Virus record (IMG/VR): IMGVR_UViG_3300028805_000037
Coordinates: 32,001-96,000 of that record
DNA: 64,000 bases
Source: a virus
Taxonomy: Duplodnaviria; Caudoviricetes
Direction: 5' to 3' (one strand)
Shown here in pieces: positions 1-64,000 of this stretch. Position numbers and translations under genes: made by a program. The notes under the pieces are model-generated. The model had not been told where the DNA came from, searched no databases, and saw nothing but the letters and a program-made list of their open reading frames with translations. How positions within the stretch are numbered: position 1 is the stretch's first letter; every line of letters starts with the position of its first letter.

Positions 1-28
1 TATATTTAGTATAGAATATTTTAATTGG

Positions 29-1890
29 ATGAGAGAAGTTATGTCAGCTAATTTGAATATTAAATTCTATACTTATACAAAGAACACACAAGTATATCAA
101 ACTTATACCATGTTAAAAAATATAGAATCGTCTATGTTTAATTTTAATATTGTGAATAGTTTTGTATTGAATCATGTAAATTACTTTGACTTCATACATA
201 ACTTTGAAATAGAGTTTGATGCATTCAAAAGGATTATTGAAACTTTAAGAGAGAGTGGAAAGAAATTATTCTTTTGCAATTATAACTTTGAAAAATTTAA
301 AGAAAGAAATGAAGTGAACTATAATAAGTTAGTTGAATATTTGAAATCAAACAGCGATGTAATATCTTTCTTTGCTAATCATTTAGCTTGCGGTCAGTGC
401 AGTGCATGTTGTGATTATGAATACACAGTATTCTTAAAACATTAAAGGAGGAAGTAAATGAATAAATTTGAAAAACAATTAAAAGAATTATTTCAGAATT
501 TAAAAGGAGCATATAAATATATGACTCGTAAAGCAGGCTCTATATATAATATATTCACAAGTAAAAGTGTAAGTTTTAATGATGCACTACGAGTTATGGA
601 TGATGAGATTCTCGTAGATATTAGAGATCTGCAAATGGTTAAAAATCAATTTGATATAGCATTTGCAATGATAAGAATGATATTCAAATTAAATTTTAAT
701 ATTGACTATGATTCTATAATGGAAGATTCTGTTATTAAATATTGTAAAGGTCAAACAGATTTTATAGAATATTATGTTATGAAGAACGATAAACAGATTT
801 GGAAAAAATATTATATAAAATAGGAGGTGCAATATGAGACAAGCTTATTATGAACATAACAAAGAAAATACAATGCGTGTTAAGAAATTTGCGAATAAGT
901 TAAAGAAAACATTGTATGGTATTTATATTCCTCATTCTGTATCTGGATGTCAAACATCACCTTCAAGATATTTTCATTTGCTTAGTATGAAATATAAAGA
1001 TAAGATTATTAGGATAAGTGATCACGAAAGTATCAATCCTTTTTACCATACTGCAAATGTATATAATGTAATTATAAGGAGTGATGTTACAGATGAATGG
1101 GTTGAAAATAAATTAATAGATATTAAAAATTGGTTAGATAAGGAGGAAGATGATGAAAACAAAAGTATATCAGATAAATAATAAGTTACAACTTATAATG
1201 GCATTATCTGAAATATCTAAAAATCCATATGAATATGCAGACTGTACTGTTGAATTAGATAGAATTAAAATAGAATTGCTTGCAAAGATTTTATCTTATA
1301 GTAATGACTTTGTAAAATTTCATATTAAACATTCTGAAGAACTTATTAAATATAAAGCTGGTAAGAATTATGTAAGTAATCATATTAATTTAAATCTATT
1401 AGACTCTGGTTCTAATATGATATATAATCCTCCTCAAATAAAACAAGATGAGATTAATAGACTTGTAGACTTTCTTGACTGGCAAGCGTCTACAGATAAT
1501 CAATGGAACACTTTTAAAAGAGAATTTATTTGTGAGAAAGCTATTTATAAATATATAATTGAACCAGCATATGATAGAGATAAATTTAAAAAGTTATTTG
1601 CAAATAGAGTAACTACTTTAAGTAAAGCATCAGATTTTCCTTTTACTAATTCTGATATATTGACTTGCAAAAATCATATAATATATATTAAATGCAAGAA
1701 TATGTTTAATGCTTTAGATTTAATTCGAACTATAATTAACGATATATTAGATTATGAGATACGTAAATATATATTATTGTTTGAAATTAATAAAGTTTTA
1801 TATGTTCTATCAGAAGAACCTATTAAATCTATTAGCTACTATGATAATAGTACATTGAAAATAAATGAAGATTTATATAAAATAATATAG
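29..1890 (+). CDS. Four hypothetical phage proteins (29-445, 458-823, 834-1181, 1150-1890)
   Basis: Tightly packed same-strand ORFs, the last three with GGAG(G) SD sites; no recognisable family. Confidence 0.75.
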
Positions 1891-1902
1891 GAGGTAAATG
1901 AA

Positions 1903-2133
1903 ATGTTTACATTATTTGACTCAACAATGTTTCAAATTTTAAGTCCGTTATTCTTTCTTGTAGGAGTTATGATTGTAATTTGTTTAATTCTAGTAGTGAT
2001 ATTTTCAGTTCTTATCTTTATTAAGAGATTGATATTTGGATTTGAAGATGAAAACAATCAAGATGAAAGCAAGAAAGATAAGGATGCAGTTGTAGGTTTT
2101 GCATTAAAAAATAATAATATAAGGAGAGAATAA
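1903..2133 (+). CDS. Small membrane protein
   Basis: GGAGG SD; long hydrophobic stretch. Confidence 0.75.
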   Translation: MFTLFDSTMFQILSPLFFLVGVMIVICLILVVIFSVLIFIKRLIFGFEDENNQDESKKDKDAVVGFALKNNNIRRE

Positions 2134-3009
2134 ATGAAAAAAATAATATTAGTAATATTAATGTTGTCGTTGTTACCCATATTTACTTTTGCAAAGTTAA
2201 TAGAAGAAAATATTGACTTTCGTTATAAGTATGATTGGATTTCTTTTTTAGGAAGAGGTACTCAAGAATATCATAAGAAAGGTAATTGGTCATATGGATA
2301 TAAAGAATGGGATAACGGTGTAGATGGTCCTGGACACAAACATTTATTCATACCAAAAACACCAAAAGAATTTAAATGTCCTGCTTATTTAAACAATTAT
2401 CCGTTAGCTAATCGAGATATAAATGTAAATAATGTTAGAGATAATATGTATAGTGAAGATGATGCAATAGAATTAATAAGATGTCAAAACGGATATGCGT
2501 TTGAAGAAGGTATTTTGTTTGGTGTTACTGCAAATAATAATTGGTTTGTTGTGAATAATTGTGGTTATACACATACTAAAATGCCTGGTGATAGGCATGA
2601 TAAGTTTAGACCTTTTACAGATGCAAAGGTTGGTATTATGAAAACAATTATGATGCATTGCGAAAAGGAAAAAAGGAATCCAACATTGTCTGAGAAATAT
2701 ATTATGTTGTACCTTGACATGTGTGGAGACCAATTAAGTAGAGAATTAGACCAAGACTATCAACAATATTATGCAAAAGATTATAGAGCTACACAAAGAG
2801 CAAAAGAAGTTGGTCTTTGGATAGGTGGTCCAATTAAATTAGTTGGCTGGTGTTTGCTTGCATTGTTTGCATTTGTATTGCCAGGACTTATACTTGTAAT
2901 GTTAAAATGTATATTTCCGAAAGGTTCTGTAGTTTACAATGCAGTATGTGCACTTGAAGTGTTGTTAGGTATATTTGTAATATCATATTGGTATGGCAGT
3001 AAAAGATAA
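2134..3009 (+). CDS. Exported/membrane protein (signal peptide plus two C-terminal TM helices)
   Basis: MKKIILVILMLSLLPIFTFA signal-like N-terminus; two hydrophobic C-terminal segments. Confidence 0.75.
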   Translation: MKKIILVILMLSLLPIFTFAKLIEENIDFRYKYDWISFLGRGTQEYHKKGNWSYGYKEWDNGVDGPGHKHLFIPKTPKEFKCPAYLNNYPLANRDINVNNVRDNMYSEDDAIELIRCQNGYAFEEGILFGVTANNNWFVVNNCGYTHTKMPGDRHDKFRPFTDAKVGIMKTIMMHCEKEKRNPTLSEKYIMLYLDMCGDQLSRELDQDYQQYYAKDYRATQRAKEVGLWIGGPIKLVGWCLLALFAFVLPGLILVMLKCIFPKGSVVYNAVCALEVLLGIFVISYWYGSKR

Positions 3010-3024
3010 TTGGGGGTAAATAAA

Positions 3025-3505
3025 ATGAAAGATGAAATCGTAGAATTATTAGAAGAAATAAAAAGTATCTGTATCGGAGCTGACTCACCAGATGCTTTAG
3101 AAAATGGAAAGAAAAATCCTAAAGATGAATTAGCGAAATGTAGAAAAGATATATCTACAATATCTGATTTAGCAGAACAAATAGAAAACTTATTGGAGGA
3201 GGTGGAATAAAATGTTTGATTATGTATTATATGTAATAAAGTTCTTGACATTTGTTATTGGTATCGGGACTTACATTTTTCAATGGGCAAGTTTGATGTA
3301 TGAAATTATAGAAGGAGAAGTTAAAAATAAAAAAGAAATTATATGGAAAGTTATACCTTTTGGTTTTCTAATACTCGTAGTTTGGAAGTGGCAAGAACTT
3401 AGCAAAAAAGAGTTTGTTTATGAAGCAGAAGTTGTAAATAAAGAAGAAGTAGGAGTTGTAAATACAGAAAAAAAGGAGGAAAGAAAATGTTTGAAAAATA
3501 TATAG
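3025..3505 (+). CDS. Two small hypothetical proteins (3025-3210; 3212-3505 membrane)
   Basis: ORF track; SD-like sites; start of the first moved to ATG 3025. Confidence 0.65.
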
Positions 3506-5331
3506 GACAAAATCACATTAAAGATTTACTTTCAAAGTTTATTACTTACAGTAAATCTTCAACAGAACCTTTGCAACATATGTTAATTACTGGTTCTTCG
3601 GGTGCGGGTAAGACGACATTAGCAAATGCAATCGCAAAAGAACTTGGAGTTAAATGTGTATCGTTACTTGCAACAAATGCATCTGAAGATGATTTGATAA
3701 AAGCAATCTGCAATTTGAGTGATAAAGATATCTTGTTCATAGATGAATGTTTATCTGGTGATACAGAAGTTTTAACCGAAAACGGTTATATAAGATTAGA
3801 TAAATTAACAACTGAAACTCGTGTAGCTCAATGGAATAATGGAGTTATCGAATTTGTTTATCCAGAAAGAATAGTTAAAAAATATGCAAAGAAAGTTTAT
3901 GAATTGCCTATAAAAGACAATATGATATTGTATCAAACAGAACATCATAGAAATCTTATATATGATAAACAGTCAAAAACAAATAAAGTAAAATACCCTT
4001 CACAGTTAACAAGTGCACATAGTGTTATTTGTTCTGGAAAGATAAAAGATAAACATAATAAGTTAACTTTATTAGAAAAATTAATTATTATGACACAAGC
4101 TGATGGGTCAGTTAATGATAAAAATGTCGCAGGTATTCCAGTTACATTTTCGATTTCATTATCTAAGCAAAGAAAAATAAAGTATTTAAATTCATTAATA
4201 AAATTAGATATAAATAACTCTTTTAAAATACGTGAAGTAAAAGGTGCTAAAGCTCATGAGAATGTAAAATCAATGAAACGTTGGTTGTATAATTTACCTA
4301 AAACTTCAAAAGATTATAAACTATTATCTAATTGGTTTACTTTAACTGATTTTGATTTATCTAAAGCAAATGAGTTTTTAAAGAATATATTTATTTGGGA
4401 TTCTGCAGACTATGCTACTGGTAAAGTATATTGTACTACGGAAAAAGCTAATGCTGAATTTGTATATCAAGTAATGGTTCTCGCAGGTTATACACCATAT
4501 ATAAGTAAGCAAATTGATAAAAGAGGTTACAAAACACATTATAGAGTTTATATGCCAGATAAAACACGTAAATTATCTTTGCAGCATATACATGAAAAAA
4601 GAAAGCTTATTGATTGGAATGATTATATGTATTGTATAACAGTACCTTCTACATTTTTTATAGTAAAAAAAGATGGATATACATTTGTAACAGGTAATTG
4701 TCATGCATTGAATAAGAAACTTATTGAGATATTGTTTCCAATAATAAGTGAACATATATTATACACAAAGTATCAAGGAGTGATGACTAGGTTTAGAGTA
4801 TCAAACTTTACTATCATTGGAGCAACAACTCATGAAGGTAAGTTACCGACTGCATTCTTAAATAGATTTACAGTTACTTTAAATCTTAAACCTTATACTG
4901 AAAGTGAATTGTCTACAATGACAAAACTATATCTCGGACAATATAAAGCAGATGATACTATGCTTAATGCAATTGTGAATATGTCTAAAGGAGTTCCAAG
5001 AATTATAACAAATATAGTTAATAGTGTGAAAGTTTATTTGAAAAGTTTAGGTAAGGATACATTAGAGCAGAAAGACTTAAAGATGATACAAATGTTTTTA
5101 GGTGTTAATGACATTGGTTTAAACAATGTTGACTTCGAAATATTAAAGTATCTCTGCAAAGTTAAAGCTGCATCGTTAAAAACTCTTGCAAGTGTATTGA
5201 GTATTGAAGCAATTAATATCGAGCAGATACATGAACCATACTTAATTAAACTTGGTTTCATTGAAAGATGTTCTGCAGGAAGAACAATTACAGATGCAGG
5301 AAGAAAATATTTAGTTGACAAACAAATTTAA
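3487..5331 (+). CDS. ruvB: Holliday junction branch-migration ATPase RuvB, intein-containing
   Basis: YIGQ N-terminus, Walker A GSSGAGKTT, Walker B LFIDE, FTIIGATT, GVPR, and C-terminal EPYLIKLGFIERCSAGR winged-helix motif. Confidence 0.9.
   Translation: MFEKYIGQNHIKDLLSKFITYSKSSTEPLQHMLITGSSGAGKTTLANAIAKELGVKCVSLLATNASEDDLIKAICNLSDKDILFIDECLSGDTEVLTENGYIRLDKLTTETRVAQWNNGVIEFVYPERIVKKYAKKVYELPIKDNMILYQTEHHRNLIYDKQSKTNKVKYPSQLTSAHSVICSGKIKDKHNKLTLLEKLIIMTQADGSVNDKNVAGIPVTFSISLSKQRKIKYLNSLIKLDINNSFKIREVKGAKAHENVKSMKRWLYNLPKTSKDYKLLSNWFTLTDFDLSKANEFLKNIFIWDSADYATGKVYCTTEKANAEFVYQVMVLAGYTPYISKQIDKRGYKTHYRVYMPDKTRKLSLQHIHEKRKLIDWNDYMYCITVPSTFFIVKKDGYTFVTGNCHALNKKLIEILFPIISEHILYTKYQGVMTRFRVSNFTIIGATTHEGKLPTAFLNRFTVTLNLKPYTESELSTMTKLYLGQYKADDTMLNAIVNMSKGVPRIITNIVNSVKVYLKSLGKDTLEQKDLKMIQMFLGVNDIGLNNVDFEILKYLCKVKAASLKTLASVLSIEAINIEQIHEPYLIKLGFIERCSAGRTITDAGRKYLVDKQI
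3748..4698 (+). mobile_element. Intein (317 aa) with LAGLIDADG-like homing endonuclease remnant
   Basis: Starts CLSGDTEVLTENG, ends YCITVPSTFFIVKKDGYTFVTGN followed by +1 Cys; internal IIMTQADGS motif; removal restores FIDE-CHAL. Confidence 0.9.
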
Positions 5332-5343
5332 AATTTATATTAT
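5315..5343 (+). promoter_or_regulatory. Sigma70-type promoter
   Basis: TTGACA-N17-TATTAT. Confidence 0.65.
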
Positions 5344-5348
5344 AGGGG

Positions 5349-5642
5349 ATGAAAATGAAGAAATCATTAGAAGAACAAGTTAAAGAATTTAAAAATTTTT
5401 TAGATGTAAATTATTTCATTTATGATTATTGTACTTTAGATAATGATAAAGTACATAATTTTATAATTTACCCTAAAAATGACAAAACTAAATCATATAA
5501 AGTTATATTTGAAAATCAATATTGTATACGAATAATTATGTCATTTGATATGAATAATTATGTTACAACTAATATATCACCATTACCTGGTATATATTTT
5601 ACTTTAGAAAAAACTATAGCATTTTTTAGATTATTTTTATAA
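5349..5642 (+). CDS. Hypothetical protein
   Basis: ORF directly after promoter. Confidence 0.65.
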   Translation: MKMKKSLEEQVKEFKNFLDVNYFIYDYCTLDNDKVHNFIIYPKNDKTKSYKVIFENQYCIRIIMSFDMNNYVTTNISPLPGIYFTLEKTIAFFRLFL

Positions 5643-5652
5643 GGAGGAGTAA

Positions 5653-6000
5653 ATGGATAAAATTAAATATAGTAGAGGTCAAAAAGTATTTGTAATAAGT
5701 TCAGAACCATATTATGGTACATGTGATATTTGTAAAGGTAAAAGAAAAATTGAATTAAAAGGTAGACTATATACTTGTCCTGAATGTGATGGTAGTGGTA
5801 AGATGTATATAGACAATAGAAAATGGCGTATATTTGAAGGAACTATTAAAACTATATATGTTAATGAAGCTGGTGCTATATTATATACTGTTTGTTCAAA
5901 ATCAAATGGTAATTATATTGATTCAATAGATGAGGATGATATTTTTATAGATAAAAAATCAGCATTAGCAGTATGTAGAAAAAGAAAATTGGAGGATTAA
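5653..6000 (+). CDS. Zinc-finger protein (CxxCxG repeats), paralog of 8844-9218
   Basis: CDICKG...CPECDGSG. Confidence 0.75.
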   Translation: MDKIKYSRGQKVFVISSEPYYGTCDICKGKRKIELKGRLYTCPECDGSGKMYIDNRKWRIFEGTIKTIYVNEAGAILYTVCSKSNGNYIDSIDEDDIFIDKKSALAVCRKRKLED

Positions 6001-6001
6001 T

Positions 6002-7012
6002 ATGTCTTTTTTAAAATCAATAAAAGATTTTTTTCAAGAAAAAAGTAGAGTATCTGCTTGTGCAAAGCACGATTTTTATAAAGAATTGTTGCTAGAAGCG
6101 ATAAATGCTATAAATAAAAATGCAAATTTACAAGAAGATGAAATTGAGTTTTACAAAAAAGTAGGAGAATATTGTATATCCCATCATCTATCTTTGGATA
6201 AAGAACGTGATATTATAGAAGCTATAGTTATGAATAGTTTTAATGTTCCTATAGTAGGGATATATTATTTAGATGGATGGTTTCAATCAGCAAGATACGA
6301 CCAAGATAGATTTACAAGTGATTATATAACAATATATCAAAGATTTGCTAATCAAATATTACATACAAGAAATGCAAGAAAAGGAGAGTATATAGTTGTA
6401 ATAGAAGAAAAACCTTTAGAATTAAAGAAACAAATTAGAGATTTTCAAGGACGTATTCTTAGAGAAGCAGTAATTGCAATAGATTATTATGCAAGATTAA
6501 TTAAAATAACAGATGACCACGAAGAAGATAATGCTAAAATAAGTCATGATTTTAATCAAAGAGCTCATAAATATGCAATAAAAAATTCACCACCTATAAT
6601 ACTAAATAAGCCAAGTCAAGAAGCTATGGAACAATATAACCTTGCAAGACAGACTTATATACAACGTTACGGAGATGGAAGAGAATATTTTAATAACGAT
6701 GTTAAAGGTATAGTTATTGAAAGAAAGTATATAAAAACACTTGAAAATTTAAGTTTTATTCATTCGAAAATATTGCAACAAGAACAAGTGTATAATGTTG
6801 GAGATATTGCATACACAAGTTCAAATCGTAAAGTTAAAGTGTTGGAAAAAACAGAGAAAGGTTATTTAGTTAAAGATTTATTCAACGGTTTGGTTGGAGA
6901 TGAAACAAGATTATATGATGTAATCAGTGCATACTTTACAGAATACTTTTCACATAACAAAATAACTGCTACTTTAAAATGGAAGAAAGATAAAGAAAGG
7001 GGAGTAAAATAA
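6002..7012 (+). CDS. Hypothetical protein (336 aa)
   Basis: Long ORF with GGAGG SD. Confidence 0.75.
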   Translation: MSFLKSIKDFFQEKSRVSACAKHDFYKELLLEAINAINKNANLQEDEIEFYKKVGEYCISHHLSLDKERDIIEAIVMNSFNVPIVGIYYLDGWFQSARYDQDRFTSDYITIYQRFANQILHTRNARKGEYIVVIEEKPLELKKQIRDFQGRILREAVIAIDYYARLIKITDDHEEDNAKISHDFNQRAHKYAIKNSPPIILNKPSQEAMEQYNLARQTYIQRYGDGREYFNNDVKGIVIERKYIKTLENLSFIHSKILQQEQVYNVGDIAYTSSNRKVKVLEKTEKGYLVKDLFNGLVGDETRLYDVISAYFTEYFSHNKITATLKWKKDKERGVK

Positions 7013-7013
7013 A

Positions 7014-8850
7014 ATGAATAAAAAATATTTTGCAGTAATAGTATATAAAATATGGAGTATGTCATGTTTTGGTAATGATGAAACAATTGAATATATTAAA
7101 ATATTTGAAAAAGAAAAAGATGCAGAAGAATATAAAAATAAAAAAGAAAAAGAAGATAAGAATTCTTCAATTAAATGTGAAATTAAAAATGCTTATTTTT
7201 AAATAGGAGGATGGCAATGAACGTTAAACAATTAATTAAAGAGTTACAAAAGTATGACGGTAATACTAATGTAGAAATAGATATAGGTGAAATAAAAAAT
7301 GAACCTATAAAATGTGTAAAGAAAACTATATACAATAGTAATACTATCAACGGTATAGTAATAGAGCCTAGAAGATTCCGGGCGTTATGTTTAAAGAAAC
7401 TATAGGAGTACACTAATGAAAATTATAAATACTTATAAAGAGTTAATAAAGTGTATTAAAAGATTAAACATTAATGCTTTGACAATATGGAATAATGGAA
7501 AACTAATTTTACTTGAATTACCTAAACCAAAGGATACAACATTTTGGTATGGTAAATGGTTAGGGTTTGATGAAGACGGAACGATTAGTTTAATAGAGAG
7601 TGATATGTTACATAATAAATCAGAAACTATATTAGCAACAGACAAATCCTATAGTACTATGTGGACTATGATTAAATGTTTGGCTTTTAACGAGGAGGGG
7701 ATATAATGGAACCAAAACTACAATTACTATATAAATTTAAAGATCATAATAATAGTTGGCATGAACCTGGAGAAGTATGGGAAGTAAGTTATGCTGCTGG
7801 TGAAGGAACTGGATATATATACATACGTGATATTGGTGCATATAACCCTGCGGTAATTGCTTTAATTACAAGACGCTTAGACGGAGGAGTATAGTGCATA
7901 AACTAAATCAAATTGTTGTACTTAAAGATAAAACTAAAGTAAAAGTAGAACCTAAAGCAGATAGTTTTCCATGCGCATATATTTGTTACTTTGGTAAACA
8001 AGAGTATCATTTAGGATTTAATTATACATGTAATGAAAACTTATTGTTTAAACAATTAGATGGATGTAAAGCACCAAATGACTGTTGCTATACAGTACTT
8101 ACAAAATTTAGAAGAGGAGTATAATATGGAACAAGAAAATTTTAATTGGACTATTATATTAAAAGATAAAGAATTACCAAAAAACTTTCAAGAGTTAATT
8201 GACTATTGCCATTCTAAAAATTGGATGTTTTCATATCCACCAACAGCAAGAACGTTAACTATTAGAGTTGCAAAAAAACAACAATTATTGTATGATTACA
8301 CAAAACAAAAGTTAGAGATACAAGACTGTGGATTAGATGAAAACGGAACTGAAGTAGTAAAGAATCATGTAGAGTTTGAGAATATATCTACAGATCAAGT
8401 TTGTATTATTGCAGAAGGTTTTTTAGTACGAAAGTCTTCTATAGTTTTAATAAGATTAAAAGAAGAGATAAGCTACTTTAAAAGAACAAAAGATGCATTA
8501 ATAAACAAATATCATTTTGATACAGACGGAGATATAATTAGAATGTATAATGAAAATATTGCAGATAGAGAACAAAAATTAAAAGAATTAGGAGGTATAC
8601 TATGATAGAAATAAAACCTACAAAAAGAAGATATGATGGGTATAAATTAAATGAAGTTTATTTAAATGAAGAAGTTATCTCTAAAGGGTCTGATGTAATT
8701 GAATTAAGGATAAAAGATATACAGATAAAATTAGATATAACTCAAGACGGTTATATTAGAATATGGTCGGATAACGGTAAGTTTATTAATGATGGATATA
8801 TGAATAGCCTAAGTTGTGATTTTAAATTGAAGGAGGAAAAAAAATGGTAA
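7014..8850 (+). CDS. Run of small coupled hypothetical ORFs (7014-7202, 7211-7405, 7416-7706, 7706-7894, 7894-8124, 8126-8605, 8602-8850)
   Basis: Abutting or overlapping stops and starts, SD often inside the upstream ORF end. Confidence 0.7.
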
Positions 8851-9218
8851 CAGGGATAGGTGGGATGGAAATAAAAACTAAGTATAGTATAAAGGATTTA
8901 CTTTATATAATTGAAGAAGAAAAGTATGAAACAGAATGTGTATACTGTAATGGTACAGGAGTAGTAAAGATTAAAGGAAAGAAATTTGATTGTCCTAATT
9001 GTGATGGTAAAGGTGAAACTGAAACTGCAGTTAAATGGATTGTAGGTGACGCACAATATCCCGATAGAATTAGTATAGAAGTTGAGGAAGGTGAAAAGCC
9101 TAGAATAAGTTATGTATTTAAATGTGGAGATTTCCCACGTTACTATGATGAGAACGATTGTTTTCCATCTAGAGCTAAAGCACAAGCTGAATGTAATAGG
9201 AGGAACAATGAGAAATAA
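8844..9218 (+). CDS. Zinc-finger protein (CxxCxGxG repeats)
   Basis: CVYCNGTG...CPNCDGKG. Confidence 0.75.
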   Translation: MVTGIGGMEIKTKYSIKDLLYIIEEEKYETECVYCNGTGVVKIKGKKFDCPNCDGKGETETAVKWIVGDAQYPDRISIEVEEGEKPRISYVFKCGDFPRYYDENDCFPSRAKAQAECNRRNNEK

Positions 9219-12200
9219 GATAATAGATGAAATAAATGAAGTAGATAGTAAGATAACAGAAATAAGAAAGCAAATGGAAAACATAGCATATTCTTTAAAA
9301 ATGAAAGAATATTGCATTGAAATTATAAGACTAATAGATATTAGATATTATTTAGTTGATAAATTAAAGGAGCAGGACAATGGAAAAATATAATATAAAT
9401 GATGAAGTTTATATAGTATATTGCGATAAAATAATTAAGTGTAAAGTAACAGAAATAACTAAAAATATTAATGATATTAAATATAAATTATTAGGTGAAA
9501 ATAAAGAAGAATATATAAATTCTGAATCTACTGTATATAAAAATACAGAGGAAGCAGATCATTATATAAAAGAATGTTTATATAATCGTAAAGTTAATAT
9601 GATGGAATCTGAAATATCGAATTATCAAAAATGGGTATCTGAGTTAGATTTTGCTATAAAAAATCATGATAGATGTGAAACGATAATGAAAACTGTTTTA
9701 TTATCAAATGAAACTAATGGTAATGATAAAGCTACTGTATTTGCTGTAAATAATCAAGGTTCTAAAAAATTATTAGATTACATAAGAAGATACTTTAAAG
9801 AAGAACTTGATAGAAGAGAAAAAGAATTAGAAGAGTTTAAGGAGGAAAACAATGGAATTAAAAATTAAAATAAAACATTGTGAAGAATGTCCTTATGGTT
9901 ATACATTAGATGATTATATTATAAGTGATAAAGAACCTTATTGTAGAGTAGAAGATTTTAAATTAACTCATGTTGAATGTCCGAACATTAAAGACGGTAA
10001 AAGAATAAAACTTTTAAAAGAGGAAGATAATGGGAAATAAAATAATAGTTGAATTTGATATAGAAGATTTGAAAAATATATGTAATAGTAGAGAAGCTAA
10101 TATTATTAAATGTGATGGTTGTAAGCAGACAGATGAAAATTTAATTAGATGCAATTTGTTTTGTAGTGATTATAAGATTAAAGAACAGAACAATGGAAAT
10201 AATTAAATTTATTTATAATAGTAAAGATAAGTGCAATATCTATATTAATTCTATTATTAGCTTGTGTAATAATTAAAATAATAATAGTTTTTAGGAGATT
10301 AAAATGATAATAAGTAAATCTAGTTTATATTTGAGTAGTGGACCAAGTAAACGAGATATTCAAGAACAAAAATTATATAAAAATATTGTTGAAATATTAT
10401 TAAAAAATAAAGATAAAATTGAATATGTAGAATCTAAATTAATTAATAATACTACTTATCATTATTTTAAATACAAAAATAAAGAAATTGATATTTGTAA
10501 ATACAATTGGAAAGAAAGTGCTGATAAATATAATTTAACAGTTGATGATATTTGGTTTATTGGTTCTAATAGTTTTTCTTTTGAATATTTAGATTTATGT
10601 GAATATTTATGTAAATTAGGTGAAGATAAAGAATTTGATGAAAGATTAAAAAAATCTAAAGAAGAATCAATAAAAATATCTAATGAAATAATAAATAAAT
10701 TAGAAAATACATTAAAAGATTTAGAAAAATAAAATAATAAAATATGAGTTTTATTATATGTAAAAATGAAATAAAGGAGAATAAAAATGTTAAGAGCAAT
10801 ATTTAAGGTTATGTTGTATAAAAATAAAGAATTAACTGAAGAAAGTAAAATGATAGGTGATGGTGATATAATAGAAGTAATAGAACTAAAAGATAATTAT
10901 GCTAAAATTTATAGTAAAACTTATAAAGATATGTTTTATATATCAATAGGACAACTTACAGGTGGTTTTGAAAGAGGATAAAAGATGGAAACAAAAGAAC
11001 AGAAAATTGAAAGGTTGAATAAAATAATACAAAGAAATCAATTAAAAATGGGATATTTAATGGCTTTTGGAACTGATAAACAAATAGATAAGTGCTGGAA
11101 AGAAATAGAACAAGCAGAACAAGAACTAAAGGAGTTGGAAGATGATAAAAATATTAACATCTAAACCTGATGAATTAAATTTTTTGTGCAGTAATGAAGA
11201 TGAAAAAGAATTTATTAAAAATAATAGTGAAAAAATTTTAGATAAGTTTGTACAAGAAAGAACAAGGAATCATTGGAAAAGTTTTAAAGATTATTTATAT
11301 AGTATGGTATATACTAATTTAGAAGCAGAAAAATGGGGTACTTCAATACAAAATGAAATTGAATGGAATAATTATTGGACTAGAAGAGGTATGGACTGGA
11401 CAAAAAGTAATATTGAAAGATTGGAAAACTTTATAAATAAATATTATTTAAAGGAGTTGGAACAATGCAAATAATAATGTTTTTTATAGTTGTTATATTT
11501 TGTCTTATAGGATTTTTAGCATACGCAACACAGTGCCAAATACAAAAATTAGTAGAAGAAGTTAATGCTTTAAGATATGATATACAAGAAGTTAGAAAGA
11601 AATTAAGAAACAAAAAGTAGGAGGTTTAATGATTAAAAAAGCAATTGTCCCTATAATTAATGTATGTAAAGATTGTAGAAAGAATGATGATGGAAAGTGT
11701 AGAGGTGTAGGAAATGAAGTTATTTGTAGTATTATAGAAGAAGGTAAACAAGATTATGTTGAAACTAAAGTTATTGAGCTTCCAGAAACATTTGAAGAAT
11801 TTAAAAGTCTTTGTAAAGTATTATCTGAAAAACATGAATTATTAAAACACGGGTCAGACATACAAATATATCTTGATTCCGTTTGGATAAAACCATTAGA
11901 ATATACTAGAACAGGTGAAATAATGATGCATATAATAGAGGACGATTATGAAGTAACCTATGAAATAAGTACTGGTAGGACGCCTGCGCAAATGTATTTA
12001 AATATATTAACCGCTAAAGATAATATAATAGGAGGGGTTTAAAGATGAGTTTAGAAGAACAAATACAATTAATAGATGACGCAGTAACAAGAATAATGAG
12101 TTTAACTGTAAGAGCAGTTATTGAAGCAACGCAAACAGTAAAATCTGAAGATGCTTTTGATAGAATAGATTCTTTAATGAAAGAAAATAGTAGTTTAGTT

Positions 12201-12275
12201 GAACGCTTAAATAGCTATAGAAATTATTTATCTGAACAAAGAAAGATGGATGCTAGATCTTTAAAGGAGTTATAA
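9208..12275 (+). CDS. Run of small hypothetical ORFs (9208-9393, 9380-9868, 9852-10040, 10030-10206, 10304-10732, 10787-10981, 10985-11164, 11142-11474, 11465-11620, 11629-12042, 12045-12275)
   Basis: ORF track plus three sub-60-aa ORFs read by eye, each with an SD-like site. Confidence 0.65.
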
Positions 12276-12751
12276 TGCGTAAGATAATTTATTTTGATAT
12301 GGACGGTGTACTTGTAGATTTCTATACAAAAGCGAAGGAAATCACTGCTCCATCTAAAACTCAATTCTGGAAACAAGTATCTCAAATTGGATTAAGTTTT
12401 TGGACTTCAATGAATGAAATAAAAGGAATAAAAGATATAATATTATCTTTAGACCTTAACACTATTGAAGTTAATATATTATCTAAGCTTCCTATAACAG
12501 ATACTGCAAATGCTTTAGCAGGGAAAGCTCTTTGGCTTTCACAACACTACCCTAATATATTTACGCATGTTATACTAACAAAAGGAAACAAAAGAGCATT
12601 TGCTAAAGATTGTTTACTTATAGATGATAAGGAAGCTAATGTTGAGTCCTGGAAATTAAAAGGTGGTGAAGCTTATTTATTTAAAGATAATGTAAAAGAG
12701 TTGACAAAAGTAATAAAAAATTATATAAGGAGATGTAATGATGAAAAGTAA
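12275..12751 (+). CDS. HAD-superfamily 5'(3')-deoxyribonucleotidase-like protein
   Basis: IYFDMDGVLVDF, GKALWL, LLIDD motifs. Confidence 0.8.
   Translation: MRKIIYFDMDGVLVDFYTKAKEITAPSKTQFWKQVSQIGLSFWTSMNEIKGIKDIILSLDLNTIEVNILSKLPITDTANALAGKALWLSQHYPNIFTHVILTKGNKRAFAKDCLLIDDKEANVESWKLKGGEAYLFKDNVKELTKVIKNYIRRCNDEK
12701..12729 (+). promoter_or_regulatory. Sigma70-type promoter
   Basis: TTGACA-N17-TATAAG. Confidence 0.5.
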
Positions 12752-13819
12752 AATTCTTAAAGATGTAAAAAAGTATGTAAATAATATAATAGATAATGAG
12801 TTTCATAGAATTATTGCTAGTGATATTCTTATGGTAGTTCAAAGAAGAGCATATAGTTATCTTTTAAATAATAGTTCAAAATATAATATGACTTATAATA
12901 AAATGAAAAACTTAGTTGATGAAATTATTGTTTTATTTAATAGTGAAAAACAAAAAATAGAAGTTAAAATAAAATGGAATAATTAATTGTATAGGAGGTG
13001 TAATGATGAATATAAAAAAGAAAGATGCATTGTATAAGATAAAAGGAACTAAATTTCCTAAAAAATTATATGAAGTCTGGACAGATACAGAAGGTGAGTG
13101 TTTAGTTGATATATGGATATTGGAAGATAAAGAAGAAAATTTATATGGTTTAGACGAAACTATATCTTTAGAACACTTTAATGAAAGTTATAAATTAAAT
13201 CTTGAAGAAATGAAAACTAAAAGTAAAGTTGTTAATAATTGTTATCTTAAGTTGTTAGTACCAAAAAAAGAAAAAGACTTAGAGATATTAAAAAAATTAG
13301 TTCCACTATATAAAAAAGAAGTTATGGAGATATTAAATGGAAATTAAAATGGTAAATACAGATAAAGTAAGTGAAGAAAATAAAAAAGTATTTTTTGAGT
13401 ATATGGAAAAAACTTCAAAAGAATTCCATGATGAAGCTTATCAATACTTAGATAAACTTTATAGTATACGGAATGTTTTAACTTATCGTCCAAGTAGTTT
13501 ATTAACAAAACATTTATGTTATATTTGTGGTTGTCTTATAATGACTCAATTTACATTATGTATTAATGATTATATAAATATGATTTTACATGGTGAAAAT
13601 CTAATAGTAAGTTGTATCTTTGGGTTTGTTTTAATGTTAGTTCAAATAGGTGCCTTGTGTGTTATATTATATCAAGCTATGTTACGCGATAAAAACTATA
13701 GGCATGCATGTTATTTAAAATTTAAGAAAAGTGATTGTGTAAAGAAATATGAAAATAATTTATTAAAAAAAGCAGAAGAATTAAATATAGAATTGGAAAT
13801 AATTGATGATGAAAATTAA
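12738..13819 (+). CDS. Three hypothetical proteins (12738-12986, 13003-13347, 13337-13819 with two TM segments)
   Basis: ORF track, SD sites. Confidence 0.7.
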
Positions 13820-13820
13820 T

Positions 13821-13849
13821 TTGCATTTTATTTTAAAATATGGTATAAT
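13821..13849 (+). promoter_or_regulatory. Sigma70-type promoter
   Basis: TTGCAT-N17-TATAAT with TG at the extended -10 position. Confidence 0.65.
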
Positions 13850-13881
13850 TATTTTTTATTAAATTTCGCGAGGTAAAATTG

Positions 13882-15411
13882 ATGAAGAAACGTATTACAA
13901 AAGAAGATGTAATAAATGATTACATTAAATGTAATGAAAATTACTTTAGCAAAACCAAGCGTGCAAACATTCCTAGATCAGTATATAGACTACACTCAAC
14001 TCTATCAGAACATCAAGTAAGAAAATATTTCGGCGGGTTATCAGCACTAAGAAAAGCAGCAGATAAAAAACTATTATTACGTTCTAGATTTACATCAGAA
14101 ATTAACAGTAAGGGTTATAAAAAGCAGCGTTATATTGTAACATCTATTGTAGAAGGAGCACCTATTAATAATGATTTTTATAGTGCATTAAAGTTATATG
14201 CTAATAAGAATAATGCTAAACTTCTTATGCTTTGGATGCGTGGTGTTTTAAAAACAGATATGTTTTCTTCAGAAGAAATGCGTGAGTATGAACCTTATTT
14301 AATAACAGGATTTAAATTTAATAGTAACTTAGAAGCAAGAGATTTTCTATTGCATCCTGCACAGCAATTACCTTTAACAGGACTTGATAGATTTGGTTCC
14401 AAAAAAACTTCATTAATTATATCCAGTACAAAGCAAATGATGACATCGGTTCCTAGACCAAAGAATACATTACCACATGTATTATGGACGACTGGAACTA
14501 TATCTATTCCAAATTACTCTAATACAAGAGCAGGTGAACTAGCCAAACAAGATAATACACTCGGGGCATTAGTTGTAGAAGTTGAGTCAAATAAAAAATT
14601 TTATATCAGAAATGTTGAATGGTTAAAAGACTGTTTTGTAGATTTAGGAAAGGCATATTATAAAGATAAAATAAAAAATATTACATGTGAAGCTATGGTT
14701 CTCGGAGATATACACAGCCAAGAAATAGATATGACTGCATTAAATAATGCTTTGGAACAAGTAAATTATTTAAAAGCCAAGAAGATATTCTTACATGATT
14801 TAAGTAGTTTTAATAGTATATCACACCATAATGAAGGGAAATATTTAACGAAAACTTTTATTCCACACGAGGCAAATACACTTAGGAAAGAATTAAATAT
14901 AGCAAAAGGTATATTAAAATATATACATCAATCAGTTAAAAGTTCTATTATAGTTGTGCAATCAAATCATGACGACTTTTTATACAGGTATTGTGATGAA
15001 GGATATTTCTTAAAGGATGCACACAATGCAATTTTAGGTGCTGAATGCTTTATAAAATTTACAAAAAACCGTAATCCAATTCAAGACTTTGTAAAGATGA
15101 GTTGTGTAAAATTTTTAAAACAAGATGAAAGTTATCAAGTTAATGGTATTGAAGTTGGTCAACATGGTCACCACGGTTCGAATGGAGCAAAAGGAAGTCC
15201 GAATGGTTTTAGGAAGTCATATAATAAAATTATACTTGGGCATTCACATTCACCTAAAATTTTAGGTGATACTTATTATGTAGGAACTTTATCTAAACTA
15301 ACTTTATCGTATAATAAAGGATCAAGTTCTTGGCTACCAGCCAATGCAGCAATCTATTCTAATGGTAGCAGACAGCTTTTAATTTGGATAGAAGATAATT
15401 GGAAAATGTAA
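13882..15411 (+). CDS. Calcineurin-like metallophosphoesterase domain protein
   Basis: LGDIH, LHD, SNHD, QHGH, GHSH motifs in the C-terminal half. Confidence 0.75.
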   Translation: MKKRITKEDVINDYIKCNENYFSKTKRANIPRSVYRLHSTLSEHQVRKYFGGLSALRKAADKKLLLRSRFTSEINSKGYKKQRYIVTSIVEGAPINNDFYSALKLYANKNNAKLLMLWMRGVLKTDMFSSEEMREYEPYLITGFKFNSNLEARDFLLHPAQQLPLTGLDRFGSKKTSLIISSTKQMMTSVPRPKNTLPHVLWTTGTISIPNYSNTRAGELAKQDNTLGALVVEVESNKKFYIRNVEWLKDCFVDLGKAYYKDKIKNITCEAMVLGDIHSQEIDMTALNNALEQVNYLKAKKIFLHDLSSFNSISHHNEGKYLTKTFIPHEANTLRKELNIAKGILKYIHQSVKSSIIVVQSNHDDFLYRYCDEGYFLKDAHNAILGAECFIKFTKNRNPIQDFVKMSCVKFLKQDESYQVNGIEVGQHGHHGSNGAKGSPNGFRKSYNKIILGHSHSPKILGDTYYVGTLSKLTLSYNKGSSSWLPANAAIYSNGSRQLLIWIEDNWKM

Positions 15412-15427
15412 CAGGAGAAACAAAGAA

Positions 15428-16879
15428 ATGGTAACAATTCAAGTAGCAAACTTAATGAGTAGAATAGTAGAAGTTTATGATTGGAATATACATAAACTAC
15501 TTGATAGACAATTAAGCTATCAAGTAGAGGGCGTAGAGTTTATTCCGTCAGTTCAAAATGGATTTTGGGATGGTATTATTCATCTTTATAGTACGAAAAC
15601 ATTTACTTTTTCTACTGGGTTATTATCAAAAGTTTGTGATATACTTACAAAAAATAATGTTCAATATACAATTAATGATACAAGAATAAAACCAACATGT
15701 GGTTTACCTTTACCTACAAATACAAATTTAAGACAAGATCAAGAGGATGTAGTAAAAACTTGTATGGAAAAAGCTAGAGGTATTGTAGCTCTTCCTACTG
15801 GCTGGGGAAAAAGTTTTTCTCAAATTGATCTCGTATGCAGATTAAATTTACCTACGGTAATTGTTGTTCATAAATTAGATATAATGCAACAGTTTATTGA
15901 TTGGTTTAAAGAAAGAGCAGGAATAGAAGTAGGACAAATTGGAAATGGGATTGTTAATCCTCAGCATATAACAGTAGTAATGATACAGACTCTTGCAAAC
16001 TATTTTAATATAAAAAGCAAAGATATAAAGAAGGAAGCAGTTGATATGACGAAATATAATGCAGTGATTAATATGTGTAACAATGCTCAAGTATTAATTA
16101 CTGACGAATTGCATTGTATGTTAACTGGTGATGTATGGAATAAAGTATTTACTCATTTCAAAAATACATATTACAGGCTTGGCTTTAGTGCAACTCCTTA
16201 TAAAAGTTTATCTGGAGAGTTGGAATCTGAAGCTATTTACGGTCCAATAATAGCTAAAGAAAGTTATATGGAGTGTGTTAAAAAAGGGTACCTAACTCAA
16301 CCAGAAGTAATTGTTTATGATTATAAACAACAAGGATTGCCTTGGGGTGTTAAATTTCAACAAGCATATAAAGAAAGAATAGTTGAAAACGAAGATAGAA
16401 ATTTTCTTATATGTCAAATTGCTTTAAAGTATTGGAAAGCAGGAAAAAAAGTATTTATTGCAGTTACTCATATCAATCACGGTAAATTACTTAAACAAAT
16501 GTTTGAGACAGTTATTGGTAAAGATAATGTTATTTTTGCAGAAGGTAGTACATCATTGCAAAAAAGACAGGCTGGTATCAAAGACTTTGAAAACGGTGGA
16601 AAAATTTTGATAGCCACATCTATATATAACGAAGGTATTAATATTAAATCAATGGATGTATTAATAAATGCACGCTGTTCTTTATCAAAAAATGTATTCT
16701 TACAGACAATTGGAAGATGTTTAAGACTTTCTCCAGGTAAAACAAAAGCAGTTATTATAGATATTCAAGATAAAAATGTGAAATACTTTGCTTACCATGG
16801 GCGTGAAAGATATCAAATATTACAAGATTGTGAATTTAATATAAAAGAAGTTGACAATTTAAATCAGATTATAATATAA
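15428..16879 (+). CDS. SF2 DNA helicase (UvsW/DEAH-like)
   Basis: LPTGWGKS, DELH, GFSATP, QTIGRCLR. Confidence 0.9.
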   Translation: MVTIQVANLMSRIVEVYDWNIHKLLDRQLSYQVEGVEFIPSVQNGFWDGIIHLYSTKTFTFSTGLLSKVCDILTKNNVQYTINDTRIKPTCGLPLPTNTNLRQDQEDVVKTCMEKARGIVALPTGWGKSFSQIDLVCRLNLPTVIVVHKLDIMQQFIDWFKERAGIEVGQIGNGIVNPQHITVVMIQTLANYFNIKSKDIKKEAVDMTKYNAVINMCNNAQVLITDELHCMLTGDVWNKVFTHFKNTYYRLGFSATPYKSLSGELESEAIYGPIIAKESYMECVKKGYLTQPEVIVYDYKQQGLPWGVKFQQAYKERIVENEDRNFLICQIALKYWKAGKKVFIAVTHINHGKLLKQMFETVIGKDNVIFAEGSTSLQKRQAGIKDFENGGKILIATSIYNEGINIKSMDVLINARCSLSKNVFLQTIGRCLRLSPGKTKAVIIDIQDKNVKYFAYHGRERYQILQDCEFNIKEVDNLNQIII

Positions 16880-16880
16880 T
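16851..16880 (+). promoter_or_regulatory. Sigma70-type promoter
   Basis: TTGACA-N18-TATAAT. Confidence 0.55.
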
Positions 16881-16901
16881 AATTAAAAAGGAGAGATAAA
16901 A

Positions 16902-17431
16902 ATGCGTTATACAATTATGGCTATAATAATATTTATGATTGGTGTATTGTTTGTTATAGCTGCAAGTTATAGTAAATCAAATGCAGATACCAAAATCATA
17001 GTTAATTATTCAGATAAGTATGCGGGAACGGAACCGTATATTTTAAATTGGAGGATAAGGTAATGAAAAATAAAATACCTGATGTAAAAGGAAGAAAAAA
17101 AATAATACTTAAATTTAATCTAGATGACTTTAAAAAGATGAAAATGATTGATGACTTCTTTACAATAACAGGTATGACTCCTTATTTAAAAAATCTTACA
17201 ATACACGATGTAAGACAAACTGAAATGAATGAAGAAGATGGTAAAGCAATTCATGAATACTGGTTAAAGAACTGGAAGAAAATAAAAGAATGTCGTGGGT
17301 ACAAAGAACAATATGCTCACAGCAAAATATCGTTTACATGGATGAATTATGCTCCAGTTTATAATCCTAAATGTCCAAGAGGGGAAGTATGGATATTTCC
17401 AAAAAAGAAAACCAAGGAGACTTTAAAATGA
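16902..17431 (+). CDS. Small membrane protein (16902-17063) and hypothetical protein (17063-17431)
   Basis: AAGGAG SD; TAATG coupling. Confidence 0.65.
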
Positions 17432-19092
17432 AAAAAGCATTAGTTGTTTTATGTCATAACCATGTTGATGTAACTAAAAAATTTATGCAATCTGTATTAT
17501 CTGAATTAGATGAAACATATGATGTGTATATATTAGATAATGGTAGCACAGATGATACAATGTCTTATTTAATAGACCTCACAAAAAATAATACAGATAC
17601 TCAACCTGGAATTTATATACAACATTCAGATAAGAATTTAGGCTTTGCTGCCGGAAATAATCTTTTAATTAGAAGTTTATTATTAAATAATAAAGAGTTA
17701 GCGTTGCTACATCATGACGCAGAGAACTTTTATTCCAATGTAATATTTATAAATAATGACACTTTAATTACTAAAAAAGCAATAGAGAAACTCATTGAGA
17801 TAAATAATGCAGACGAATTTATTGGAGCTACAGGACCAATGTCAAATATGGCAGGAGGTTCTCAAGGAGTTAATATTGAAGGTTTAACTGAGGTAACATA
17901 TAAAACTTATGCAGATAGGCTTGCTTCTACACAGAAAGTAAATGTAGTTAACACATTCCTACTTATTGGTTTTTGTTTATGTGTAAAGATGAATGTGCTT
18001 AAGAAAGTAGGTTTCTTTGATGAACAATTTGGTTTTGGAATGTGGGAAGATAATGATTTCTGCTTACGTATAAAAGAAGCTGGGTATAAACTTTATATTG
18101 TTAGAGAGTCTTTTATATATCATTTTGGTAATCAAACAATAAAAGATTTTGATATGAAAAAATTATTTGAAGAAAATAAAAAGAAGTTTATTAAAAAACA
18201 TAAGACATTTAAACTATCTGTATCTATGATTGTAAAGAATGAAGAAAGATATTTACCACAATGTTTAGAGTCAATAAAAGATTTTGTAGATGAAATTGTT
18301 ATCACAGATACAGGTTCAGTTGATTCCTCAAAAGAAATATGTAAAAAGTATACAGATAAAATATTTGATTATAAATGGGATGATAGCTTTGCAAATGCAA
18401 GAAACAACTCTTTGCATAAATGTACAGGCGATTGGATTATAAGTTTAGATGCAGATGAAGTAATACCAGTAGGAACTTTTCTTTATATTTATGATTTAAT
18501 ATTATGTAATACAGATAAAGCAGATGCTTATATATTTCCTATAAGAAACCTAATGCCAGATAATACTTACAGTATAAGTACAACTACAAGATTATTTAGA
18601 AATATACCAGGTGTTGAATTTAAAGGTAGAGTACATGAAACAGTTGATAAGAGTTTACTTAAATTAAATCTTAAATGGTTTAATGCAACTCAACCGTTTT
18701 TACATTACGGATATTTAAAAGGTAAAGTTAAGACTCCTTTTTATAGACATTTATGTTTAGAAGAATTGAAAGACGATCCTAAAAATTTTGAAGTATATTA
18801 TAATCTTGGTAAAATATATTTTCATGATGATAAAGACTATCAAAAAGCAGCCGACTTTATTTCCAAAGCAGTGGAACTTGGTGGTAATCATTATTTAATA
18901 TTTCATGAGCTCGCTGTTGCTAAATATTTTGCTTTCATATCTAAACATCAAGATGAAATAAAAGATATTTATAATGACTTTATGAAATGTAAAAAAACAA
19001 TACCAAAAAGTTTTCCAGAATTTACTCAAAAACTTGAAGCAAATATGAAAGCAGTTGAGAAAATGATTATAAAAAAGGAAGATAAAAAATGA
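17428..19092 (+). CDS. Glycosyltransferase with two GT2 domains and a TPR-like tail
   Basis: LDNGSTD, NLGFAAGNN, INND, WEDNDFC; second domain SMIVKNEE, DTGSVD, FANARN, LDADE, GRVHE, HYGY. Confidence 0.9.
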   Translation: MKKALVVLCHNHVDVTKKFMQSVLSELDETYDVYILDNGSTDDTMSYLIDLTKNNTDTQPGIYIQHSDKNLGFAAGNNLLIRSLLLNNKELALLHHDAENFYSNVIFINNDTLITKKAIEKLIEINNADEFIGATGPMSNMAGGSQGVNIEGLTEVTYKTYADRLASTQKVNVVNTFLLIGFCLCVKMNVLKKVGFFDEQFGFGMWEDNDFCLRIKEAGYKLYIVRESFIYHFGNQTIKDFDMKKLFEENKKKFIKKHKTFKLSVSMIVKNEERYLPQCLESIKDFVDEIVITDTGSVDSSKEICKKYTDKIFDYKWDDSFANARNNSLHKCTGDWIISLDADEVIPVGTFLYIYDLILCNTDKADAYIFPIRNLMPDNTYSISTTTRLFRNIPGVEFKGRVHETVDKSLLKLNLKWFNATQPFLHYGYLKGKVKTPFYRHLCLEELKDDPKNFEVYYNLGKIYFHDDKDYQKAADFISKAVELGGNHYLIFHELAVAKYFAFISKHQDEIKDIYNDFMKCKKTIPKSFPEFTQKLEANMKAVEKMIIKKEDKK

Positions 19093-19772
19093 AAACACTT
19101 CTTTTAATTAATGGTGGGTTACGTATTGGAGATACATTTCATATGCTTCCGTGGTTGTATAAGCATAAGGATTTTAAAATTACTTGGATAACAGGTACAT
19201 ATGAATATGAAGCAGTAAAGTTTTTACAACAACATTATCCAAATATTATAGAAATAAAGACAATAGAAGATGGTTTGCCAATGGATATAAAAGATAGATA
19301 CAACTTTACAAAGAAAGTTAATTTATCGTATGAAGAATATAAAAAATATGATCTTGTAGAAAGTGATATTAATTTATTTCTTGATGTAAATCCAAATGCT
19401 TACCAGAAAGAAATTGAGTATTTACCGAATATAACTCAAGAAAATGTAGCACCTTATATATGTTATCAAGCAGATAGTGTAAGTTCTTGGAAACATTTAG
19501 ATATAATAAATCAATATAAACTCCCGAATATAAGAGCAATTAGTATTGGAAAGAAAGGTGAAAGAATAGTTCCGGGGACTGAAGATTTTACTGGAACAGA
19601 TTTAAATATAAGTGCACAATTAATTAAGAATAGTATACTATTTATAGGAATACACTCAGCTATGAGCTGTCTTAATTTCTATTTAAATCACCCAGGGATT
19701 GTATTACATTTTACTTCTGGACTATTAAAGTTTTCGGATTATAATAAAAAAGTACTTGACATTTTAAAATAA
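19089..19772 (+). CDS. Putative GT-B (GT9/heptosyltransferase-like) glycosyltransferase
   Basis: RIGDTFHMLP N-terminal motif; DFTGTDL..SAQLIKNSILFIGIHSA motif. Confidence 0.6.
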   Translation: MKTLLLINGGLRIGDTFHMLPWLYKHKDFKITWITGTYEYEAVKFLQQHYPNIIEIKTIEDGLPMDIKDRYNFTKKVNLSYEEYKKYDLVESDINLFLDVNPNAYQKEIEYLPNITQENVAPYICYQADSVSSWKHLDIINQYKLPNIRAISIGKKGERIVPGTEDFTGTDLNISAQLIKNSILFIGIHSAMSCLNFYLNHPGIVLHFTSGLLKFSDYNKKVLDILK

Positions 19773-19784
19773 TTATATTATAAT
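19756..19784 (+). promoter_or_regulatory. Perfect consensus sigma70 promoter for the NAD cluster
   Basis: TTGACA-N17-TATAAT. Confidence 0.8.
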
Positions 19785-19840
19785 AATTACATTCACTCAG
19801 AGAGAGTGTCTAAATTTATTACCCAAGGAGGGTTACCAAC

Positions 19841-20410
19841 ATGAAGAAGAATGCTGTACTTGTAGTAGATTATCAGTTCGATTTCGCCGATCCAAAAGGT
19901 GGACTCTACGTTAAAGACGGAGAGAAGATTCAAAAATCAATTAATGAATTTCTAGAAAAAGTTAAAGACAAAGTTACTGTCATAGCCTCTAGAGATTGGC
20001 ATCCCAAAAATCATTGTTCATTTACAGAAAATGGTGGACAATGGAACACTCATTGCGTTCAAAATACAGACGGCGCAAAGCTATACTTTGATTCAAAGTA
20101 CGTAAACATTTTTATTGATAAAGGACAAGACGTAAATAAAGAGGAGTACTCCTGTGTAACAACAGATGCAGTTAAAAATAGATTTAGTGAATTTGATAAC
20201 ATCTTTGTGCTTGGTTTAGCAAAAGATTTCTGTGTAAAATATTCACTAAAAGATTTAAATTTCTTTAATAATAAAATCAAATTATATTTAATTAATGACT
20301 TATCTAAATCGGTTTTTCCTAAAAAAGATAAAGAATTACTTAAAGAATTTGAAGGACAAGATATAAAAATAATAAATAAAAAAGAAGCGGAGGAAATAAT
20401 ATGTCTATAA
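19841..20410 (+). CDS. pncA: Nicotinamidase
   Basis: VVDYQFDF, SRDWHP..HCSF, W..HCVQ, KG...EEYS, GLAKDFCV. Confidence 0.9.
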   Translation: MKKNAVLVVDYQFDFADPKGGLYVKDGEKIQKSINEFLEKVKDKVTVIASRDWHPKNHCSFTENGGQWNTHCVQNTDGAKLYFDSKYVNIFIDKGQDVNKEEYSCVTTDAVKNRFSEFDNIFVLGLAKDFCVKYSLKDLNFFNNKIKLYLINDLSKSVFPKKDKELLKEFEGQDIKIINKKEAEEIICL

Positions 20411-21579
20411 TTAAAAGTTTATTAGATACAGATTTATATAAAATCAATATGATGTGTGTATACTTCAATCGTTTTCCAAATAAAGTTGGAAGATTTGAAT
20501 TTAAATGTCGTAATAAAGATGTAAGATTTACAACAACAATGCTTAAAAGAATTAATGATGAGTTAGATAATTTATGTACTTTACAATTTACAAATGAAGA
20601 AATAAATTGGTTATCTAATTTAGCATGGCTTAAAAATAAAATTGGCTTCTTATCATTTCTAAAACTATTTAAGTTTGATAGAAATATGATAACAGCAGAA
20701 CTTCAAGAGGGTGGAAAACTTAAAGTTTCTGCTAAAGGTCCTATCTATATGATAAGTTATTTCGAAACATTTGTTCTCTCTATTGTAAGTGAAGTATATT
20801 ATGATGCAACTTATCCAGAAGAAGATTGCTCTTTAGCTATGAGCAAATTAGAAAAGAAAATAGGTCAGATATTATACGCTGGCAGACCATTTAAGTTCAG
20901 TGAATTTGGTGCTAGAAGAAGATTTAGTTTTGATTGGCACGAGCAAGTAGTTAAAACATTAGCTAAAAAAGTACCTTCATGGGAATTTGTAGGTACATCA
21001 GATATGTATTTAGCTATGAAATATAATCTCGTTCCTCAAGGAACTATGGCACATGAGTTCCTTTGTTTAGGTCAAGCACTGGATAATGTAACATTAGAAG
21101 CATCTCAAAGATACATGTTACAACAATGGGCAGATGAGTTCAGAGGAAATTTAGGTATAGCTTTAAGTGATAATCTTGGAATAGATAAATTTCTTAAAGA
21201 CTTTGATTTATATTTCGCTAAACTATTCAATGGTATAAGACAAGATAGTGGAGATCCAATAGAAGTTGGGAATAAAATAATTGAACACTATAAAAAACTT
21301 GGTATTAATCCTTTAACCAAAACAATAGTATTTAGTGATTGTTTAGATGTTAGAAAAGCACTAGATTTGAATGAAAAATTTTCTGATAAAATTAATGTAG
21401 CCTTTGGTATAGGAACCAATTTAGTTTGTGATATGGGGAGTTTCAGTCCATTACAATGTGTAATGAAACTTGTAGAAGTAGATGGTAAACCTGTAGCAAA
21501 GATAAGTGATAGCGATGGTAAAGTAATGTGTGAAGATGAAGATTATATAAATTATCTCAAGTCTGTAATTAAGAGATAA
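20401..21579 (+). CDS. pncB: Nicotinate phosphoribosyltransferase
   Basis: SLLDTDLYK, EFGARRRFS, GTMAHE, RQDSGDP, FGIGTNL, PVAKISD. Confidence 0.92.
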   Translation: MSIIKSLLDTDLYKINMMCVYFNRFPNKVGRFEFKCRNKDVRFTTTMLKRINDELDNLCTLQFTNEEINWLSNLAWLKNKIGFLSFLKLFKFDRNMITAELQEGGKLKVSAKGPIYMISYFETFVLSIVSEVYYDATYPEEDCSLAMSKLEKKIGQILYAGRPFKFSEFGARRRFSFDWHEQVVKTLAKKVPSWEFVGTSDMYLAMKYNLVPQGTMAHEFLCLGQALDNVTLEASQRYMLQQWADEFRGNLGIALSDNLGIDKFLKDFDLYFAKLFNGIRQDSGDPIEVGNKIIEHYKKLGINPLTKTIVFSDCLDVRKALDLNEKFSDKINVAFGIGTNLVCDMGSFSPLQCVMKLVEVDGKPVAKISDSDGKVMCEDEDYINYLKSVIKR

Positions 21580-21634
21580 TATATTAGCCGTTAAGTCAGT
21601 TAAAGTATATTAAAATATATAATAGGAGAAACAA

Positions 21635-22141
21635 ATGAAATATATAATATGTGATTTAGACGGAACATTATTTAATGTAGAACATAGACTTCCTTTATTA
21701 CAGAACTGTAGAAATGAGGAAGACTATGATAAATTTCATGCAGCACATGTTAACGATACTATTAATGAAAATATACTTGGGATACTTAATACTTATATGA
21801 TGTTAAAGAATAGTGTAAAGTTTATATTTGTTACAGGACGCCATGAAAAATTTAGGGAGTCAACTGTTAAACAACTGGATGATTTAGTTTTTTCACCAGA
21901 ACAATATACGCTTTATATGAAGTCTTCCTATGAAATGTATACACCAAATTTTGTAACAACAGTATTAGAAGACTTAGCAATTAAATGTGGTTTAGATAAT
22001 ATATTATTTGTTTTGGACGATAGACCAGCAACAGTTAAACTTTATAGAGAAGCAGGTCTTACTTGTTTACAAGTAAAAGATTCAACTGGCTTTATTGAAG
22101 ATGTAAAGAAAGAGGAAATACAAAATGAAACTAAACTTTAA
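21635..22141 (+). CDS. HAD phosphatase (PNKP 3'-phosphatase-like)
   Basis: CDLDGTL, FVTGR, LDDR motifs. Confidence 0.75.
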   Translation: MKYIICDLDGTLFNVEHRLPLLQNCRNEEDYDKFHAAHVNDTINENILGILNTYMMLKNSVKFIFVTGRHEKFRESTVKQLDDLVFSPEQYTLYMKSSYEMYTPNFVTTVLEDLAIKCGLDNILFVLDDRPATVKLYREAGLTCLQVKDSTGFIEDVKKEEIQNETKL

Positions 22142-22445
22142 CAAACAACAGACACTTACTATTGAAGAACTATTATTCCATAAAACTTGTGATATGTGTC
22201 CAGAACAATATGACGTTTATAAAGGAACAAAACAAGTAGGATATGTTAGATTAAGATGGGGAAATTTAACTGTAGATTTTCCAAATGCTTTAGACAAACT
22301 TATTTATTCAAAAGACTTTGGTAACGGATATAAAGGTTGTTTTAACGATGATAATGAAAGAATACTTTACCTTAAAAAGGTAGCAAAGTGTATAAAGGAG
22401 GAGCTAAAACATGTTAACAAACGAAAAAGTAATACAAAATATTAA
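22125..22445 (+). CDS. Hypothetical phage protein
   Basis: TCDMCPEQYDV..GYVRLRWG; overlaps neighbours. Confidence 0.7.
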   Translation: MKLNFNKQQTLTIEELLFHKTCDMCPEQYDVYKGTKQVGYVRLRWGNLTVDFPNALDKLIYSKDFGNGYKGCFNDDNERILYLKKVAKCIKEELKHVNKRKSNTKY

Positions 22446-23094
22446 AGATTGGTTTAAACAATCCGGTTCAAAAACTGCAGTAATAAATATAAGTGGCGGA
22501 GCAGATAGTACTTATGTTGCTTGGTGTTTAGTAAAAGCGTTAGGAAAAGAAAATGTATATGGTATTCTCCAACCTAATGGTGCACAAAAAGATATTAATG
22601 ATGCTTTAAAAGTAGTTACAGAATTAGGAATTAGTTATACTGTATTGAATATAGGTGATATCTATGATAAATTTAAAGTATTATTAAGTAGTAATAATCC
22701 AGACTATATTAATATTGCACCTAGAATCCGTATGACTGTGGCTTATGCAATAGCTAATGGTAGGAACGCTAGAGTAATTGGTACAGGTAATGCATCAGAA
22801 AGATATGTAGGATACTTTACAAAATGGGGAGATGGCGCTTGTGACTATAATCCTATAAAGGATATTCTTAAAACAGACTTAATTCAAATGGGATTAGAGT
22901 TAGGAATACCAAAAGAACTTATCTGTAAAACGCCTTCGGATGGTCTTACAGGAAAAACTGATGAAGAAAAATATGGCTTTTCTTATAAAGTTTTGGATGA
23001 GTATATTAAGACTGGTGTCTGTGAAGACTATAAAATAAAAGAAAAAATAGATAGGATGCATAAAAATAGCAGGCATAAGTTTGAGGAGATTTAA
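22411..23094 (+). CDS. nadE: NH3-dependent NAD+ synthetase (single domain)
   Basis: ISGGADS, NIAPRIRM, GTGNASERYVGYFTKWGDG, PSDGL..TDE. Confidence 0.92.
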   Translation: MLTNEKVIQNIKDWFKQSGSKTAVINISGGADSTYVAWCLVKALGKENVYGILQPNGAQKDINDALKVVTELGISYTVLNIGDIYDKFKVLLSSNNPDYINIAPRIRMTVAYAIANGRNARVIGTGNASERYVGYFTKWGDGACDYNPIKDILKTDLIQMGLELGIPKELICKTPSDGLTGKTDEEKYGFSYKVLDEYIKTGVCEDYKIKEKIDRMHKNSRHKFEEI

Positions 23095-23095
23095 A

Positions 23096-23461
23096 ATGAA
23101 ATGGTTATATAGACTAGAAAGTATATCTCCTGATAGTGGTTTATGGTACAACTCTAATAATAAATACGTGTGGGGTTGTAAAAACTGTCCCGGTGATGCC
23201 AAAAATTTACCTATGGGTTATGATGAAAGATACCATATAGACGGTAAAAATTGGTTCTCTTCTTGTTCAAATAAAGAAGATTTATTGCACTGGTATAGTA
23301 AAGAAGATGCAATATTCCTAATAGAACATGGATTTGTATTTACAAGATACTTAGCAGTTGATTATCATGAGTTTAAAAAAGAAACGGTATTCTTAAAAGA
23401 AACCGCAGTCAAAAGAGAAGTTATAGATTTCATTAGTTTATTTGAAGGAGATCTAAAATGA
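23096..23461 (+). CDS. Hypothetical protein, possible ADP-ribosyltransferase-like fold
   Basis: GAGGAG SD; LYR...FSSCS...ETVF spacing. Confidence 0.6.
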   Translation: MKWLYRLESISPDSGLWYNSNNKYVWGCKNCPGDAKNLPMGYDERYHIDGKNWFSSCSNKEDLLHWYSKEDAIFLIEHGFVFTRYLAVDYHEFKKETVFLKETAVKREVIDFISLFEGDLK

Positions 23462-23832
23462 AGAAAATATTGATATTAATACTTTGTTTAATAATATTAC
23501 CTACTATTTGTTCTGCAGATTATACTGATATGTTTAAAAATTTTTTAGTAGTGCAATTTATAACAACTTTAACATCTGCAAGTACTGGACAGAAAGCATC
23601 AGATAAAGTTGATACAAAAAGACAATATGAGAAAAAGAAAAAAGAATTTCTAACAAAGAAATTTCCTGGACCAAAAGGAGAATTAAAACGCTGCTATATT
23701 GGTGATAGTTATCCTGAAGTATATGTGTTAACGGTAGAAAGTCATGATTATCTTATACTTAAAACTAATGTAGGCGTTAGTCTTGCACATTCAGAAAGTT
23801 GTCCTTGCAAACAAACGGAGGAAATAAAATGA
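23458..23832 (+). CDS. Secreted/membrane hypothetical protein
   Basis: Signal-peptide-like N-terminus. Confidence 0.7.
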   Translation: MKKILILILCLIILPTICSADYTDMFKNFLVVQFITTLTSASTGQKASDKVDTKRQYEKKKKEFLTKKFPGPKGELKRCYIGDSYPEVYVLTVESHDYLILKTNVGVSLAHSESCPCKQTEEIK

Positions 23833-24857
23833 AAAAACTAGATGCTATCGTTTATATAGGTAGGTTTCAGCCCTTCACTAATGCTCACTATAGGATAGTG
23901 AAACAGGCAATATCTAAAGCTAAAAAACTTATTATAGTTATTGGCTCAGCAAAACGCTCTAGATCGTTCAGAAATCCGTTTACAGCGGAAGAAAGGAAAG
24001 ATATGGTATCTTCTATTAAAGATTTAAAAAAGGCAAAAATAGAGTATATACTGCAGCCTAATAGCAATTATAACTTCAACTGGTGGGTTAAAGATGTACA
24101 GGAACAAGTAGGTAAGTTAACTAAACCTGGGGATAAAATAGGAATAATAGGACATAAAAAAGACGCTTCTTCTTATTATTTGAACTATTTTCCACAGTGG
24201 GAGTTTATCGAACTATCAGAATTAGAAGAAGGTCTATCTGCTACAAGTGTTAGAAACTTATATTTTATGGATGCTACAGCTGTAATACCAGAGTTAGGCG
24301 TACCAAAAGACGTTAAAGATTGGTTGAATAATTGGAAACGTACTAATCGAACTATATTTGAAACAATAAAAGATGAAAAGAAATTCATTGTAGAGTATAA
24401 AAAGAAATGGGAAAACGCTCCTTTTCAACCTATATTTGTAACTACGGATGCTATGGTTTTATGTAAAGGACATATACTTCTTATTCGTAGAAGGTTTAAT
24501 CCAGGTAAAGATTTATACGGTATGCCTGGAGGGTTTATAGATCCTACAGAATATCTTAAAGATTGTGCTGTAAGAGAACTAAAAGAAGAAACAAAAATAG
24601 ATGTAGACAAAGCTGTACTTAGAAATAGTATAGAATTGACCAAAGTATTTGATGACCCATATAGAGAAGCACGTGGACGAGGTATAACACATTGCTTTCT
24701 ATTTAATTTAAACTTAAAGGATTTACCAAAAGTTAAAGGCTCGGACGATGCTTATGGTGCTCAATGGATACCATTAGGAAGTTTAGACGAGATGCAAGAC
24801 CAATTCTTTGGTGACCATTATCAGATTATAAAGAATATGCTCGGACAAATAAACTAA
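23829..24857 (+). CDS. nadM: Bifunctional NMN/NaMN adenylyltransferase - Nudix (ADP-ribose) hydrolase
   Basis: IGRFQPFTNAH, NPFTAEER, SATSVR; Nudix box GGFIDPTEYLKDCAVRELKEET; FGDHYQII. Confidence 0.9.
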   Translation: MKKLDAIVYIGRFQPFTNAHYRIVKQAISKAKKLIIVIGSAKRSRSFRNPFTAEERKDMVSSIKDLKKAKIEYILQPNSNYNFNWWVKDVQEQVGKLTKPGDKIGIIGHKKDASSYYLNYFPQWEFIELSELEEGLSATSVRNLYFMDATAVIPELGVPKDVKDWLNNWKRTNRTIFETIKDEKKFIVEYKKKWENAPFQPIFVTTDAMVLCKGHILLIRRRFNPGKDLYGMPGGFIDPTEYLKDCAVRELKEETKIDVDKAVLRNSIELTKVFDDPYREARGRGITHCFLFNLNLKDLPKVKGSDDAYGAQWIPLGSLDEMQDQFFGDHYQIIKNMLGQIN

Positions 24858-24860
24858 CAC

Positions 24861-24889
24861 TTGACAAAACAGTAATAATGTAATATTAT
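24861..24889 (+). promoter_or_regulatory. Sigma70-type promoter
   Basis: TTGACA-N17-TATTAT. Confidence 0.65.
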
Positions 24890-24897
24890 AGTAGAGG

Positions 24898-24936
24898 ATC
24901 ACCCTATAAGGGTAACATATTATAGGGTGATTTTTT
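24898..24936 (+). terminator. Intrinsic terminator-like hairpin
   Basis: ATCACCCTATAA / TTATAGGGTGAT 12-bp stem followed by a T run. Confidence 0.7.
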
Positions 24937-24965
24937 ATCGAAGAAAAAAGGAAATTAATTGAAAA

Positions 24966-25463
24966 ATGAATATAAATTTACAAACAACATGGCTTGATTA
25001 CCCAGACAATGAAAGTTTAGCAGTTATATTTTATACATACGGATGTATACATAAATGTAAAAATTGTCATAATTTAGACCTACAAACTCCAGTAACATCC
25101 TATCCGAGCAGTATAATTGATGAAATCTTCACGTATTGTAAGCGAAATAATACAAATAAACTTGTATTATCAGGAGGTGATTGTCTGCTTAAAGAAGTAA
25201 ATTTAAACTTAACAAATACCATTATAGATAAGTATAGTAAAGAATTAAATATCTGTATCTATACAGGATATGATATTGATTATGTAAAAACCAATGTTCA
25301 TAAAGGATTTAAATTTGTTAAGTGTGGTAAGTATGATGAAACTAAGAAAATTGAACCTAACAAAACTGACACTTATTTTCAATTAGCATCCACAAATCAA
25401 TGTTTATATGACAGTAGTTACCAATTATTAAGTAATAATGGTAAATATTATTTTAACAAATAG
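24966..25463 (+). CDS. nrdG: Anaerobic RNR activase (radical SAM)
   Basis: GCIHKCKNCHN, LSGGD, IYTGY, ASTNQ. Confidence 0.9.
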   Translation: MNINLQTTWLDYPDNESLAVIFYTYGCIHKCKNCHNLDLQTPVTSYPSSIIDEIFTYCKRNNTNKLVLSGGDCLLKEVNLNLTNTIIDKYSKELNICIYTGYDIDYVKTNVHKGFKFVKCGKYDETKKIEPNKTDTYFQLASTNQCLYDSSYQLLSNNGKYYFNK

Positions 25464-25472
25464 GAGAAAGAA

Positions 25473-27653
25473 ATGAGTAAAGAACAACAAGAAGAATTTA
25501 AAAAACCTATTAAGGTCGATTATCCAGAGTTTAATATTGAAGATCCAGTGGAATATCAGAAAGAACTAGATAAAATAACAGACCAATATTTCATCAACGC
25601 GTCTACAACAAGAACTCTTAAAAATATAAGAGAAGTATTAGTTAATAAATTAAGAAAAAAATATCATTTAACTAATGGTCAACTTAAAGCAGCAGCTGAT
25701 TCTATACTTAAAATTCATGGATTACATGAAGATAACTTTGATGAAACATTACAATTCTCAAAGTTTATAAGTGCAAAGAATAATAATGAATTAAGTATTG
25801 ATGGTAATGCAAATAAAACTGAAACAGGTATTAAAGCATTAATGGTAGAGTCAACACTTGCTTCAAGAAAGCTAATCGGTTTTGATCAACTTTACAGAGT
25901 TATGGTTGATTTATACGGCAGAGAAAAAGCAAAAGAATTATCTGGAAGTATGTATGACTTATCTTTAGCTATTGCAGACTCCACTAATTTACTAATTCCA
26001 TATTGCTATGCTGCAGACTTCTCAAAACTTGTTACATTAGGAAGAGAATTTGGAAAAGAACCTTCAGCTCCAGCAAAAAGATTAAGCACATACTGTAATA
26101 TTGTTTGTGATACTGTAAGAGAATTAAGCTGTCATTTAGCAGGAGCAGTAGCAATTTCTACATTCTTTTTAGACTCTGCTCACTTATTAATATATAAAGA
26201 AAGAATTCCTTTAGAAAAAATTAAAACAAATAAAAGAGTTAGATATTATATAAACAATTGTTACCAACAAGTTATCTATTCATTAAACCATGCTTCAAGA
26301 GATGCAGTTGAATCTCCGTTTACAAATGTATCTTGCTTTGATGAATATAAACTTAGAACACTTGTTAGTGATATGGCTTGGTATTTTCCAATGAAAATAA
26401 AAGCTCTTATAGATAATAATATGGATGATGAAGTACTTGGTCATAAAATGACTGAAGATGAATGGAAAGATTTTGTTATAGACTATATAATGACATTACA
26501 AGAAATTTATATAGATATATTCAATGAAGGTAATCCTTTAAAAGGTGGATTACAGTTTGCTTTTCCAGTTACAACTATAAACTTTTCTGTTAAATATAAC
26601 GACAAAGGTGAAAGAGAAATCCAAGAACCAAACAGATTATTAAATTATGCAACAAAAAAAGACATTAAAAGATATAATGTTTATGTTAGTGAAGGGACTA
26701 AAGTAGCGTCCTGTTGCAGATTGATAAATGATACTGAAATGTCAGAACTTGCTTCGTCTGTTAATTCATTTGGAGGTTCTTCTATATCATTAGGTTCAGA
26801 TAGAGTTGTTACTATTGACCTCTTAAGAATTGCTTTCGAATGTAAAGACTATGAAGATTATAAAAGAATATTGAAGTTAAGAATAGACCATTGTGCAAAG
26901 ATATTAAAAGCACATAGAGTACTTATAATGAAATTAAAATCATTAGGTACACAACCTTTTATATCAAACGGTTGGATTAACTTTGGTAGAATGTTCGGTA
27001 CATATGGTTGTATCGGATACTTTGAAGCTGATAAAATATTAAAGAAAAGATTTGATAAAGACTTTGATTATATGAAAGACTTTATGATTTATCTTAATCA
27101 AGAAGTCGATAATAAAAAGAAAGAAGTAGATGAAAACGGAAATAAATTATACAATTTCCCAATGAACATTGAGCAGATTCCAGGTGAATCGATGGCTATT
27201 AAGATAGCTAAAGTGGATAAAATTCTTTATCCAAATGAAGAAATACCTACAGTTTTAGCTAACCAGTTTGTTTCATTATGGGAAGATAAAACAATCTATG
27301 AAAAAATGGATAGAGATGGGGAACTTAATAGACTATTAACTGGTGGTGGAATTTGTCATATACAATGCTCTGAAAAACTATCATCACATCAAGCAAAGAA
27401 ACTTATTAAGTATGCCGCCAAGAGTGGTTGTGATCACTTTGCTATTAATGGTGTATATATGAAATGTAACGATTGTAATACTGTTGTAGAAAGTAGTGGT
27501 GATACATGTCCTAAATGTGGTGGTAAACATGTAGAACATTATACAAGAGTAATTGGTTTCTTTAGTAAAGTAGAAAATTGGATACCAGAAAGACAAACAG
27601 CAGATTTTCCTAATAGAAAATTTGTTGACGTAAAAACAATTGACTCTAAATAA
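25473..27653 (+). CDS. nrdD: Class III anaerobic ribonucleoside-triphosphate reductase
   Basis: ESPFTN, FPVTT, SCCRL, Zn site CNDC..CPKC, glycyl radical motif TRVIGF. Confidence 0.92.
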   Translation: MSKEQQEEFKKPIKVDYPEFNIEDPVEYQKELDKITDQYFINASTTRTLKNIREVLVNKLRKKYHLTNGQLKAAADSILKIHGLHEDNFDETLQFSKFISAKNNNELSIDGNANKTETGIKALMVESTLASRKLIGFDQLYRVMVDLYGREKAKELSGSMYDLSLAIADSTNLLIPYCYAADFSKLVTLGREFGKEPSAPAKRLSTYCNIVCDTVRELSCHLAGAVAISTFFLDSAHLLIYKERIPLEKIKTNKRVRYYINNCYQQVIYSLNHASRDAVESPFTNVSCFDEYKLRTLVSDMAWYFPMKIKALIDNNMDDEVLGHKMTEDEWKDFVIDYIMTLQEIYIDIFNEGNPLKGGLQFAFPVTTINFSVKYNDKGEREIQEPNRLLNYATKKDIKRYNVYVSEGTKVASCCRLINDTEMSELASSVNSFGGSSISLGSDRVVTIDLLRIAFECKDYEDYKRILKLRIDHCAKILKAHRVLIMKLKSLGTQPFISNGWINFGRMFGTYGCIGYFEADKILKKRFDKDFDYMKDFMIYLNQEVDNKKKEVDENGNKLYNFPMNIEQIPGESMAIKIAKVDKILYPNEEIPTVLANQFVSLWEDKTIYEKMDRDGELNRLLTGGGICHIQCSEKLSSHQAKKLIKYAAKSGCDHFAINGVYMKCNDCNTVVESSGDTCPKCGGKHVEHYTRVIGFFSKVENWIPERQTADFPNRKFVDVKTIDSK

Positions 27654-27668
27654 AAAATTTAGTATAAT
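27640..27668 (+). promoter_or_regulatory. Sigma70-type promoter for the tRNA-like gene
   Basis: TTGACT-N17-TATAAT. Confidence 0.75.
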
Positions 27669-27678
27669 ATAAAAAGAT

Positions 27679-27813
27679 CTTTGTATAGCTCAACGGGAGA
27701 GCGGCTTGCTTTGCAAGCGACTGTTACAGATTTATGAACTTATCACTCATAAATTGATGGTAACATAGACTTGATATGTCGAGGTGGTGGTTCAAATCCA
27801 CTTACAAAGGTCA
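27679..27813 (+). ncRNA. tRNA-like RNA with ~60 extra nt (multiple central arms)
   Basis: Acceptor CTTTGTA/TACAAAG; TA-GCTC..GAGC D arm; GGTGG-TTCAAAT-CCACT T arm; three hairpins between D and T arms. Confidence 0.75.
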
Positions 27814-27832
27814 CATTTTTTAGGGGAAAAAG

Positions 27833-28021
27833 ATGAGTAAAAAAATGAAATCCTATTGGTTTTTATATGAAGAAATAAAAAAATGCACGGATTGTCCTTG
27901 TAATTTTTTAGATGGGCATCAAAGTTACTGTAGGCTTTTAAAAAAATTTAATGTAAACAAAAAGAAAGATTGCCCTTTAGAAATCGTAGAAGAATGTAAA
28001 TTTGTAGGAGGTACTGACTAA
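27833..28021 (+). CDS. Small Cys-rich protein
   Basis: CTDCPC..YC..CPL. Confidence 0.65.
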   Translation: MSKKMKSYWFLYEEIKKCTDCPCNFLDGHQSYCRLLKKFNVNKKKDCPLEIVEECKFVGGTD

Positions 28022-28296
28022 TGCTAAATATTATCAAAATTTATACATCTTTTTGTGTACCATGTAAAATGTTAATCCCTGTATTAGAAAAATTACAGGC
28101 AGAATTTACAGGCAAAATTTCAATTCAAGATGTTAATGTAGATGAAGGTATACCGGAATTATATGCAGATATGAATATAATGAGCACACCTACATTACTA
28201 TTTATAAAAGATGGAGTGCTATTAAAAAAGATTGTAGGTCTTAGATCTTATGAGTCTTTAAAAGAATTAATAACTAAATTACTTGAGGAAAAATAA
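28021..28296 (+). CDS. Thioredoxin
   Basis: CVPC active site, VNVDE, STPTLLF.KDG. Confidence 0.85.
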   Translation: MLNIIKIYTSFCVPCKMLIPVLEKLQAEFTGKISIQDVNVDEGIPELYADMNIMSTPTLLFIKDGVLLKKIVGLRSYESLKELITKLLEEK

Positions 28297-28297
28297 T

Positions 28298-28444
28298 ATG
28301 GTTGAATGTCCTGTGTGTGGAAGTTTAAAAGTTAAAGTAACTGGACAGTTTTATAAATGTACAAATTGTAATTACACTTGGAAGAAAGGTTGCCCAACTT
28401 GTGGGAGGAATTTAAATGATAATACAATTAAAAGATGTAGATGA
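28298..28444 (+). CDS. Small Zn-ribbon protein (48 aa)
   Basis: Read by eye: CPVCG..CTNC..CPTCG. Confidence 0.6.
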   Translation: MVECPVCGSLKVKVTGQFYKCTNCNYTWKKGCPTCGRNLNDNTIKRCR

Positions 28445-28987
28445 TTGGTCTGTTCAAGACTTTATAAGATATATAAAATCAAAATGTAGTTTAAAAGGTA
28501 TAGATTATACAGCAAAAACAAAACAATCTTTTATGATATTAGGTAGAACTTTTAAACTTTTAAAGTTAAATAATAAAAGTAAAAGTTGGTTAAAAAATAA
28601 AATTGATATATTTTTAAATAGTGAAACAACGGAAAGTGTTACAAACCTTTTATTTATAAATTACTTAACAAGAACATTTCCTAGACAATTACAGGATAAT
28701 ACTATAAAAAACTTACCTAAAGTAAATAAAATATCTGAAGATGTAAAACGAAAATTAGTTATGCTACGGAGTTGTTTATGAAATATAAATTACCAAAATA
28801 TAAATTTATAATCCCTTGTGAGATATATGACGGTCATAATTTTCATCCTGGTGATGTAGTTAAAGTAATATATGTAAATGTAAGTGCAGATAATTGTAGA
28901 GATGTATTTGTAATGTTTAAAGATAAGGAATATCATATTCCAGTTGACGCATTTTTATTATGTACTAAAAAGATAAAAGTTATTTAA
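28416..28987 (+). CDS. Two hypothetical proteins (28416-28781, ~28778-28987)
   Basis: ORF track with SD sites. Confidence 0.65.
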
Positions 28988-28990
28988 GAA

Positions 28991-29030
28991 TAAAAAAAAC
29001 CATCTTCCTAATATTAGGAAGATGGTTTAA
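28991..29030. terminator. Terminator at the convergence of the two arms
   Basis: Perfect palindrome AAACCATCTTCCTAAT/ATTAGGAAGATGGTTT with an A8 run on the left (U tract for the - strand). Confidence 0.85.
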
Positions 29031-29037
29031 TTAATTA

Positions 29038-29391
29038 TTACTTTTCAGTATTATCAATATCATCAACAGCTTTTTTAGCATCATCAATAGCTTTTTTAGC
29101 ATCCCATTTAGCATCGTCTACAGATTTTCTTACATCCCAATAAAGTTTAAATGCTTCTTCTTCGGAAAGATTAAACTCATTAATAAGTTTTGGAACAATT
29201 GTTCTTTCATTTTCTCCAGCTTTTAATCCTTCTTTTATAGTATCAAACTCTTTTTCATAATTTTTAAACTCATCTTTTGAAATATCAAGAGCTTTCAATA
29301 CTATACAAGCTTCTCTTATAGCCTTTGAATCATTTCTGTCTAATGCGTCATTTAATTGTGCTTCTACAATTTTTTGTGCTTCTCTTTTCAT
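29038..29391 (-). CDS. Hypothetical protein
   Basis: ORF coupled to the upstream holin-like gene. Confidence 0.7.
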   Translation of the reverse strand: MKREAQKIVEAQLNDALDRNDSKAIREACIVLKALDISKDEFKNYEKEFDTIKEGLKAGENERTIVPKLINEFNLSEEEAFKLYWDVRKSVDDAKWDAKKAIDDAKKAVDDIDNTEK

Positions 29392-29720
29392 TTCTTTTTA
29401 CCTCTCCTATTTGTAATTTTATTTACTGCATTATTAATTACTTCTGTAGCATCTACTTTTATATCTGTATCTTTAGTTATTGTTTCTGTTTTAGTATCTG
29501 TACTCTTAAATTGGAAAGCAGATTTATTATCAAAACAACTAAAGCCAAAACATCCACTGCTAAATGTTAAAAACATTATAGGGTATTCCATTGGATATTT
29601 TAATGTAGCTAAAACAACTGCTACTATAAAAGATAAAATACCCATTACAATCTTGGAATTTACATTTCCACTTGCGTCACAAATCATACTTAAAAAATAA
29701 TTTTTAATTGACTTAAACAT
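29388..29720 (-). CDS. Putative holin
   Basis: Two TM segments, basic C-terminus, next to spanin-like genes. Confidence 0.5.
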   Translation of the reverse strand: MFKSIKNYFLSMICDASGNVNSKIVMGILSFIVAVVLATLKYPMEYPIMFLTFSSGCFGFSCFDNKSAFQFKSTDTKTETITKDTDIKVDATEVINNAVNKITNRRGKKK

Positions 29721-29729
29721 ATACTCTCC

Positions 29730-30125
29730 TTACTTAGCTACAAATACCCCTAATATAACGCCAACTGCAAATGCAATTCCAATTGTATATTTATAAATTG
29801 ATTCTTTGTCTTTTGACCTGTTCAATAATTGCTGATAATTCTCGTTCTGCTTCTCCATTAGCTGAAACTTTTCCAAGTAATTCTTCTCTAATGTTTGCGA
29901 CTCTTTCATTTGCTTCTCTAACTCGTTCTTCTGATTGTCTAATTCGTTCTTTTGTTTCTCTAATAAGATCATCATATCTTCGTTGTTGAGCCTCAATTTG
30001 TCTATTTGCTTCGTTAAGTTGTTCAGCTGCTCGCTTGTTATGTAAAAAGTATCCTGCGAAAAAGCAACCTGTACACACAAGCAAAAACAAAATAATAAAA
30101 CCAACAATTCCTTTATATACGTCAT
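29730..30125 (-). CDS. Signal peptide + coiled coil + C-terminal TM protein (spanin-like)
   Basis: Hydrophobic N- and C-termini with a heptad-rich middle; shares its SD with the overlapping ORF. Confidence 0.55.
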   Translation of the reverse strand: MTYIKELLVLLFCFCLCVQVAFSQDTFYITSEQLNNLTKQIDKLRLNNEDMMILLEKQKNELDNQKNELEKQMKESQTLEKNYLEKFQLMEKQNENYQQLLNRSKDKESIYKYTIGIAFAVGVILGVFVAK

Positions 30126-30129
30126 TCAT
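29791..30129 (-). CDS. Putative inner-membrane spanin (Rz-like)
   Basis: N-terminal TM then a long coiled coil; AAGGAG SD. Confidence 0.6.
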   Translation of the reverse strand: MNDVYKGIVGFIILFLLVCTGCFFAGYFLHNKRAAEQLNEANRQIEAQQRRYDDLIRETKERIRQSEERVREANERVANIREELLGKVSANGEAERELSAIIEQVKRQRINL

Positions 30130-30138
30130 GTTTTCTCC

Positions 30139-31838
30139 TTATAATTTAATAACAGCTGAGTACTCTCCGGCTTCAATCGTACCACTTGATTTTATATAAA
30201 TATTTAATGCATATGTAGTATCACCTTCTGACTCATATGCAACTAATTCAGAAGCTGGAAGTACAGTACTTCCAGATGAATTACGCACTTGCATAACCAT
30301 AGTTGAGTCTGTTATAATAATATTATTAGTTTCATCATTACTTACAACCCATGTACATACACTAGCATTATCTGGAACCATTGTCGGGCAGTCATCAATA
30401 AATATTTTTGGCATAGTATCTGCTACAGATTTATCTTCAAAAAAATCTGGTAAAACAACAAAGTTACCAGGCAACTTTAATGAGGTGTAGGTATCAACAC
30501 CTATATTTTTTATTAATAATTGTGTAGTTGTATTACTTGGAATAATAGACGCCATAATTAAATCCTCCACCAATTATATCCGTTACTGGTTAAACCTACT
30601 ACTAATGTAACGGGGTTTGTTAAATCTAAATCTAATTTACTATAAGTTTTATTATCTGACTCTACTATAGAAGTACCACCATCTATTAAGTTAGTTGATG
30701 TATTATCGTTTACTAACGATGTAATTGAAACTGTTGTATTTTCAGAAGCTGCTGTTGCTCTAAAAGTATATTTATAAGCAGTTGTATTAATACTTGCTTC
30801 GGGAAGTCTAATAGTAACTTCAGAATTATCGGGTGCAGTTGAAGCATCAATAAGAATAATGTCATAAGCTTGTGCTACAATATTACTTTCAGATAAATCT
30901 AATATTGGTGATAATATAGATACAGATGTACCACTCGCAGATATAGTCTGTATAGAGTTAAAACCTGCATTATTTACATTTGCACCAATATCTGCAGCAG
31001 ATAAACCATGAGGGTTCGTTGCACTAGGAATCCCTGTTCCTAAAGCATTTATATGTGTTTCTAAATTTATATATTCTCCTGAACTTGTTGGATAATTAAT
31101 TATACCAGTTGTAGCATAATAAGGCGATCCAACAACACTACCATTTAAATAACCTAATTGCATTGTTTCATTCGAAGCTATAGGATCTATACTTGTATCT
31201 GTAGCATCCACTTGACCTATTAATAACCAGCTATCATCATACTCTACATTAGTTGTTACTTTAATAACATAACCGTCTATAAAATTTGTTTCATAACTTT
31301 TACCTGAAACTATTTGTGACGAACTTGCTGTTTGATTTACAATTTCTTGATATTTAATATAAACATAATTTATTAGTCCTGACTCAATTGGAATATTATA
31401 ATTTCCAGAATTTCTAGCATAACCTTCAACACCATTATTTCCAAATCCAGTTAATGTAGGATCGTCTGTACGTTGTGGGTTCCAAGTAGTTTCATTTAAA
31501 TCAAAGTAAATATTTGCATTTAACTGTGTACTTGTTGGGTTTACACTTTCAACAACATATGATTGATTTTCTGTAATCTTAATTGTATTACCGTCTTTAT
31601 CTACAGCTATACCACCAAATGCAGCATCAGTTTGGTTATATTCTATATAACCTACATTAATATGTGTTGAGTCAACAACTTCAATTAAAAAGTTTTTAGA
31701 AATTGAATCAGGTAATTTTAAAACTCCAGGAATATATAATAATTTATTTATATCGCTCCCGTCTTTTTTAATTTGATTACCTAAATTTTGCAACTGATTA
31801 ATGTTTATTTTACCGCCACTTTTAAAATAAGTTGACAT
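30139..31838 (-). CDS. Two putative tail/baseplate-associated proteins (30558-31838, 30139-30573)
   Basis: Beta-rich S/T/N composition; position after baseplate genes. Confidence 0.55.
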
Positions 31839-31856
31839 TTTTCCGCTCCTTTATTC

Positions 31857-34469
31857 TTATAACCATACATATTTAATATTTACTTGTGGGAATTTAACCA
31901 ATTCTATACGCTTTTTTATTTCTGGTCTAATATCAATATTATAATATAACCATATATAAGAACCATCAACAGGTCTATTATCTTCATAGTTCCAAATTAA
32001 AGTACCTGTTCTTACATCAACAGTGTATAAAATATTTGAAATCTCTTGTGTTAAATTTTTGTCTGCATAAACTTTAAAACTTGGATCTGGATATATTACA
32101 TTTTGATTATTTAATTTAATTTTGTTTCCATATACTAAATATTTTTCTCCATTAGCTGGTTTTGTCCAACTATTAAATGTTACTTGATATGTATTTAATA
32201 TATATTGATACGTATAACTTATAGGATCTGTAACTTCATCTGTGATATATTCATCATAATTTTTAAATATATAATCTTTTTCTATTACAGGTTCCTCTAA
32301 CGATATTAAATAATATTCATTCCCTACTAATTGATAGATTGCATTTATATCTAAAGGAATTGCACCAAATTTTAAAGCATTACAAATATAATCTATTTTT
32401 CTTAAACTAGTTTGATCTACAAGAGTTGTTTCATTATATTGGTATAATTTACCAGTTAACTTATCCAAATAAATTGCATCTGTAATTAAATCAGTTGTAT
32501 CTATTTCCCAAGAGCCATTTACTAATATATATAAATTACTATTCATTGTATTAAAATACATCGCACCGTCTGATAATCCGTAAGCAACAGGCTCTGTATC
32601 AGTTACTGTAACTAAATCATAATATGCATTTATTTGGTTCCTTACTTCATAATAGTGATCATTTATATTTAATAACTCATATTTATCATAAGTTTCAATA
32701 CTTTTTTCTGTAAGACTAATTATAGTTAAAGGCTCTTCTTCTGTATAACTTTTCTTAAATAAAATATCTCTATATTGATCATTTACAGACTTTAATATAC
32801 TTACATCATTAAGCGATGAAAACATATCTGCTGTAATTGTTCCTGCTTGTAACACTTCATAAAAGTTATTATTATATAGGATGATATCTCCTATATCATA
32901 ACTTACACTATTGTCATATAATTTAATTTCAGGTAAATTAAGACCTGTTCCTTCTATATTAAAATATGTATTATAAGCTGTTAAATACTCAGCATCAGAC
33001 AATGACTCAAATGTTGCTGTTCCTTCTGATAAAGCATTAACTACTTGTCTAATTCCTAATTGTGTTCCTCCATTCATAGCTGCTTGCCACAATCCAGCAG
33101 TACCATTATCTTGATTTCCTAAAACACAGTTTCTATAATTAATATTACCCATCCACGCAGGTTGTCTGAAATCAAAATATGAGGCAAAATTTTTATAAAC
33201 AAAATTATCACTGACATCTTCTACATAAAGATTTCCTTTTGACTCACGTAAATCAATTTGTATTTTATTAAATATTTTACCAAATGTACTTGCAAAAATT
33301 AAATGGTTGTATGTTTTAAATGTAATCTCATTTATTTTTTCTTCGGAACCTTCTTCTAATATATAAGTTTGTAATACTTTACTGTTATAAATATAAGGCA
33401 CTCTAAAATAAACGTATCCTACTGAACTAAAATCAACTGAAATAATGTTATGTTCTTGTGGTGTACCTTCAAATGTTATTCCAAAATCTTCTAAATTAAC
33501 TTCTTCAGAATCATATTGCCAATAATCATATATACTATTCCAATAAAAATCATACACACCTGATCCACTTACTTTATCACTAAATACAAATTTATTGATA
33601 GATAAATTTTTTAAATTATCAAAACTATCATTTTCGTAAATATCTGCAGTTATAGATTTACTGGAAAGATTTGAAGCAATTGCTTTACCATCCATATAAA
33701 GAGTATATTTTTTTGGAGTTATATCGTCTAATGTAGTAACATATAAATAATTACAATTAACTTTTGATGGTATATTTTTTGGCACCAATGGAACTTGTGT
33801 ATATTCTGTATATACATATCCTGGTTGTATATTTTTATTCGGATTTAAATTTCCAGACTCAATTGAAACTTCACTCGTTAAATACATACTTGGCAAATCA
33901 CCTGGAACCATTTGTTGTGAATATACATAACCTCTATCTCTATATGGTACTATATTTCTATCAGTATCAATGTTACCTAACTGTTTATATAAATCAATTA
34001 TAGACCAGTATGTTTGTGTTAGTTGATCTGTATACAAATATTTAACTTGTGTGTATGAGTTATCAATTAACATATCAGCTGTCCAATTAGAAAGGAAGCT
34101 AAAGAAATTTGCATTATTTAATGCTGCAACTGCATAATAATATTGCGTAGTTAATTCATTATCTGTTAAATAATCAATATAACAAGTCTGTGTATTTTCA
34201 TTTTCATCTTTATTTAGAACCATTGCAATTAAAGTTGCATCATTATGCCCAATCGTAGTTGACCTATATACATAATAGCCTTTCATATCTGTAAGAGACG
34301 AATTTTTCCAACTTATTATATTATAATTTCTTTCATGTAAAACATATAAATCTTTTGGGATACCTATATTAGCACTTGGTAATTTTGCACCATAAAGCCA
34401 AGTATCCCCATAAAGTATAAGTGGATCTAAATTTCTATAGTAAGATATATCTTCAAAATGATTTGTCAT
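31857..34469 (-). CDS. Putative baseplate/tail structural protein
   Basis: FN3-like segment (ISW..GYYVYRS..YYYAVAA); position. Confidence 0.6.
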   Translation of the reverse strand: MTNHFEDISYYRNLDPLILYGDTWLYGAKLPSANIGIPKDLYVLHERNYNIISWKNSSLTDMKGYYVYRSTTIGHNDATLIAMVLNKDENENTQTCYIDYLTDNELTTQYYYAVAALNNANFFSFLSNWTADMLIDNSYTQVKYLYTDQLTQTYWSIIDLYKQLGNIDTDRNIVPYRDRGYVYSQQMVPGDLPSMYLTSEVSIESGNLNPNKNIQPGYVYTEYTQVPLVPKNIPSKVNCNYLYVTTLDDITPKKYTLYMDGKAIASNLSSKSITADIYENDSFDNLKNLSINKFVFSDKVSGSGVYDFYWNSIYDYWQYDSEEVNLEDFGITFEGTPQEHNIISVDFSSVGYVYFRVPYIYNSKVLQTYILEEGSEEKINEITFKTYNHLIFASTFGKIFNKIQIDLRESKGNLYVEDVSDNFVYKNFASYFDFRQPAWMGNINYRNCVLGNQDNGTAGLWQAAMNGGTQLGIRQVVNALSEGTATFESLSDAEYLTAYNTYFNIEGTGLNLPEIKLYDNSVSYDIGDIILYNNNFYEVLQAGTITADMFSSLNDVSILKSVNDQYRDILFKKSYTEEEPLTIISLTEKSIETYDKYELLNINDHYYEVRNQINAYYDLVTVTDTEPVAYGLSDGAMYFNTMNSNLYILVNGSWEIDTTDLITDAIYLDKLTGKLYQYNETTLVDQTSLRKIDYICNALKFGAIPLDINAIYQLVGNEYYLISLEEPVIEKDYIFKNYDEYITDEVTDPISYTYQYILNTYQVTFNSWTKPANGEKYLVYGNKIKLNNQNVIYPDPSFKVYADKNLTQEISNILYTVDVRTGTLIWNYEDNRPVDGSYIWLYYNIDIRPEIKKRIELVKFPQVNIKYVWL

Positions 34470-34478
34470 TTTTTAATC

Positions 34479-35774
34479 CTATGTTTTAATTATAAACATC
34501 ATTTGAATTGCAGGTGGTTGAACTGTTTCAGATTTACCATATACATCATTTCTAAAAGTATCTACATCATTTACTTTATGTAATTCACCTTTTGAGGCAT
34601 CAAATCTAAATTCAACTGAAGAACCACCACCATCTGCCGAGCCACGATTATTTAAATTACCAGCATTATATATTGCTCCGCTTCCTGTCCAAGCATTACT
34701 ATCTTCTCTCCAGCTACCTTTAATATTTGGTAATCCAGCTTCTATATCTGTTCCAACATTTGAAGAATCGCCACCCCAAAATGTTTTACCTCTAAAATCT
34801 GGAACTTTAAATACAGAACCACTTCCACCGTATCTATATCCAATTACATTAAATAATTTTATATATTCATTTGTGTTATAACTTGTACCGTCACAAAGCA
34901 GCCATCCTGCAGGTGCAACTGCTCCTGCAAAAGGAACAACTACTCCTGTTAAATTTACAATAATTGGAACTTGCATTACGCCACCACTATATACAATAGA
35001 TGAATTATCAATATTTGTTTGTAATATAGAATTAGCTACGCCACCAGCAGTCGTACGTTTTAAACCATTTCCAATCATACTACTATTAAATTTTTCAGCA
35101 GTTATAGTCTCGGTTCTAATTTTATCATTTGTAACTGCAGAATTAATTATCTTAACATTTGTTACAGCATTATTTGCAATCTTACTTTCTATAATTGCAC
35201 CATTTTCTATACCAGCTGTTGGTATTAAACTGCCGTTAGTATTTCCTGTATGATTATGTGCAGATACATCAATACCATCAACTAAATTAACGTTAACTAT
35301 ACTTCTATAAGGATTTTCAGATGTACCTTCTCCCATCTTTAAATCACCTATCATAAAATTACTACCGTCAGTATAAACTGTATTTGCGTCCATATCAGTT
35401 ACAACTTTCTGTATATCTTTAACATCCTCTACCCAAACTATACTCCCGCCACCTTTATAATGACAATATAAATTTTTACCTATAGGACTATAACCATTAT
35501 CAAATGTAATAACTGCGCTTGTTGCATTAACCGTATATTCAGAAATTTCAATTGCAGTTTCACCTGACATATAATATACACGTAAATCTGATGTATCTTC
35601 ATTATAAATACATTCATTTAATACATAACAATATTGTGTTTCTGAAATTGGTATGTATCTATCATTTAATAAAGGTTCATCTAATTCAGCATAATCTGGA
35701 TCGGAACGTTTATTTACGATATCTCTTCTAAAAGAACCTAATGAAACAAACTTATTTGCCATCATTTCCTCCAA
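34479..35774 (-). CDS. Tail fibre protein with tail-collar domain
   Basis: TGVVVPFAGAVAPAGWLLCDG...FKVPDFRG collar motif; AVTNxKI repeats. Confidence 0.8.
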   Translation of the reverse strand: MEEMMANKFVSLGSFRRDIVNKRSDPDYAELDEPLLNDRYIPISETQYCYVLNECIYNEDTSDLRVYYMSGETAIEISEYTVNATSAVITFDNGYSPIGKNLYCHYKGGGSIVWVEDVKDIQKVVTDMDANTVYTDGSNFMIGDLKMGEGTSENPYRSIVNVNLVDGIDVSAHNHTGNTNGSLIPTAGIENGAIIESKIANNAVTNVKIINSAVTNDKIRTETITAEKFNSSMIGNGLKRTTAGGVANSILQTNIDNSSIVYSGGVMQVPIIVNLTGVVVPFAGAVAPAGWLLCDGTSYNTNEYIKLFNVIGYRYGGSGSVFKVPDFRGKTFWGGDSSNVGTDIEAGLPNIKGSWREDSNAWTGSGAIYNAGNLNNRGSADGGGSSVEFRFDASKGELHKVNDVDTFRNDVYGKSETVQPPAIQMMFIIKT

Positions 35775-35784
35775 TAACTTTTAC

Positions 35785-37257
35785 TTAAATTGTTATAGAC
35801 AAATTACCTAATGTGATATATTGTGTTTTATTAACTGTTATAATATCGTTAACAGCTGGTTGTGTATCTGACGTTTTCTTAAAATAAGTTAGAGGTAATA
35901 CAACACGCTCTACACCGTCTATATAACATAGATTTACTATATCTGATTGCTCAATACTTTCGCCAACTTTTAATGTAGATATATAAGAACTAATAACTGT
36001 TATTAATTTATTAACAATATTATTTTTTTCGTCTGCATCTGTAGTTGTACTAACTACTTGTAAGAATATATCAATAGGAATATTTTGTGCTTCTTTTACT
36101 AAAATATTTGCTCCTGTATTGTATTGTTCCTGAGATAAAAAATTAGCTACGTCTGTAATTAATTTATTATAACTATACTGTAATCCATGTGTTCCTGCAG
36201 GAACAGTTTCAGAAAATATAATTTTATCTAATGATTTTTGAGAACCTGAATAAATACTTGATTGATCAGGTACTGCAATAGCTGTGATATCTGTATCTGT
36301 TAAAGCAGCTGTACCTGCTACAATTGGTCTAGGCATATTTCCTGTAAGCTCAATACTTGTTGTAGGTGCATTAAATACTATCTCATCATTTTTATATTGT
36401 GCTATTGTTGAACCTTTTAAATAAATATCATAACATCCACCTTCACTTCTTACAGGTGCCATTAAATCGTCACCAGCAGTTATAACTTCTACAGAAGTAG
36501 CTGCTGGAAAATTTTGTAAAATTAAACTCTTTATTCCATTAACTGTTCCGATATTTATACCAGATACCTCGTACTTCATACGTGCAATAAAATTAGCATT
36601 TGTTTCTGTATCTGTTCCATTAGATATTTCAGTTTTATTTGTAACATTTGGGAACCCTGTAACTGTTGAAATACAAATTGAAATATCACCTATAACTGTA
36701 TTTCCAATAGTTCCTGTAACAACAGCTTGAACAGGAACATCTAACATATAACCATTTGTTCCAAAAGTTGAATCATAATAAGCATTACTAAACGTAACCT
36801 CTTGAGTCGTTTGGTATTGTATACCTTTTGAAGCAGATGCTACTACAGTACCTAACGGAATTACTGTGCTTTCTTCGTCAGCTCCTACTGGATCAGGTCT
36901 CCAAAAATTTACTATACCTGTAGCAACTGTTGCTTGTTTTCTTGATTTACCATAATTTGCTGCTAATTTTTCAACAGATTCAGATATATATGAAATAACA
37001 GTATCTGTATCTGTATTTAAAGCGTCTGCAATTTTTTGTAATTGAGATGGAGAATTTAATAATTCTCCACAAGAATCAAAACTTTGAAGAGCATTAATGT
37101 ATTGTAAAAGTATCTCAACTTTAGCTACTTGTGTTGCACAAGGAATCAGAAATAAATCTTCTACAGCTGACCTAGGTGTAGTATTTACGTTTCTGTTTTC
37201 TAAAATTGTATTTTTTAATTCTGTATACGCCTTTGTAATATCAATAGCCATATGCAC
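35785..37257 (-). CDS. Baseplate J-like wedge protein
   Basis: RKQATVATG, IPLGTVV, GTIGN, NGTDTET..F..R motifs. Confidence 0.85.
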   Translation of the reverse strand: MHMAIDITKAYTELKNTILENRNVNTTPRSAVEDLFLIPCATQVAKVEILLQYINALQSFDSCGELLNSPSQLQKIADALNTDTDTVISYISESVEKLAANYGKSRKQATVATGIVNFWRPDPVGADEESTVIPLGTVVASASKGIQYQTTQEVTFSNAYYDSTFGTNGYMLDVPVQAVVTGTIGNTVIGDISICISTVTGFPNVTNKTEISNGTDTETNANFIARMKYEVSGINIGTVNGIKSLILQNFPAATSVEVITAGDDLMAPVRSEGGCYDIYLKGSTIAQYKNDEIVFNAPTTSIELTGNMPRPIVAGTAALTDTDITAIAVPDQSSIYSGSQKSLDKIIFSETVPAGTHGLQYSYNKLITDVANFLSQEQYNTGANILVKEAQNIPIDIFLQVVSTTTDADEKNNIVNKLITVISSYISTLKVGESIEQSDIVNLCYIDGVERVVLPLTYFKKTSDTQPAVNDIITVNKTQYITLGNLSITI

Positions 37258-37259
37258 TC

Positions 37260-37694
37260 CTATATAGTAACTTTTACTATTTGACCAGCTGCAGTAACTA
37301 CATCCATAGATACACTAACAGCTTTATTTACTTTTTCTACAGTTTCTGTGTCTATTACAATATTGTTTAATCCTGTAATTTGTTCACTTGAACTCGGTGA
37401 TTCTTCTAATGCTCTTATATAAGCAATAGCTCCTACTATAGTTTCTTGTACTGCACTTTCTACTAAACTATTTCCAATTGGATTTTTTCTAATAACATTT
37501 AATGTAGTACCATAATTTGGAAAATAATCAGAACTGTATTGATCCGTTTTTAATACTTTCGCAACTTCCTGAGCAACATAGTCTGAATTATAAACTAAAT
37601 CAATATCATTATTTGATAAAAATTCAATGTCATTATAAGTTTGAACATTAAATATATTATTTTTTGTATTAATATTTATAAATTTTATATCCAT
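37260..37694 (-). CDS. Baseplate gp25/gpW-like protein
   Basis: Size, PNYGT motif, directly upstream of baseplate J. Confidence 0.65.
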   Translation of the reverse strand: MDIKFININTKNNIFNVQTYNDIEFLSNNDIDLVYNSDYVAQEVAKVLKTDQYSSDYFPNYGTTLNVIRKNPIGNSLVESAVQETIVGAIAYIRALEESPSSSEQITGLNNIVIDTETVEKVNKAVSVSMDVVTAAGQIVKVTI

Positions 37695-37710
37695 AAAAAC
37701 CTCTAAAAAA

Positions 37711-37736
37711 AGTATAATATGATAGTTCTGTCAAGG
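37711..37736 (-). promoter_or_regulatory. Candidate late promoter motif (copy 1)
   Basis: CCTTGACA-N5-ATCATAT-TATACT, intergenic. Confidence 0.5.
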
Positions 37737-37739
37737 GCA

Positions 37740-38297
37740 TTATTTAACTAAATCGTTTGCTTGTTTAGTTGTTACAACTGTAGTAGTTGTAGTTTCACCT
37801 TTACTTACTTTCTTTGTTATTAATTTTTGTGCACCTGTAGTAATAGTATTTAAAGCACTTGTAGCTTGTTTAACAACATAATTTTTAGCTTTTTGTGCAT
37901 ACTCTTCAGCTTGTTTATTTAATTCATCTAATCTTTTTTCTAATTTTTGTTGCCATCCTTCCAGTGTATCTATAGTATCTTCTAAATCAGTAATTCTATC
38001 TTCCATTTTATTTTTTAAATTTTGTAAACTAACTGTCTTAGCAGTACTTGCAGCTTCAGTACCGCTACTAGTAGATTTACCAAATAAACTTTTTGGTAAC
38101 GGTAATTGATCAGGTAGTGTTTGTACTTGACTTTTAGCATCATTCACCATTTGTCTAGCATCTGCTAATTTAGATGTAGCGTTATTATAAGCAACTTTAT
38201 AACTAGTCAATGTAGCTTTATAAGTAGTTACTTGAGTTTTTATTAATGTAATTGTATTTTGTATATCTGAAATTCCCATACTATTTAAATCTAACAT
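37740..38297 (-). CDS. Coiled-coil hypothetical protein
   Basis: ORF track; heptad-rich. Confidence 0.7.
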   Translation of the reverse strand: MLDLNSMGISDIQNTITLIKTQVTTYKATLTSYKVAYNNATSKLADARQMVNDAKSQVQTLPDQLPLPKSLFGKSTSSGTEAASTAKTVSLQNLKNKMEDRITDLEDTIDTLEGWQQKLEKRLDELNKQAEEYAQKAKNYVVKQATSALNTITTGAQKLITKKVSKGETTTTTVVTTKQANDLVK

Positions 38298-38299
38298 TA

Positions 38300-39082
38300 T
38301 TACTCCTTAACTAATAATGTATTTTGTGCTGGAGTTGTAACTGCAACTGTATTTCCTGTACCTGTACCTGTATTAACTTGTACAGAATGCTGATGCTGAT
38401 TCAACCATTGTAATAATGATTGACCTTTAACTGTATTTTCTCCACCAACAATAACATTTTTAGAATCTACATTAACAGTACTTTTTCCACTTACATTAAC
38501 TTCTTTTGCGTTCAAATTAATTGTATTACCGGTAGAAATTGTTATTTTATCATCACTAATTGTAATAGTAGTATTTCCTTTAGAAACTGTTAATTGATGT
38601 GAGTCTTGTTCTTGTTTAATAATAAACCCATCTGTACCTGTAATCTCTAAAGAATCATAATCGATTGTCATTTTGCTTCCATCACAATTCAATTGTATTG
38701 ATTGAGAACCTGAAGTTAATGATGCGACCATAGACTGTAGTAAAAGTGTAGATACTCCAGAAGAAAATAACTGATCTCCTTCTTCTGTTAATGTTGTAGA
38801 AAGTGATTCCTTTTCACTACCTTCAACATCTCCTTCAATTGTTGATGCAAAATATTTAATAGGTAAAACCATATCCTGTCTATTTGGTATTGATGAAATA
38901 ACCGCAAACAATAAATAATAACCAACTTTAGGTATCTCTTGATGAGCTAGTGTATCTGGATAATAAATATTTTGATAATTCTCACTTGTTAAATTTCCAG
39001 ACGTTAAATCAACAATATTCATTTTTTTGCTTTGTGCATCAACAGAAGTAATTAATCCTAATTTTAATCCGATTCTATACAT
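38300..39082 (-). CDS. Baseplate central spike (gpV/gp45-like)
   Basis: Beta-helix-like repeats and C-terminal HxH (NQHQH). Confidence 0.7.
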   Translation of the reverse strand: MYRIGLKLGLITSVDAQSKKMNIVDLTSGNLTSENYQNIYYPDTLAHQEIPKVGYYLLFAVISSIPNRQDMVLPIKYFASTIEGDVEGSEKESLSTTLTEEGDQLFSSGVSTLLLQSMVASLTSGSQSIQLNCDGSKMTIDYDSLEITGTDGFIIKQEQDSHQLTVSKGNTTITISDDKITISTGNTINLNAKEVNVSGKSTVNVDSKNVIVGGENTVKGQSLLQWLNQHQHSVQVNTGTGTGNTVAVTTPAQNTLLVKE

Positions 39083-39098
39083 TATAAAGCCTCAACTG

Positions 39099-42000
39099 TT
39101 AAATAATTGTTATTTCTATAATAGGGCATCCTGCATTTACTATTAAATTCCCTAATTCTTCAGTATATTTACTATTAGCTGTAAATGTTCCATGTATGTC
39201 ACCACTAAAATCACCTACTAAAATACAGCCGTCTGTATGTTGCACACTAGATCCTGTATGTATTCTTATATCTGTAAAAAACGGAACATTTAAAAGTTCT
39301 GGATAATTTCCTCCAAATTTAGGTGACCAAGACACACGTGTTAAATATATGCCATTTGGTATAGCGGTTTCATTATCAATTTTTATATTTGTTAAATCTT
39401 GTCCTCTATAAGTATCCTCTAATGTATAACAAAAAGGTTTCTCTGTAACAGTATTTATATATAACTTGCCGATAGTTCTTGAACTATCTAAAAGATATCT
39501 ATGAAGAATAATTTTTAATGGTCTAGCTGAAGAATTATACTTATCTAATACATATTTATTAGGATCTAAATTAACATCTGGTAACTGTAATTTTTGTATT
39601 TTATATGGATACCAATCTTTCGAATTTAATTTCATATAAGAATTATCTGCATTATAAAGATTTACTTGTATTTGTTCTTTTAGTTCAACACTCTTAATAA
39701 ATTCTGACTTTTCAGAGTTTAAAGTTATATTTTTTGTATAAGAACTACTTCTATCATTTGAAACAACATTAATACCTCCTGCATTTGTTACTGTAACAGC
39801 ACCGCCATCAAGTCTACAAACTAAAGCACTGCTATTCTTATATTCTACATTATAAGTTCCGTTATCATTTATATAAGTTTTATCTTGTATATATAAATAT
39901 CCTTTTTCAAAATCATCTATTTTATAAGCCACATCAACAACATTATTTTTAAACTTATCTATAATTTGTTTTTGTGTATCATTATTAATCGTAATATCTT
40001 TTTGTAAGTTTATTATTAAAGATGTATTGTAAACACATGGTACTTTCCTAAACACTCCTTCTCCTGATTTAATTAAACTTCCCCAAGATACTATATTATT
40101 TATTTTTAAATTTAATTCTTTATCAAGTCTTTCATTGCAAAAAAGAAACGAGCCAAATTGATTACCATTTATCGACTCAATTAAGTTATATATAGTTACA
40201 TTATATAAATTTTCAAAATCACTATTATTCCAAACATACAGTACTGATGGATCAAAAACAGCTTTAAAATCATTTACTGTTGATACTCTACCGTCTGTAT
40301 ATTTATCAATCCCTACATATAAACCACCTTTATTATAAATTTGTTGAATAGTAGGAATTTTATCTTCTGGAATTTCATTATATCCTACACGAATTACACA
40401 AGGTAAAAATTTATTATCACACTTTCCTGTATTAATAAATTGATTTATTTCACTTTCAGTTGTTATATAATGTTTTTCTAATATTGTAACATCGTAACCA
40501 TATAAATCTTTTACTTTTTCATAATCAAATTTTATTACTGGATAATAATATAGTAAACCTGTTTTTGAATATAATGTTACATCTAAAATTAATTTTGTAA
40601 ACTCACCTAATATTTCACCCATTGAATTTCTTAAAGACATATCTTTCAGTTTTACTTGATTATTTTTTCCAATATTAGGCGTTATAATAGTTTCATTAAA
40701 TTCAATTAAATCTGTTTTATAATTTATAGGGCTTACACCAGCAATATAAGCCCCACGGTTATACAATGATTGTACTAATGGAAATTGTTCACTATCTTTA
40801 TATACATAAGCTGGTACACCTACATTAATTGTTTCATTATGATATAAATCTTTAAAAAGGTTAAATAATTTTTTATACCATGTAAAATATATTCCTGGAG
40901 TTGAATTAGAAAATAATTTTTTAAATTTATTAATTAATATATTTCCTTCTTTCTCATTTACATATTCTAAAAGTATTGAAACGTCTTTACCAGCATAATC
41001 ATAGGCTAATTCGAATTCATAATAAGCAAATTTACTATTACAAAATTTATTATATTTATTAACCATATTAGTTAATCTATCATAATGATCAAAATATTGA
41101 TACTCAGTATTTTTTTTCTGCTCAATATACCAAACTTTATATGACTGTGTATACCTATCATTTTTTAAATATCTATTATATGCTTGTAAAATCTCATTCA
41201 TTATAATCTGAAAATCTTTTAAGTCACCTGCTGCAAATCCAGAAAGTATATTAGGTACTATAGAGTCTGTAACAAAAAACTTATTATTTACAGTAGCATA
41301 CGGTGCTGATAAATTTGAAATATTAATATCTGTAATATAATCTAAAGAATTGTATTTACCTCCAAAAGTAGCATCTTTATTTAAATATTCTAAAAATTTT
41401 TGTTCATTTGCTTTAGTACGTATTTCTCTAGAATAGTAAGCAGTAGCATTTAAGTCGTGAGTTTTTGAACTATTTGTTCGCATCAACAGATCTGTAAACC
41501 ATATAGCATTTATTAATTGTTGTTTAGGTGTAAATGCACTAGATAAAATATCTTCATAACTTTTAAAATCTTTAACTCTAATATTTGTCGGCGCCATTGT
41601 TTTATATAAAGATCTTGTTTCATTTGTGCTAACATAGCTATTTCTATTTATATATGTATCAAATTTATTTTTATTTGGTGCTTCAAAACTAGCCCAATAA
41701 TATCTATTATTTGCACATAAATTATTTACTTTATCTTCTATACGTTTTTGTTGTTTTTCTGTAAGCATATTAGGAGTAATACTTGACTGGTACATACTTA
41801 ACTCTGGAAGTCTTTTAAAATTTAAAATATATGCTCCTGATTTTTGTATATCAGCTAAATTATTACGTCCTCTCATATTATCTATTAACTCAGCAACACG
41901 CATATATTTAAATGTTAATCTATGTATATCTACATTTCCAGGAGAAATAGTTGTAGAAATTGTAGTTAAATATCCTACAAATCCTGTAGATAATATATTA

Positions 42001-44003
42001 CCAGTAATACTTTTATTAATAGGAAAATAATACAATCTACCTAAAATATAATCCTGTGTTAATGGAACTGTTAACTCAAAAGTTCTTGTATTACTATTTG
42101 ATTTTGTAACATCTAATGCAGAATAAACAGCTGCATCAATTTCAGATTGTACACTGGGAGAGTTTTTAGGTGAGTCTATTCTAAAACCATATTTTAATAA
42201 TGCAGGAATATCTTGATAATATCCTCCACAAAATTCATTCTGAACACCTATAGCTGGAATGGACCATTGATAATCAGATCTACTTTTTAAAGTGGAATCA
42301 TCTATAGACTGAGTCCATTCAATAAAATCATTTTCATCAATAACATCATCATTAATCCAAACATTATAACGTGGAGGTCTTAAAATTAAAATTCCATTTC
42401 TATCTTCAAAGATTTCTAAAAAAGTGTTATTTGCTAACGTTTGTAAAATAGATAAAGGTGTTGTCATGTTAGACCAAAATAAATCAAAATGACTTCTAAG
42501 CATTAAAAGATATGCTTGTAATTTTTCTTGATTAACATTATTTTCTACCTTTGCTAAAACAATATGTGTTGACTTTCCTACCTCACGTATAGTAGATGTT
42601 GTTACTGCTAAATGATAAAGAATAATTAAAGGTTTAGCATATTGATAAGGTAACTTTTTTAATTTAGCTGGGTCACTTATTAAACGTAATACATAACTAG
42701 TTTTATCTTCTTCTACAGGAGACACAGCCAAAACATCACTTAGTAATTTAGTAAATAAATCAAAAGCATTTAACCCATCAAAGAATGTTGAAAATACATT
42801 AGTAACTGCAGCACTTGAAGTTTTCTGTTGTTTATCAGTACCTGCAATAAAGTCTATAACACTGTTAAACTGAGGTGCTATTGCATTACTACTAATGGTA
42901 GGATTTAATGAAAGTACTTTTGAAATACCTTCACAAGATACATTTAATAATGAAACACCACCAAATCTTTGAGATAAACTTACTTTTGTAACAAAGCCTA
43001 TAAATTGTGTATTTCTGTTTATAGTATTATTTATATTCTGTTCTGACGATATAGTCTTAGATATTAATTTATTTTGATTTAAATTTACAATCTCAATTAT
43101 ATCATTTGCTTCAATATTAATATTATGCTTTAACAATATATCTTGTCTTAAATTAAAGTTTGTCATATTAGACAAACCTTCCAAAGTAGTTGTGATTACT
43201 CCTACAGAATCTACTGAATTTTCTTTATTGTCATTACTAAAATCACCACGAGAAGTATTTAAAGCAATAAAATTATCATTTGTATATTTTGTACGTTCTG
43301 TAATAACTTCATCAATAACACCACAAGAACTTAGGTCGGTTAGTTCTATAACATGTACGTATTTAGATTTTTCAAGTTTACCTTCTTGTATTGCTTGTAT
43401 ATCTTCTATAACAGGATCAAATAATTTATTTAATAAATTTGTACTTAAATCTAAAGCTTTCTTAATGTAATTATCATAAGCTTCTTTTTTCTCCATAGTA
43501 TTAAGCCAGTTAATCTTTATTTCATTATTCTCAACTGACATCATACTATTTTCATAATCACGTTGTAACATCTGTAAAGCATAGTTCTGTGCTAAAGCTT
43601 TTTGTACTAAGTCATCTTCACCTGAAATTGTAGCACGGTTATACTTTAATAAAACATCTGTATTCTCTTTACCTAACGGTTTATACTCAAGAGTTTGTGA
43701 CTCACCTATTTGTTTACTTTGGTTTGTTTGACTTGTACTCAAATTTGATTTTTTATTGTAATAATCATTAACATATTCATCATACTTACTTTTTATTTTT
43801 TCTGCATCACTACTTTTTGATGACAATGCTTTTATAATATTATCACTAGGTACACCTAATGTATATAAATCTGTTACAAAACTTTCAAATAAAAATTGAT
43901 TTGCAGAATTGTTATTCATTAAATCTGCTATACTATTTTGTAAAGCAGAATAATTATACTTATATAAATATATTTTATAATTATTTTTAAATAAACTTGT
44001 CAT
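39099..44003 (-). CDS. Large baseplate hub-like protein with C-terminal DUF5675-like peptidase domain
   Basis: Hub-like motifs (FIGFVTKV, IFEDRNG.LILRPP, KYGFR); C-terminal TIGKL..CYTLE..TAIP.G.Y..IRIH.G....TDGCILVG. Confidence 0.65.
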   Translation of the reverse strand: MTSLFKNNYKIYLYKYNYSALQNSIADLMNNNSANQFLFESFVTDLYTLGVPSDNIIKALSSKSSDAEKIKSKYDEYVNDYYNKKSNLSTSQTNQSKQIGESQTLEYKPLGKENTDVLLKYNRATISGEDDLVQKALAQNYALQMLQRDYENSMMSVENNEIKINWLNTMEKKEAYDNYIKKALDLSTNLLNKLFDPVIEDIQAIQEGKLEKSKYVHVIELTDLSSCGVIDEVITERTKYTNDNFIALNTSRGDFSNDNKENSVDSVGVITTTLEGLSNMTNFNLRQDILLKHNINIEANDIIEIVNLNQNKLISKTISSEQNINNTINRNTQFIGFVTKVSLSQRFGGVSLLNVSCEGISKVLSLNPTISSNAIAPQFNSVIDFIAGTDKQQKTSSAAVTNVFSTFFDGLNAFDLFTKLLSDVLAVSPVEEDKTSYVLRLISDPAKLKKLPYQYAKPLIILYHLAVTTSTIREVGKSTHIVLAKVENNVNQEKLQAYLLMLRSHFDLFWSNMTTPLSILQTLANNTFLEIFEDRNGILILRPPRYNVWINDDVIDENDFIEWTQSIDDSTLKSRSDYQWSIPAIGVQNEFCGGYYQDIPALLKYGFRIDSPKNSPSVQSEIDAAVYSALDVTKSNSNTRTFELTVPLTQDYILGRLYYFPINKSITGNILSTGFVGYLTTISTTISPGNVDIHRLTFKYMRVAELIDNMRGRNNLADIQKSGAYILNFKRLPELSMYQSSITPNMLTEKQQKRIEDKVNNLCANNRYYWASFEAPNKNKFDTYINRNSYVSTNETRSLYKTMAPTNIRVKDFKSYEDILSSAFTPKQQLINAIWFTDLLMRTNSSKTHDLNATAYYSREIRTKANEQKFLEYLNKDATFGGKYNSLDYITDINISNLSAPYATVNNKFFVTDSIVPNILSGFAAGDLKDFQIIMNEILQAYNRYLKNDRYTQSYKVWYIEQKKNTEYQYFDHYDRLTNMVNKYNKFCNSKFAYYEFELAYDYAGKDVSILLEYVNEKEGNILINKFKKLFSNSTPGIYFTWYKKLFNLFKDLYHNETINVGVPAYVYKDSEQFPLVQSLYNRGAYIAGVSPINYKTDLIEFNETIITPNIGKNNQVKLKDMSLRNSMGEILGEFTKLILDVTLYSKTGLLYYYPVIKFDYEKVKDLYGYDVTILEKHYITTESEINQFINTGKCDNKFLPCVIRVGYNEIPEDKIPTIQQIYNKGGLYVGIDKYTDGRVSTVNDFKAVFDPSVLYVWNNSDFENLYNVTIYNLIESINGNQFGSFLFCNERLDKELNLKINNIVSWGSLIKSGEGVFRKVPCVYNTSLIINLQKDITINNDTQKQIIDKFKNNVVDVAYKIDDFEKGYLYIQDKTYINDNGTYNVEYKNSSALVCRLDGGAVTVTNAGGINVVSNDRSSSYTKNITLNSEKSEFIKSVELKEQIQVNLYNADNSYMKLNSKDWYPYKIQKLQLPDVNLDPNKYVLDKYNSSARPLKIILHRYLLDSSRTIGKLYINTVTEKPFCYTLEDTYRGQDLTNIKIDNETAIPNGIYLTRVSWSPKFGGNYPELLNVPFFTDIRIHTGSSVQHTDGCILVGDFSGDIHGTFTANSKYTEELGNLIVNAGCPIIEITII

Positions 44004-44006
44004 TAA

Positions 44007-45005
44007 TTACCACCCGTATCCTAAGCTATATCCTGAATCAGAAGCAACAACAGTTAACTTTATGGAATTAGAATCGTTCTTTGCAGCAATTTCTGCTTTT
44101 GAAGTTCTTGCTTCTATAACTGGCTCCCCAACAAACTGTACAGTATAGTCATATAAAAAAGGTTTATCAGAACGTTCTGAATATGTAAAGTTTTTTATAT
44201 GTCCTACAAATGTAACAAATCCATCTTTAAAACTATCTGAACCAGCTACACTTCCAGAATTTTCCATAAGTAAATATATATAAGGTGATTTATTTTCTAC
44301 ATTTCTTGTAAATAAACCTTCACCATAATAAGATAATAAGTCGTTAATTTTTTTAACATCTGTATCAACTACAGTATCAAACTTACCTTCAGTATCTGCA
44401 CCAGTCCAATCATTGTTTGAAACTTCTTGTAGTTTATGCATAAACGTTGATATACTACCTGTGATACTGGAAACATTTGCATTTAACTGCTTTATCATAT
44501 TTGAATTACTTTCATTTAAATTTCCAACAGTTTTACCACCAAAAGCACCCATATAAGAAATACCTTTAAAACTTATTACAACTGGCTTATTATGCCATGA
44601 CTGTAAAAAATTTGAGCTTATACCATATGACTCACCTATTGGATTATCCCAAGTTACATCAACTGATTGTAATGCTGTTATTTTAAATGGGTCTGTAAAA
44701 GTACTAGATGTAATATTTCTTGATTGAAGAGATGTATTAATCATATTAGAATTTTTAATTTCAGCTTCAACTTTATTAAGCTCTTCTTGAACAGATTTCA
44801 AATTTTCTTGTAATGCTAATGCTCCTTCTGATTGTCCTTTATTTTGTTTATTTAAATTTACTAATTCTTCTGAAAGAATAGACTTTTCTCGCTCTAAATC
44901 TGCACGTTTAGTTAAAAGCTGATCGCGATAATTCAGAACAGATGCAGGCTGAACAATTTCACCCCATAACCATAAGTTTCTAGATTTCACAGCTTGTAGT
45001 AACAT
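44007..45005 (-). CDS. Putative tail-tube initiator/baseplate protein
   Basis: Follows tape measure; FVGHIKNFTYSE..PF.YDY.VQF. Confidence 0.55.
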   Translation of the reverse strand: MLLQAVKSRNLWLWGEIVQPASVLNYRDQLLTKRADLEREKSILSEELVNLNKQNKGQSEGALALQENLKSVQEELNKVEAEIKNSNMINTSLQSRNITSSTFTDPFKITALQSVDVTWDNPIGESYGISSNFLQSWHNKPVVISFKGISYMGAFGGKTVGNLNESNSNMIKQLNANVSSITGSISTFMHKLQEVSNNDWTGADTEGKFDTVVDTDVKKINDLLSYYGEGLFTRNVENKSPYIYLLMENSGSVAGSDSFKDGFVTFVGHIKNFTYSERSDKPFLYDYTVQFVGEPVIEARTSKAEIAAKNDSNSIKLTVVASDSGYSLGYGW

Positions 45006-46618
45006 TAAGCACCTCCCATATAAGAAGAATTATCTGAACCACTAAATTTATTTATATCGTTTAATTGCCCCATAGATTCATTTAATATTTCATATGCAGA
45101 TTTTCTAGTACCAAACCCTGCTACAGAAGCAATTTGAACTACACTTTGTAACATAGATACAAGTAACCCTATAATAGTTTGTAAAGGTTGTTCAAAGAAC
45201 ATTTGTTGTTGTGCATAAAATTGTATCTGAGCTGCATCCTTTCCAGTTACCTGTTCTTGAGAAAATTTATGAACTGCTTGTGCAAATGTTAAATTTTTAT
45301 AATCATCTGACTGAAATACATCTTTACGCTCCATCATTAAATTTGCTAAATATTCTCCAGTCTCTCCTTGTAAACCACCAAAATATCCAGGAGCAAGTGT
45401 CATTAAAGTTTTTGTATCTAAATTAGTGGCATTCTTTAAAGTTGTCCACATACTTGTAAGTTTATCAAATTGTTTTGTTGTTCTATAGCTATCTACTAAA
45501 CCGGATAGATCTCCTCTACCAAAAGACCTGAGCCCTTGAGTTAAAGCTATAAATTGATTAAACGGTATATTCATACCAACTATAGATTGTATTTGTGATG
45601 CTAATTGTTGTGGTGATGCTTTGTCTAAAATTCCATCTGTATTTTTACCAATTAATTTAACTAATCCTACTATATCAGTTAAAGCCATAAAAATACCATT
45701 ATTACTAAGTGCATTTAACTTACTGTAGTTTGTTAGCATATTTACAATATTAGAATCGTTAAACCCTGCTAAACGTCCTTGTTGCAAAGCTTCATGTAGA
45801 AATCTAACGTTCTTTAATCCAGCATCACCACGCCCCATAAAATACTGAGAACCTACAGTACTAATCAGTTGTGCTGTTTCTTGGAATGATCTACCTAATA
45901 CCATTCCTTGTGCAGCTACATAATCAAAGCTTTTAATTAATTCAGAAACTGCTGCATCTGCACTCATACCTTCTGATTGTCTTGCAAATACTGCAGATTC
46001 TAACATTGCTCTATAAGCATTTTTATAATCTTGGCTAGCTGCAAATAAAGGAGAAGAATGCATAAAGGGATTATTTACATAACTTGCGTGTAATGTTGCA
46101 GCTCTAAACATTGCTTTAGGATCTTCCAAAGAGCCTCTATTGGAAAGCATACTTGTAGCTTTTAAATATTTTCCTCGCTCACCAATCATTTGTAGGATAC
46201 TATTTAAAATGTTTACTATCAATCCAACAGCAGGAACTATTTTAGTAAGAATTACACCAAATCCTTTACTACCAGAAATAAGTAATCTTCGTGCTGTTTG
46301 ATTAATAACTGCATCACTTTTACCAGGATAAGCTTTTTTTAAAGCAGACTTTGTTAGCGCTAACCGAAACTGGTTACCTATACGATTTCCAAAATCTTTC
46401 CAACTACGTGCTGTAAGAAGATTCAATCTACCATATTTATCTTGAGTTTTTTTAATGTCACGTAATAATCTATCAGATTCTTTGGTTTTCTTACGATCTT
46501 CTCTTTCTTCTTTACTTTCAGATAGAATCTGCTTTAAAGCATCTAACTGCTCCATATCCAATTGAAGCATACTTTTTATCTGTTCAACAATATTAGAGTC
46601 TTTATTATCTTCTGCCAT
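45005..46618 (-). CDS. Putative tape measure protein
   Basis: Ala/Gly/Leu-rich helical ORF directly after the frameshifted chaperone pair. Confidence 0.6.
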   Translation of the reverse strand: MAEDNKDSNIVEQIKSMLQLDMEQLDALKQILSESKEEREDRKKTKESDRLLRDIKKTQDKYGRLNLLTARSWKDFGNRIGNQFRLALTKSALKKAYPGKSDAVINQTARRLLISGSKGFGVILTKIVPAVGLIVNILNSILQMIGERGKYLKATSMLSNRGSLEDPKAMFRAATLHASYVNNPFMHSSPLFAASQDYKNAYRAMLESAVFARQSEGMSADAAVSELIKSFDYVAAQGMVLGRSFQETAQLISTVGSQYFMGRGDAGLKNVRFLHEALQQGRLAGFNDSNIVNMLTNYSKLNALSNNGIFMALTDIVGLVKLIGKNTDGILDKASPQQLASQIQSIVGMNIPFNQFIALTQGLRSFGRGDLSGLVDSYRTTKQFDKLTSMWTTLKNATNLDTKTLMTLAPGYFGGLQGETGEYLANLMMERKDVFQSDDYKNLTFAQAVHKFSQEQVTGKDAAQIQFYAQQQMFFEQPLQTIIGLLVSMLQSVVQIASVAGFGTRKSAYEILNESMGQLNDINKFSGSDNSSYMGGA

Positions 46619-46620
46619 AA

Positions 46621-47315
46621 TTATTTACCTACTGTTTTTTTAGATTTTTTTATTTTACTTAATTGACTCTGTACCATTTTTTCAAAATCTTTATCACTTG
46701 TACTTGCTTGAACTACAGACGTACCTGGTTTTTTACCAAGCTTATCTATTTCTTTTTTCATTAATTCAGAATCATTCTGTATATTAGTTAGTATCCAATT
46801 TATTTGTATTGTAGATAAATCTTTCACCAATGGATCGTTTGGCAATACATGAAAAGTTTTACATATTTGCCATAAAGAAATGCTTATATTGCTAGAAATT
46901 AATTTTTTTTTATAGTATCATCGTTGAAAAGATTATTAATACTCTGTTCATTTTCAACATAAGCATTATAGGCTTTATCTATAAAAAGAGGGGGGAGTTG
47001 TAAAAGCAGTTTATGTAATGTAGTTTTAGATTCCATTGAACTGAAATCTGTATCATTTATTTTTGTAATTGCATATACTAAAATAGGAACTTTACTAGCT
47101 TCCATTAAAAGATAAAGTGAGTTATTTAAATCTTCTTCATTAACCTTATCATCTATTTTAGGTAATTTAATTAATTTAGAATACTTTTCTCTATCATCTT
47201 GGGTTAAATTTTTTAAAGTAATTTTTATACCATCAATAATTTGTACTTCTTTTTCAACTGTACCTTGTTTAATTAAATTTAAAATTGCAGTGTCTGTTAA
47301 TTCAAACTTTTCCAT
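46621..47315 (-). CDS. Tail assembly chaperone pair (46899-47315 plus -1 frameshift extension to 46621)
   Basis: Slippery A-AAA-AAA-AAT before the stop at 46899; the -1 frame is open into the 46621-46845 ORF. Confidence 0.75.
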
Positions 47316-47338
47316 TTTTTTCTCCTTTTCATTTTTCT

Positions 47339-48028
47339 TTAAAATGTTATTGATGTTGGTAAAACAGAAGCAACTGAAGATGTTAACATTCTACTTAGGT
47401 TTGGCTCAAATGTTTCTACTCTACCTACATCTACGTTTACATCTTGTTTAACTAATATATTTCCTGCATTTTGTAAATTATAAGAAATTGGATTATCTTT
47501 AATCCAACAGTTCCAATAATATGTTATTGATGTAACTTGTTTTCCTGATGTATCCCAGCCATCTACTCCGCTATGATCATAATTAATAACTTGAATATGT
47601 ATTGGTTTTTGTTGGTATAAAACATTTCCGCTAGTCATTCCAAATAAACCTAAGAACTCACCATTTGTTTCCAAAGTCTTTGTAATTTCTGCAATCTGTG
47701 AAGATTTAATTCCAAAAGATTCTAACTGTTGTGTCATTGGAAAACCGTAAGTATCTTTATATAATACAATCTTTGTAAGTGTTAATGTAGTTTCTATTTG
47801 ACCAGGAATAATATCTAAAGGTTCGAATGCGTGTTTACCTAAACTATAACGCCTTGTATTACGTCTATCGTTTCTTCTTTCTAAACGTTCAATTGTCCCT
47901 ATTGCTGCAGTTAGAGGAACTGTAAGATCTACACCTGCAATTTTTGTAGCAATAGGTAATACTACAAATATATCTGTTGCTGTAGCTAACATTCCTTCTG
48001 TATATGGTAAAGAACTTCTATCTGCCAT
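47339..48028 (-). CDS. Tail tube-like protein (paralog 3)
   Basis: IGTI..R....PG...LTL.KIVLY..YWNCWI shared with paralogs. Confidence 0.6.
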   Translation of the reverse strand: MADRSSLPYTEGMLATATDIFVVLPIATKIAGVDLTVPLTAAIGTIERLERRNDRRNTRRYSLGKHAFEPLDIIPGQIETTLTLTKIVLYKDTYGFPMTQQLESFGIKSSQIAEITKTLETNGEFLGLFGMTSGNVLYQQKPIHIQVINYDHSGVDGWDTSGKQVTSITYYWNCWIKDNPISYNLQNAGNILVKQDVNVDVGRVETFEPNLSRMLTSSVASVLPTSITF

Positions 48029-48040
48029 TTAACACCTCAA

Positions 48041-48643
48041 TTATATTCTGGTATCTGTTTCAATCAAACCTGTTTTTGTTGAAATAACACCTGTAGCTAT
48101 ACAATTTACTCTCTGTATAATCATCATATCATTTGCTCTCTCAATAGAGAAATCCATATTATTATTGTCAAACCATACACCATAAATCATTATTGTTTTC
48201 GCACCTGTAGTTAAAGTCTTTCCGCCTTCACCCGCTCTTTCAACACCAGGAACATTTACATAAATCATTAACGGGGAATTTTGTTTCATAATATCATATG
48301 ATTTACTATAGCCAAATGCTTGTGCAATTGTTGATTCATATAAAACTACTCTCTCTAATTCCAATGAATACTCTGGTAAACCAGGAACAACTTCAACAGG
48401 TCTACCTGCAGTATCTATATTCAATTCTCTTCTATATTCTGCTTCTCTTTTTGTAATAATTTTAATTCTTTGTATCGCACCTACAGGTTTGTTCACATCT
48501 ATTTTACTAACTAAATTATTAATTATATTCTCTTGAGTTTTAAAAGTTGATCTCATTATAGTCCATGGAGCTGCATAAAGAGTAGCATATATCCTCGGGC
48601 GCATCTCTAGATCACGAAGTATATCATCTTGTTCTGCTGCCAT
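48041..48643 (-). CDS. Tail tube-like protein (paralog 2)
   Basis: GAIQ, REL..TAGRPVE..PGLP.Y.L.L.R.VLY, IYGVWF. Confidence 0.65.
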   Translation of the reverse strand: MAAEQDDILRDLEMRPRIYATLYAAPWTIMRSTFKTQENIINNLVSKIDVNKPVGAIQRIKIITKREAEYRRELNIDTAGRPVEVVPGLPEYSLELERVVLYESTIAQAFGYSKSYDIMKQNSPLMIYVNVPGVERAGEGGKTLTTGAKTIMIYGVWFDNNNMDFSIERANDMMIIQRVNCIATGVISTKTGLIETDTRI

Positions 48644-48655
48644 ATGTTTATCCTC

Positions 48656-49900
48656 CTAATTAATTTTATTTATAAAGTCTTCTACTTCTTTTAAATTCCA
48701 AAATACTTTATAATTTAAGCTATTTTCTCTAGCTATTTTTAATTTTTGTGGATCTAATATAGTCCACACATATATTGCATTTATGTAAAATTGTATACCC
48801 TTACTTTTCCAAAACTCTAATATCTTCTGATGTTCTAAATTATCTTTATCGAATGACTCAGGACCGTGTGTAAAGTGTCCATTATACTCAATATATAAGT
48901 CTTTTGATTTAATATAAAAGTCACAACGATATGGATAAACTTTTGACCTATATTGACGTTCTATATCATCTTTAGTGAATTTAGTTAAGAGAAGTTGGTA
49001 AACTTTTTCTTCTGGTTCTGATGTACTAAATGTATTATTCCGTTTCTTTGTATTATATATTCTCTCTTGAATTTCATTAATTCGTAATCTATAATCTTTA
49101 GACTTCATATAACTACTTACACCATAACGTTTTAAACAAGTTTGCTTAGATTTTTGTTTATTCTCTTCCAATTGCAAATTTGTCTCTACACCATACTTTT
49201 CTAAATAACTTTGCCTAACTTTATTTTTAAAATCTTCAGATTTATTTTTATGTATATTTGCACAACTAATACAACAAAATTTTCCATACCCATTTATATC
49301 TGAAAACTTAATTTGCTTTCCACACTGCTTACAAGTAAAAACTTTATCTAGAGGAATATTTTTATGTAGCCTATAACGTAATTCAGATTTTGTTAAGTTA
49401 TATCTATTAAGAATATCTTTTACTTCCTGAACTGTAAAATACTTCTCCAAGTCTTGTAACTTCACTTTTCTATGTTTACGTATATAATCTTTCAATCCTT
49501 GAAAATTTAACTGTATTGGTTTTTTATTAAGACGTTTTTGCTTACGTGTTTCTAATAATTTATCTTTACAAACTTGTGTTTTTAAATAATTATCTACACC
49601 ATATTTCTTTAAACAAGTTTGTTTGCATCTATCTTTATAAACTTCTGTTTTACTATAATTGTCAACACCATATTTCTCTAAGCAGGCTTGCTTTACCTTA
49701 TCTCTATGTTCCAGGGACTTATTTATTATTGTCAAAGTACAAACTTTTGAACAAGCTGTAATAATATTCTTACCAACTTTTAAATACTTTATACGCGTTT
49801 TAATTTGCTTATCTGTATAATGAAATATTTTACCACAACATTGACAGACCTGTTCTTTAAATAATTCTGGAAATTGTTCTTTGACTTCCTGTTTACACAT
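48656..49900 (-). CDS. Hef-like free-standing endonuclease (Zn fingers, CLxKYG repeats, PD-(D/E)XK/Vsr-like C-terminus)
   Basis: CLEKYGVDNY repeats; S.PE..YRCDFYI...YIEYNG..THG. Confidence 0.75.
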   Translation of the reverse strand: MCKQEVKEQFPELFKEQVCQCCGKIFHYTDKQIKTRIKYLKVGKNIITACSKVCTLTIINKSLEHRDKVKQACLEKYGVDNYSKTEVYKDRCKQTCLKKYGVDNYLKTQVCKDKLLETRKQKRLNKKPIQLNFQGLKDYIRKHRKVKLQDLEKYFTVQEVKDILNRYNLTKSELRYRLHKNIPLDKVFTCKQCGKQIKFSDINGYGKFCCISCANIHKNKSEDFKNKVRQSYLEKYGVETNLQLEENKQKSKQTCLKRYGVSSYMKSKDYRLRINEIQERIYNTKKRNNTFSTSEPEEKVYQLLLTKFTKDDIERQYRSKVYPYRCDFYIKSKDLYIEYNGHFTHGPESFDKDNLEHQKILEFWKSKGIQFYINAIYVWTILDPQKLKIARENSLNYKVFWNLKEVEDFINKIN

Positions 49901-49987
49901 ATTATTTATCCTCCGATAAATAACTCAAAACAAAATATGGCAGGAGTGTGAGTTGCACTCTTTTCCCGTTGCAATCGGTAGCCATAT
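49901..49987 (-). ncRNA. Structured cis RNA element (copy 1) in endonuclease leader
   Basis: Three-way junction, CAACUCA loop complementary to downstream UGAGUU, SD in a hairpin loop; covaries with copy 2. Confidence 0.75.
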
Positions 49988-50000
49988 AAACCTTATATTA

Positions 50001-50027
50001 AGTATGATTATGATTATTTTGTCAAGG
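50001..50027 (-). promoter_or_regulatory. Candidate late promoter motif (copy 2)
   Basis: CCTTGACA-N5-ATCATAAT-CATACT. Confidence 0.5.
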
Positions 50028-50050
50028 ATGGTTTTTGAAGATTTACAATA

Positions 50051-50635
50051 TCATCTGTTTCCAACAATTCCTGCAGCACGAGCTCTGCAATTCTGTATTA
50101 TTTTAATATCATCAACATTATCGACACCAAATTCAATGTTGGAATCCAAAAACCAAACACCGTAAATATACCAGGTTTTTGTTAATAACTGATCGCTACT
50201 TGTTTTATCTTCATCATCAGGGCAAATTAAATTTATTTTTATTAATAAAGGTCTTGTCTGTTTCGATATATCTAAACTATCATCTACATCTGAATAAAAT
50301 TCATCTGATACCATTGAATCATAAAGAACAATTCTATCTAAAGACAAATCATAGCCAGGTAACCCAGGATAAGATTCTACCGGTCTACCTGCAGTTTTAT
50401 AATCAAGTTCTCTCCAAATATTTAATTGTCTTTCATTTGTAATCTCTAAATTTTGGATTGCACCAATCTGTTTTCCATTAGCAGCAGCTTCAACAAGTCT
50501 ATTATATAATTCTGTAGGTTTTGTAAAATCTGTACCTGTAAAATTAAATGGCACACTATATATTTCTATATAGGCTTTGTATGCTGTTTTTAAACCCTTT
50601 ATTAGACTGTTTTTATAATCTCCAGTAACTGCCAT
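50051..50635 (-). CDS. Tail tube-like protein (paralog 1)
   Basis: First structural gene after the sheath; shared motifs with paralogs. Confidence 0.7.
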   Translation of the reverse strand: MAVTGDYKNSLIKGLKTAYKAYIEIYSVPFNFTGTDFTKPTELYNRLVEAAANGKQIGAIQNLEITNERQLNIWRELDYKTAGRPVESYPGLPGYDLSLDRIVLYDSMVSDEFYSDVDDSLDISKQTRPLLIKINLICPDDEDKTSSDQLLTKTWYIYGVWFLDSNIEFGVDNVDDIKIIQNCRARAAGIVGNR

Positions 50636-50647
50636 ATATTATCCTCC

Positions 50648-51901
50648 TTAATTAATTTTTCTAATCCAATCTTCAACTTCCTCTATATTCCAAAATATCT
50701 TGTAATTCAATTTATTCTTTTTAAATGTTTCTAATTTTCTCGCATCTAAATCTGTCCAAACATAGATTGCAGTTCGAAAGAACTTGCTTTTTTTAGATTT
50801 AACTTGCCAACTGCTCAATATATTAAGATGTTCTAAATTATTCTTATCAAAAGATTCTTTTCCGTGTGTCCAATGCCCATTATATTCAATATATAAATCT
50901 AGGCTCTTAATATAAAAATCACATTGATAAGGATATAATTCATTTTTATATTGTCTAATAATATCTTCTTTACCAAACTTAGTTAATAATAGTTGATACG
51001 TTTTTTCTTCAAATTTAGATTTATTATATGTATTATTTTGCTTCTTAGTACTCCATTGTTTCTCTAAGATTATAGCTTTATGTTCTTTATAGAAATCCCT
51101 ATATTCTTGAGTTTGTGTATAATTTTCTACACCATATCTTTCTAGGTTTGTTTTGCGCTGCTTTTCATTAATCTTTTCCACATCTAATTTATATTTCTTT
51201 GATTTCTGAAAACTCGTTGCTCCAAACTTATCTAAACAGGTCTGCTTTACCTTATCTTTATATTCTTTGGTTTGTGAATAATAATCTACACCATACTTAT
51301 CTTTACATGTCTGGTTTGATTTTTTAATATAGTCGTCTGTCTGCGTGTAATGTTTTTTTCCGAAATTCTCCAAGTTTGTTAATTCTCTTTGCTGTTGAAT
51401 CAAATATTTATTGTCCTGCATATATTTTCTATGCTGATCTGATTGAGAATAATATTCAGTTCCATACTTCTCTAAGCATGTCTGTTTATATTTATCTTTA
51501 TAATCTTGTGTTTTTAAATAACTATCTACACCATATTTATTTAAACATGTTTGTTTTATTTTATCTCGACATTCTTTTGTTTTTGCATAACTTGTAGTAT
51601 TATATTTTCTTAAACAAGTTTGTTTAACTTTATTTACATGTTCTTGTGATTTATTCATACAACTCATTGAACAATATGTTTGATATCCACCATGCGTACG
51701 TTTAAATTTAATAATCTTTCCACAAGTTTTACATTTGAATACTTTATCAAAAGAAATATCATGTTTAATTCTATAACATAATTCTTTTATGGATAACTTA
51801 TAAAAAATTGCTGTAGCTTCAACTTCTTTCGTTATGTATTTTTTTATAACTTTGTTATAAAATTGTTTATGACTTTTTATATACTTAACTAATTCTTCCA
51901 T
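50648..51901 (-). CDS. Hef-like free-standing endonuclease, paralog of 48656-49900
   Basis: About seven (C/N)LxK(Y/F)G repeats; YQCDFYIKSLDLYIEYNGHWTHG. Confidence 0.75.
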   Translation of the reverse strand: MEELVKYIKSHKQFYNKVIKKYITKEVEATAIFYKLSIKELCYRIKHDISFDKVFKCKTCGKIIKFKRTHGGYQTYCSMSCMNKSQEHVNKVKQTCLRKYNTTSYAKTKECRDKIKQTCLNKYGVDSYLKTQDYKDKYKQTCLEKYGTEYYSQSDQHRKYMQDNKYLIQQQRELTNLENFGKKHYTQTDDYIKKSNQTCKDKYGVDYYSQTKEYKDKVKQTCLDKFGATSFQKSKKYKLDVEKINEKQRKTNLERYGVENYTQTQEYRDFYKEHKAIILEKQWSTKKQNNTYNKSKFEEKTYQLLLTKFGKEDIIRQYKNELYPYQCDFYIKSLDLYIEYNGHWTHGKESFDKNNLEHLNILSSWQVKSKKSKFFRTAIYVWTDLDARKLETFKKNKLNYKIFWNIEEVEDWIRKIN

Positions 51902-51988
51902 CTCTATACTCCTATAGATTAACTCAATTTTTATATTTACGGCAGGGTAGTGAGTTGCTACCTTTTCGGTTGATCTGACCTAGCCGTA
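51902..51988 (-). ncRNA. Structured cis RNA element (copy 2) in endonuclease leader
   Basis: Same fold as 49901-49987 with compensatory changes. Confidence 0.75.
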
Positions 51989-52001
51989 TTTATTTTTAAT
52001 A

Positions 52002-54056
52002 TTAAGCGTTTTGGAAAGTTACTCCGAATGTTACTAAAATGTAGTTAACATCAGGTGTTGGATATATTCTAAATGATACATTAATTTGATTTGGATAATT
52101 TTGATCTTGCGCAATTACTAAGTTCGTATACGAATAAATATCGTTGTTTGCTAGGAAACTTGAAAGTATAGTATTAACTGTAGCTGTCATTTCTGATATT
52201 GTAGCTGCTCCAACAAATCTTGTATTTATATATGCTTTATCTAAAGCAAGTCTTAATGTATTTGATATAACGTCTTTTATTTTTGTAATCTTAATTTCAG
52301 ATTTTACATAATCACCTGTAGATGTTGAGAGTGCATGTCTTATTTTTGCTACTGATGTTCCTTCTGCGCCTTCAAGAACTAAACATCCATAAGATGCTAA
52401 TACATTCTTTTCTTCTCTTGTATACCTATCATTTACAGTAACATTCGATAATGTTTTACCTGTTATAGGTTCACCACAAGTAAAGTTATTATTACAGATA
52501 ATACCAGCAATAGCTGCTGCAGCATACATACCATTAGCAACTGCTACTGTTCCTGTATCTAACGTAACCGATACTTGACCTGGTGTTACATAAACAACTC
52601 TTGCAGAATTTGCAGACGCAGCATCTTTTTTATAAGTTTCAATTGCGGTATCATAATCTTCCGTTTCAATTAAAGCGTTATTTGAAACAATCGCAATTCT
52701 TTCTTTTCTTTCAAGAGTTGAACTCATATTCTCAACATGTGTTTTGCACATACTTATAATCTGAGCCATCGTTATACTGTTATCAGGATCGTTCTCAATT
52801 TCAAACGGTGATATCATAGGCAATATACAATATGCATTTATTTTAGTAGCTTGTCTAAGAGCAGTAGATAATCCAGCTGCATCTATAAGTCCAGTTGTTT
52901 CATTAACTTCAGGCTGAATACAATAGAAAACTCTTGCACCATTATCATAAGCAACTTGTGCACCTGCAGAAATTGTATTCTCAGCAGAAGGCTCACCATA
53001 AACAGAATAAATACTTGAGAGTCTTGTATAAGATTTTGGTTCTCTATCTGCAGTATTTTTTGCTACTGTATAACTAACTGTGATTTTATACTTCCCATCT
53101 GGACCTTCAACTGGCATATCCCCATCTGGAGCTTTCCATAATAATACAGAATTTTCTACTGCAAAAAAATCTTTCTCTGAATTATCATAAACTCTACTAC
53201 TTATTGCATCTACAGCTTCAGAAGGTGCTACTACAATTTCTGGTTGCAATTGTGCAGAATAATAAGTAGCATTAGGATCTACAATTTTCCAATTCGTATT
53301 TAAATAATTTATATTTGCTTCACTAGGTGAAGTATGATCTTTTATACATTCATAAAATAAAGCATTTAAATATATAAAATCTCCAACAACATAATCTGTT
53401 TCAGGAGTCCATACTTTATAATGTATCGTTGTTTCTTCTGTATCAGTACTTATCCAATAATCAAATATAGCTTCATCTACTCCGTCTTCTAAAACACTAG
53501 CATTTTCATCTAACCATGGAGTTACTAAACTACTTACTGCTACATCTTCTGTAATCTCAGAAGCGTTAGCTTCTAACCAATCAGCAACAGGTTCGGTAAC
53601 TGTACCTGCAGTTGTAACACTATAATATTTATCATTATAAAATAATATATCACCTACTTCACAAGTAGTTCCATCTTCAGGATCTATTGCTGCTGGGATA
53701 GTTCCTTCTGAATTAACAATATAATAACTTTCTCCAAAACTTATTACTTGTGATTGACTATAAAACTCTCCTGGTATAGCTTGTGCAGCTTCAGGTGTAC
53801 TCGTTGTTGTAACTTTATAATAAGTATCATTGTAATAAACTATAGAACCTGCTTCATATTCTGTACCAATTACAGGTACAGTAGGTCTTTCAATTGGAGG
53901 TAATAACTCCAATAGTTCATTACTTATTGATTTTGTTTCTTTACCTTTACCGATAATACATACAGATAATAAACCTGTATTAACGTCTGTAGATATATCG
54001 TCATTGATTACGACATATGTACCTGGCTCTGTGTAATTATTTGTAAATGATGGCAT
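52002..54056 (-). CDS. Contractile tail sheath protein with inserted repeat domain
   Basis: YTEPGTYV N-terminus; HVENMS...ER; C-terminal INVSFRIYP..VNYILV. Confidence 0.85.
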   Translation of the reverse strand: MPSFTNNYTEPGTYVVINDDISTDVNTGLLSVCIIGKGKETKSISNELLELLPPIERPTVPVIGTEYEAGSIVYYNDTYYKVTTTSTPEAAQAIPGEFYSQSQVISFGESYYIVNSEGTIPAAIDPEDGTTCEVGDILFYNDKYYSVTTAGTVTEPVADWLEANASEITEDVAVSSLVTPWLDENASVLEDGVDEAIFDYWISTDTEETTIHYKVWTPETDYVVGDFIYLNALFYECIKDHTSPSEANINYLNTNWKIVDPNATYYSAQLQPEIVVAPSEAVDAISSRVYDNSEKDFFAVENSVLLWKAPDGDMPVEGPDGKYKITVSYTVAKNTADREPKSYTRLSSIYSVYGEPSAENTISAGAQVAYDNGARVFYCIQPEVNETTGLIDAAGLSTALRQATKINAYCILPMISPFEIENDPDNSITMAQIISMCKTHVENMSSTLERKERIAIVSNNALIETEDYDTAIETYKKDAASANSARVVYVTPGQVSVTLDTGTVAVANGMYAAAAIAGIICNNNFTCGEPITGKTLSNVTVNDRYTREEKNVLASYGCLVLEGAEGTSVAKIRHALSTSTGDYVKSEIKITKIKDVISNTLRLALDKAYINTRFVGAATISEMTATVNTILSSFLANNDIYSYTNLVIAQDQNYPNQINVSFRIYPTPDVNYILVTFGVTFQNA

Positions 54057-54071
54057 TTATATATCCTCCAA

Positions 54072-54278
54072 TTAATAAATTTTTATTATTCTAATTAATT
54101 TTTTTCCTGCATATTCTTTAACTTGCTTTGTATAAGCTACAACCTTGATCTCATTTGTTTTCAAATTAAAGTCTTTATAACATAAATCTCCAAACGTAAT
54201 ATTTTGTATTAACGCTTGTTTAACAGTAGGTTGTATTGTAGAAACAGACTCAACCACTTTACTTTTCCTTCTAACCAT
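54072..54278 (-). CDS. Small hypothetical protein
   Basis: GGAGGAG SD before ATG 54278. Confidence 0.65.
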   Translation of the reverse strand: MVRRKSKVVESVSTIQPTVKQALIQNITFGDLCYKDFNLKTNEIKVVAYTKQVKEYAGKKLIRIIKIY

Positions 54279-55533
54279 TACTCTCCTCCGTATAAAAATT
54301 GCCAAAATTAAAATATTTATTTACCAATTTTAAACTGCATTCTTTTCGTTTATTGTTTTCCTTCACTACAACATACTTTAAATGACTCATTGTTATTGCA
54401 TTGTATCTCTTATTATTTATTACTACTAAATCTTTTGGTTGTATTTTATATCTTTGCTTTCTAATACCTGGCTTAAAACCTCTCCTGTTACACTGTAAAG
54501 ATCTATTGTTTCTATGTTTTTGTTTTAATTCTATAGGTTTCACTCTGTTTTGAACACTACCACCTGCTATACAAAAAGCATCGTTATAATGTGTTTTCTT
54601 TAACCCTAATTCTAGTCTTTGCTGCTTCGTTATATATCCAAATGTTTCGTACATATCAGGTATATCTTTTTGAAATCTTTTATGTATAATTGACATAAAT
54701 GTATTTGATTTATACTCTTTACTACTTTTTCTGATACTAAATTTATTTTTATGTAAATCTTTATGACATTTACTGCATAAAGTTATTAGATTGTCTGGTC
54801 TATCAGTACCACCCTGACTTCTAAATTTTATGTGATGAACTTCTAATCTTGTGTTTTGTTTACCGCAATGCTGACAAGTTCTTTTATCTCTTGTTAATAC
54901 ATATTGTTTTACATTCTCAAACTCCAATTGTTTTCCTTGTTGATATTCTTTACCTTTAATATTAAGATTTTGTATTTTTTGTATATCAAAATTTGCTGTT
55001 TCTATTATCACATTATTGGTAGGAAGTATTAATTTAATTCGTTTTATAAGCTCTAAATGTGTTTGATAACGTCTCTCTATAGAAGGTGGTAACCAACCAA
55101 CATGTCTTTTCCTATTATTAAATCTAGATTCTCTATACCAATGATGCCTACATCTTCTTCCTTTTCTATACAACTTTCTCTCTAATAATCTCATTTTAGT
55201 TTTATTATCCAAAACCAAAGTACCACTTATTAGCTCTTTCTTACTACTTACCGCACTAAACCCAATGTTCTCATAACCGCTATCAATACCTAGTGTAACT
55301 TCTTGTTTACAGTCTCTCGTTTGAACCAACATCTGAATAACAAAGAAAGGATATGTTTTAACTATTCTTGCTAAACCTTTCTTTATCAATCGTTTAGCTT
55401 TACAAGGTGTTGTTGGCATTAAAGGTTGCCCTTTTACATTGAGGACGAAAACATAAGTTTTCCTCTCAATCCTGTTAGGCTCAGGTAGATTCACATCGGA
55501 GTTGTTACAAGTCAGAGTATCTCTTCTACACAC
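54271..55533 (-). CDS. iscB: IscB RNA-guided endonuclease (start codon uncertain)
   Basis: PLMP, RuvC-I GIDSG, Arg-rich bridge helix, RuvC-II IE, HNH (HHI..GGTD..NL..LC..CH), RuvC-III THYNDA. Confidence 0.92.
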   Translation of the reverse strand: MCRRDTLTCNNSDVNLPEPNRIERKTYVFVLNVKGQPLMPTTPCKAKRLIKKGLARIVKTYPFFVIQMLVQTRDCKQEVTLGIDSGYENIGFSAVSSKKELISGTLVLDNKTKMRLLERKLYRKGRRCRHHWYRESRFNNRKRHVGWLPPSIERRYQTHLELIKRIKLILPTNNVIIETANFDIQKIQNLNIKGKEYQQGKQLEFENVKQYVLTRDKRTCQHCGKQNTRLEVHHIKFRSQGGTDRPDNLITLCSKCHKDLHKNKFSIRKSSKEYKSNTFMSIIHKRFQKDIPDMYETFGYITKQQRLELGLKKTHYNDAFCIAGGSVQNRVKPIELKQKHRNNRSLQCNRRGFKPGIRKQRYKIQPKDLVVINNKRYNAITMSHLKYVVVKENNKRKECSLKLVNKYFNFGNFYTEESNG

Positions 55534-55714
55534 TGTGCCTTTAGGCTCGTTTTAATGTAGAAGTTATAAAGCTACGAACTTGTGAAGCATCCGTAGGTAT
55601 GTTCTTTTTCTTTCCTTGTAACTGCTGTTTTAACATTACTGTTATAACCTCCTAATCAGCTCTTTCGTTGTAATTCTCATTACAAACCGATAACTTTAAT
55701 TATCGGTAGCTGAC
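54280..55714 (-). mobile_element. Non-autonomous IS200/IS605-derived IscB element
   Basis: omegaRNA plus iscB, no tnpA in the window; downstream boundary approximate. Confidence 0.75.
55460..55714 (-). ncRNA. omegaRNA/HEARO scaffold
   Basis: Begins GTCAGCTAC-CGATAA-TTAAAG-TTATCG; GTCAGCT pairs with AGCTGAT; CCTACGGATGCTTCACAAGT and CTCCGATGTG segments; directly upstream of iscB. Confidence 0.8.
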
Positions 55715-56760
55715 ACGTCCAGTTCAACTGGAATATTTTTAATTAATGCATAGATTGATTTATCAATATAAAAAGAATAATTTGTGACACAAGGAACAGT
55801 TACTGTATTTTTATAAATAACTTTATTATCAAACATTTCTTGTGACTCACCTGAAACATTTTCACCTGAATATGTAAAGTATTTTATTAATTCAGGTTTT
55901 ACTACATGTCGAATATACAAAACAAGTAAGTCTGTAATCCTTTCTCTATCTTGACTACTTCTTGCAAATACTTCAAATTTAATTTCAACATTTAGAGGTG
56001 CTTGAACAAAATCACCTGTATAAATACAATCACTTCTATTTGCTATATATGATACAAAATAATTATTAGGTTCTTCTATATTCCAAACTAAAGTTCTATC
56101 ATTAGGTGTTATATATACTTCTTGCTTATTAAAGTATTGTTTTATAAACTTTGTATTATCATTAGGGTCAACTATATAATTATAAACTTCAGTTAAACCA
56201 CTTGAAGTTGCATTAAACTCTAATTGTGTAGGTGTATCACCTTTTATTTTATATTCTGATATTATAGGTGTTGTTGGTGTACCATCATCAAACGTTGTAT
56301 AAGTGGCATAATATAAATCTGGTTTTACACCTTCATTCCAAGTAAAAATACCTGTTGTATAATTAAACTCAAACTCAGAACCAACATTATAATTTATAAC
56401 TTGATAAGATACTTCACCGTTTTCATATATAGGATTTAAAGTATAAACATTTTCTAAACTACCATTTAATATTTTATATCTAACTTTATCATTTTGTATA
56501 CATTCATTATATACTTTATTAACCTGCTTAACAACTTCTTGCCCTAAGTATCTCAGACTCGCATCACCATTACCTGCAGAAATGGTTATCATAGGAACAT
56601 TATAAACTCTATTAGGAGTTTCTTTATATATCCTTATTTTACTCTTTCTTTCATCTGAATTATATCTATATTCTTTAGGAGTAATATCTGCACTAAAAAT
56701 AACTCTTAAATACTTTTCCCAAAGAGCTTTAATAGTATTTGTATATCTAATAACTGCCAT
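55696..56760 (-). CDS. Putative tail terminator/neck protein
   Basis: Position upstream of sheath; P.I.I and FEVFARS..DRERITD motifs. Confidence 0.5.
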   Translation of the reverse strand: MAVIRYTNTIKALWEKYLRVIFSADITPKEYRYNSDERKSKIRIYKETPNRVYNVPMITISAGNGDASLRYLGQEVVKQVNKVYNECIQNDKVRYKILNGSLENVYTLNPIYENGEVSYQVINYNVGSEFEFNYTTGIFTWNEGVKPDLYYATYTTFDDGTPTTPIISEYKIKGDTPTQLEFNATSSGLTEVYNYIVDPNDNTKFIKQYFNKQEVYITPNDRTLVWNIEEPNNYFVSYIANRSDCIYTGDFVQAPLNVEIKFEVFARSSQDRERITDLLVLYIRHVVKPELIKYFTYSGENVSGESQEMFDNKVIYKNTVTVPCVTNYSFYIDKSIYALIKNIPVELDVSATDN

Positions 56761-56762
56761 AA

Positions 56763-58499
56763 TTACTCCTTCATTTTAGCAGCGATTTGTTGTATAAAAT
56801 CTAAAGGTTGCTCCTCAATAACTTCAGGTGAATCTGACACCATAACAACCATTATTCCATCACCTGATAAGTCTTGTATTTTATCTTCTATCGTTTTAAC
56901 TTTATCATGACATTTACAATTTCCACCACAAGAACCATCACAGACATGGTCTGAATCTTCTGGTTGTGGACTTACTGTTTTTAAATCCATATTCTCTGGT
57001 TCCATTAAAGGTTTAACCGCAACATTTTCATCTGGAAATAAAGATTCCATGTTTTCTAAATGTGTATAATAATCAGGAGCTTCTGTTAAATGGTCTCTAG
57101 CAATTTCCTTTGCAATTTCTAAATTATCTGTATGCTCCTGTTCAACAATAGAACCTGCTTGTTCTTGAGTTTTTAGTACATCTAACATTTGTTCATAAGG
57201 AATATTGTATAATGGTGCCCATTTTTTTGCAATGTCTTCGATATTCATACCATCTGCTGCACCATCTTCAAGTAAATCACCTTTAGATATCTTCTCTACT
57301 GCATTTTCAACATCATTAAATATCTGTTTCTTTGCTTCAGGATTCTGTATCTCACTCAAATTTTCAGGATGTTTTATTGAATCTCCATACATTAAATCCT
57401 GAATTTCATCTGTGCTTACTTTTATTACTTGAGGTAAGACTTCTGGATTATTATTTGCTTTTACTTTATAAGCTAATATGTTTTTAATATAATATCTTGT
57501 ATATGCTTTTGACAATCTAAACATTTTTTTACCTCTTAAATTACTTTCTTTTTTGTTTGCAAATTTAGATTTTAAAGTTTTTAAAAACTTTGCAAATTTT
57601 TCACCATCATTTGAATTTGCAATATTTATATAATAATTTAAATCTATTTTATCTAACAAAGTTTTTAACTCTTCTTTATTCTCTACATTAGCTAAATACG
57701 TATCAACTGTTATTTCAGAAACATCAGGTAAAGTTAAAACACCGTTACCATAGTCATTCAAATCATTAAATAAGTCAATAAAATCTTTATTATCTATAGT
57801 ATTAAAGTTTAAACCAAATACATTATCTCTTTCAGTTTTTTTAATCTTTTTAGAATCACTTGTCCCAATTTGAGAGTGTTTAACATCTGTTAAAAAACCT
57901 TCTGCTAAATTTTTTACATTTATATTCTTATATTGTTCTTCTAATTTTCCATGCTTTTGTAATGCTATAAAAAAATCTTTAATTAAGTCTGTATTTTCTT
58001 TACGTGCTTCTAAAGAACCGTATGTAGCAACAAACTGTTCAACTAATTTTTGATCTATATCCCCTGTAATATACATATAAGCAGGAATTAAATTTACATT
58101 CTTTTCCTCTAATAATTCCTTTAACGCTGTAATAAAAGTCTGATTTTTTGTAGTATCATTACCTAATACTTTATCTATGTAATATAATGCAAAATTAATA
58201 TCTGACAAATAAGGTTCAGCAAAACGTGAATTAAACAGAATAACACTATCATGTTTATCTGGATTTTTGCCTAAATACTGTAAAGTTGCTGTACTATTAC
58301 GAAATAAATATTCCATTAAATTAACATTAGGTTTTTTATTACCATCTATAATATCCTTAATGTCTTGTGTTATATTATTACCATCACCATCTATTATACT
58401 AAAATCTGCATTTTCTACTACATCTTCATACTTCATATATTGTGCAAGATTTGCTGTAATTTTTTTTATAAATTCATTATACATATTTATTATCCCCAA
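56763..58499 (-). CDS. Virion-region protein with DUF5661-like motif
   Basis: VEQEHT..AKEIARDHL.E..DYY..L..ME. Confidence 0.6.
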   Translation of the reverse strand: MGIINMYNEFIKKITANLAQYMKYEDVVENADFSIIDGDGNNITQDIKDIIDGNKKPNVNLMEYLFRNSTATLQYLGKNPDKHDSVILFNSRFAEPYLSDINFALYYIDKVLGNDTTKNQTFITALKELLEEKNVNLIPAYMYITGDIDQKLVEQFVATYGSLEARKENTDLIKDFFIALQKHGKLEEQYKNINVKNLAEGFLTDVKHSQIGTSDSKKIKKTERDNVFGLNFNTIDNKDFIDLFNDLNDYGNGVLTLPDVSEITVDTYLANVENKEELKTLLDKIDLNYYINIANSNDGEKFAKFLKTLKSKFANKKESNLRGKKMFRLSKAYTRYYIKNILAYKVKANNNPEVLPQVIKVSTDEIQDLMYGDSIKHPENLSEIQNPEAKKQIFNDVENAVEKISKGDLLEDGAADGMNIEDIAKKWAPLYNIPYEQMLDVLKTQEQAGSIVEQEHTDNLEIAKEIARDHLTEAPDYYTHLENMESLFPDENVAVKPLMEPENMDLKTVSPQPEDSDHVCDGSCGGNCKCHDKVKTIEDKIQDLSGDGIMVVMVSDSPEVIEEQPLDFIQQIAAKMKE

Positions 58500-59671
58500 A
58501 TTGTATCAACTGGTTTTTCTTTTGCTTCATAATAAGACTCAAAAGCATTTTCTATAGACTCATCTGTAACATGGTAAACAATTTCACTTCTTTGACATAA
58601 TGCATTATTAAACTGCTGATCCATAATATAACTTTTAAATAATGTTCTGGAAACATCTTGTATATAAAATCTATCGCCTGTGGAACATTGAACAAGTAAA
58701 TCATGTGCTCTTAATAACGGAGTCCATAAAGTCCAAGATTGTAACTGCTGTGTCGTTTGTATACCCTGAGGAGTATGTTTTATTACTCTTGCTGGATTTG
58801 AATTATATCTAGCCATTATTTTTATCTTCTTATAATAACCACCAACAAAACCTGTTCCAAAACAAATATTACAATTTGTATGTGTATTATAATCTAAATC
58901 TGGTTTATCCTCATCTATAGAACCTCTATGGTCACAACGAGGACAAGCTATACCTTCCCAACGTCTTAAATATAAATCCCACATTTCACCATCAGATTGT
59001 AAAATAGCCATCTTATCTGCACGATTTTTTTGTACTGCAAAATCAAGATAATCTGTATCTATTATATTCCCAGTACCGTTTGTAGGATAATTTATAGGAG
59101 CTATTATCTGTTGGTTCTTTGGTATTGTCCAATCTCTCTCAGAATTATAAACATGTGCTCCTTTAGTTGAAACTAATCCACCTAAACCATTTTGACAAGG
59201 AAATCCTTGTACCCAAAAACTCCATTGTATTTCTGTACTTGCAAATGGGACCGGAACATTAAACTCTACTTTCATTTTATTATTATCTATTTCTTCTGCT
59301 ACAAAATCATTTGTTGATAATAATAACTGTGGCAATATTGGTGAAGGGCTCCCCCAAAGTTCGTATTTCTTTGCAAAACCTTCAACAGTTTTTACTTTAG
59401 GAAACTCTATAACATATGTATATTGTGTACCTTCTTTATGATAAACCTTAAGTAAACTAATACCTGAGTAATTAATGTCTGAAGGAGTTGTTATTTCTGT
59501 ATCACCTTCTGTAAGGATTTGTCCAGTACCATTTGTTGAACCATCTGGGTTTAACCCTGAACCATCTGTTTGTACACTATTCATCCAGCAAGGTCCTGAT
59601 TGGTTGCAATTACACTTATTTGGATCTGTACTTGGATTTAATGTTAATAACTCCTGTATATTTATAGGCAT
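58490..59671 (-). CDS. Putative head-tail neck protein with Zn finger
   Basis: CPRC..CNICFGTGFVGGY; start placed at ATG 59671 behind a GGTGA SD (ORF track extends to 59725). Confidence 0.55.
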   Translation of the reverse strand: MPINIQELLTLNPSTDPNKCNCNQSGPCWMNSVQTDGSGLNPDGSTNGTGQILTEGDTEITTPSDINYSGISLLKVYHKEGTQYTYVIEFPKVKTVEGFAKKYELWGSPSPILPQLLLSTNDFVAEEIDNNKMKVEFNVPVPFASTEIQWSFWVQGFPCQNGLGGLVSTKGAHVYNSERDWTIPKNQQIIAPINYPTNGTGNIIDTDYLDFAVQKNRADKMAILQSDGEMWDLYLRRWEGIACPRCDHRGSIDEDKPDLDYNTHTNCNICFGTGFVGGYYKKIKIMARYNSNPARVIKHTPQGIQTTQQLQSWTLWTPLLRAHDLLVQCSTGDRFYIQDVSRTLFKSYIMDQQFNNALCQRSEIVYHVTDESIENAFESYYEAKEKPVDTIWG

Positions 59672-59693
59672 ACTATCACCACTATTTAAATTT

Positions 59694-59720
59694 AGAATAA
59701 TTATGATAAAATTGTCAAGG
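59694..59720 (-). promoter_or_regulatory. Candidate late promoter motif (copy 3)
   Basis: CCTTGACA-N5-ATCATAAT-TATTCT. Confidence 0.5.
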
Positions 59721-60119
59721 GACAATATTAAACTTCTTTTTAATAATAGCTGTGCACTTATTTGCTATTTGTGTGCACAGCTTTTCTTCTTGAATATCAG
59801 CTTCATCTTGGTTGTTTAATTGTTCCACGTCTTTACCTTTTTCAAAAGTAATATCTACTTTCTTACAGTCCTCTGTAACCTTAAAGAATTTACTATAATT
59901 ACCTTCATTTAAAACTATATCTACTATAAAATGAGTAAACTCATGATAAAAAGTATTAATTAAATCAAGCTGGTCAGTATGATTAATATCTATATAAAGG
60001 TCTGTTACATTCTTTCTTTTGCGTAATCTATAGTATAATCCATAAGCATTCTGTTTATCTACTAAATCTGAAACGAAGTGTATTTTTAAATTTAATACCT
60101 TTTCTTTAGATTTTCGCAT
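59715..60119 (-). CDS. HExxH zinc metallopeptidase-like protein
   Basis: TFYHEFTH with distal EE. Confidence 0.7.
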   Translation of the reverse strand: MRKSKEKVLNLKIHFVSDLVDKQNAYGLYYRLRKRKNVTDLYIDINHTDQLDLINTFYHEFTHFIVDIVLNEGNYSKFFKVTEDCKKVDITFEKGKDVEQLNNQDEADIQEEKLCTQIANKCTAIIKKKFNIVP

Positions 60120-60129
60120 TTAATTTACC

Positions 60130-61269
60130 TTAAAAAAGATTATCTATATTATCTATATTATTATTTACACTTTCCACATCTTTAAAATTTTCTGATAACT
60201 GCCCTTTAATTGAAGCATAAATCTTTACTACATCACCATCATATCCTAATTTAGCAGAAATCTTAATAGAATCTAAATCTTTTTCATATTCAGGAAAAAT
60301 ATCATTCGAAGCTAATTTCATAACGTCATAAGATTTAGCTATACCGTTCTCATCAAGAACAATAGAACTCGGTTCAACATCAAAACCAATCTTATTTAAC
60401 TGTGCTTTTATTTCTGATAAATAAACGAGCTTTCTTTCTTCTGATAATTGTGCCATTTTCTTTAAAACTTTTTCAGCGTCAACTTTAATTAATGTATCTT
60501 CTACAGAAGCTTTCTTTTTAAAGAACTCATTAATAGGTTTAACAAATTTCTTTTTTAATTTTTCTTGAACTTCTTTTATTTTGCACCAAATACTAGCATC
60601 AGAATCCTTTTCAATTTCTTCCTTAGTAACAACTGTTTTTTTACAAGGACACTCTGCTTCTTCTTGATTTTTCCAAGTAACTTCAAATGCGTTAGATGCT
60701 ACTATATTTGAAATAACACCTTTTGTTCCTGTAACTTTATGCTGAACATACAAAGCTTTATTTTCTGCAGTAATACCTTCTGGTGCAGGTCCTAATACAT
60801 CTTCAAACTTGGCTTCTTTTAACAACTTATTAAGAAGTTTTTTAATTTGATTAACTGCATCTAATTTATCTTTAGAAAATTTTGCTTCTCTTTTTATAGC
60901 TTCTTTTTCTTCAGAAGCAATTCTCTGCATTTCAGACTCATAAATACAGGAACTTTCTTTCTTTTCTAAATTTACTTTAAAATAATCACAAGCATGAATA
61001 CCATCTTTTATACAAGCACATCTTTCTGCTAGAATATCTGTATCTGTTATAGGACACTTAAAAGCTTCTATATCAAGTACACTGGTAGGTTGAACTTGTG
61101 CAGTAATATCAAAACCATATTCAACATGCCCATCTGCAAATTGGATATCAGCAATACCATCGTAAGGATATACAGAAATAACTTGTCCTTTTCCGTATAA
61201 CTCATGATTAATTTCTGTTCCAGCTTTTACATCATAAACAGCAACTTTCTTAATATATCTGTTTGACAT
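60130..61269 (-). CDS. Hypothetical virion-region protein
   Basis: Long ORF; N-terminal SH3-like HELYGKGQV motif. Confidence 0.7.
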   Translation of the reverse strand: MSNRYIKKVAVYDVKAGTEINHELYGKGQVISVYPYDGIADIQFADGHVEYGFDITAQVQPTSVLDIEAFKCPITDTDILAERCACIKDGIHACDYFKVNLEKKESSCIYESEMQRIASEEKEAIKREAKFSKDKLDAVNQIKKLLNKLLKEAKFEDVLGPAPEGITAENKALYVQHKVTGTKGVISNIVASNAFEVTWKNQEEAECPCKKTVVTKEEIEKDSDASIWCKIKEVQEKLKKKFVKPINEFFKKKASVEDTLIKVDAEKVLKKMAQLSEERKLVYLSEIKAQLNKIGFDVEPSSIVLDENGIAKSYDVMKLASNDIFPEYEKDLDSIKISAKLGYDGDVVKIYASIKGQLSENFKDVESVNNNIDNIDNLF

Positions 61270-61291
61270 CTACTCCTCCTAGTAAATCTTA

Positions 61292-63538
61292 TTATAAATT
61301 ATTTATCTCTAAACTTATAGCATCTAATTTACTATTTAAATCTTTTATGCCTGAATTAGTTAATATCTCATCTATACTATTAAATAAAGTTTTTGTAATA
61401 GAATTGTCTCTTACAACAATATCTATAGGTTCTAAAGTTAAACTTCTTTGTGTAAAAATATCCTCAAACTTTAAATCAGTATTATTCATTTTATTAAAAT
61501 CATCTAGTAATTTTCGTAACTCATTATTTATACTATTAAGCTTTTCTTGATCTACCTTACCATCTTTATCTAATATATCTGATAATGTACCTTTATAAAA
61601 AACTTCTCTTCTTGCATTATATCTCCAACCTAATTTATTTAAATACATACGAAATTTCTTTGCTAATAAATATGGACGGTCTTTTGTATCTTTCACTACT
61701 TTATCTATATCTTGAGACGTACTAAAACTCTCTACTTGCTTACTAAAATATCTTGATAAATCTCTATACTCATTTAATATAGCATTAACACGCCCTCTTG
61801 CTGATTTATAATCTGTATCTTCTACAAAAATCTTTATAATTTGAATTTGAACATCTAATACCATTTGTAATTGTTCTAATCCAACACGCCTATTAGAAAC
61901 GTATAAGGCAGATAACAACGATTTTTGTATACCTTTAGGCAACTCAACAGCATTAATTATAAATTTTAAAACTTTATTATAAATATCTTGAATACCTTTT
62001 GAGTCATTAACACTTTCAATATCTTGTGTATAAGCTAATAAATTTTTATTAATATTTAATAACTGTGCTAATATTACTGAAGCCTTATTTTGGAACTGCG
62101 AATATGACTCTGGTTTTAAATACGTATCATAAATAGAAGTTGATACATAAGACTCCTCTTCTTTAGTATCCTCGATATTATATTCTCTTTTTATCATTGT
62201 CATAAAGTCTGTAATATTTACTGAATTTCCATCTTCATCAATTACTTTACTCGGTTTATTAGTTCCTTCTTTATATTCTACTGTATAACCAGAATTATCA
62301 GCAAAGTCTTTTATTGCCTCTTCTAAAGATAAGCTTTCTCCATTATCATTTACTTGTTCCGATAATAAAGATTTATCAATATCTTCTTTTTTATTTGTAT
62401 CAGATACAGCTTCTGATTGTGTTTCTTGAACTGTTTTTATATCTTGTAAAGATTGTTTCTCTTCATCTGATAAAAAATCTTCTAACTTTACAAATTCTTT
62501 TTCAGCTCTTTGCCTATTTTTTAATTCTTCTATTTGTTCTTTTGTAATAGCTATACGTGAAAAAAATTCTTTATAAAGATTTGCTTCTCTTTTAGTAAAT
62601 ACTTTATCTATAAAATCATTAATATAAGATTTAATTTCGTTCTGTACCTCAGGAACAAATGCAAAACTTATTAAAGGATATTCATTAATTCCAAAATTTC
62701 CTGTTTGTTTAATAGAGTTAATGTATTCATCAAGATTAGGTGTAAAAGAAGTTAATTGTAATAACTTATCTTCTAAATTAGTAATAAACTTAGCGTCATC
62801 TTTATTTAAATTTAACTCATAAATATAGGAATTAACTTTTGCTTTAAACTCCTCTGACTCAAAATAAGCGTCAGATACGGTTGAATACTCCTTATTTATT
62901 ACAGATTCATACTTTTTAAAACCAATTAATGTACATATATTAGCTGCAATTAAACGATCCTTTACACTATTTATAAAATTCATTCTACAAAAGGATTGTA
63001 TCTTTTCTAAAATTTTATATATACCTGAATCATATTCTGTACCTTTCCATTTTTTATTAACTTGTTTTACTTCTTTACTAATATCAAATGGTTTCTTATA
63101 AGTTACTACATATTTTCCTTTAAGTAAATCTTGTAAACTTTTTACAATATAATTTAAAATATCTTTTGCAAAATTAAAAGTTTCTTTATCTACAGCATCT
63201 AAATAACCTTCAACTGCAATTAACCCTAAAATATCAGACTCAACAACAGAATCTTTTATTTTGCTAGTATCTACTAAAATCTTCCCTAATTGTATCTTTT
63301 CAGGTACAGAAGTAACTGAAATATCTTTTACAGAATTATTTATTAAATCTAAAGTTGAAACACCCGGTATATACCTAAAGTATATTGTATATATTTCATT
63401 TGATTCCTTGCTAAAAGTACATAAATTTATAGAACTCTCATCAGGTAATTCTATACGTAACTCAGACTGAATTTTAAATAAAGCATCATCAATTAAAGAG
63501 TCTGCTGCATAAATTGTAGTTAAAAATTTATTATACAT
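61292..63538 (-). CDS. Hypothetical virion-region protein (748 aa)
   Basis: Long ORF with GAGG SD. Confidence 0.75.
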   Translation of the reverse strand: MYNKFLTTIYAADSLIDDALFKIQSELRIELPDESSINLCTFSKESNEIYTIYFRYIPGVSTLDLINNSVKDISVTSVPEKIQLGKILVDTSKIKDSVVESDILGLIAVEGYLDAVDKETFNFAKDILNYIVKSLQDLLKGKYVVTYKKPFDISKEVKQVNKKWKGTEYDSGIYKILEKIQSFCRMNFINSVKDRLIAANICTLIGFKKYESVINKEYSTVSDAYFESEEFKAKVNSYIYELNLNKDDAKFITNLEDKLLQLTSFTPNLDEYINSIKQTGNFGINEYPLISFAFVPEVQNEIKSYINDFIDKVFTKREANLYKEFFSRIAITKEQIEELKNRQRAEKEFVKLEDFLSDEEKQSLQDIKTVQETQSEAVSDTNKKEDIDKSLLSEQVNDNGESLSLEEAIKDFADNSGYTVEYKEGTNKPSKVIDEDGNSVNITDFMTMIKREYNIEDTKEEESYVSTSIYDTYLKPESYSQFQNKASVILAQLLNINKNLLAYTQDIESVNDSKGIQDIYNKVLKFIINAVELPKGIQKSLLSALYVSNRRVGLEQLQMVLDVQIQIIKIFVEDTDYKSARGRVNAILNEYRDLSRYFSKQVESFSTSQDIDKVVKDTKDRPYLLAKKFRMYLNKLGWRYNARREVFYKGTLSDILDKDGKVDQEKLNSINNELRKLLDDFNKMNNTDLKFEDIFTQRSLTLEPIDIVVRDNSITKTLFNSIDEILTNSGIKDLNSKLDAISLEINNL

Positions 63539-63558
63539 ATAAACCTCAAAAATTTAAT

Positions 63559-63990
63559 TTATACTAATAAAGTTTTCGTTTTCTCGATTTTTAAATTTAC
63601 ATCTGATAAAAGTGTACTTAACTTATCTGTTAAATCAAAACACTCATCTGATTTTTTAGAAACAGTCATTAACTTAGCTTCTAAACCATCTTTTAAATTT
63701 TGAACATGACTCTCAACAATGTCATTTGTTATTAAAGTTTTGCCAGTCTTAGAGCTTATTTTATTATTTAATTGATTTTTAATAAGCTCTGTTTTATGGA
63801 GTAATAACTGTGCTGAATTAATTTTGCTATCACTTAAATTTTTAGCCATTGCATTATAAAAAGTCTTACTTAATACATCATAAACTGTGTCTAATTTATT
63901 TATAATCTCAGACACTTTCTTTTTATCTTCATCTGTAAAATTAGCTAATTGTTTATTTTGTTCAGACTGTATTAATGCCTTATCTATCAT
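63559..63990 (-). CDS. Hypothetical protein (may begin beyond the window edge)
   Basis: ORF at window edge. Confidence 0.6.
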   Translation of the reverse strand: MIDKALIQSEQNKQLANFTDEDKKKVSEIINKLDTVYDVLSKTFYNAMAKNLSDSKINSAQLLLHKTELIKNQLNNKISSKTGKTLITNDIVESHVQNLKDGLEAKLMTVSKKSDECFDLTDKLSTLLSDVNLKIEKTKTLLV

Positions 63991-64000
63991 AACTTCAACA

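What the first reader, a model, noticed from the sequence alone, without database searches (positions are those of the whole stretch)
27640..27820. tRNA-like RNA with two anticodon-like arms and an extra long hairpin
Seen: own promoter; canonical acceptor, D and T arms; ~135 nt long. Between D and T lie (i) CTTGC-TTTGCAA-GCGAC, like a tRNA-Ala(UGC) arm, (ii) a long hairpin 27722-27765, and (iii) TAGAC-TTGATAT-GTCGA followed by GGTGGTGGTTCAAATCCACT, like the 3' half of tRNA-Ile(GAU). It ends G-TCA, not CCA. Alternative pairings exist for arms i and iii. Inference: a multi-anticodon decoy for anticodon nucleases, an intron-containing tRNA, or a new tRNA-mimic ncRNA. Intact pairing throughout argues against simple decay.
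Basis: partly seen in the sequence, partly recalled or inferred. Interest (0 to 1): 0.75.

Follow-up and report, generated by a model that had tools for sequence, protein, structure and literature searches.

The report
Phage tRNA mimic with buried anticodons
A 300-kb phage carries a conserved RNA gene that keeps the full outer shape of a tRNA but has three hairpins where the codon-reading arm should be; close relatives carry an ordinary threonine tRNA, a plain hairpin or nothing at the same spot, which gives a natural comparison for the still unexplained tRNA-like RNAs of phages T4 and T5.

Summary
The element is real: a 132-nt tRNA-shaped gene (27679-27810) behind a near-consensus sigma-70 promoter, after nrdD in a 300-kb phage. 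Ten alleles keep 450 of 450 modelled pair cells; 13 pairs change on both sides, including the tertiary pairs 15:48 and 19:56. Positions 1-26 and 44-73 form a canonical tRNA core, and three hairpins replace the anticodon arm. The 'two anticodon arms' reading holds only as ancestry. Arm i is a 6-bp stem with a 3-base loop that buries UGC. Arm iii is a 3-bp stem whose loop has U37 in half the alleles and may pair with the loop of hairpin ii (no covariation). No single excision gives a canonical tRNA in the window allele. Missing CCA is ordinary here. The same promoter slot holds tRNA-Thr(UGU), a plain hairpin or nothing in relatives, so the RNA is dispensable and probably a Thr/Ile chimera. It matches no specific Rfam family and has no sequence homology to T4 rnaC/D, T5 RNA1/2 or Lak intron tRNAs, but is the same kind as T5 RNA1/2. 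This scan found that kind before on other DNA, never this family. Best guess: non-decoding tRNA mimic in counter-defence. Transcription and function are untested.

The parts
27640..27668 (+). sigma-70-type promoter; the -35 box lies inside the last codons of nrdD
   Evidence: 11 of 12; kept in all relatives that carry an RNA in the slot, degenerate in the empty-slot relative L183
27679..27810 (+). tRNA-shaped RNA gene, 132 nt from position 1 to the discriminator; CCA not encoded
27679..27685 (+). acceptor stem, 5' strand (pairs with 27803-27809); 3 of 7 pairs covary; no G3.U70, no G1-C72
27688..27703 (+). D arm and G26; position 15 (27693) covaries with 48 (27785), position 19 (27696) with 56 (27793)
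   Evidence: helices 3 and 4
27704..27718 (+). arm i: 6-bp stem with a YUU loop; derived from a Thr(UGU)/Ala(UGC)-type anticodon arm, refolded so that G and C of UGC (27712-27714) are paired
27722..27765 (+). hairpin ii: 6-bp outer stem, asymmetric internal loop, 8-bp inner stem (3 covarying pairs), 9-nt loop with invariant AUCA at 27742-27745
   Evidence: an alternative fold competes in single-sequence folding
27768..27780 (+). arm iii: 3-bp stem (2 covarying pairs) and 7-nt loop with invariant UGAU at 27772-27775; Ile(GAU)-like ancestry
27782..27785 (+). 4-nt variable region AGGY, read as positions 44, 45, 46 and 48 of a class I tRNA
   Evidence: A44, G45, G46 invariant; Y48 follows R15; numbering is my inference
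27786..27802 (+). T arm; one covarying stem pair; T54, T55, A58, C61 invariant
27803..27813 (+). acceptor 3' strand, discriminator G (A in 9 of 10 alleles) and trailer TCA; in this allele the trailer can pair with the leader
25473..27653 (+). context: anaerobic ribonucleotide reductase nrdD; replaced by a 26-29% identical version in three relatives that keep the RNA
27833..28296 (+). context: 62-aa ORF and thioredoxin gene downstream, probably on the same transcript (no terminator found between); the first downstream gene varies among relatives

Best explanation
It is a phage non-coding RNA built on a complete tRNA scaffold, with a three-hairpin domain in place of the anticodon arm. Shown by sequence comparison: the secondary structure, two tertiary pairs of the tRNA core, the closed fold of arm i, exchange of shell and insert as modules, and interchangeability of the slot with tRNA-Thr(UGU). 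Inferred: it is transcribed from the host-type promoter, cut out by host RNase P and a 3' nuclease like any CCA-less tRNA gene, and given CCA by the host; it is neither decoded nor charged by a specific synthetase. It probably arose by joining the 5' half of the phage's tRNA-Thr(UGU) to an Ile(GAU)-like 3' half, after which both anticodons were hidden, one by a register shift and the other possibly by pairing with the loop of hairpin ii. The mechanism I think most likely is a stable, non-decoding tRNA look-alike acting in trans, which binds and titrates a host protein that recognises tRNA shape (elbow and acceptor end), such as a tRNA-attacking defence enzyme. Confidence is about 0.85 for the identity and about 0.4 for this mechanism.
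For: Structure: 450 of 450 cells paired, 13 pairs with two-sided change, 0 of 500 shuffles as high, slid controls 29-45% paired. Core residues U8, A14, G18, A21, G26, A44, G45, G46, T54, T55, A58, C61 invariant; A15/U48 versus G15/C48 and G19/C56 versus A19/U56 covary. Acceptor pairs 1:72, 2:71, 4:69 and base 73 vary, which argues against one synthetase identity. L129 and L173 join one shell type to the other insert type. Same slot holds tRNA-Thr(UGU) in L160-L164; the window's 5' half scores best against the phage group's own tRNA-Thr among 766 tRNAs, and its 3' half against Ile(GAU). The genome encodes RtcB, a T4-type RNA ligase 1 and a PNKP phosphatase domain, so by established knowledge it is equipped for tRNA repair.
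Against: The ten alleles are 89% identical and fall into two or three lineages, so the covariation rests on few independent events; 15:48 and 19:56 are one change each. No target protein is identified, and the repair genes are general context only. The RNA is absent from this slot in many close relatives. The loop-loop pairing has no covariation, and a 4-bp match between such loops arises by chance about 8% of the time. For the other shell allele the best 5' match is Ala, not Thr. The host is unknown.
Confidence: 0.5

Rival explanations
1. Cis-acting processing and stabilising cassette. The slot needs a folded 5' element at the start of the thioredoxin operon; tRNA-type cleavage separates nrdD mRNA from the downstream mRNA and sets its stability. 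The inner hairpins only keep the fold intact.
For: Three different occupants start right after the same promoter and all have a long closing helix: tRNA-Thr, this RNA, and a hairpin with z -6.8. No terminator lies between nrdD, the RNA and the next genes.
Against: A plain tRNA or hairpin would do this job, so it does not explain compensatory changes in all three inner hairpins. L183 has neither promoter nor element.
Confidence: 0.2
2. Unchargeable effector of host T-box riboswitches. Arm iii presents U33-GAU to an Ile (AUC) specifier, the elbow stacks on stem I and the added NCCA end holds the antiterminator, switching on host ileS or ilv genes.
For: UGAU is invariant while positions 37 and 38 vary; the elbow is conserved. 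T-boxes contact anticodon, elbow and NCCA end (PMC7583486).
Against: The arm is two pairs shorter than an anticodon stem and sits beside two extra hairpins; UGAU may be paired inside the molecule; the discriminator is G in this allele and A in the others; no evidence that the host has T-boxes.
Confidence: 0.08
3. Multi-anticodon decoy: both loops are baits for anticodon nucleases.
For: The string YUUGCA of arm i and UGAU of arm iii are invariant; tRNA repair genes are present.
Against: UGC is base-paired with probability 0.74-1.00 and the open register 0.00. The open register breaks in all alleles. From my own knowledge PrrC and PARIS cut Lys tRNA, not Ala or Ile.
Confidence: 0.08
4. Intron-containing pre-tRNA that is cut and religated (RtcB or RNA ligase 1) to tRNA-Ile(GAU) or tRNA-Ala(UGC).
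For: ARAGORN with the intron option calls it tRNA-Ala with a 43-nt intron. The phage has ligases. Lak phages have tRNA genes with putative introns (PMC6784885). Removing arm i and hairpin ii leaves an Ile-like arm in all alleles (relaxed test).
Against: That product has an A.G mismatch in the stem, a 3-nt variable loop and U37 in 5 of 10 alleles. The strict test gives a canonical arm in at most 3 of 9 alleles and never in the window allele. Ala identity G3.U70 is absent in all alleles. Lak inserts lie at about 37/38 and leave a 5-bp anticodon stem; this one does not.
Confidence: 0.06
5. Charged carrier RNA: a synthetase that ignores the anticodon (LeuRS or SerRS) charges it, for a non-ribosomal use or to drain an amino acid.
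For: 7-bp acceptor with an unpaired base 73 in most alleles; long inner arms resemble a class II variable arm, an identity element for SerRS (PMC7609411).
Against: Acceptor pairs and the discriminator vary between alleles; the core has class I variable-loop residues.
Confidence: 0.05
6. Decaying tRNA pseudogene without function.
For: Lost or replaced in several close relatives.
Against: No broken pair in 450 cells although 27 of 78 stem columns vary; kept when the upstream gene is displaced.
Confidence: 0.03

Closest known systems
Phage T5 RNA1 and RNA2 (NC_005859.1, 30501-30644 and 32959-33083; 'tRNA-like stable RNA with unknown functions')
   Same: Phage gene of 125-144 nt with acceptor, D and T arms and extra structure in place of a normal anticodon arm.
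   Different: No sequence similarity of the insert (local scores 18 and 16, shuffle p 0.34 and 0.51); model R1 does not pick them up. In my folds each has one long central arm plus one small hairpin, not three hairpins. They lie in the tRNA cluster; this one stands alone behind its own promoter.
Phage T4 species 1 and 2 RNAs (rnaC, rnaD; NC_000866.4, 70908-71046 and 71053-71171)
   Same: Stable phage RNAs of 119-139 nt whose roles are unknown (PMC3014915); rnaC has a T arm.
   Different: No canonical D arm visible in either, no T loop in rnaD; no similarity.
Lak megaphage tRNAs with putative introns (Devoto et al. 2019, PMC6784885), including tRNA-Thr(TGT)
   Same: Long insert in the anticodon region of a large gut phage's tRNA gene; alleles with and without the insert exist; Thr(UGU) is involved.
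   Different: Lak inserts sit at about 37/38, leave a full anticodon stem and contain a T-loop or a nested tRNA. R1 scores Lak-A1 sites at 28.6 bits or less against 156 for this family.
YrlA / bacterial Y RNAs (tRNA mimics bound by Ro60)
   Same: tRNA elbow mimic without a decoding anticodon (PMC10424219).
   Different: No Rfam match other than tRNA; no TROVE gene in the genome; ends and arm order are those of a normal tRNA.
tRNA-Thr(UGU) of the same phage group
   Same: Same promoter slot in L160-L164; similar D arm, anticodon-arm string, TGTT variable loop and T arm.
   Different: U36 changed to C, stem register shifted, about 60 extra bases, Thr identity pair G1-C72 lost.

Membership tests
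decoding tRNA | 7-bp acceptor, D arm, T arm and conserved core residues | tested here: met
decoding tRNA | 5-bp anticodon stem with a 7-nt loop, Y32 U33 and purine 37 | tested here: not met
   arm i is 6 bp + 3 nt; arm iii is 3 bp + 7 nt with U37 in 5 of 10 alleles
decoding tRNA | conserved synthetase identity (Ala G3.U70; Thr G1-C72 with C2-G71; one fixed discriminator) | tested here: not met
   identity rules from my own knowledge
decoding tRNA | aminoacylation in vivo | not testable with these tools
   needs acid gels or charging assays
intron-containing tRNA (Lak type, group I or archaeal type) | one excision restores a canonical tRNA in all alleles | tested here: not met
   at most 3 of 9, none for the window allele
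intron-containing tRNA (Lak type, group I or archaeal type) | match to a self-splicing intron family | tested here: not met
   Rfam at E up to 10 gives only tRNA as a real match; insert is about 60 nt
intron-containing tRNA (Lak type, group I or archaeal type) | spliced product detected | not testable with these tools
T5 RNA1/RNA2 and T4 rnaC/rnaD-type tRNA-like stable RNAs (as a kind) | phage gene of 110-150 nt with tRNA ends and no usable anticodon arm | tested here: met
T5 RNA1/RNA2 and T4 rnaC/rnaD-type tRNA-like stable RNAs (as a kind) | sequence homology to one of those genes | tested here: not met
T5 RNA1/RNA2 and T4 rnaC/rnaD-type tRNA-like stable RNAs (as a kind) | accumulates as a stable RNA in infection | not testable with these tools
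   no reads could be examined
T5 RNA1/RNA2 and T4 rnaC/rnaD-type tRNA-like stable RNAs (as a kind) | lies in the tRNA gene cluster | tested here: not met
   cluster at genome 8449-9208, element at 59679-59810; its slot is a single-tRNA slot in relatives
Y RNA / YrlA | Rfam match and a Ro60 (TROVE) partner gene | tested here: not met
   a host Ro60 could not be checked
tmRNA | G3.U70 alanine end and a tag reading frame | tested here: not met

The most novel reading that the evidence does not exclude
A fusion of two tRNA genes (Thr 5' half, Ile 3' half) has evolved to lock both anticodons away: one by a register shift, the other by an internal codon-anticodon pairing (AUCA with UGAU) that can flip to a second partner. 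The RNA would then be a switchable tRNA mimic that exposes its Ile anticodon only on a trigger, to neutralise a tRNA-targeting defence or to drive host T-box genes.
Probability: 0.12. Interest if true: 0.8.

Novelty: new variant of a known kind. Interest (0 to 1): 0.45.

Why it matters
Elongated tRNA-like RNAs of T4 and T5 still have no known role, and one loose pattern shows that such genes are common in uncultured phages. This family adds two things. First, covariation at two tertiary pairs shows that selection acts on the tRNA core and elbow, not on decoding. Second, one promoter slot is filled by a real tRNA-Thr, by this mimic, by a plain hairpin or by nothing in close relatives, which is a ready-made allelic series for asking what the shape and the insert each contribute. 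If it blocks a tRNA-attacking defence, it would be an RNA-only counter-defence. It also warns that intron calls on such genes by tRNA finders can be wrong.

Tried and rejected
ARAGORN default finds no gene in the window. ARAGORN on 165 in-silico deletions called 164 of them tRNA with arbitrary anticodons, so it cannot test splicing; I used an explicit rule test instead. blastn against 50,697 phage records found no homologue. Two BLAST hits near genome 290.6 kb looked like a paralogue but lie inside a 1251-aa ORF and are chance. Exact-pattern scans gave nothing in IMG/VR or GTDB; nine GTDB hits of a looser pattern and 15 of 16 IMG/VR hits of another were not family members by R1. The search for related loci with NrdD gave nothing. 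The nearest more distant NrdD (58%) has only a 24-base gap after the gene. R1 finds no second copy in the genome. Pairings CGAC/GTCG and an alternative arm iii are broken in 5 of 9 alleles. A three-way-junction fold of hairpin ii is favoured by energy in five alleles but shows no two-sided change and has mismatches in the other five; I keep it only as a possible second state. Whole-record tRNA searches of related contigs were not possible or empty. Literature searches found no paper on this family; the library lacks most older T4 and T5 papers. The host was not identified.

Full report
Setting. The window is part of a single 300,445-base virus record of 26% G+C. The element follows the anaerobic ribonucleotide reductase gene nrdD (25473-27653) and precedes a 62-aa ORF and a thioredoxin gene. 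The phage's ordinary tRNA genes lie elsewhere: a cluster at genome 8449-9208 (Ser, Gln, Thr, Asn, Met, Pro) and one Met gene at 152946.

Observation. The promoter is there: TTGACT, 17 bases, TATAAT at 27640-27668, 11 of 12 consensus matches. Rfam gives one real match, tRNA, at 38.4 bits with a long insertion. The gene runs from 27679 to 27810 (132 nt) and folds better than shuffles (z -2.9; -4.7 with flanks). It ends G-TCA, but by eye the phage's Ser, Thr, Asn and Pro genes also lack CCA, and no CCA-adding enzyme was found in the genome, so the host must add it.

Homologues. Through close NrdD relatives and pattern scans I collected ten distinct alleles (mean column identity 89%); L155-L158 are identical to the window. 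On a model of 39 stem pairs, two tertiary pairs and four loop-loop pairs, all 450 cells pair, 13 pairs change on both sides, no shuffle of 500 reaches this, and slid controls pair at 29-45%. The alleles fall into two or three lineages, so these are few independent events. Still, 27 of 78 stem columns vary and none breaks a pair, which rules out simple decay.

The shell is a complete tRNA core. U8, A14, G18, A21, G26, T54, T55, A58 and C61 are invariant, and the four bases before the T arm read as A44, G45, G46, Y48 (numbering inferred). Position 15 covaries with 48 (A/U in 3 alleles, G/C in 7) and position 19 with 56 (G/C in 8, A/U in 2). These are the Levitt pair and the elbow pair of the tRNA L shape (own knowledge; G19-C56 also in PMC10424219). 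The acceptor stem is held for pairing, not for sequence: pairs 1:72, 2:71 and 4:69 and base 73 all differ between alleles, and G3.U70 is absent. Two alleles, L129 and L173, combine one shell type with the other insert type, so shell and insert exchange as modules.

The insert. Arm i is not an open anticodon arm. The supported fold is 6 pairs with a 3-base loop, with two compensatory pairs between the window and the other alleles, and it pairs the G and C of UGC. Hairpin ii has three covarying pairs in its inner stem. Arm iii has a 3-bp core with two covarying pairs and a 7-nt loop; UGAU is invariant, but position 37 is U in half the alleles, which a decoding tRNA does not have. The invariant AUCA in the loop of hairpin ii is the exact complement of that UGAU. 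There is no covariation, and such a match has about an 8% chance. One indirect argument favours it: the covarying inner stem has pairing probability of only 0.02-0.61 in single-sequence folding, because in five alleles AUCA pairs with the internal loop instead, so something must stabilise the long hairpin. I put this pairing at roughly even odds.

Splicing. ARAGORN's intron mode calls the gene tRNA-Ala, but ARAGORN accepts almost any deletion of it. An explicit test of all single excisions gave a canonical arm in at most 3 of 9 alleles and never in the window allele. The only excision that works in all alleles under loose rules leaves an A.G mismatch, a 3-nt variable loop and often U37. The Lak phage inserts described as introns lie at about 37/38 and leave the anticodon stem whole (PMC6784885), and R1 scores them no higher than ordinary tRNAs. 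The phage does encode RtcB and RNA ligase 1, so splicing is not impossible, only unsupported.

The slot. Behind the same promoter, L160-L163 carry a canonical tRNA-Thr(UGU), L164 a UGU tRNA with a long variable arm, L005 and L006 a plain long hairpin, and L183 has lost both the -10 box and the element. In L129-L131 the upstream nrdD is a different gene (26-29% identity), yet promoter and RNA remain. Among 766 tRNAs from all loci fetched, the window's 5' half scores best against the phage group's own tRNA-Thr (45.5; mean 20.5, sd 6.8), with Ala(UGC) close behind (43.5); the match runs through the TGTT variable loop. The 3' half scores best against Ile(GAU) genes. For the other shell allele the best 5' match is Ala. 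The likeliest history is a Thr-type 5' half joined to an Ile-type 3' half and then remodelled; this is inference. The window's genome keeps an ordinary tRNA-Thr in its cluster, so the slot copy was free to change.

Mechanism. Selection keeps the shape that tRNA-handling proteins read, lets synthetase identity drift, and closes the anticodons. That fits a stable RNA that is processed like a tRNA, stays out of translation and acts by its shape. The genome's tRNA repair genes and the NAD salvage genes just upstream suggest a phage that meets tRNA- and NAD-destroying defences (inference from known pathways). I therefore favour a shape decoy or inhibitor in counter-defence (about 0.4). The main rival is a cis role as a processing and stabilising cassette, which the interchangeable slot supports but which does not need three conserved inner hairpins. 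A T-box effector, an anticodon bait, a spliced tRNA and a charged carrier are each less likely. None of this is shown by experiment, and I could not examine RNA reads.

Comparison and novelty. T5 carries genes annotated as tRNA-like stable RNAs of unknown function (RNA1, RNA2), and T4 has rnaC and rnaD, roles unknown. The insert here resembles none of them. Earlier notes of this scan describe several other such RNAs but no look-alike of this sequence. So the kind is known and common; this family, its three-hairpin insert, its two vestigial anticodon arms and its swap with tRNA-Thr appear undescribed in the papers I could search. Verdict: new variant of a known kind, interest 0.45.

Noticed in passing
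L133:8551-8681 (genome coordinates the same): A second elongated tRNA-like gene, inside the tRNA cluster: 8-bp acceptor, canonical T arm, about 128 nt, ends CCA; no ARAGORN or Rfam call; unrelated to this family. A pattern scan for relatives found none.
   Followed up: partly
L133:13962-14073 and 13780-13960: A third elongated tRNA-like gene (8-bp acceptor, two inner hairpins, ends ACCA), directly after a strongly folded 180-nt stretch (-71 kcal/mol); no Rfam match.
   Followed up: partly
L133:8364-8442 and 8914-8960: A degenerate tRNA with an intact T arm, and a fragment holding only an acceptor start and D arm, within the tRNA cluster.
   Followed up: no
L164:3703-3790: A tRNA with a UGU anticodon, G1-C72/C2-G71 and a 13-nt variable arm, unusual for threonine; it sits in the same promoter slot.
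   Followed up: no
L005:5198-5234: The plain hairpin that fills the slot contains an 8-base string also found in arm iii of the L001 allele; it may be a deletion remnant of the RNA.
   Followed up: no
L008-L127: At least four unrelated groups of elongated tRNA-like genes in IMG/VR, seen by eye: one with a recurring ACAGCAA motif before an anticodon-like 3' half, one with GAGTTACTT, one with an intact first arm and two more hairpins, and one with a nested T arm followed by a D arm (L030, L035-L038).
   Followed up: partly
window 54271-55714 (-): HEARO RNA (87.2 bits) upstream of an RRXRR-HNH protein, an IscB-type arrangement.
   Followed up: no
window 19841-24857 (+): NAD salvage cluster: isochorismatase-family protein, NAPRTase, PNKP phosphatase domain, NAD synthase and a cytidyltransferase-Nudix fusion.
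   Followed up: no
L140:5092-7353 and L142:8017-9111: RtcB, split by a long insertion in one open frame (probably an intein), and a T4-type RNA ligase 1.
   Followed up: partly
L129-L131; L004, L007, L161, L183: nrdD is exchanged for a 26-29% identical version in some relatives and carries an intein in others.
   Followed up: no
L001:5363-5545 versus L133:7935-8138: The small ORF that follows the RNA in L001, L129 and L131 is 62-66% identical to the ORF just before the tRNA cluster in the window's genome.
   Followed up: no
window 28997-29028: Perfect 14-bp inverted repeat, terminator-like on both strands, where gene direction and GC skew switch.
   Followed up: no

Follow-up and report, generated by a model that had tools for sequence, protein, structure and literature searches.

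Two putative homing-endonuclease genes in the tail operon of a giant phage are each led by a structured RNA, a variant of the Rfam motif int-alpA, and we propose, at roughly even odds (a probability of about 0.5), that this 5′ leader of a mobile cassette limits translation of its nuclease by handing the loop of stem P3 from one downstream site to another. Comparison with relatives of the leader shows that this loop matches two sites, one just after the junction and one at the Shine-Dalgarno (SD) hairpin, that the centre of the P2 loop is kept self-complementary, and that gain and loss at this locus affect leader and nuclease jointly. The features of the window, by which we mean the whole 64,000-nucleotide stretch that was analysed, are collected in Table 1.

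Table 1. Leaders, nucleases and neighbouring genes, with positions in the window
Feature	Position	Strand	Remarks
Leader copy 1	49901..49986	-	three-way junction (P1, P2, P3), linker, site 1, SD hairpin
Copy 1 P1	49986-49981/49941-49936	-	
Copy 1 P2	49978-49966	-	
Copy 1 P2 loop core UUGCAA	49969..49974	-	self-complementary; sequence, family GC/AU covariation
Copy 1 P3	49960-49944	-	
Copy 1 P3 loop CAACUCA	49949..49955	-	predicted partner of site 1, weakly of SD loop; sequence, family covariation
Copy 1 site 1	49922..49927	-	predicted 6-bp pseudoknot partner of P3 loop
Copy 1 SD hairpin, GGAG loop (site 2)	49904..49921	-	P3-loop match 3 bp
Leader copy 2	51902..51988	-	architecture as in copy 1
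Copy 2 P1	51988-51983/51943-51938	-	
Copy 2 P2	51980-51968	-	
Copy 2 P2 loop core GAUC	51972..51975	-	self-complementary, not complementary to that of copy 1; sequence
Copy 2 P3	51962-51946	-	
Copy 2 P3 loop CAACUCA	51951..51957	-	
Copy 2 site 1	51921..51926	-	predicted 6-bp pseudoknot partner of P3 loop
Copy 2 SD hairpin, GGAG loop (site 2)	51903..51918	-	P3-loop match 4 bp
Weak promoter-like signal before copy 1	49995..50025	-	sequence only
Hef-like putative homing endonuclease 1, 414 aa	48656..49900	-	DUF7487 repeats; Pfam DUF7487 E 4e-17
Hef-like putative homing endonuclease 2, 417 aa	50648..51901	-	DUF7487, phrog_3339
Putative tail-tube protein 1, between the cassettes	50051..50635	-	position after sheath gene
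Putative tail-tube protein 2, after cassette 1	48041..48643	-	
Tail sheath gene, directly upstream of cassette 2	52002..54056	-	phrog_2839 E 2e-19

Two leaders with a common three-way junction

Both leader elements are confirmed as real on comparative support. Folding energy alone is unremarkable (z -1.2 and -1.0 for the two copies in single-sequence folding); the minimum-free-energy fold of copy 2 misses the three-way junction. The core pattern occurs twice in the 64-kb window and in none of 100 shuffles, and between the two copies pairing is kept through one compensatory pair in P1, all three pairs of P2 and most of P3. Across 59 relatives, which are not independent, 92.6% of cells are paired, against 37-50% with slid partners, and 11 of 13 pairs carry two-sided changes. 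The sequence-only reading of this DNA had described two copies of an RNA whose stems change yet keep pairing, and the copies, stems and junctions lie on the minus strand exactly as it gave them, ahead of nuclease start codons at 49900 and 51901; the span it quoted, 49901-51988, holds both leaders and, between them, a nuclease gene as well as a putative tail-tube gene. Both copies parse identically and carry the junction bases UA, GAAAA and CU. Our search patterns fixed these bases, so that their conservation in our own set is by construction, but they are also the same in the Rfam int-alpA consensus, which is independent of our patterns.

In 129 of 133 elements a start codon, by a permissive caller, follows P1 at a distance of 18-72 nt, and the counts of G.U and A.C that bear on the choice of strand are 35 and 39. 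An antisense RNA ending at a terminator-like site on the plus strand (51967-51986) was considered and set aside, as the site is absent at copy 1 and U-rich 5′ flanks are common among relatives. Hexamers resembling a -10 element stand 5-9 nt before P1 in 50 of 217 relatives, against about 5 per bin, and by the position of this hexamer many relatives start at a predicted promoter. The weak signal before copy 1 joins a perfect -35 hexamer, through a 19-nt spacer, to a -10 element with four of six bases that ends 8 nt before P1; this spacer falls outside the 16-18 spacing of our promoter scan, which for the region stayed at chance level (30 vs 25.7).

Assignment to int-alpA

By formal threshold the window copies are not listed members of int-alpA but a variant of it. 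Copy 2 matches int-alpA (RF02996) at 34.8 bits over model positions 1-71 (E 6.5e-5), where the gathering cut-off is 35.8 bits, and copy 1 has no Rfam match at E<=10; neither copy is reported at the gathering threshold, and we therefore file both as a variant. The sequence-only reading could place the element in no known family and proposed an Rfam search, which alters that verdict for copy 2, matched over the full model 1 bit below the cut-off, and leaves copy 1 unmatched; among all Rfam models at E<=10, int-alpA was the only one to match. Two relatives that share the P3 loop and site 1 of the window copies pass the int-alpA cut-off (L064 at 42.3 bits and L061 at 37.3). Our own covariance model, built from 59 relatives with the CAACUCA loop type left out, finds copy 2 at 53.3 bits and copy 1 at 48.0, and no third copy anywhere in the phage record.

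Pattern scans of viral contigs yielded at least 236 distinct elements at about 300 loci or more, and as these are lower bounds the family is larger than 236 elements; a first loop-based scan gave mostly chance matches, with 7 of 57 fitting the fold. The motif is presumably one of the 224 candidate motifs of Weinberg et al. 2017. It is not discussed in the main text of PMC5737381, and our literature searches found no publication on its function; Rfam catalogues RF02996 as type Gene; sRNA. The neighbourhood implied by its name was not found here, the window copies lying in a tail operon, and most relatives too lie before genes other than integrase or alpA.

One loop with two targets

Comparison across the family shows that the P3 loop forms a pseudoknot with site 1, which directly follows P1, and reveals a further match of the same loop to site 2, before the start codon at the SD hairpin. 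Over 92 distinct loops the mean pairing with site 1 is 5.46 bp, against 2.75 bp for swapped loops (1000 swaps, maximum 3.17), and with site 2 it is 4.82 bp, against 2.91 (maximum 3.36). The pseudoknot of the CAACUCA loop with UGAGUU that had been read from the two copies is thus borne out by family-wide covariation, and the covariation of one loop with two sites likewise favours the earlier idea of a translational switch. The loop itself had been called invariant, which holds between the two window copies only, the family having at least 141 distinct loops. Neither the second target at the SD nor the self-complementary P2 loop had been remarked upon in that reading.

Among the elements listed in a larger set, for 122 of the 141 loops with a site 1 there is also a site 2, with a match of 4 bp or more; the same loop bases serve both sites in 107 of these 122, and the match to site 1 is the longer in 84, equal in 27 and shorter in 11. 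Since the same bases match both sites, the two pairings would be mutually exclusive. Across the larger set of relatives, the bases of site 2 lie mostly unpaired within a local hairpin that is weak, and the spacing between the sites peaks at 12-14 nt (11 and 13 nt in the window copies). In the window copies the site 2 matches of 3-4 bp are near chance, so that an OFF pairing in these copies rests on homology. The covariation itself fits control in either direction, ON or OFF, and action in cis as well as in trans. We regard translational control through the two sites as probable.

These results also bear on whether the leader switches at all. A static, compact structure that shields the mRNA at its 5′ end, or one that insulates the ribosome-binding site (RBS), would account for an element that often begins at a predicted transcription start and for the weakness of site 2 in the CAACUCA subfamily; we consider it very improbable, as it explains neither two exclusive targets upheld through more than 100 loop versions nor the covariation in P2 described below.

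The direction of control could be reversed, with loop pairing opening the SD hairpin and the pseudoknot or a dimer representing the ON state. In IncI repZ, a site that precedes an SD-bearing hairpin forms a pseudoknot with a hairpin loop for which another partner competes. Copy 1 offers some likeness: the last three bases of its site 1 can alternatively extend the SD hairpin, which has -8.6 kcal/mol with these bases and -4.7 without them, so that the pseudoknot would remove three pairs. Precedent comes from the titles of Asano and Mizobuchi 1998, as given in the reference list of PMC10724649. However, the SD hairpin of copy 2 (-4.0 kcal/mol) has no overlap with site 1, the overlap is likewise absent from most relatives, and pairing at site 2 covers the SD itself and should block the ribosome. 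No leader peptide is conserved either, and the idea of an upstream peptide was dropped: the 27-codon frame that crosses copy 1 lacks a start codon at the matching place in copy 2. We hold activation of this kind to be quite improbable.

A self-complementary P2 loop

Comparison also shows that the centre of the P2 loop is kept self-complementary. A palindrome of at least 4 bases is present in 57% of 42 distinct P2 loops, against 26% in shuffles, and among the listed elements with 5-nt loops and a pseudoknot, sampled by strata, the two central bases are GC in 80, AU in 56, UA in 1 and GU in 1. A centre of G followed by a base other than C has one match in all viral contigs, and centres with a first base other than G have at least 120 matches, nearly all of them AU. 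Two neighbouring bases cannot form a pair between themselves, and the choice between GC and AU covaries with no position outside P2 (at most 0.12 bit). A switch between GC and AU with few intermediates suggests a signature of pairing between two molecules. The HIV-1 DIS is a symmetric kissing loop of a viral genome with a self-complementary loop palindrome. For the OLE and GOLLD RNAs, adjacent-base covariation among the palindromes AGCU, GGCC and GAUC corresponds to cross-chain pairing seen by cryo-EM (bioRxiv 10.1101/2024.12.08.627333). Our literature search for phage leaders that form kissing dimers found none.

For copy 1 the P2 self-duplex is computed at -13.5 kcal/mol, against -0.8 for the hairpin, and for copy 2 at -9.0, against -3.1 for the mixed duplex of copies 1 and 2; among the elements listed, in the window and elsewhere, co-resident copies always differ in the P2 loop. 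In a clade without the pseudoknot, which precedes DUF927 genes, P2 loops are not self-complementary in 7 of 24, against 1 of 138 otherwise, a contrast that comes from one clade and is not independent. Many P2 loops are self-complementary at two bases only, with C.U flanks in 27 of 138, which is weak for an unaided dimer. Dimerisation through P2 as the trigger of two-site control is accordingly a tentative proposal, to which we give somewhat less than an even chance.

A sensor of a ligand or host protein would assign this pairing a smaller part: the junction would bind a factor, and this would carry the P3 loop from one site to the other, with P2 pairing secondary or ligand-assisted. The conserved junction bases, found also in the independent Rfam consensus, the classic placement before the SD and the two exclusive pairings at the RBS all suit such a riboswitch-like device, and guanidine-II hairpins, which kiss in a ligand-dependent manner (PMC5558903), provide a precedent. 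The downstream genes share no common metabolic theme, however, and a cis riboswitch leaves unexplained a self-complementary loop that has no intramolecular partner; we judge this reading decidedly unlikely.

The same pairing could instead serve repression in trans. As with the P1 C4 and P4 CI RNAs, a stable, trimmed junction sRNA without site 1 would bind, through its free P3 loop and with P2-P2 contact as an aid, site 2 of later or incoming transcripts, and site 1 would merely keep the nascent leader from repressing itself, making the element a delayed shut-off or immunity device. One loop with two targets and at least 141 versions is what antisense specificity systems display, P2 pairing would supply a second contact, and the C4 antisense RNA is known to repress icd-ant of the same operon (PMC8198154). 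Against this, no conserved terminator or processing signal follows P1, where linkers vary from U-rich to A/C-rich, and neither the window copies nor the relatives scanned gave an Rfam C4 match. Both window copies also share one P3 loop, so that specificity would rest on P2 alone. We find repression by such a trimmed RNA unlikely.

A mobile cassette in the tail operon

The gene order in this 300-kb phage record is sheath, cassette 2, putative tube 1, cassette 1 and putative tube 2. Putative tube gene 1 has no Pfam or PHROG match, is 36% identical to the next gene and is kept in relatives. The two nucleases are 42% identical to each other; nuclease 1 matches the phrog_3339 homing endonuclease (E 2e-19) and shows, by eye, a PD-(D/E)xK-like motif at its C-terminus. 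A PDB sequence search with the C-terminal domain found no solved relative, and an NCBIfam search with the nuclease gave no match. On their family match and their optional presence at an intergenic site, we class both as putative free-standing Hef-like homing endonucleases.

Comparison of related phages shows that leader and nuclease come and go as a unit at this locus, forming one mobile cassette. The cassette-1 site is empty, with neither leader nor nuclease and an 18-nt spacer in their place, in three phages (L421, L422 and L424) that are 97-99% identical in the tube genes, and a further related phage (L416) is empty at both cassette positions; that the leader travels with the nuclease gene here, as had been suggested, is upheld by their joint absence. 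Other alleles indicate that the parts of the cassette also reassort. In L423 the cassette-1 site is occupied by another leader with another DUF7487 gene; in L424, at a third site, a leader 96% identical to copy 2 precedes another DUF7487 gene; and L417 keeps the leader with a nuclease shrunk to an 11-residue stub.

Genes downstream across the family

Elsewhere the leader is not tied to this nuclease. The downstream proteins of its relatives form many clusters, and the relatives precede DUF1376, HNH with AP2 or NUMOD4, DUF927, HTH_36, endonuclease VII, DUF559, Dam, glycosyltransferase and DUF7487 genes; within the CAACUCA subfamily the genes that follow encode putative endonucleases of several types unrelated to one another. 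The association with the nuclease family that the sequence-only reading proposed to examine is thus wanting, and its notion of an RNA cofactor of this family does not fit more than 200 relatives before unrelated genes, nor the six other Hef-like paralogues in the record, which stand without the element. A role as a Hef-specific cofactor or guide is therefore unlikely, and a self-cleaving ribozyme, the other suggestion made at the time, found no ribozyme family at E<=10 in Rfam. Co-mobility with the nuclease and a conserved core speak for this pair of readings, and the 3′ strand of P1 complements the start of the downstream tube gene over 8-9 bp. We set aside the guide idea built on this complementarity, as the stretch belongs to the core that is invariant throughout the family and here meets a Met-Ala start, which is common. 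The leader that outlived its nuclease in L417 also argues against either role, and we regard the reading of the element as a ribozyme or as a nuclease-bound RNA as scarcely credible.

Proposed mechanism and implications

From the junction fold, the two loop pairings, the signature in P2 and the co-mobility, each established by comparison, we infer an order of events, a direction of control and a dimer. The cassette of leader and homing endonuclease would sit in a highly expressed tail operon. In each new transcript the P3 loop would be parked on site 1, which is made first and in most cases matches at greater length; with no more than a weak SD hairpin remaining, some nuclease would be made. 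As transcripts accumulate, two leaders may pair through their P2 loops, whereupon the P3 loop would shift to site 2, its own or its partner's, and block the ribosome. The predicted outcome is a protein-free negative feedback on transcript number, and as such feedback needs no protein, the leader could work before unrelated genes.

We extend this to the family with more reserve: that int-alpA leaders form a widespread, protein-free self-counting switch, in which a P2 dimer hands an anti-SD loop to the RBS and the loops act as specificity codes between co-resident cassettes, is possible but doubtful. If so, they would constitute portable negative feedback for dose-sensitive genes such as homing endonucleases and replication initiators. 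An orphan Rfam motif in any case gains a precise mechanistic proposal, with natural compensatory variants to guide the choice of mutants. Dimer-gated control, if it operates, would amount to autoregulation by transcript number without a protein product, of which we found no report in bacterial or phage mRNA leaders; it would account for the settling of selfish nuclease genes in late operons that are strongly expressed, and it could provide small orthogonal dosage limiters for synthetic biology. Should only a cis switch be present, the result would be a useful but modest annotation.

Comparison with known systems

The window copies share with the Rfam int-alpA model the three-way junction, the junction bases and the 3′ tail, and the loop and tail of its consensus are likewise complementary. 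They differ in leading homing-endonuclease cassettes in a tail operon rather than integrase/alpA regions, and the Rfam structure line shows neither site 2 nor the SD hairpin nor the self-complementarity of the P2 loop. OMEGA/HEARO guide RNAs have a dedicated partner nuclease and a variable guide that matches the target, whereas leaders of the window type precede unrelated proteins and their variable loops match the leader's own RBS region.

The C4 and CI RNAs are small multi-stem phage RNAs in which a loop covaries with repeated targets near a downstream RBS, a likeness that the window leaders share, but there is no match to them in sequence or by model, here the two targets lie in cis within 30 nt downstream and no RNase P processing signal is evident. 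As in IncI-alpha repZ/Inc RNA, the predicted loop pseudoknot forms just before an SD hairpin in competition with another partner; the competitor in our case would be a second site in the same RNA, and neither a leader peptide nor an antisense gene was found. OLE L9.3 and GOLLD L21a have kissing loops that likewise switch among AGCU, GGCC and GAUC with the central two bases self-complementary (bioRxiv 10.1101/2024.12.08.627333), but these belong to large non-coding RNAs, whereas the window leader is a 60-nt mRNA leader with an anti-SD loop, for which the dimer is predicted.

That RNA structure at the RBS limits translation of homing endonucleases is established in T-even phages (PMC2988022), where RBS-sequestering structures act on I-TevI, I-TevII, I-TevIII, segB and Aeh1 mobE to the end that we propose here. 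Each of those structures is one hairpin of high stability, and a late promoter within it provides relief (PMC2988022). The window leaders instead place the SD in a weak hairpin's loop, and their control is predicted to be exerted by tertiary pairing from a junction that stands apart.

Cassette boundaries, gain and loss

When the window (50051-50062, minus strand) is compared with the related phages L421, L423 and L417, the filled alleles have in common a change in the final codons of the upstream tube gene that sets them apart from empty alleles. This suggests that the cassette boundary or cut site lies within the end of that gene. In L417 (3922-4038, plus strand), the leader is kept and the nuclease has shrunk to an 11-codon stub, its first codons fused to its last. 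Where relatives have no cassette 2, the stretch separating the sheath gene from tube gene 1 holds a perfect hairpin (L417:3270-3330; L421:1-30).

Other elements in the window and the record

Upstream of the sheath gene, the window carries an IscB gene with its HEARO RNA, a unit absent from the related phage L416. Elsewhere in the window, a tRNA match retains seemingly intact acceptor, D and T arms around roughly 55 additional bases mid-sequence, with a promoter-like sequence immediately 5' of it; ARAGORN called no tRNA at this position, which is possibly an interrupted tRNA or a tRNA-like RNA.

Features located in the window, the full record and other viral contigs
Feature	Location	Strand	Basis
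IscB gene with its HEARO RNA	window 54271-55714	-	NF040563, 316 bits; Rfam
HEARO RNA	window 55485-55714	-	Rfam, 87 bits
tRNA match	window 27679-27810	+	Rfam, 38.4 bits, spread across 132 nt
Other Hef-like paralogues (outside window)	G000:C1 near 257842, 262584, 296979		
Leader subfamily with same junction, pseudoknot absent, P2 loop degenerate	L304, L306, L307, L315, L320, L321 and related loci		

The Hef-like paralogues at these positions outside the window have long hairpins of a different kind immediately 5' of the start codon, and the two at 258-263 kb have another upstream motif in common. A 161.6-kb ENA contig matches the window region at 100% identity, and a relative has a contig of 161.8 kb (G000 compared with L420 and L419), in line with the possibility that the 300-kb record is two phages joined together; paralogues past ~160 kb of the record may come from another genome.

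The leader in other contexts

An unrelated T4-like phage (L047:2061-6400, plus strand) likewise carries the same leader with a DUF7487 gene between its tail sheath and tail tube genes, directly preceded by a T4-late-promoter-like sequence. The pseudoknot-less leader subfamily, which has DUF927-like genes downstream, offers a natural negative control.
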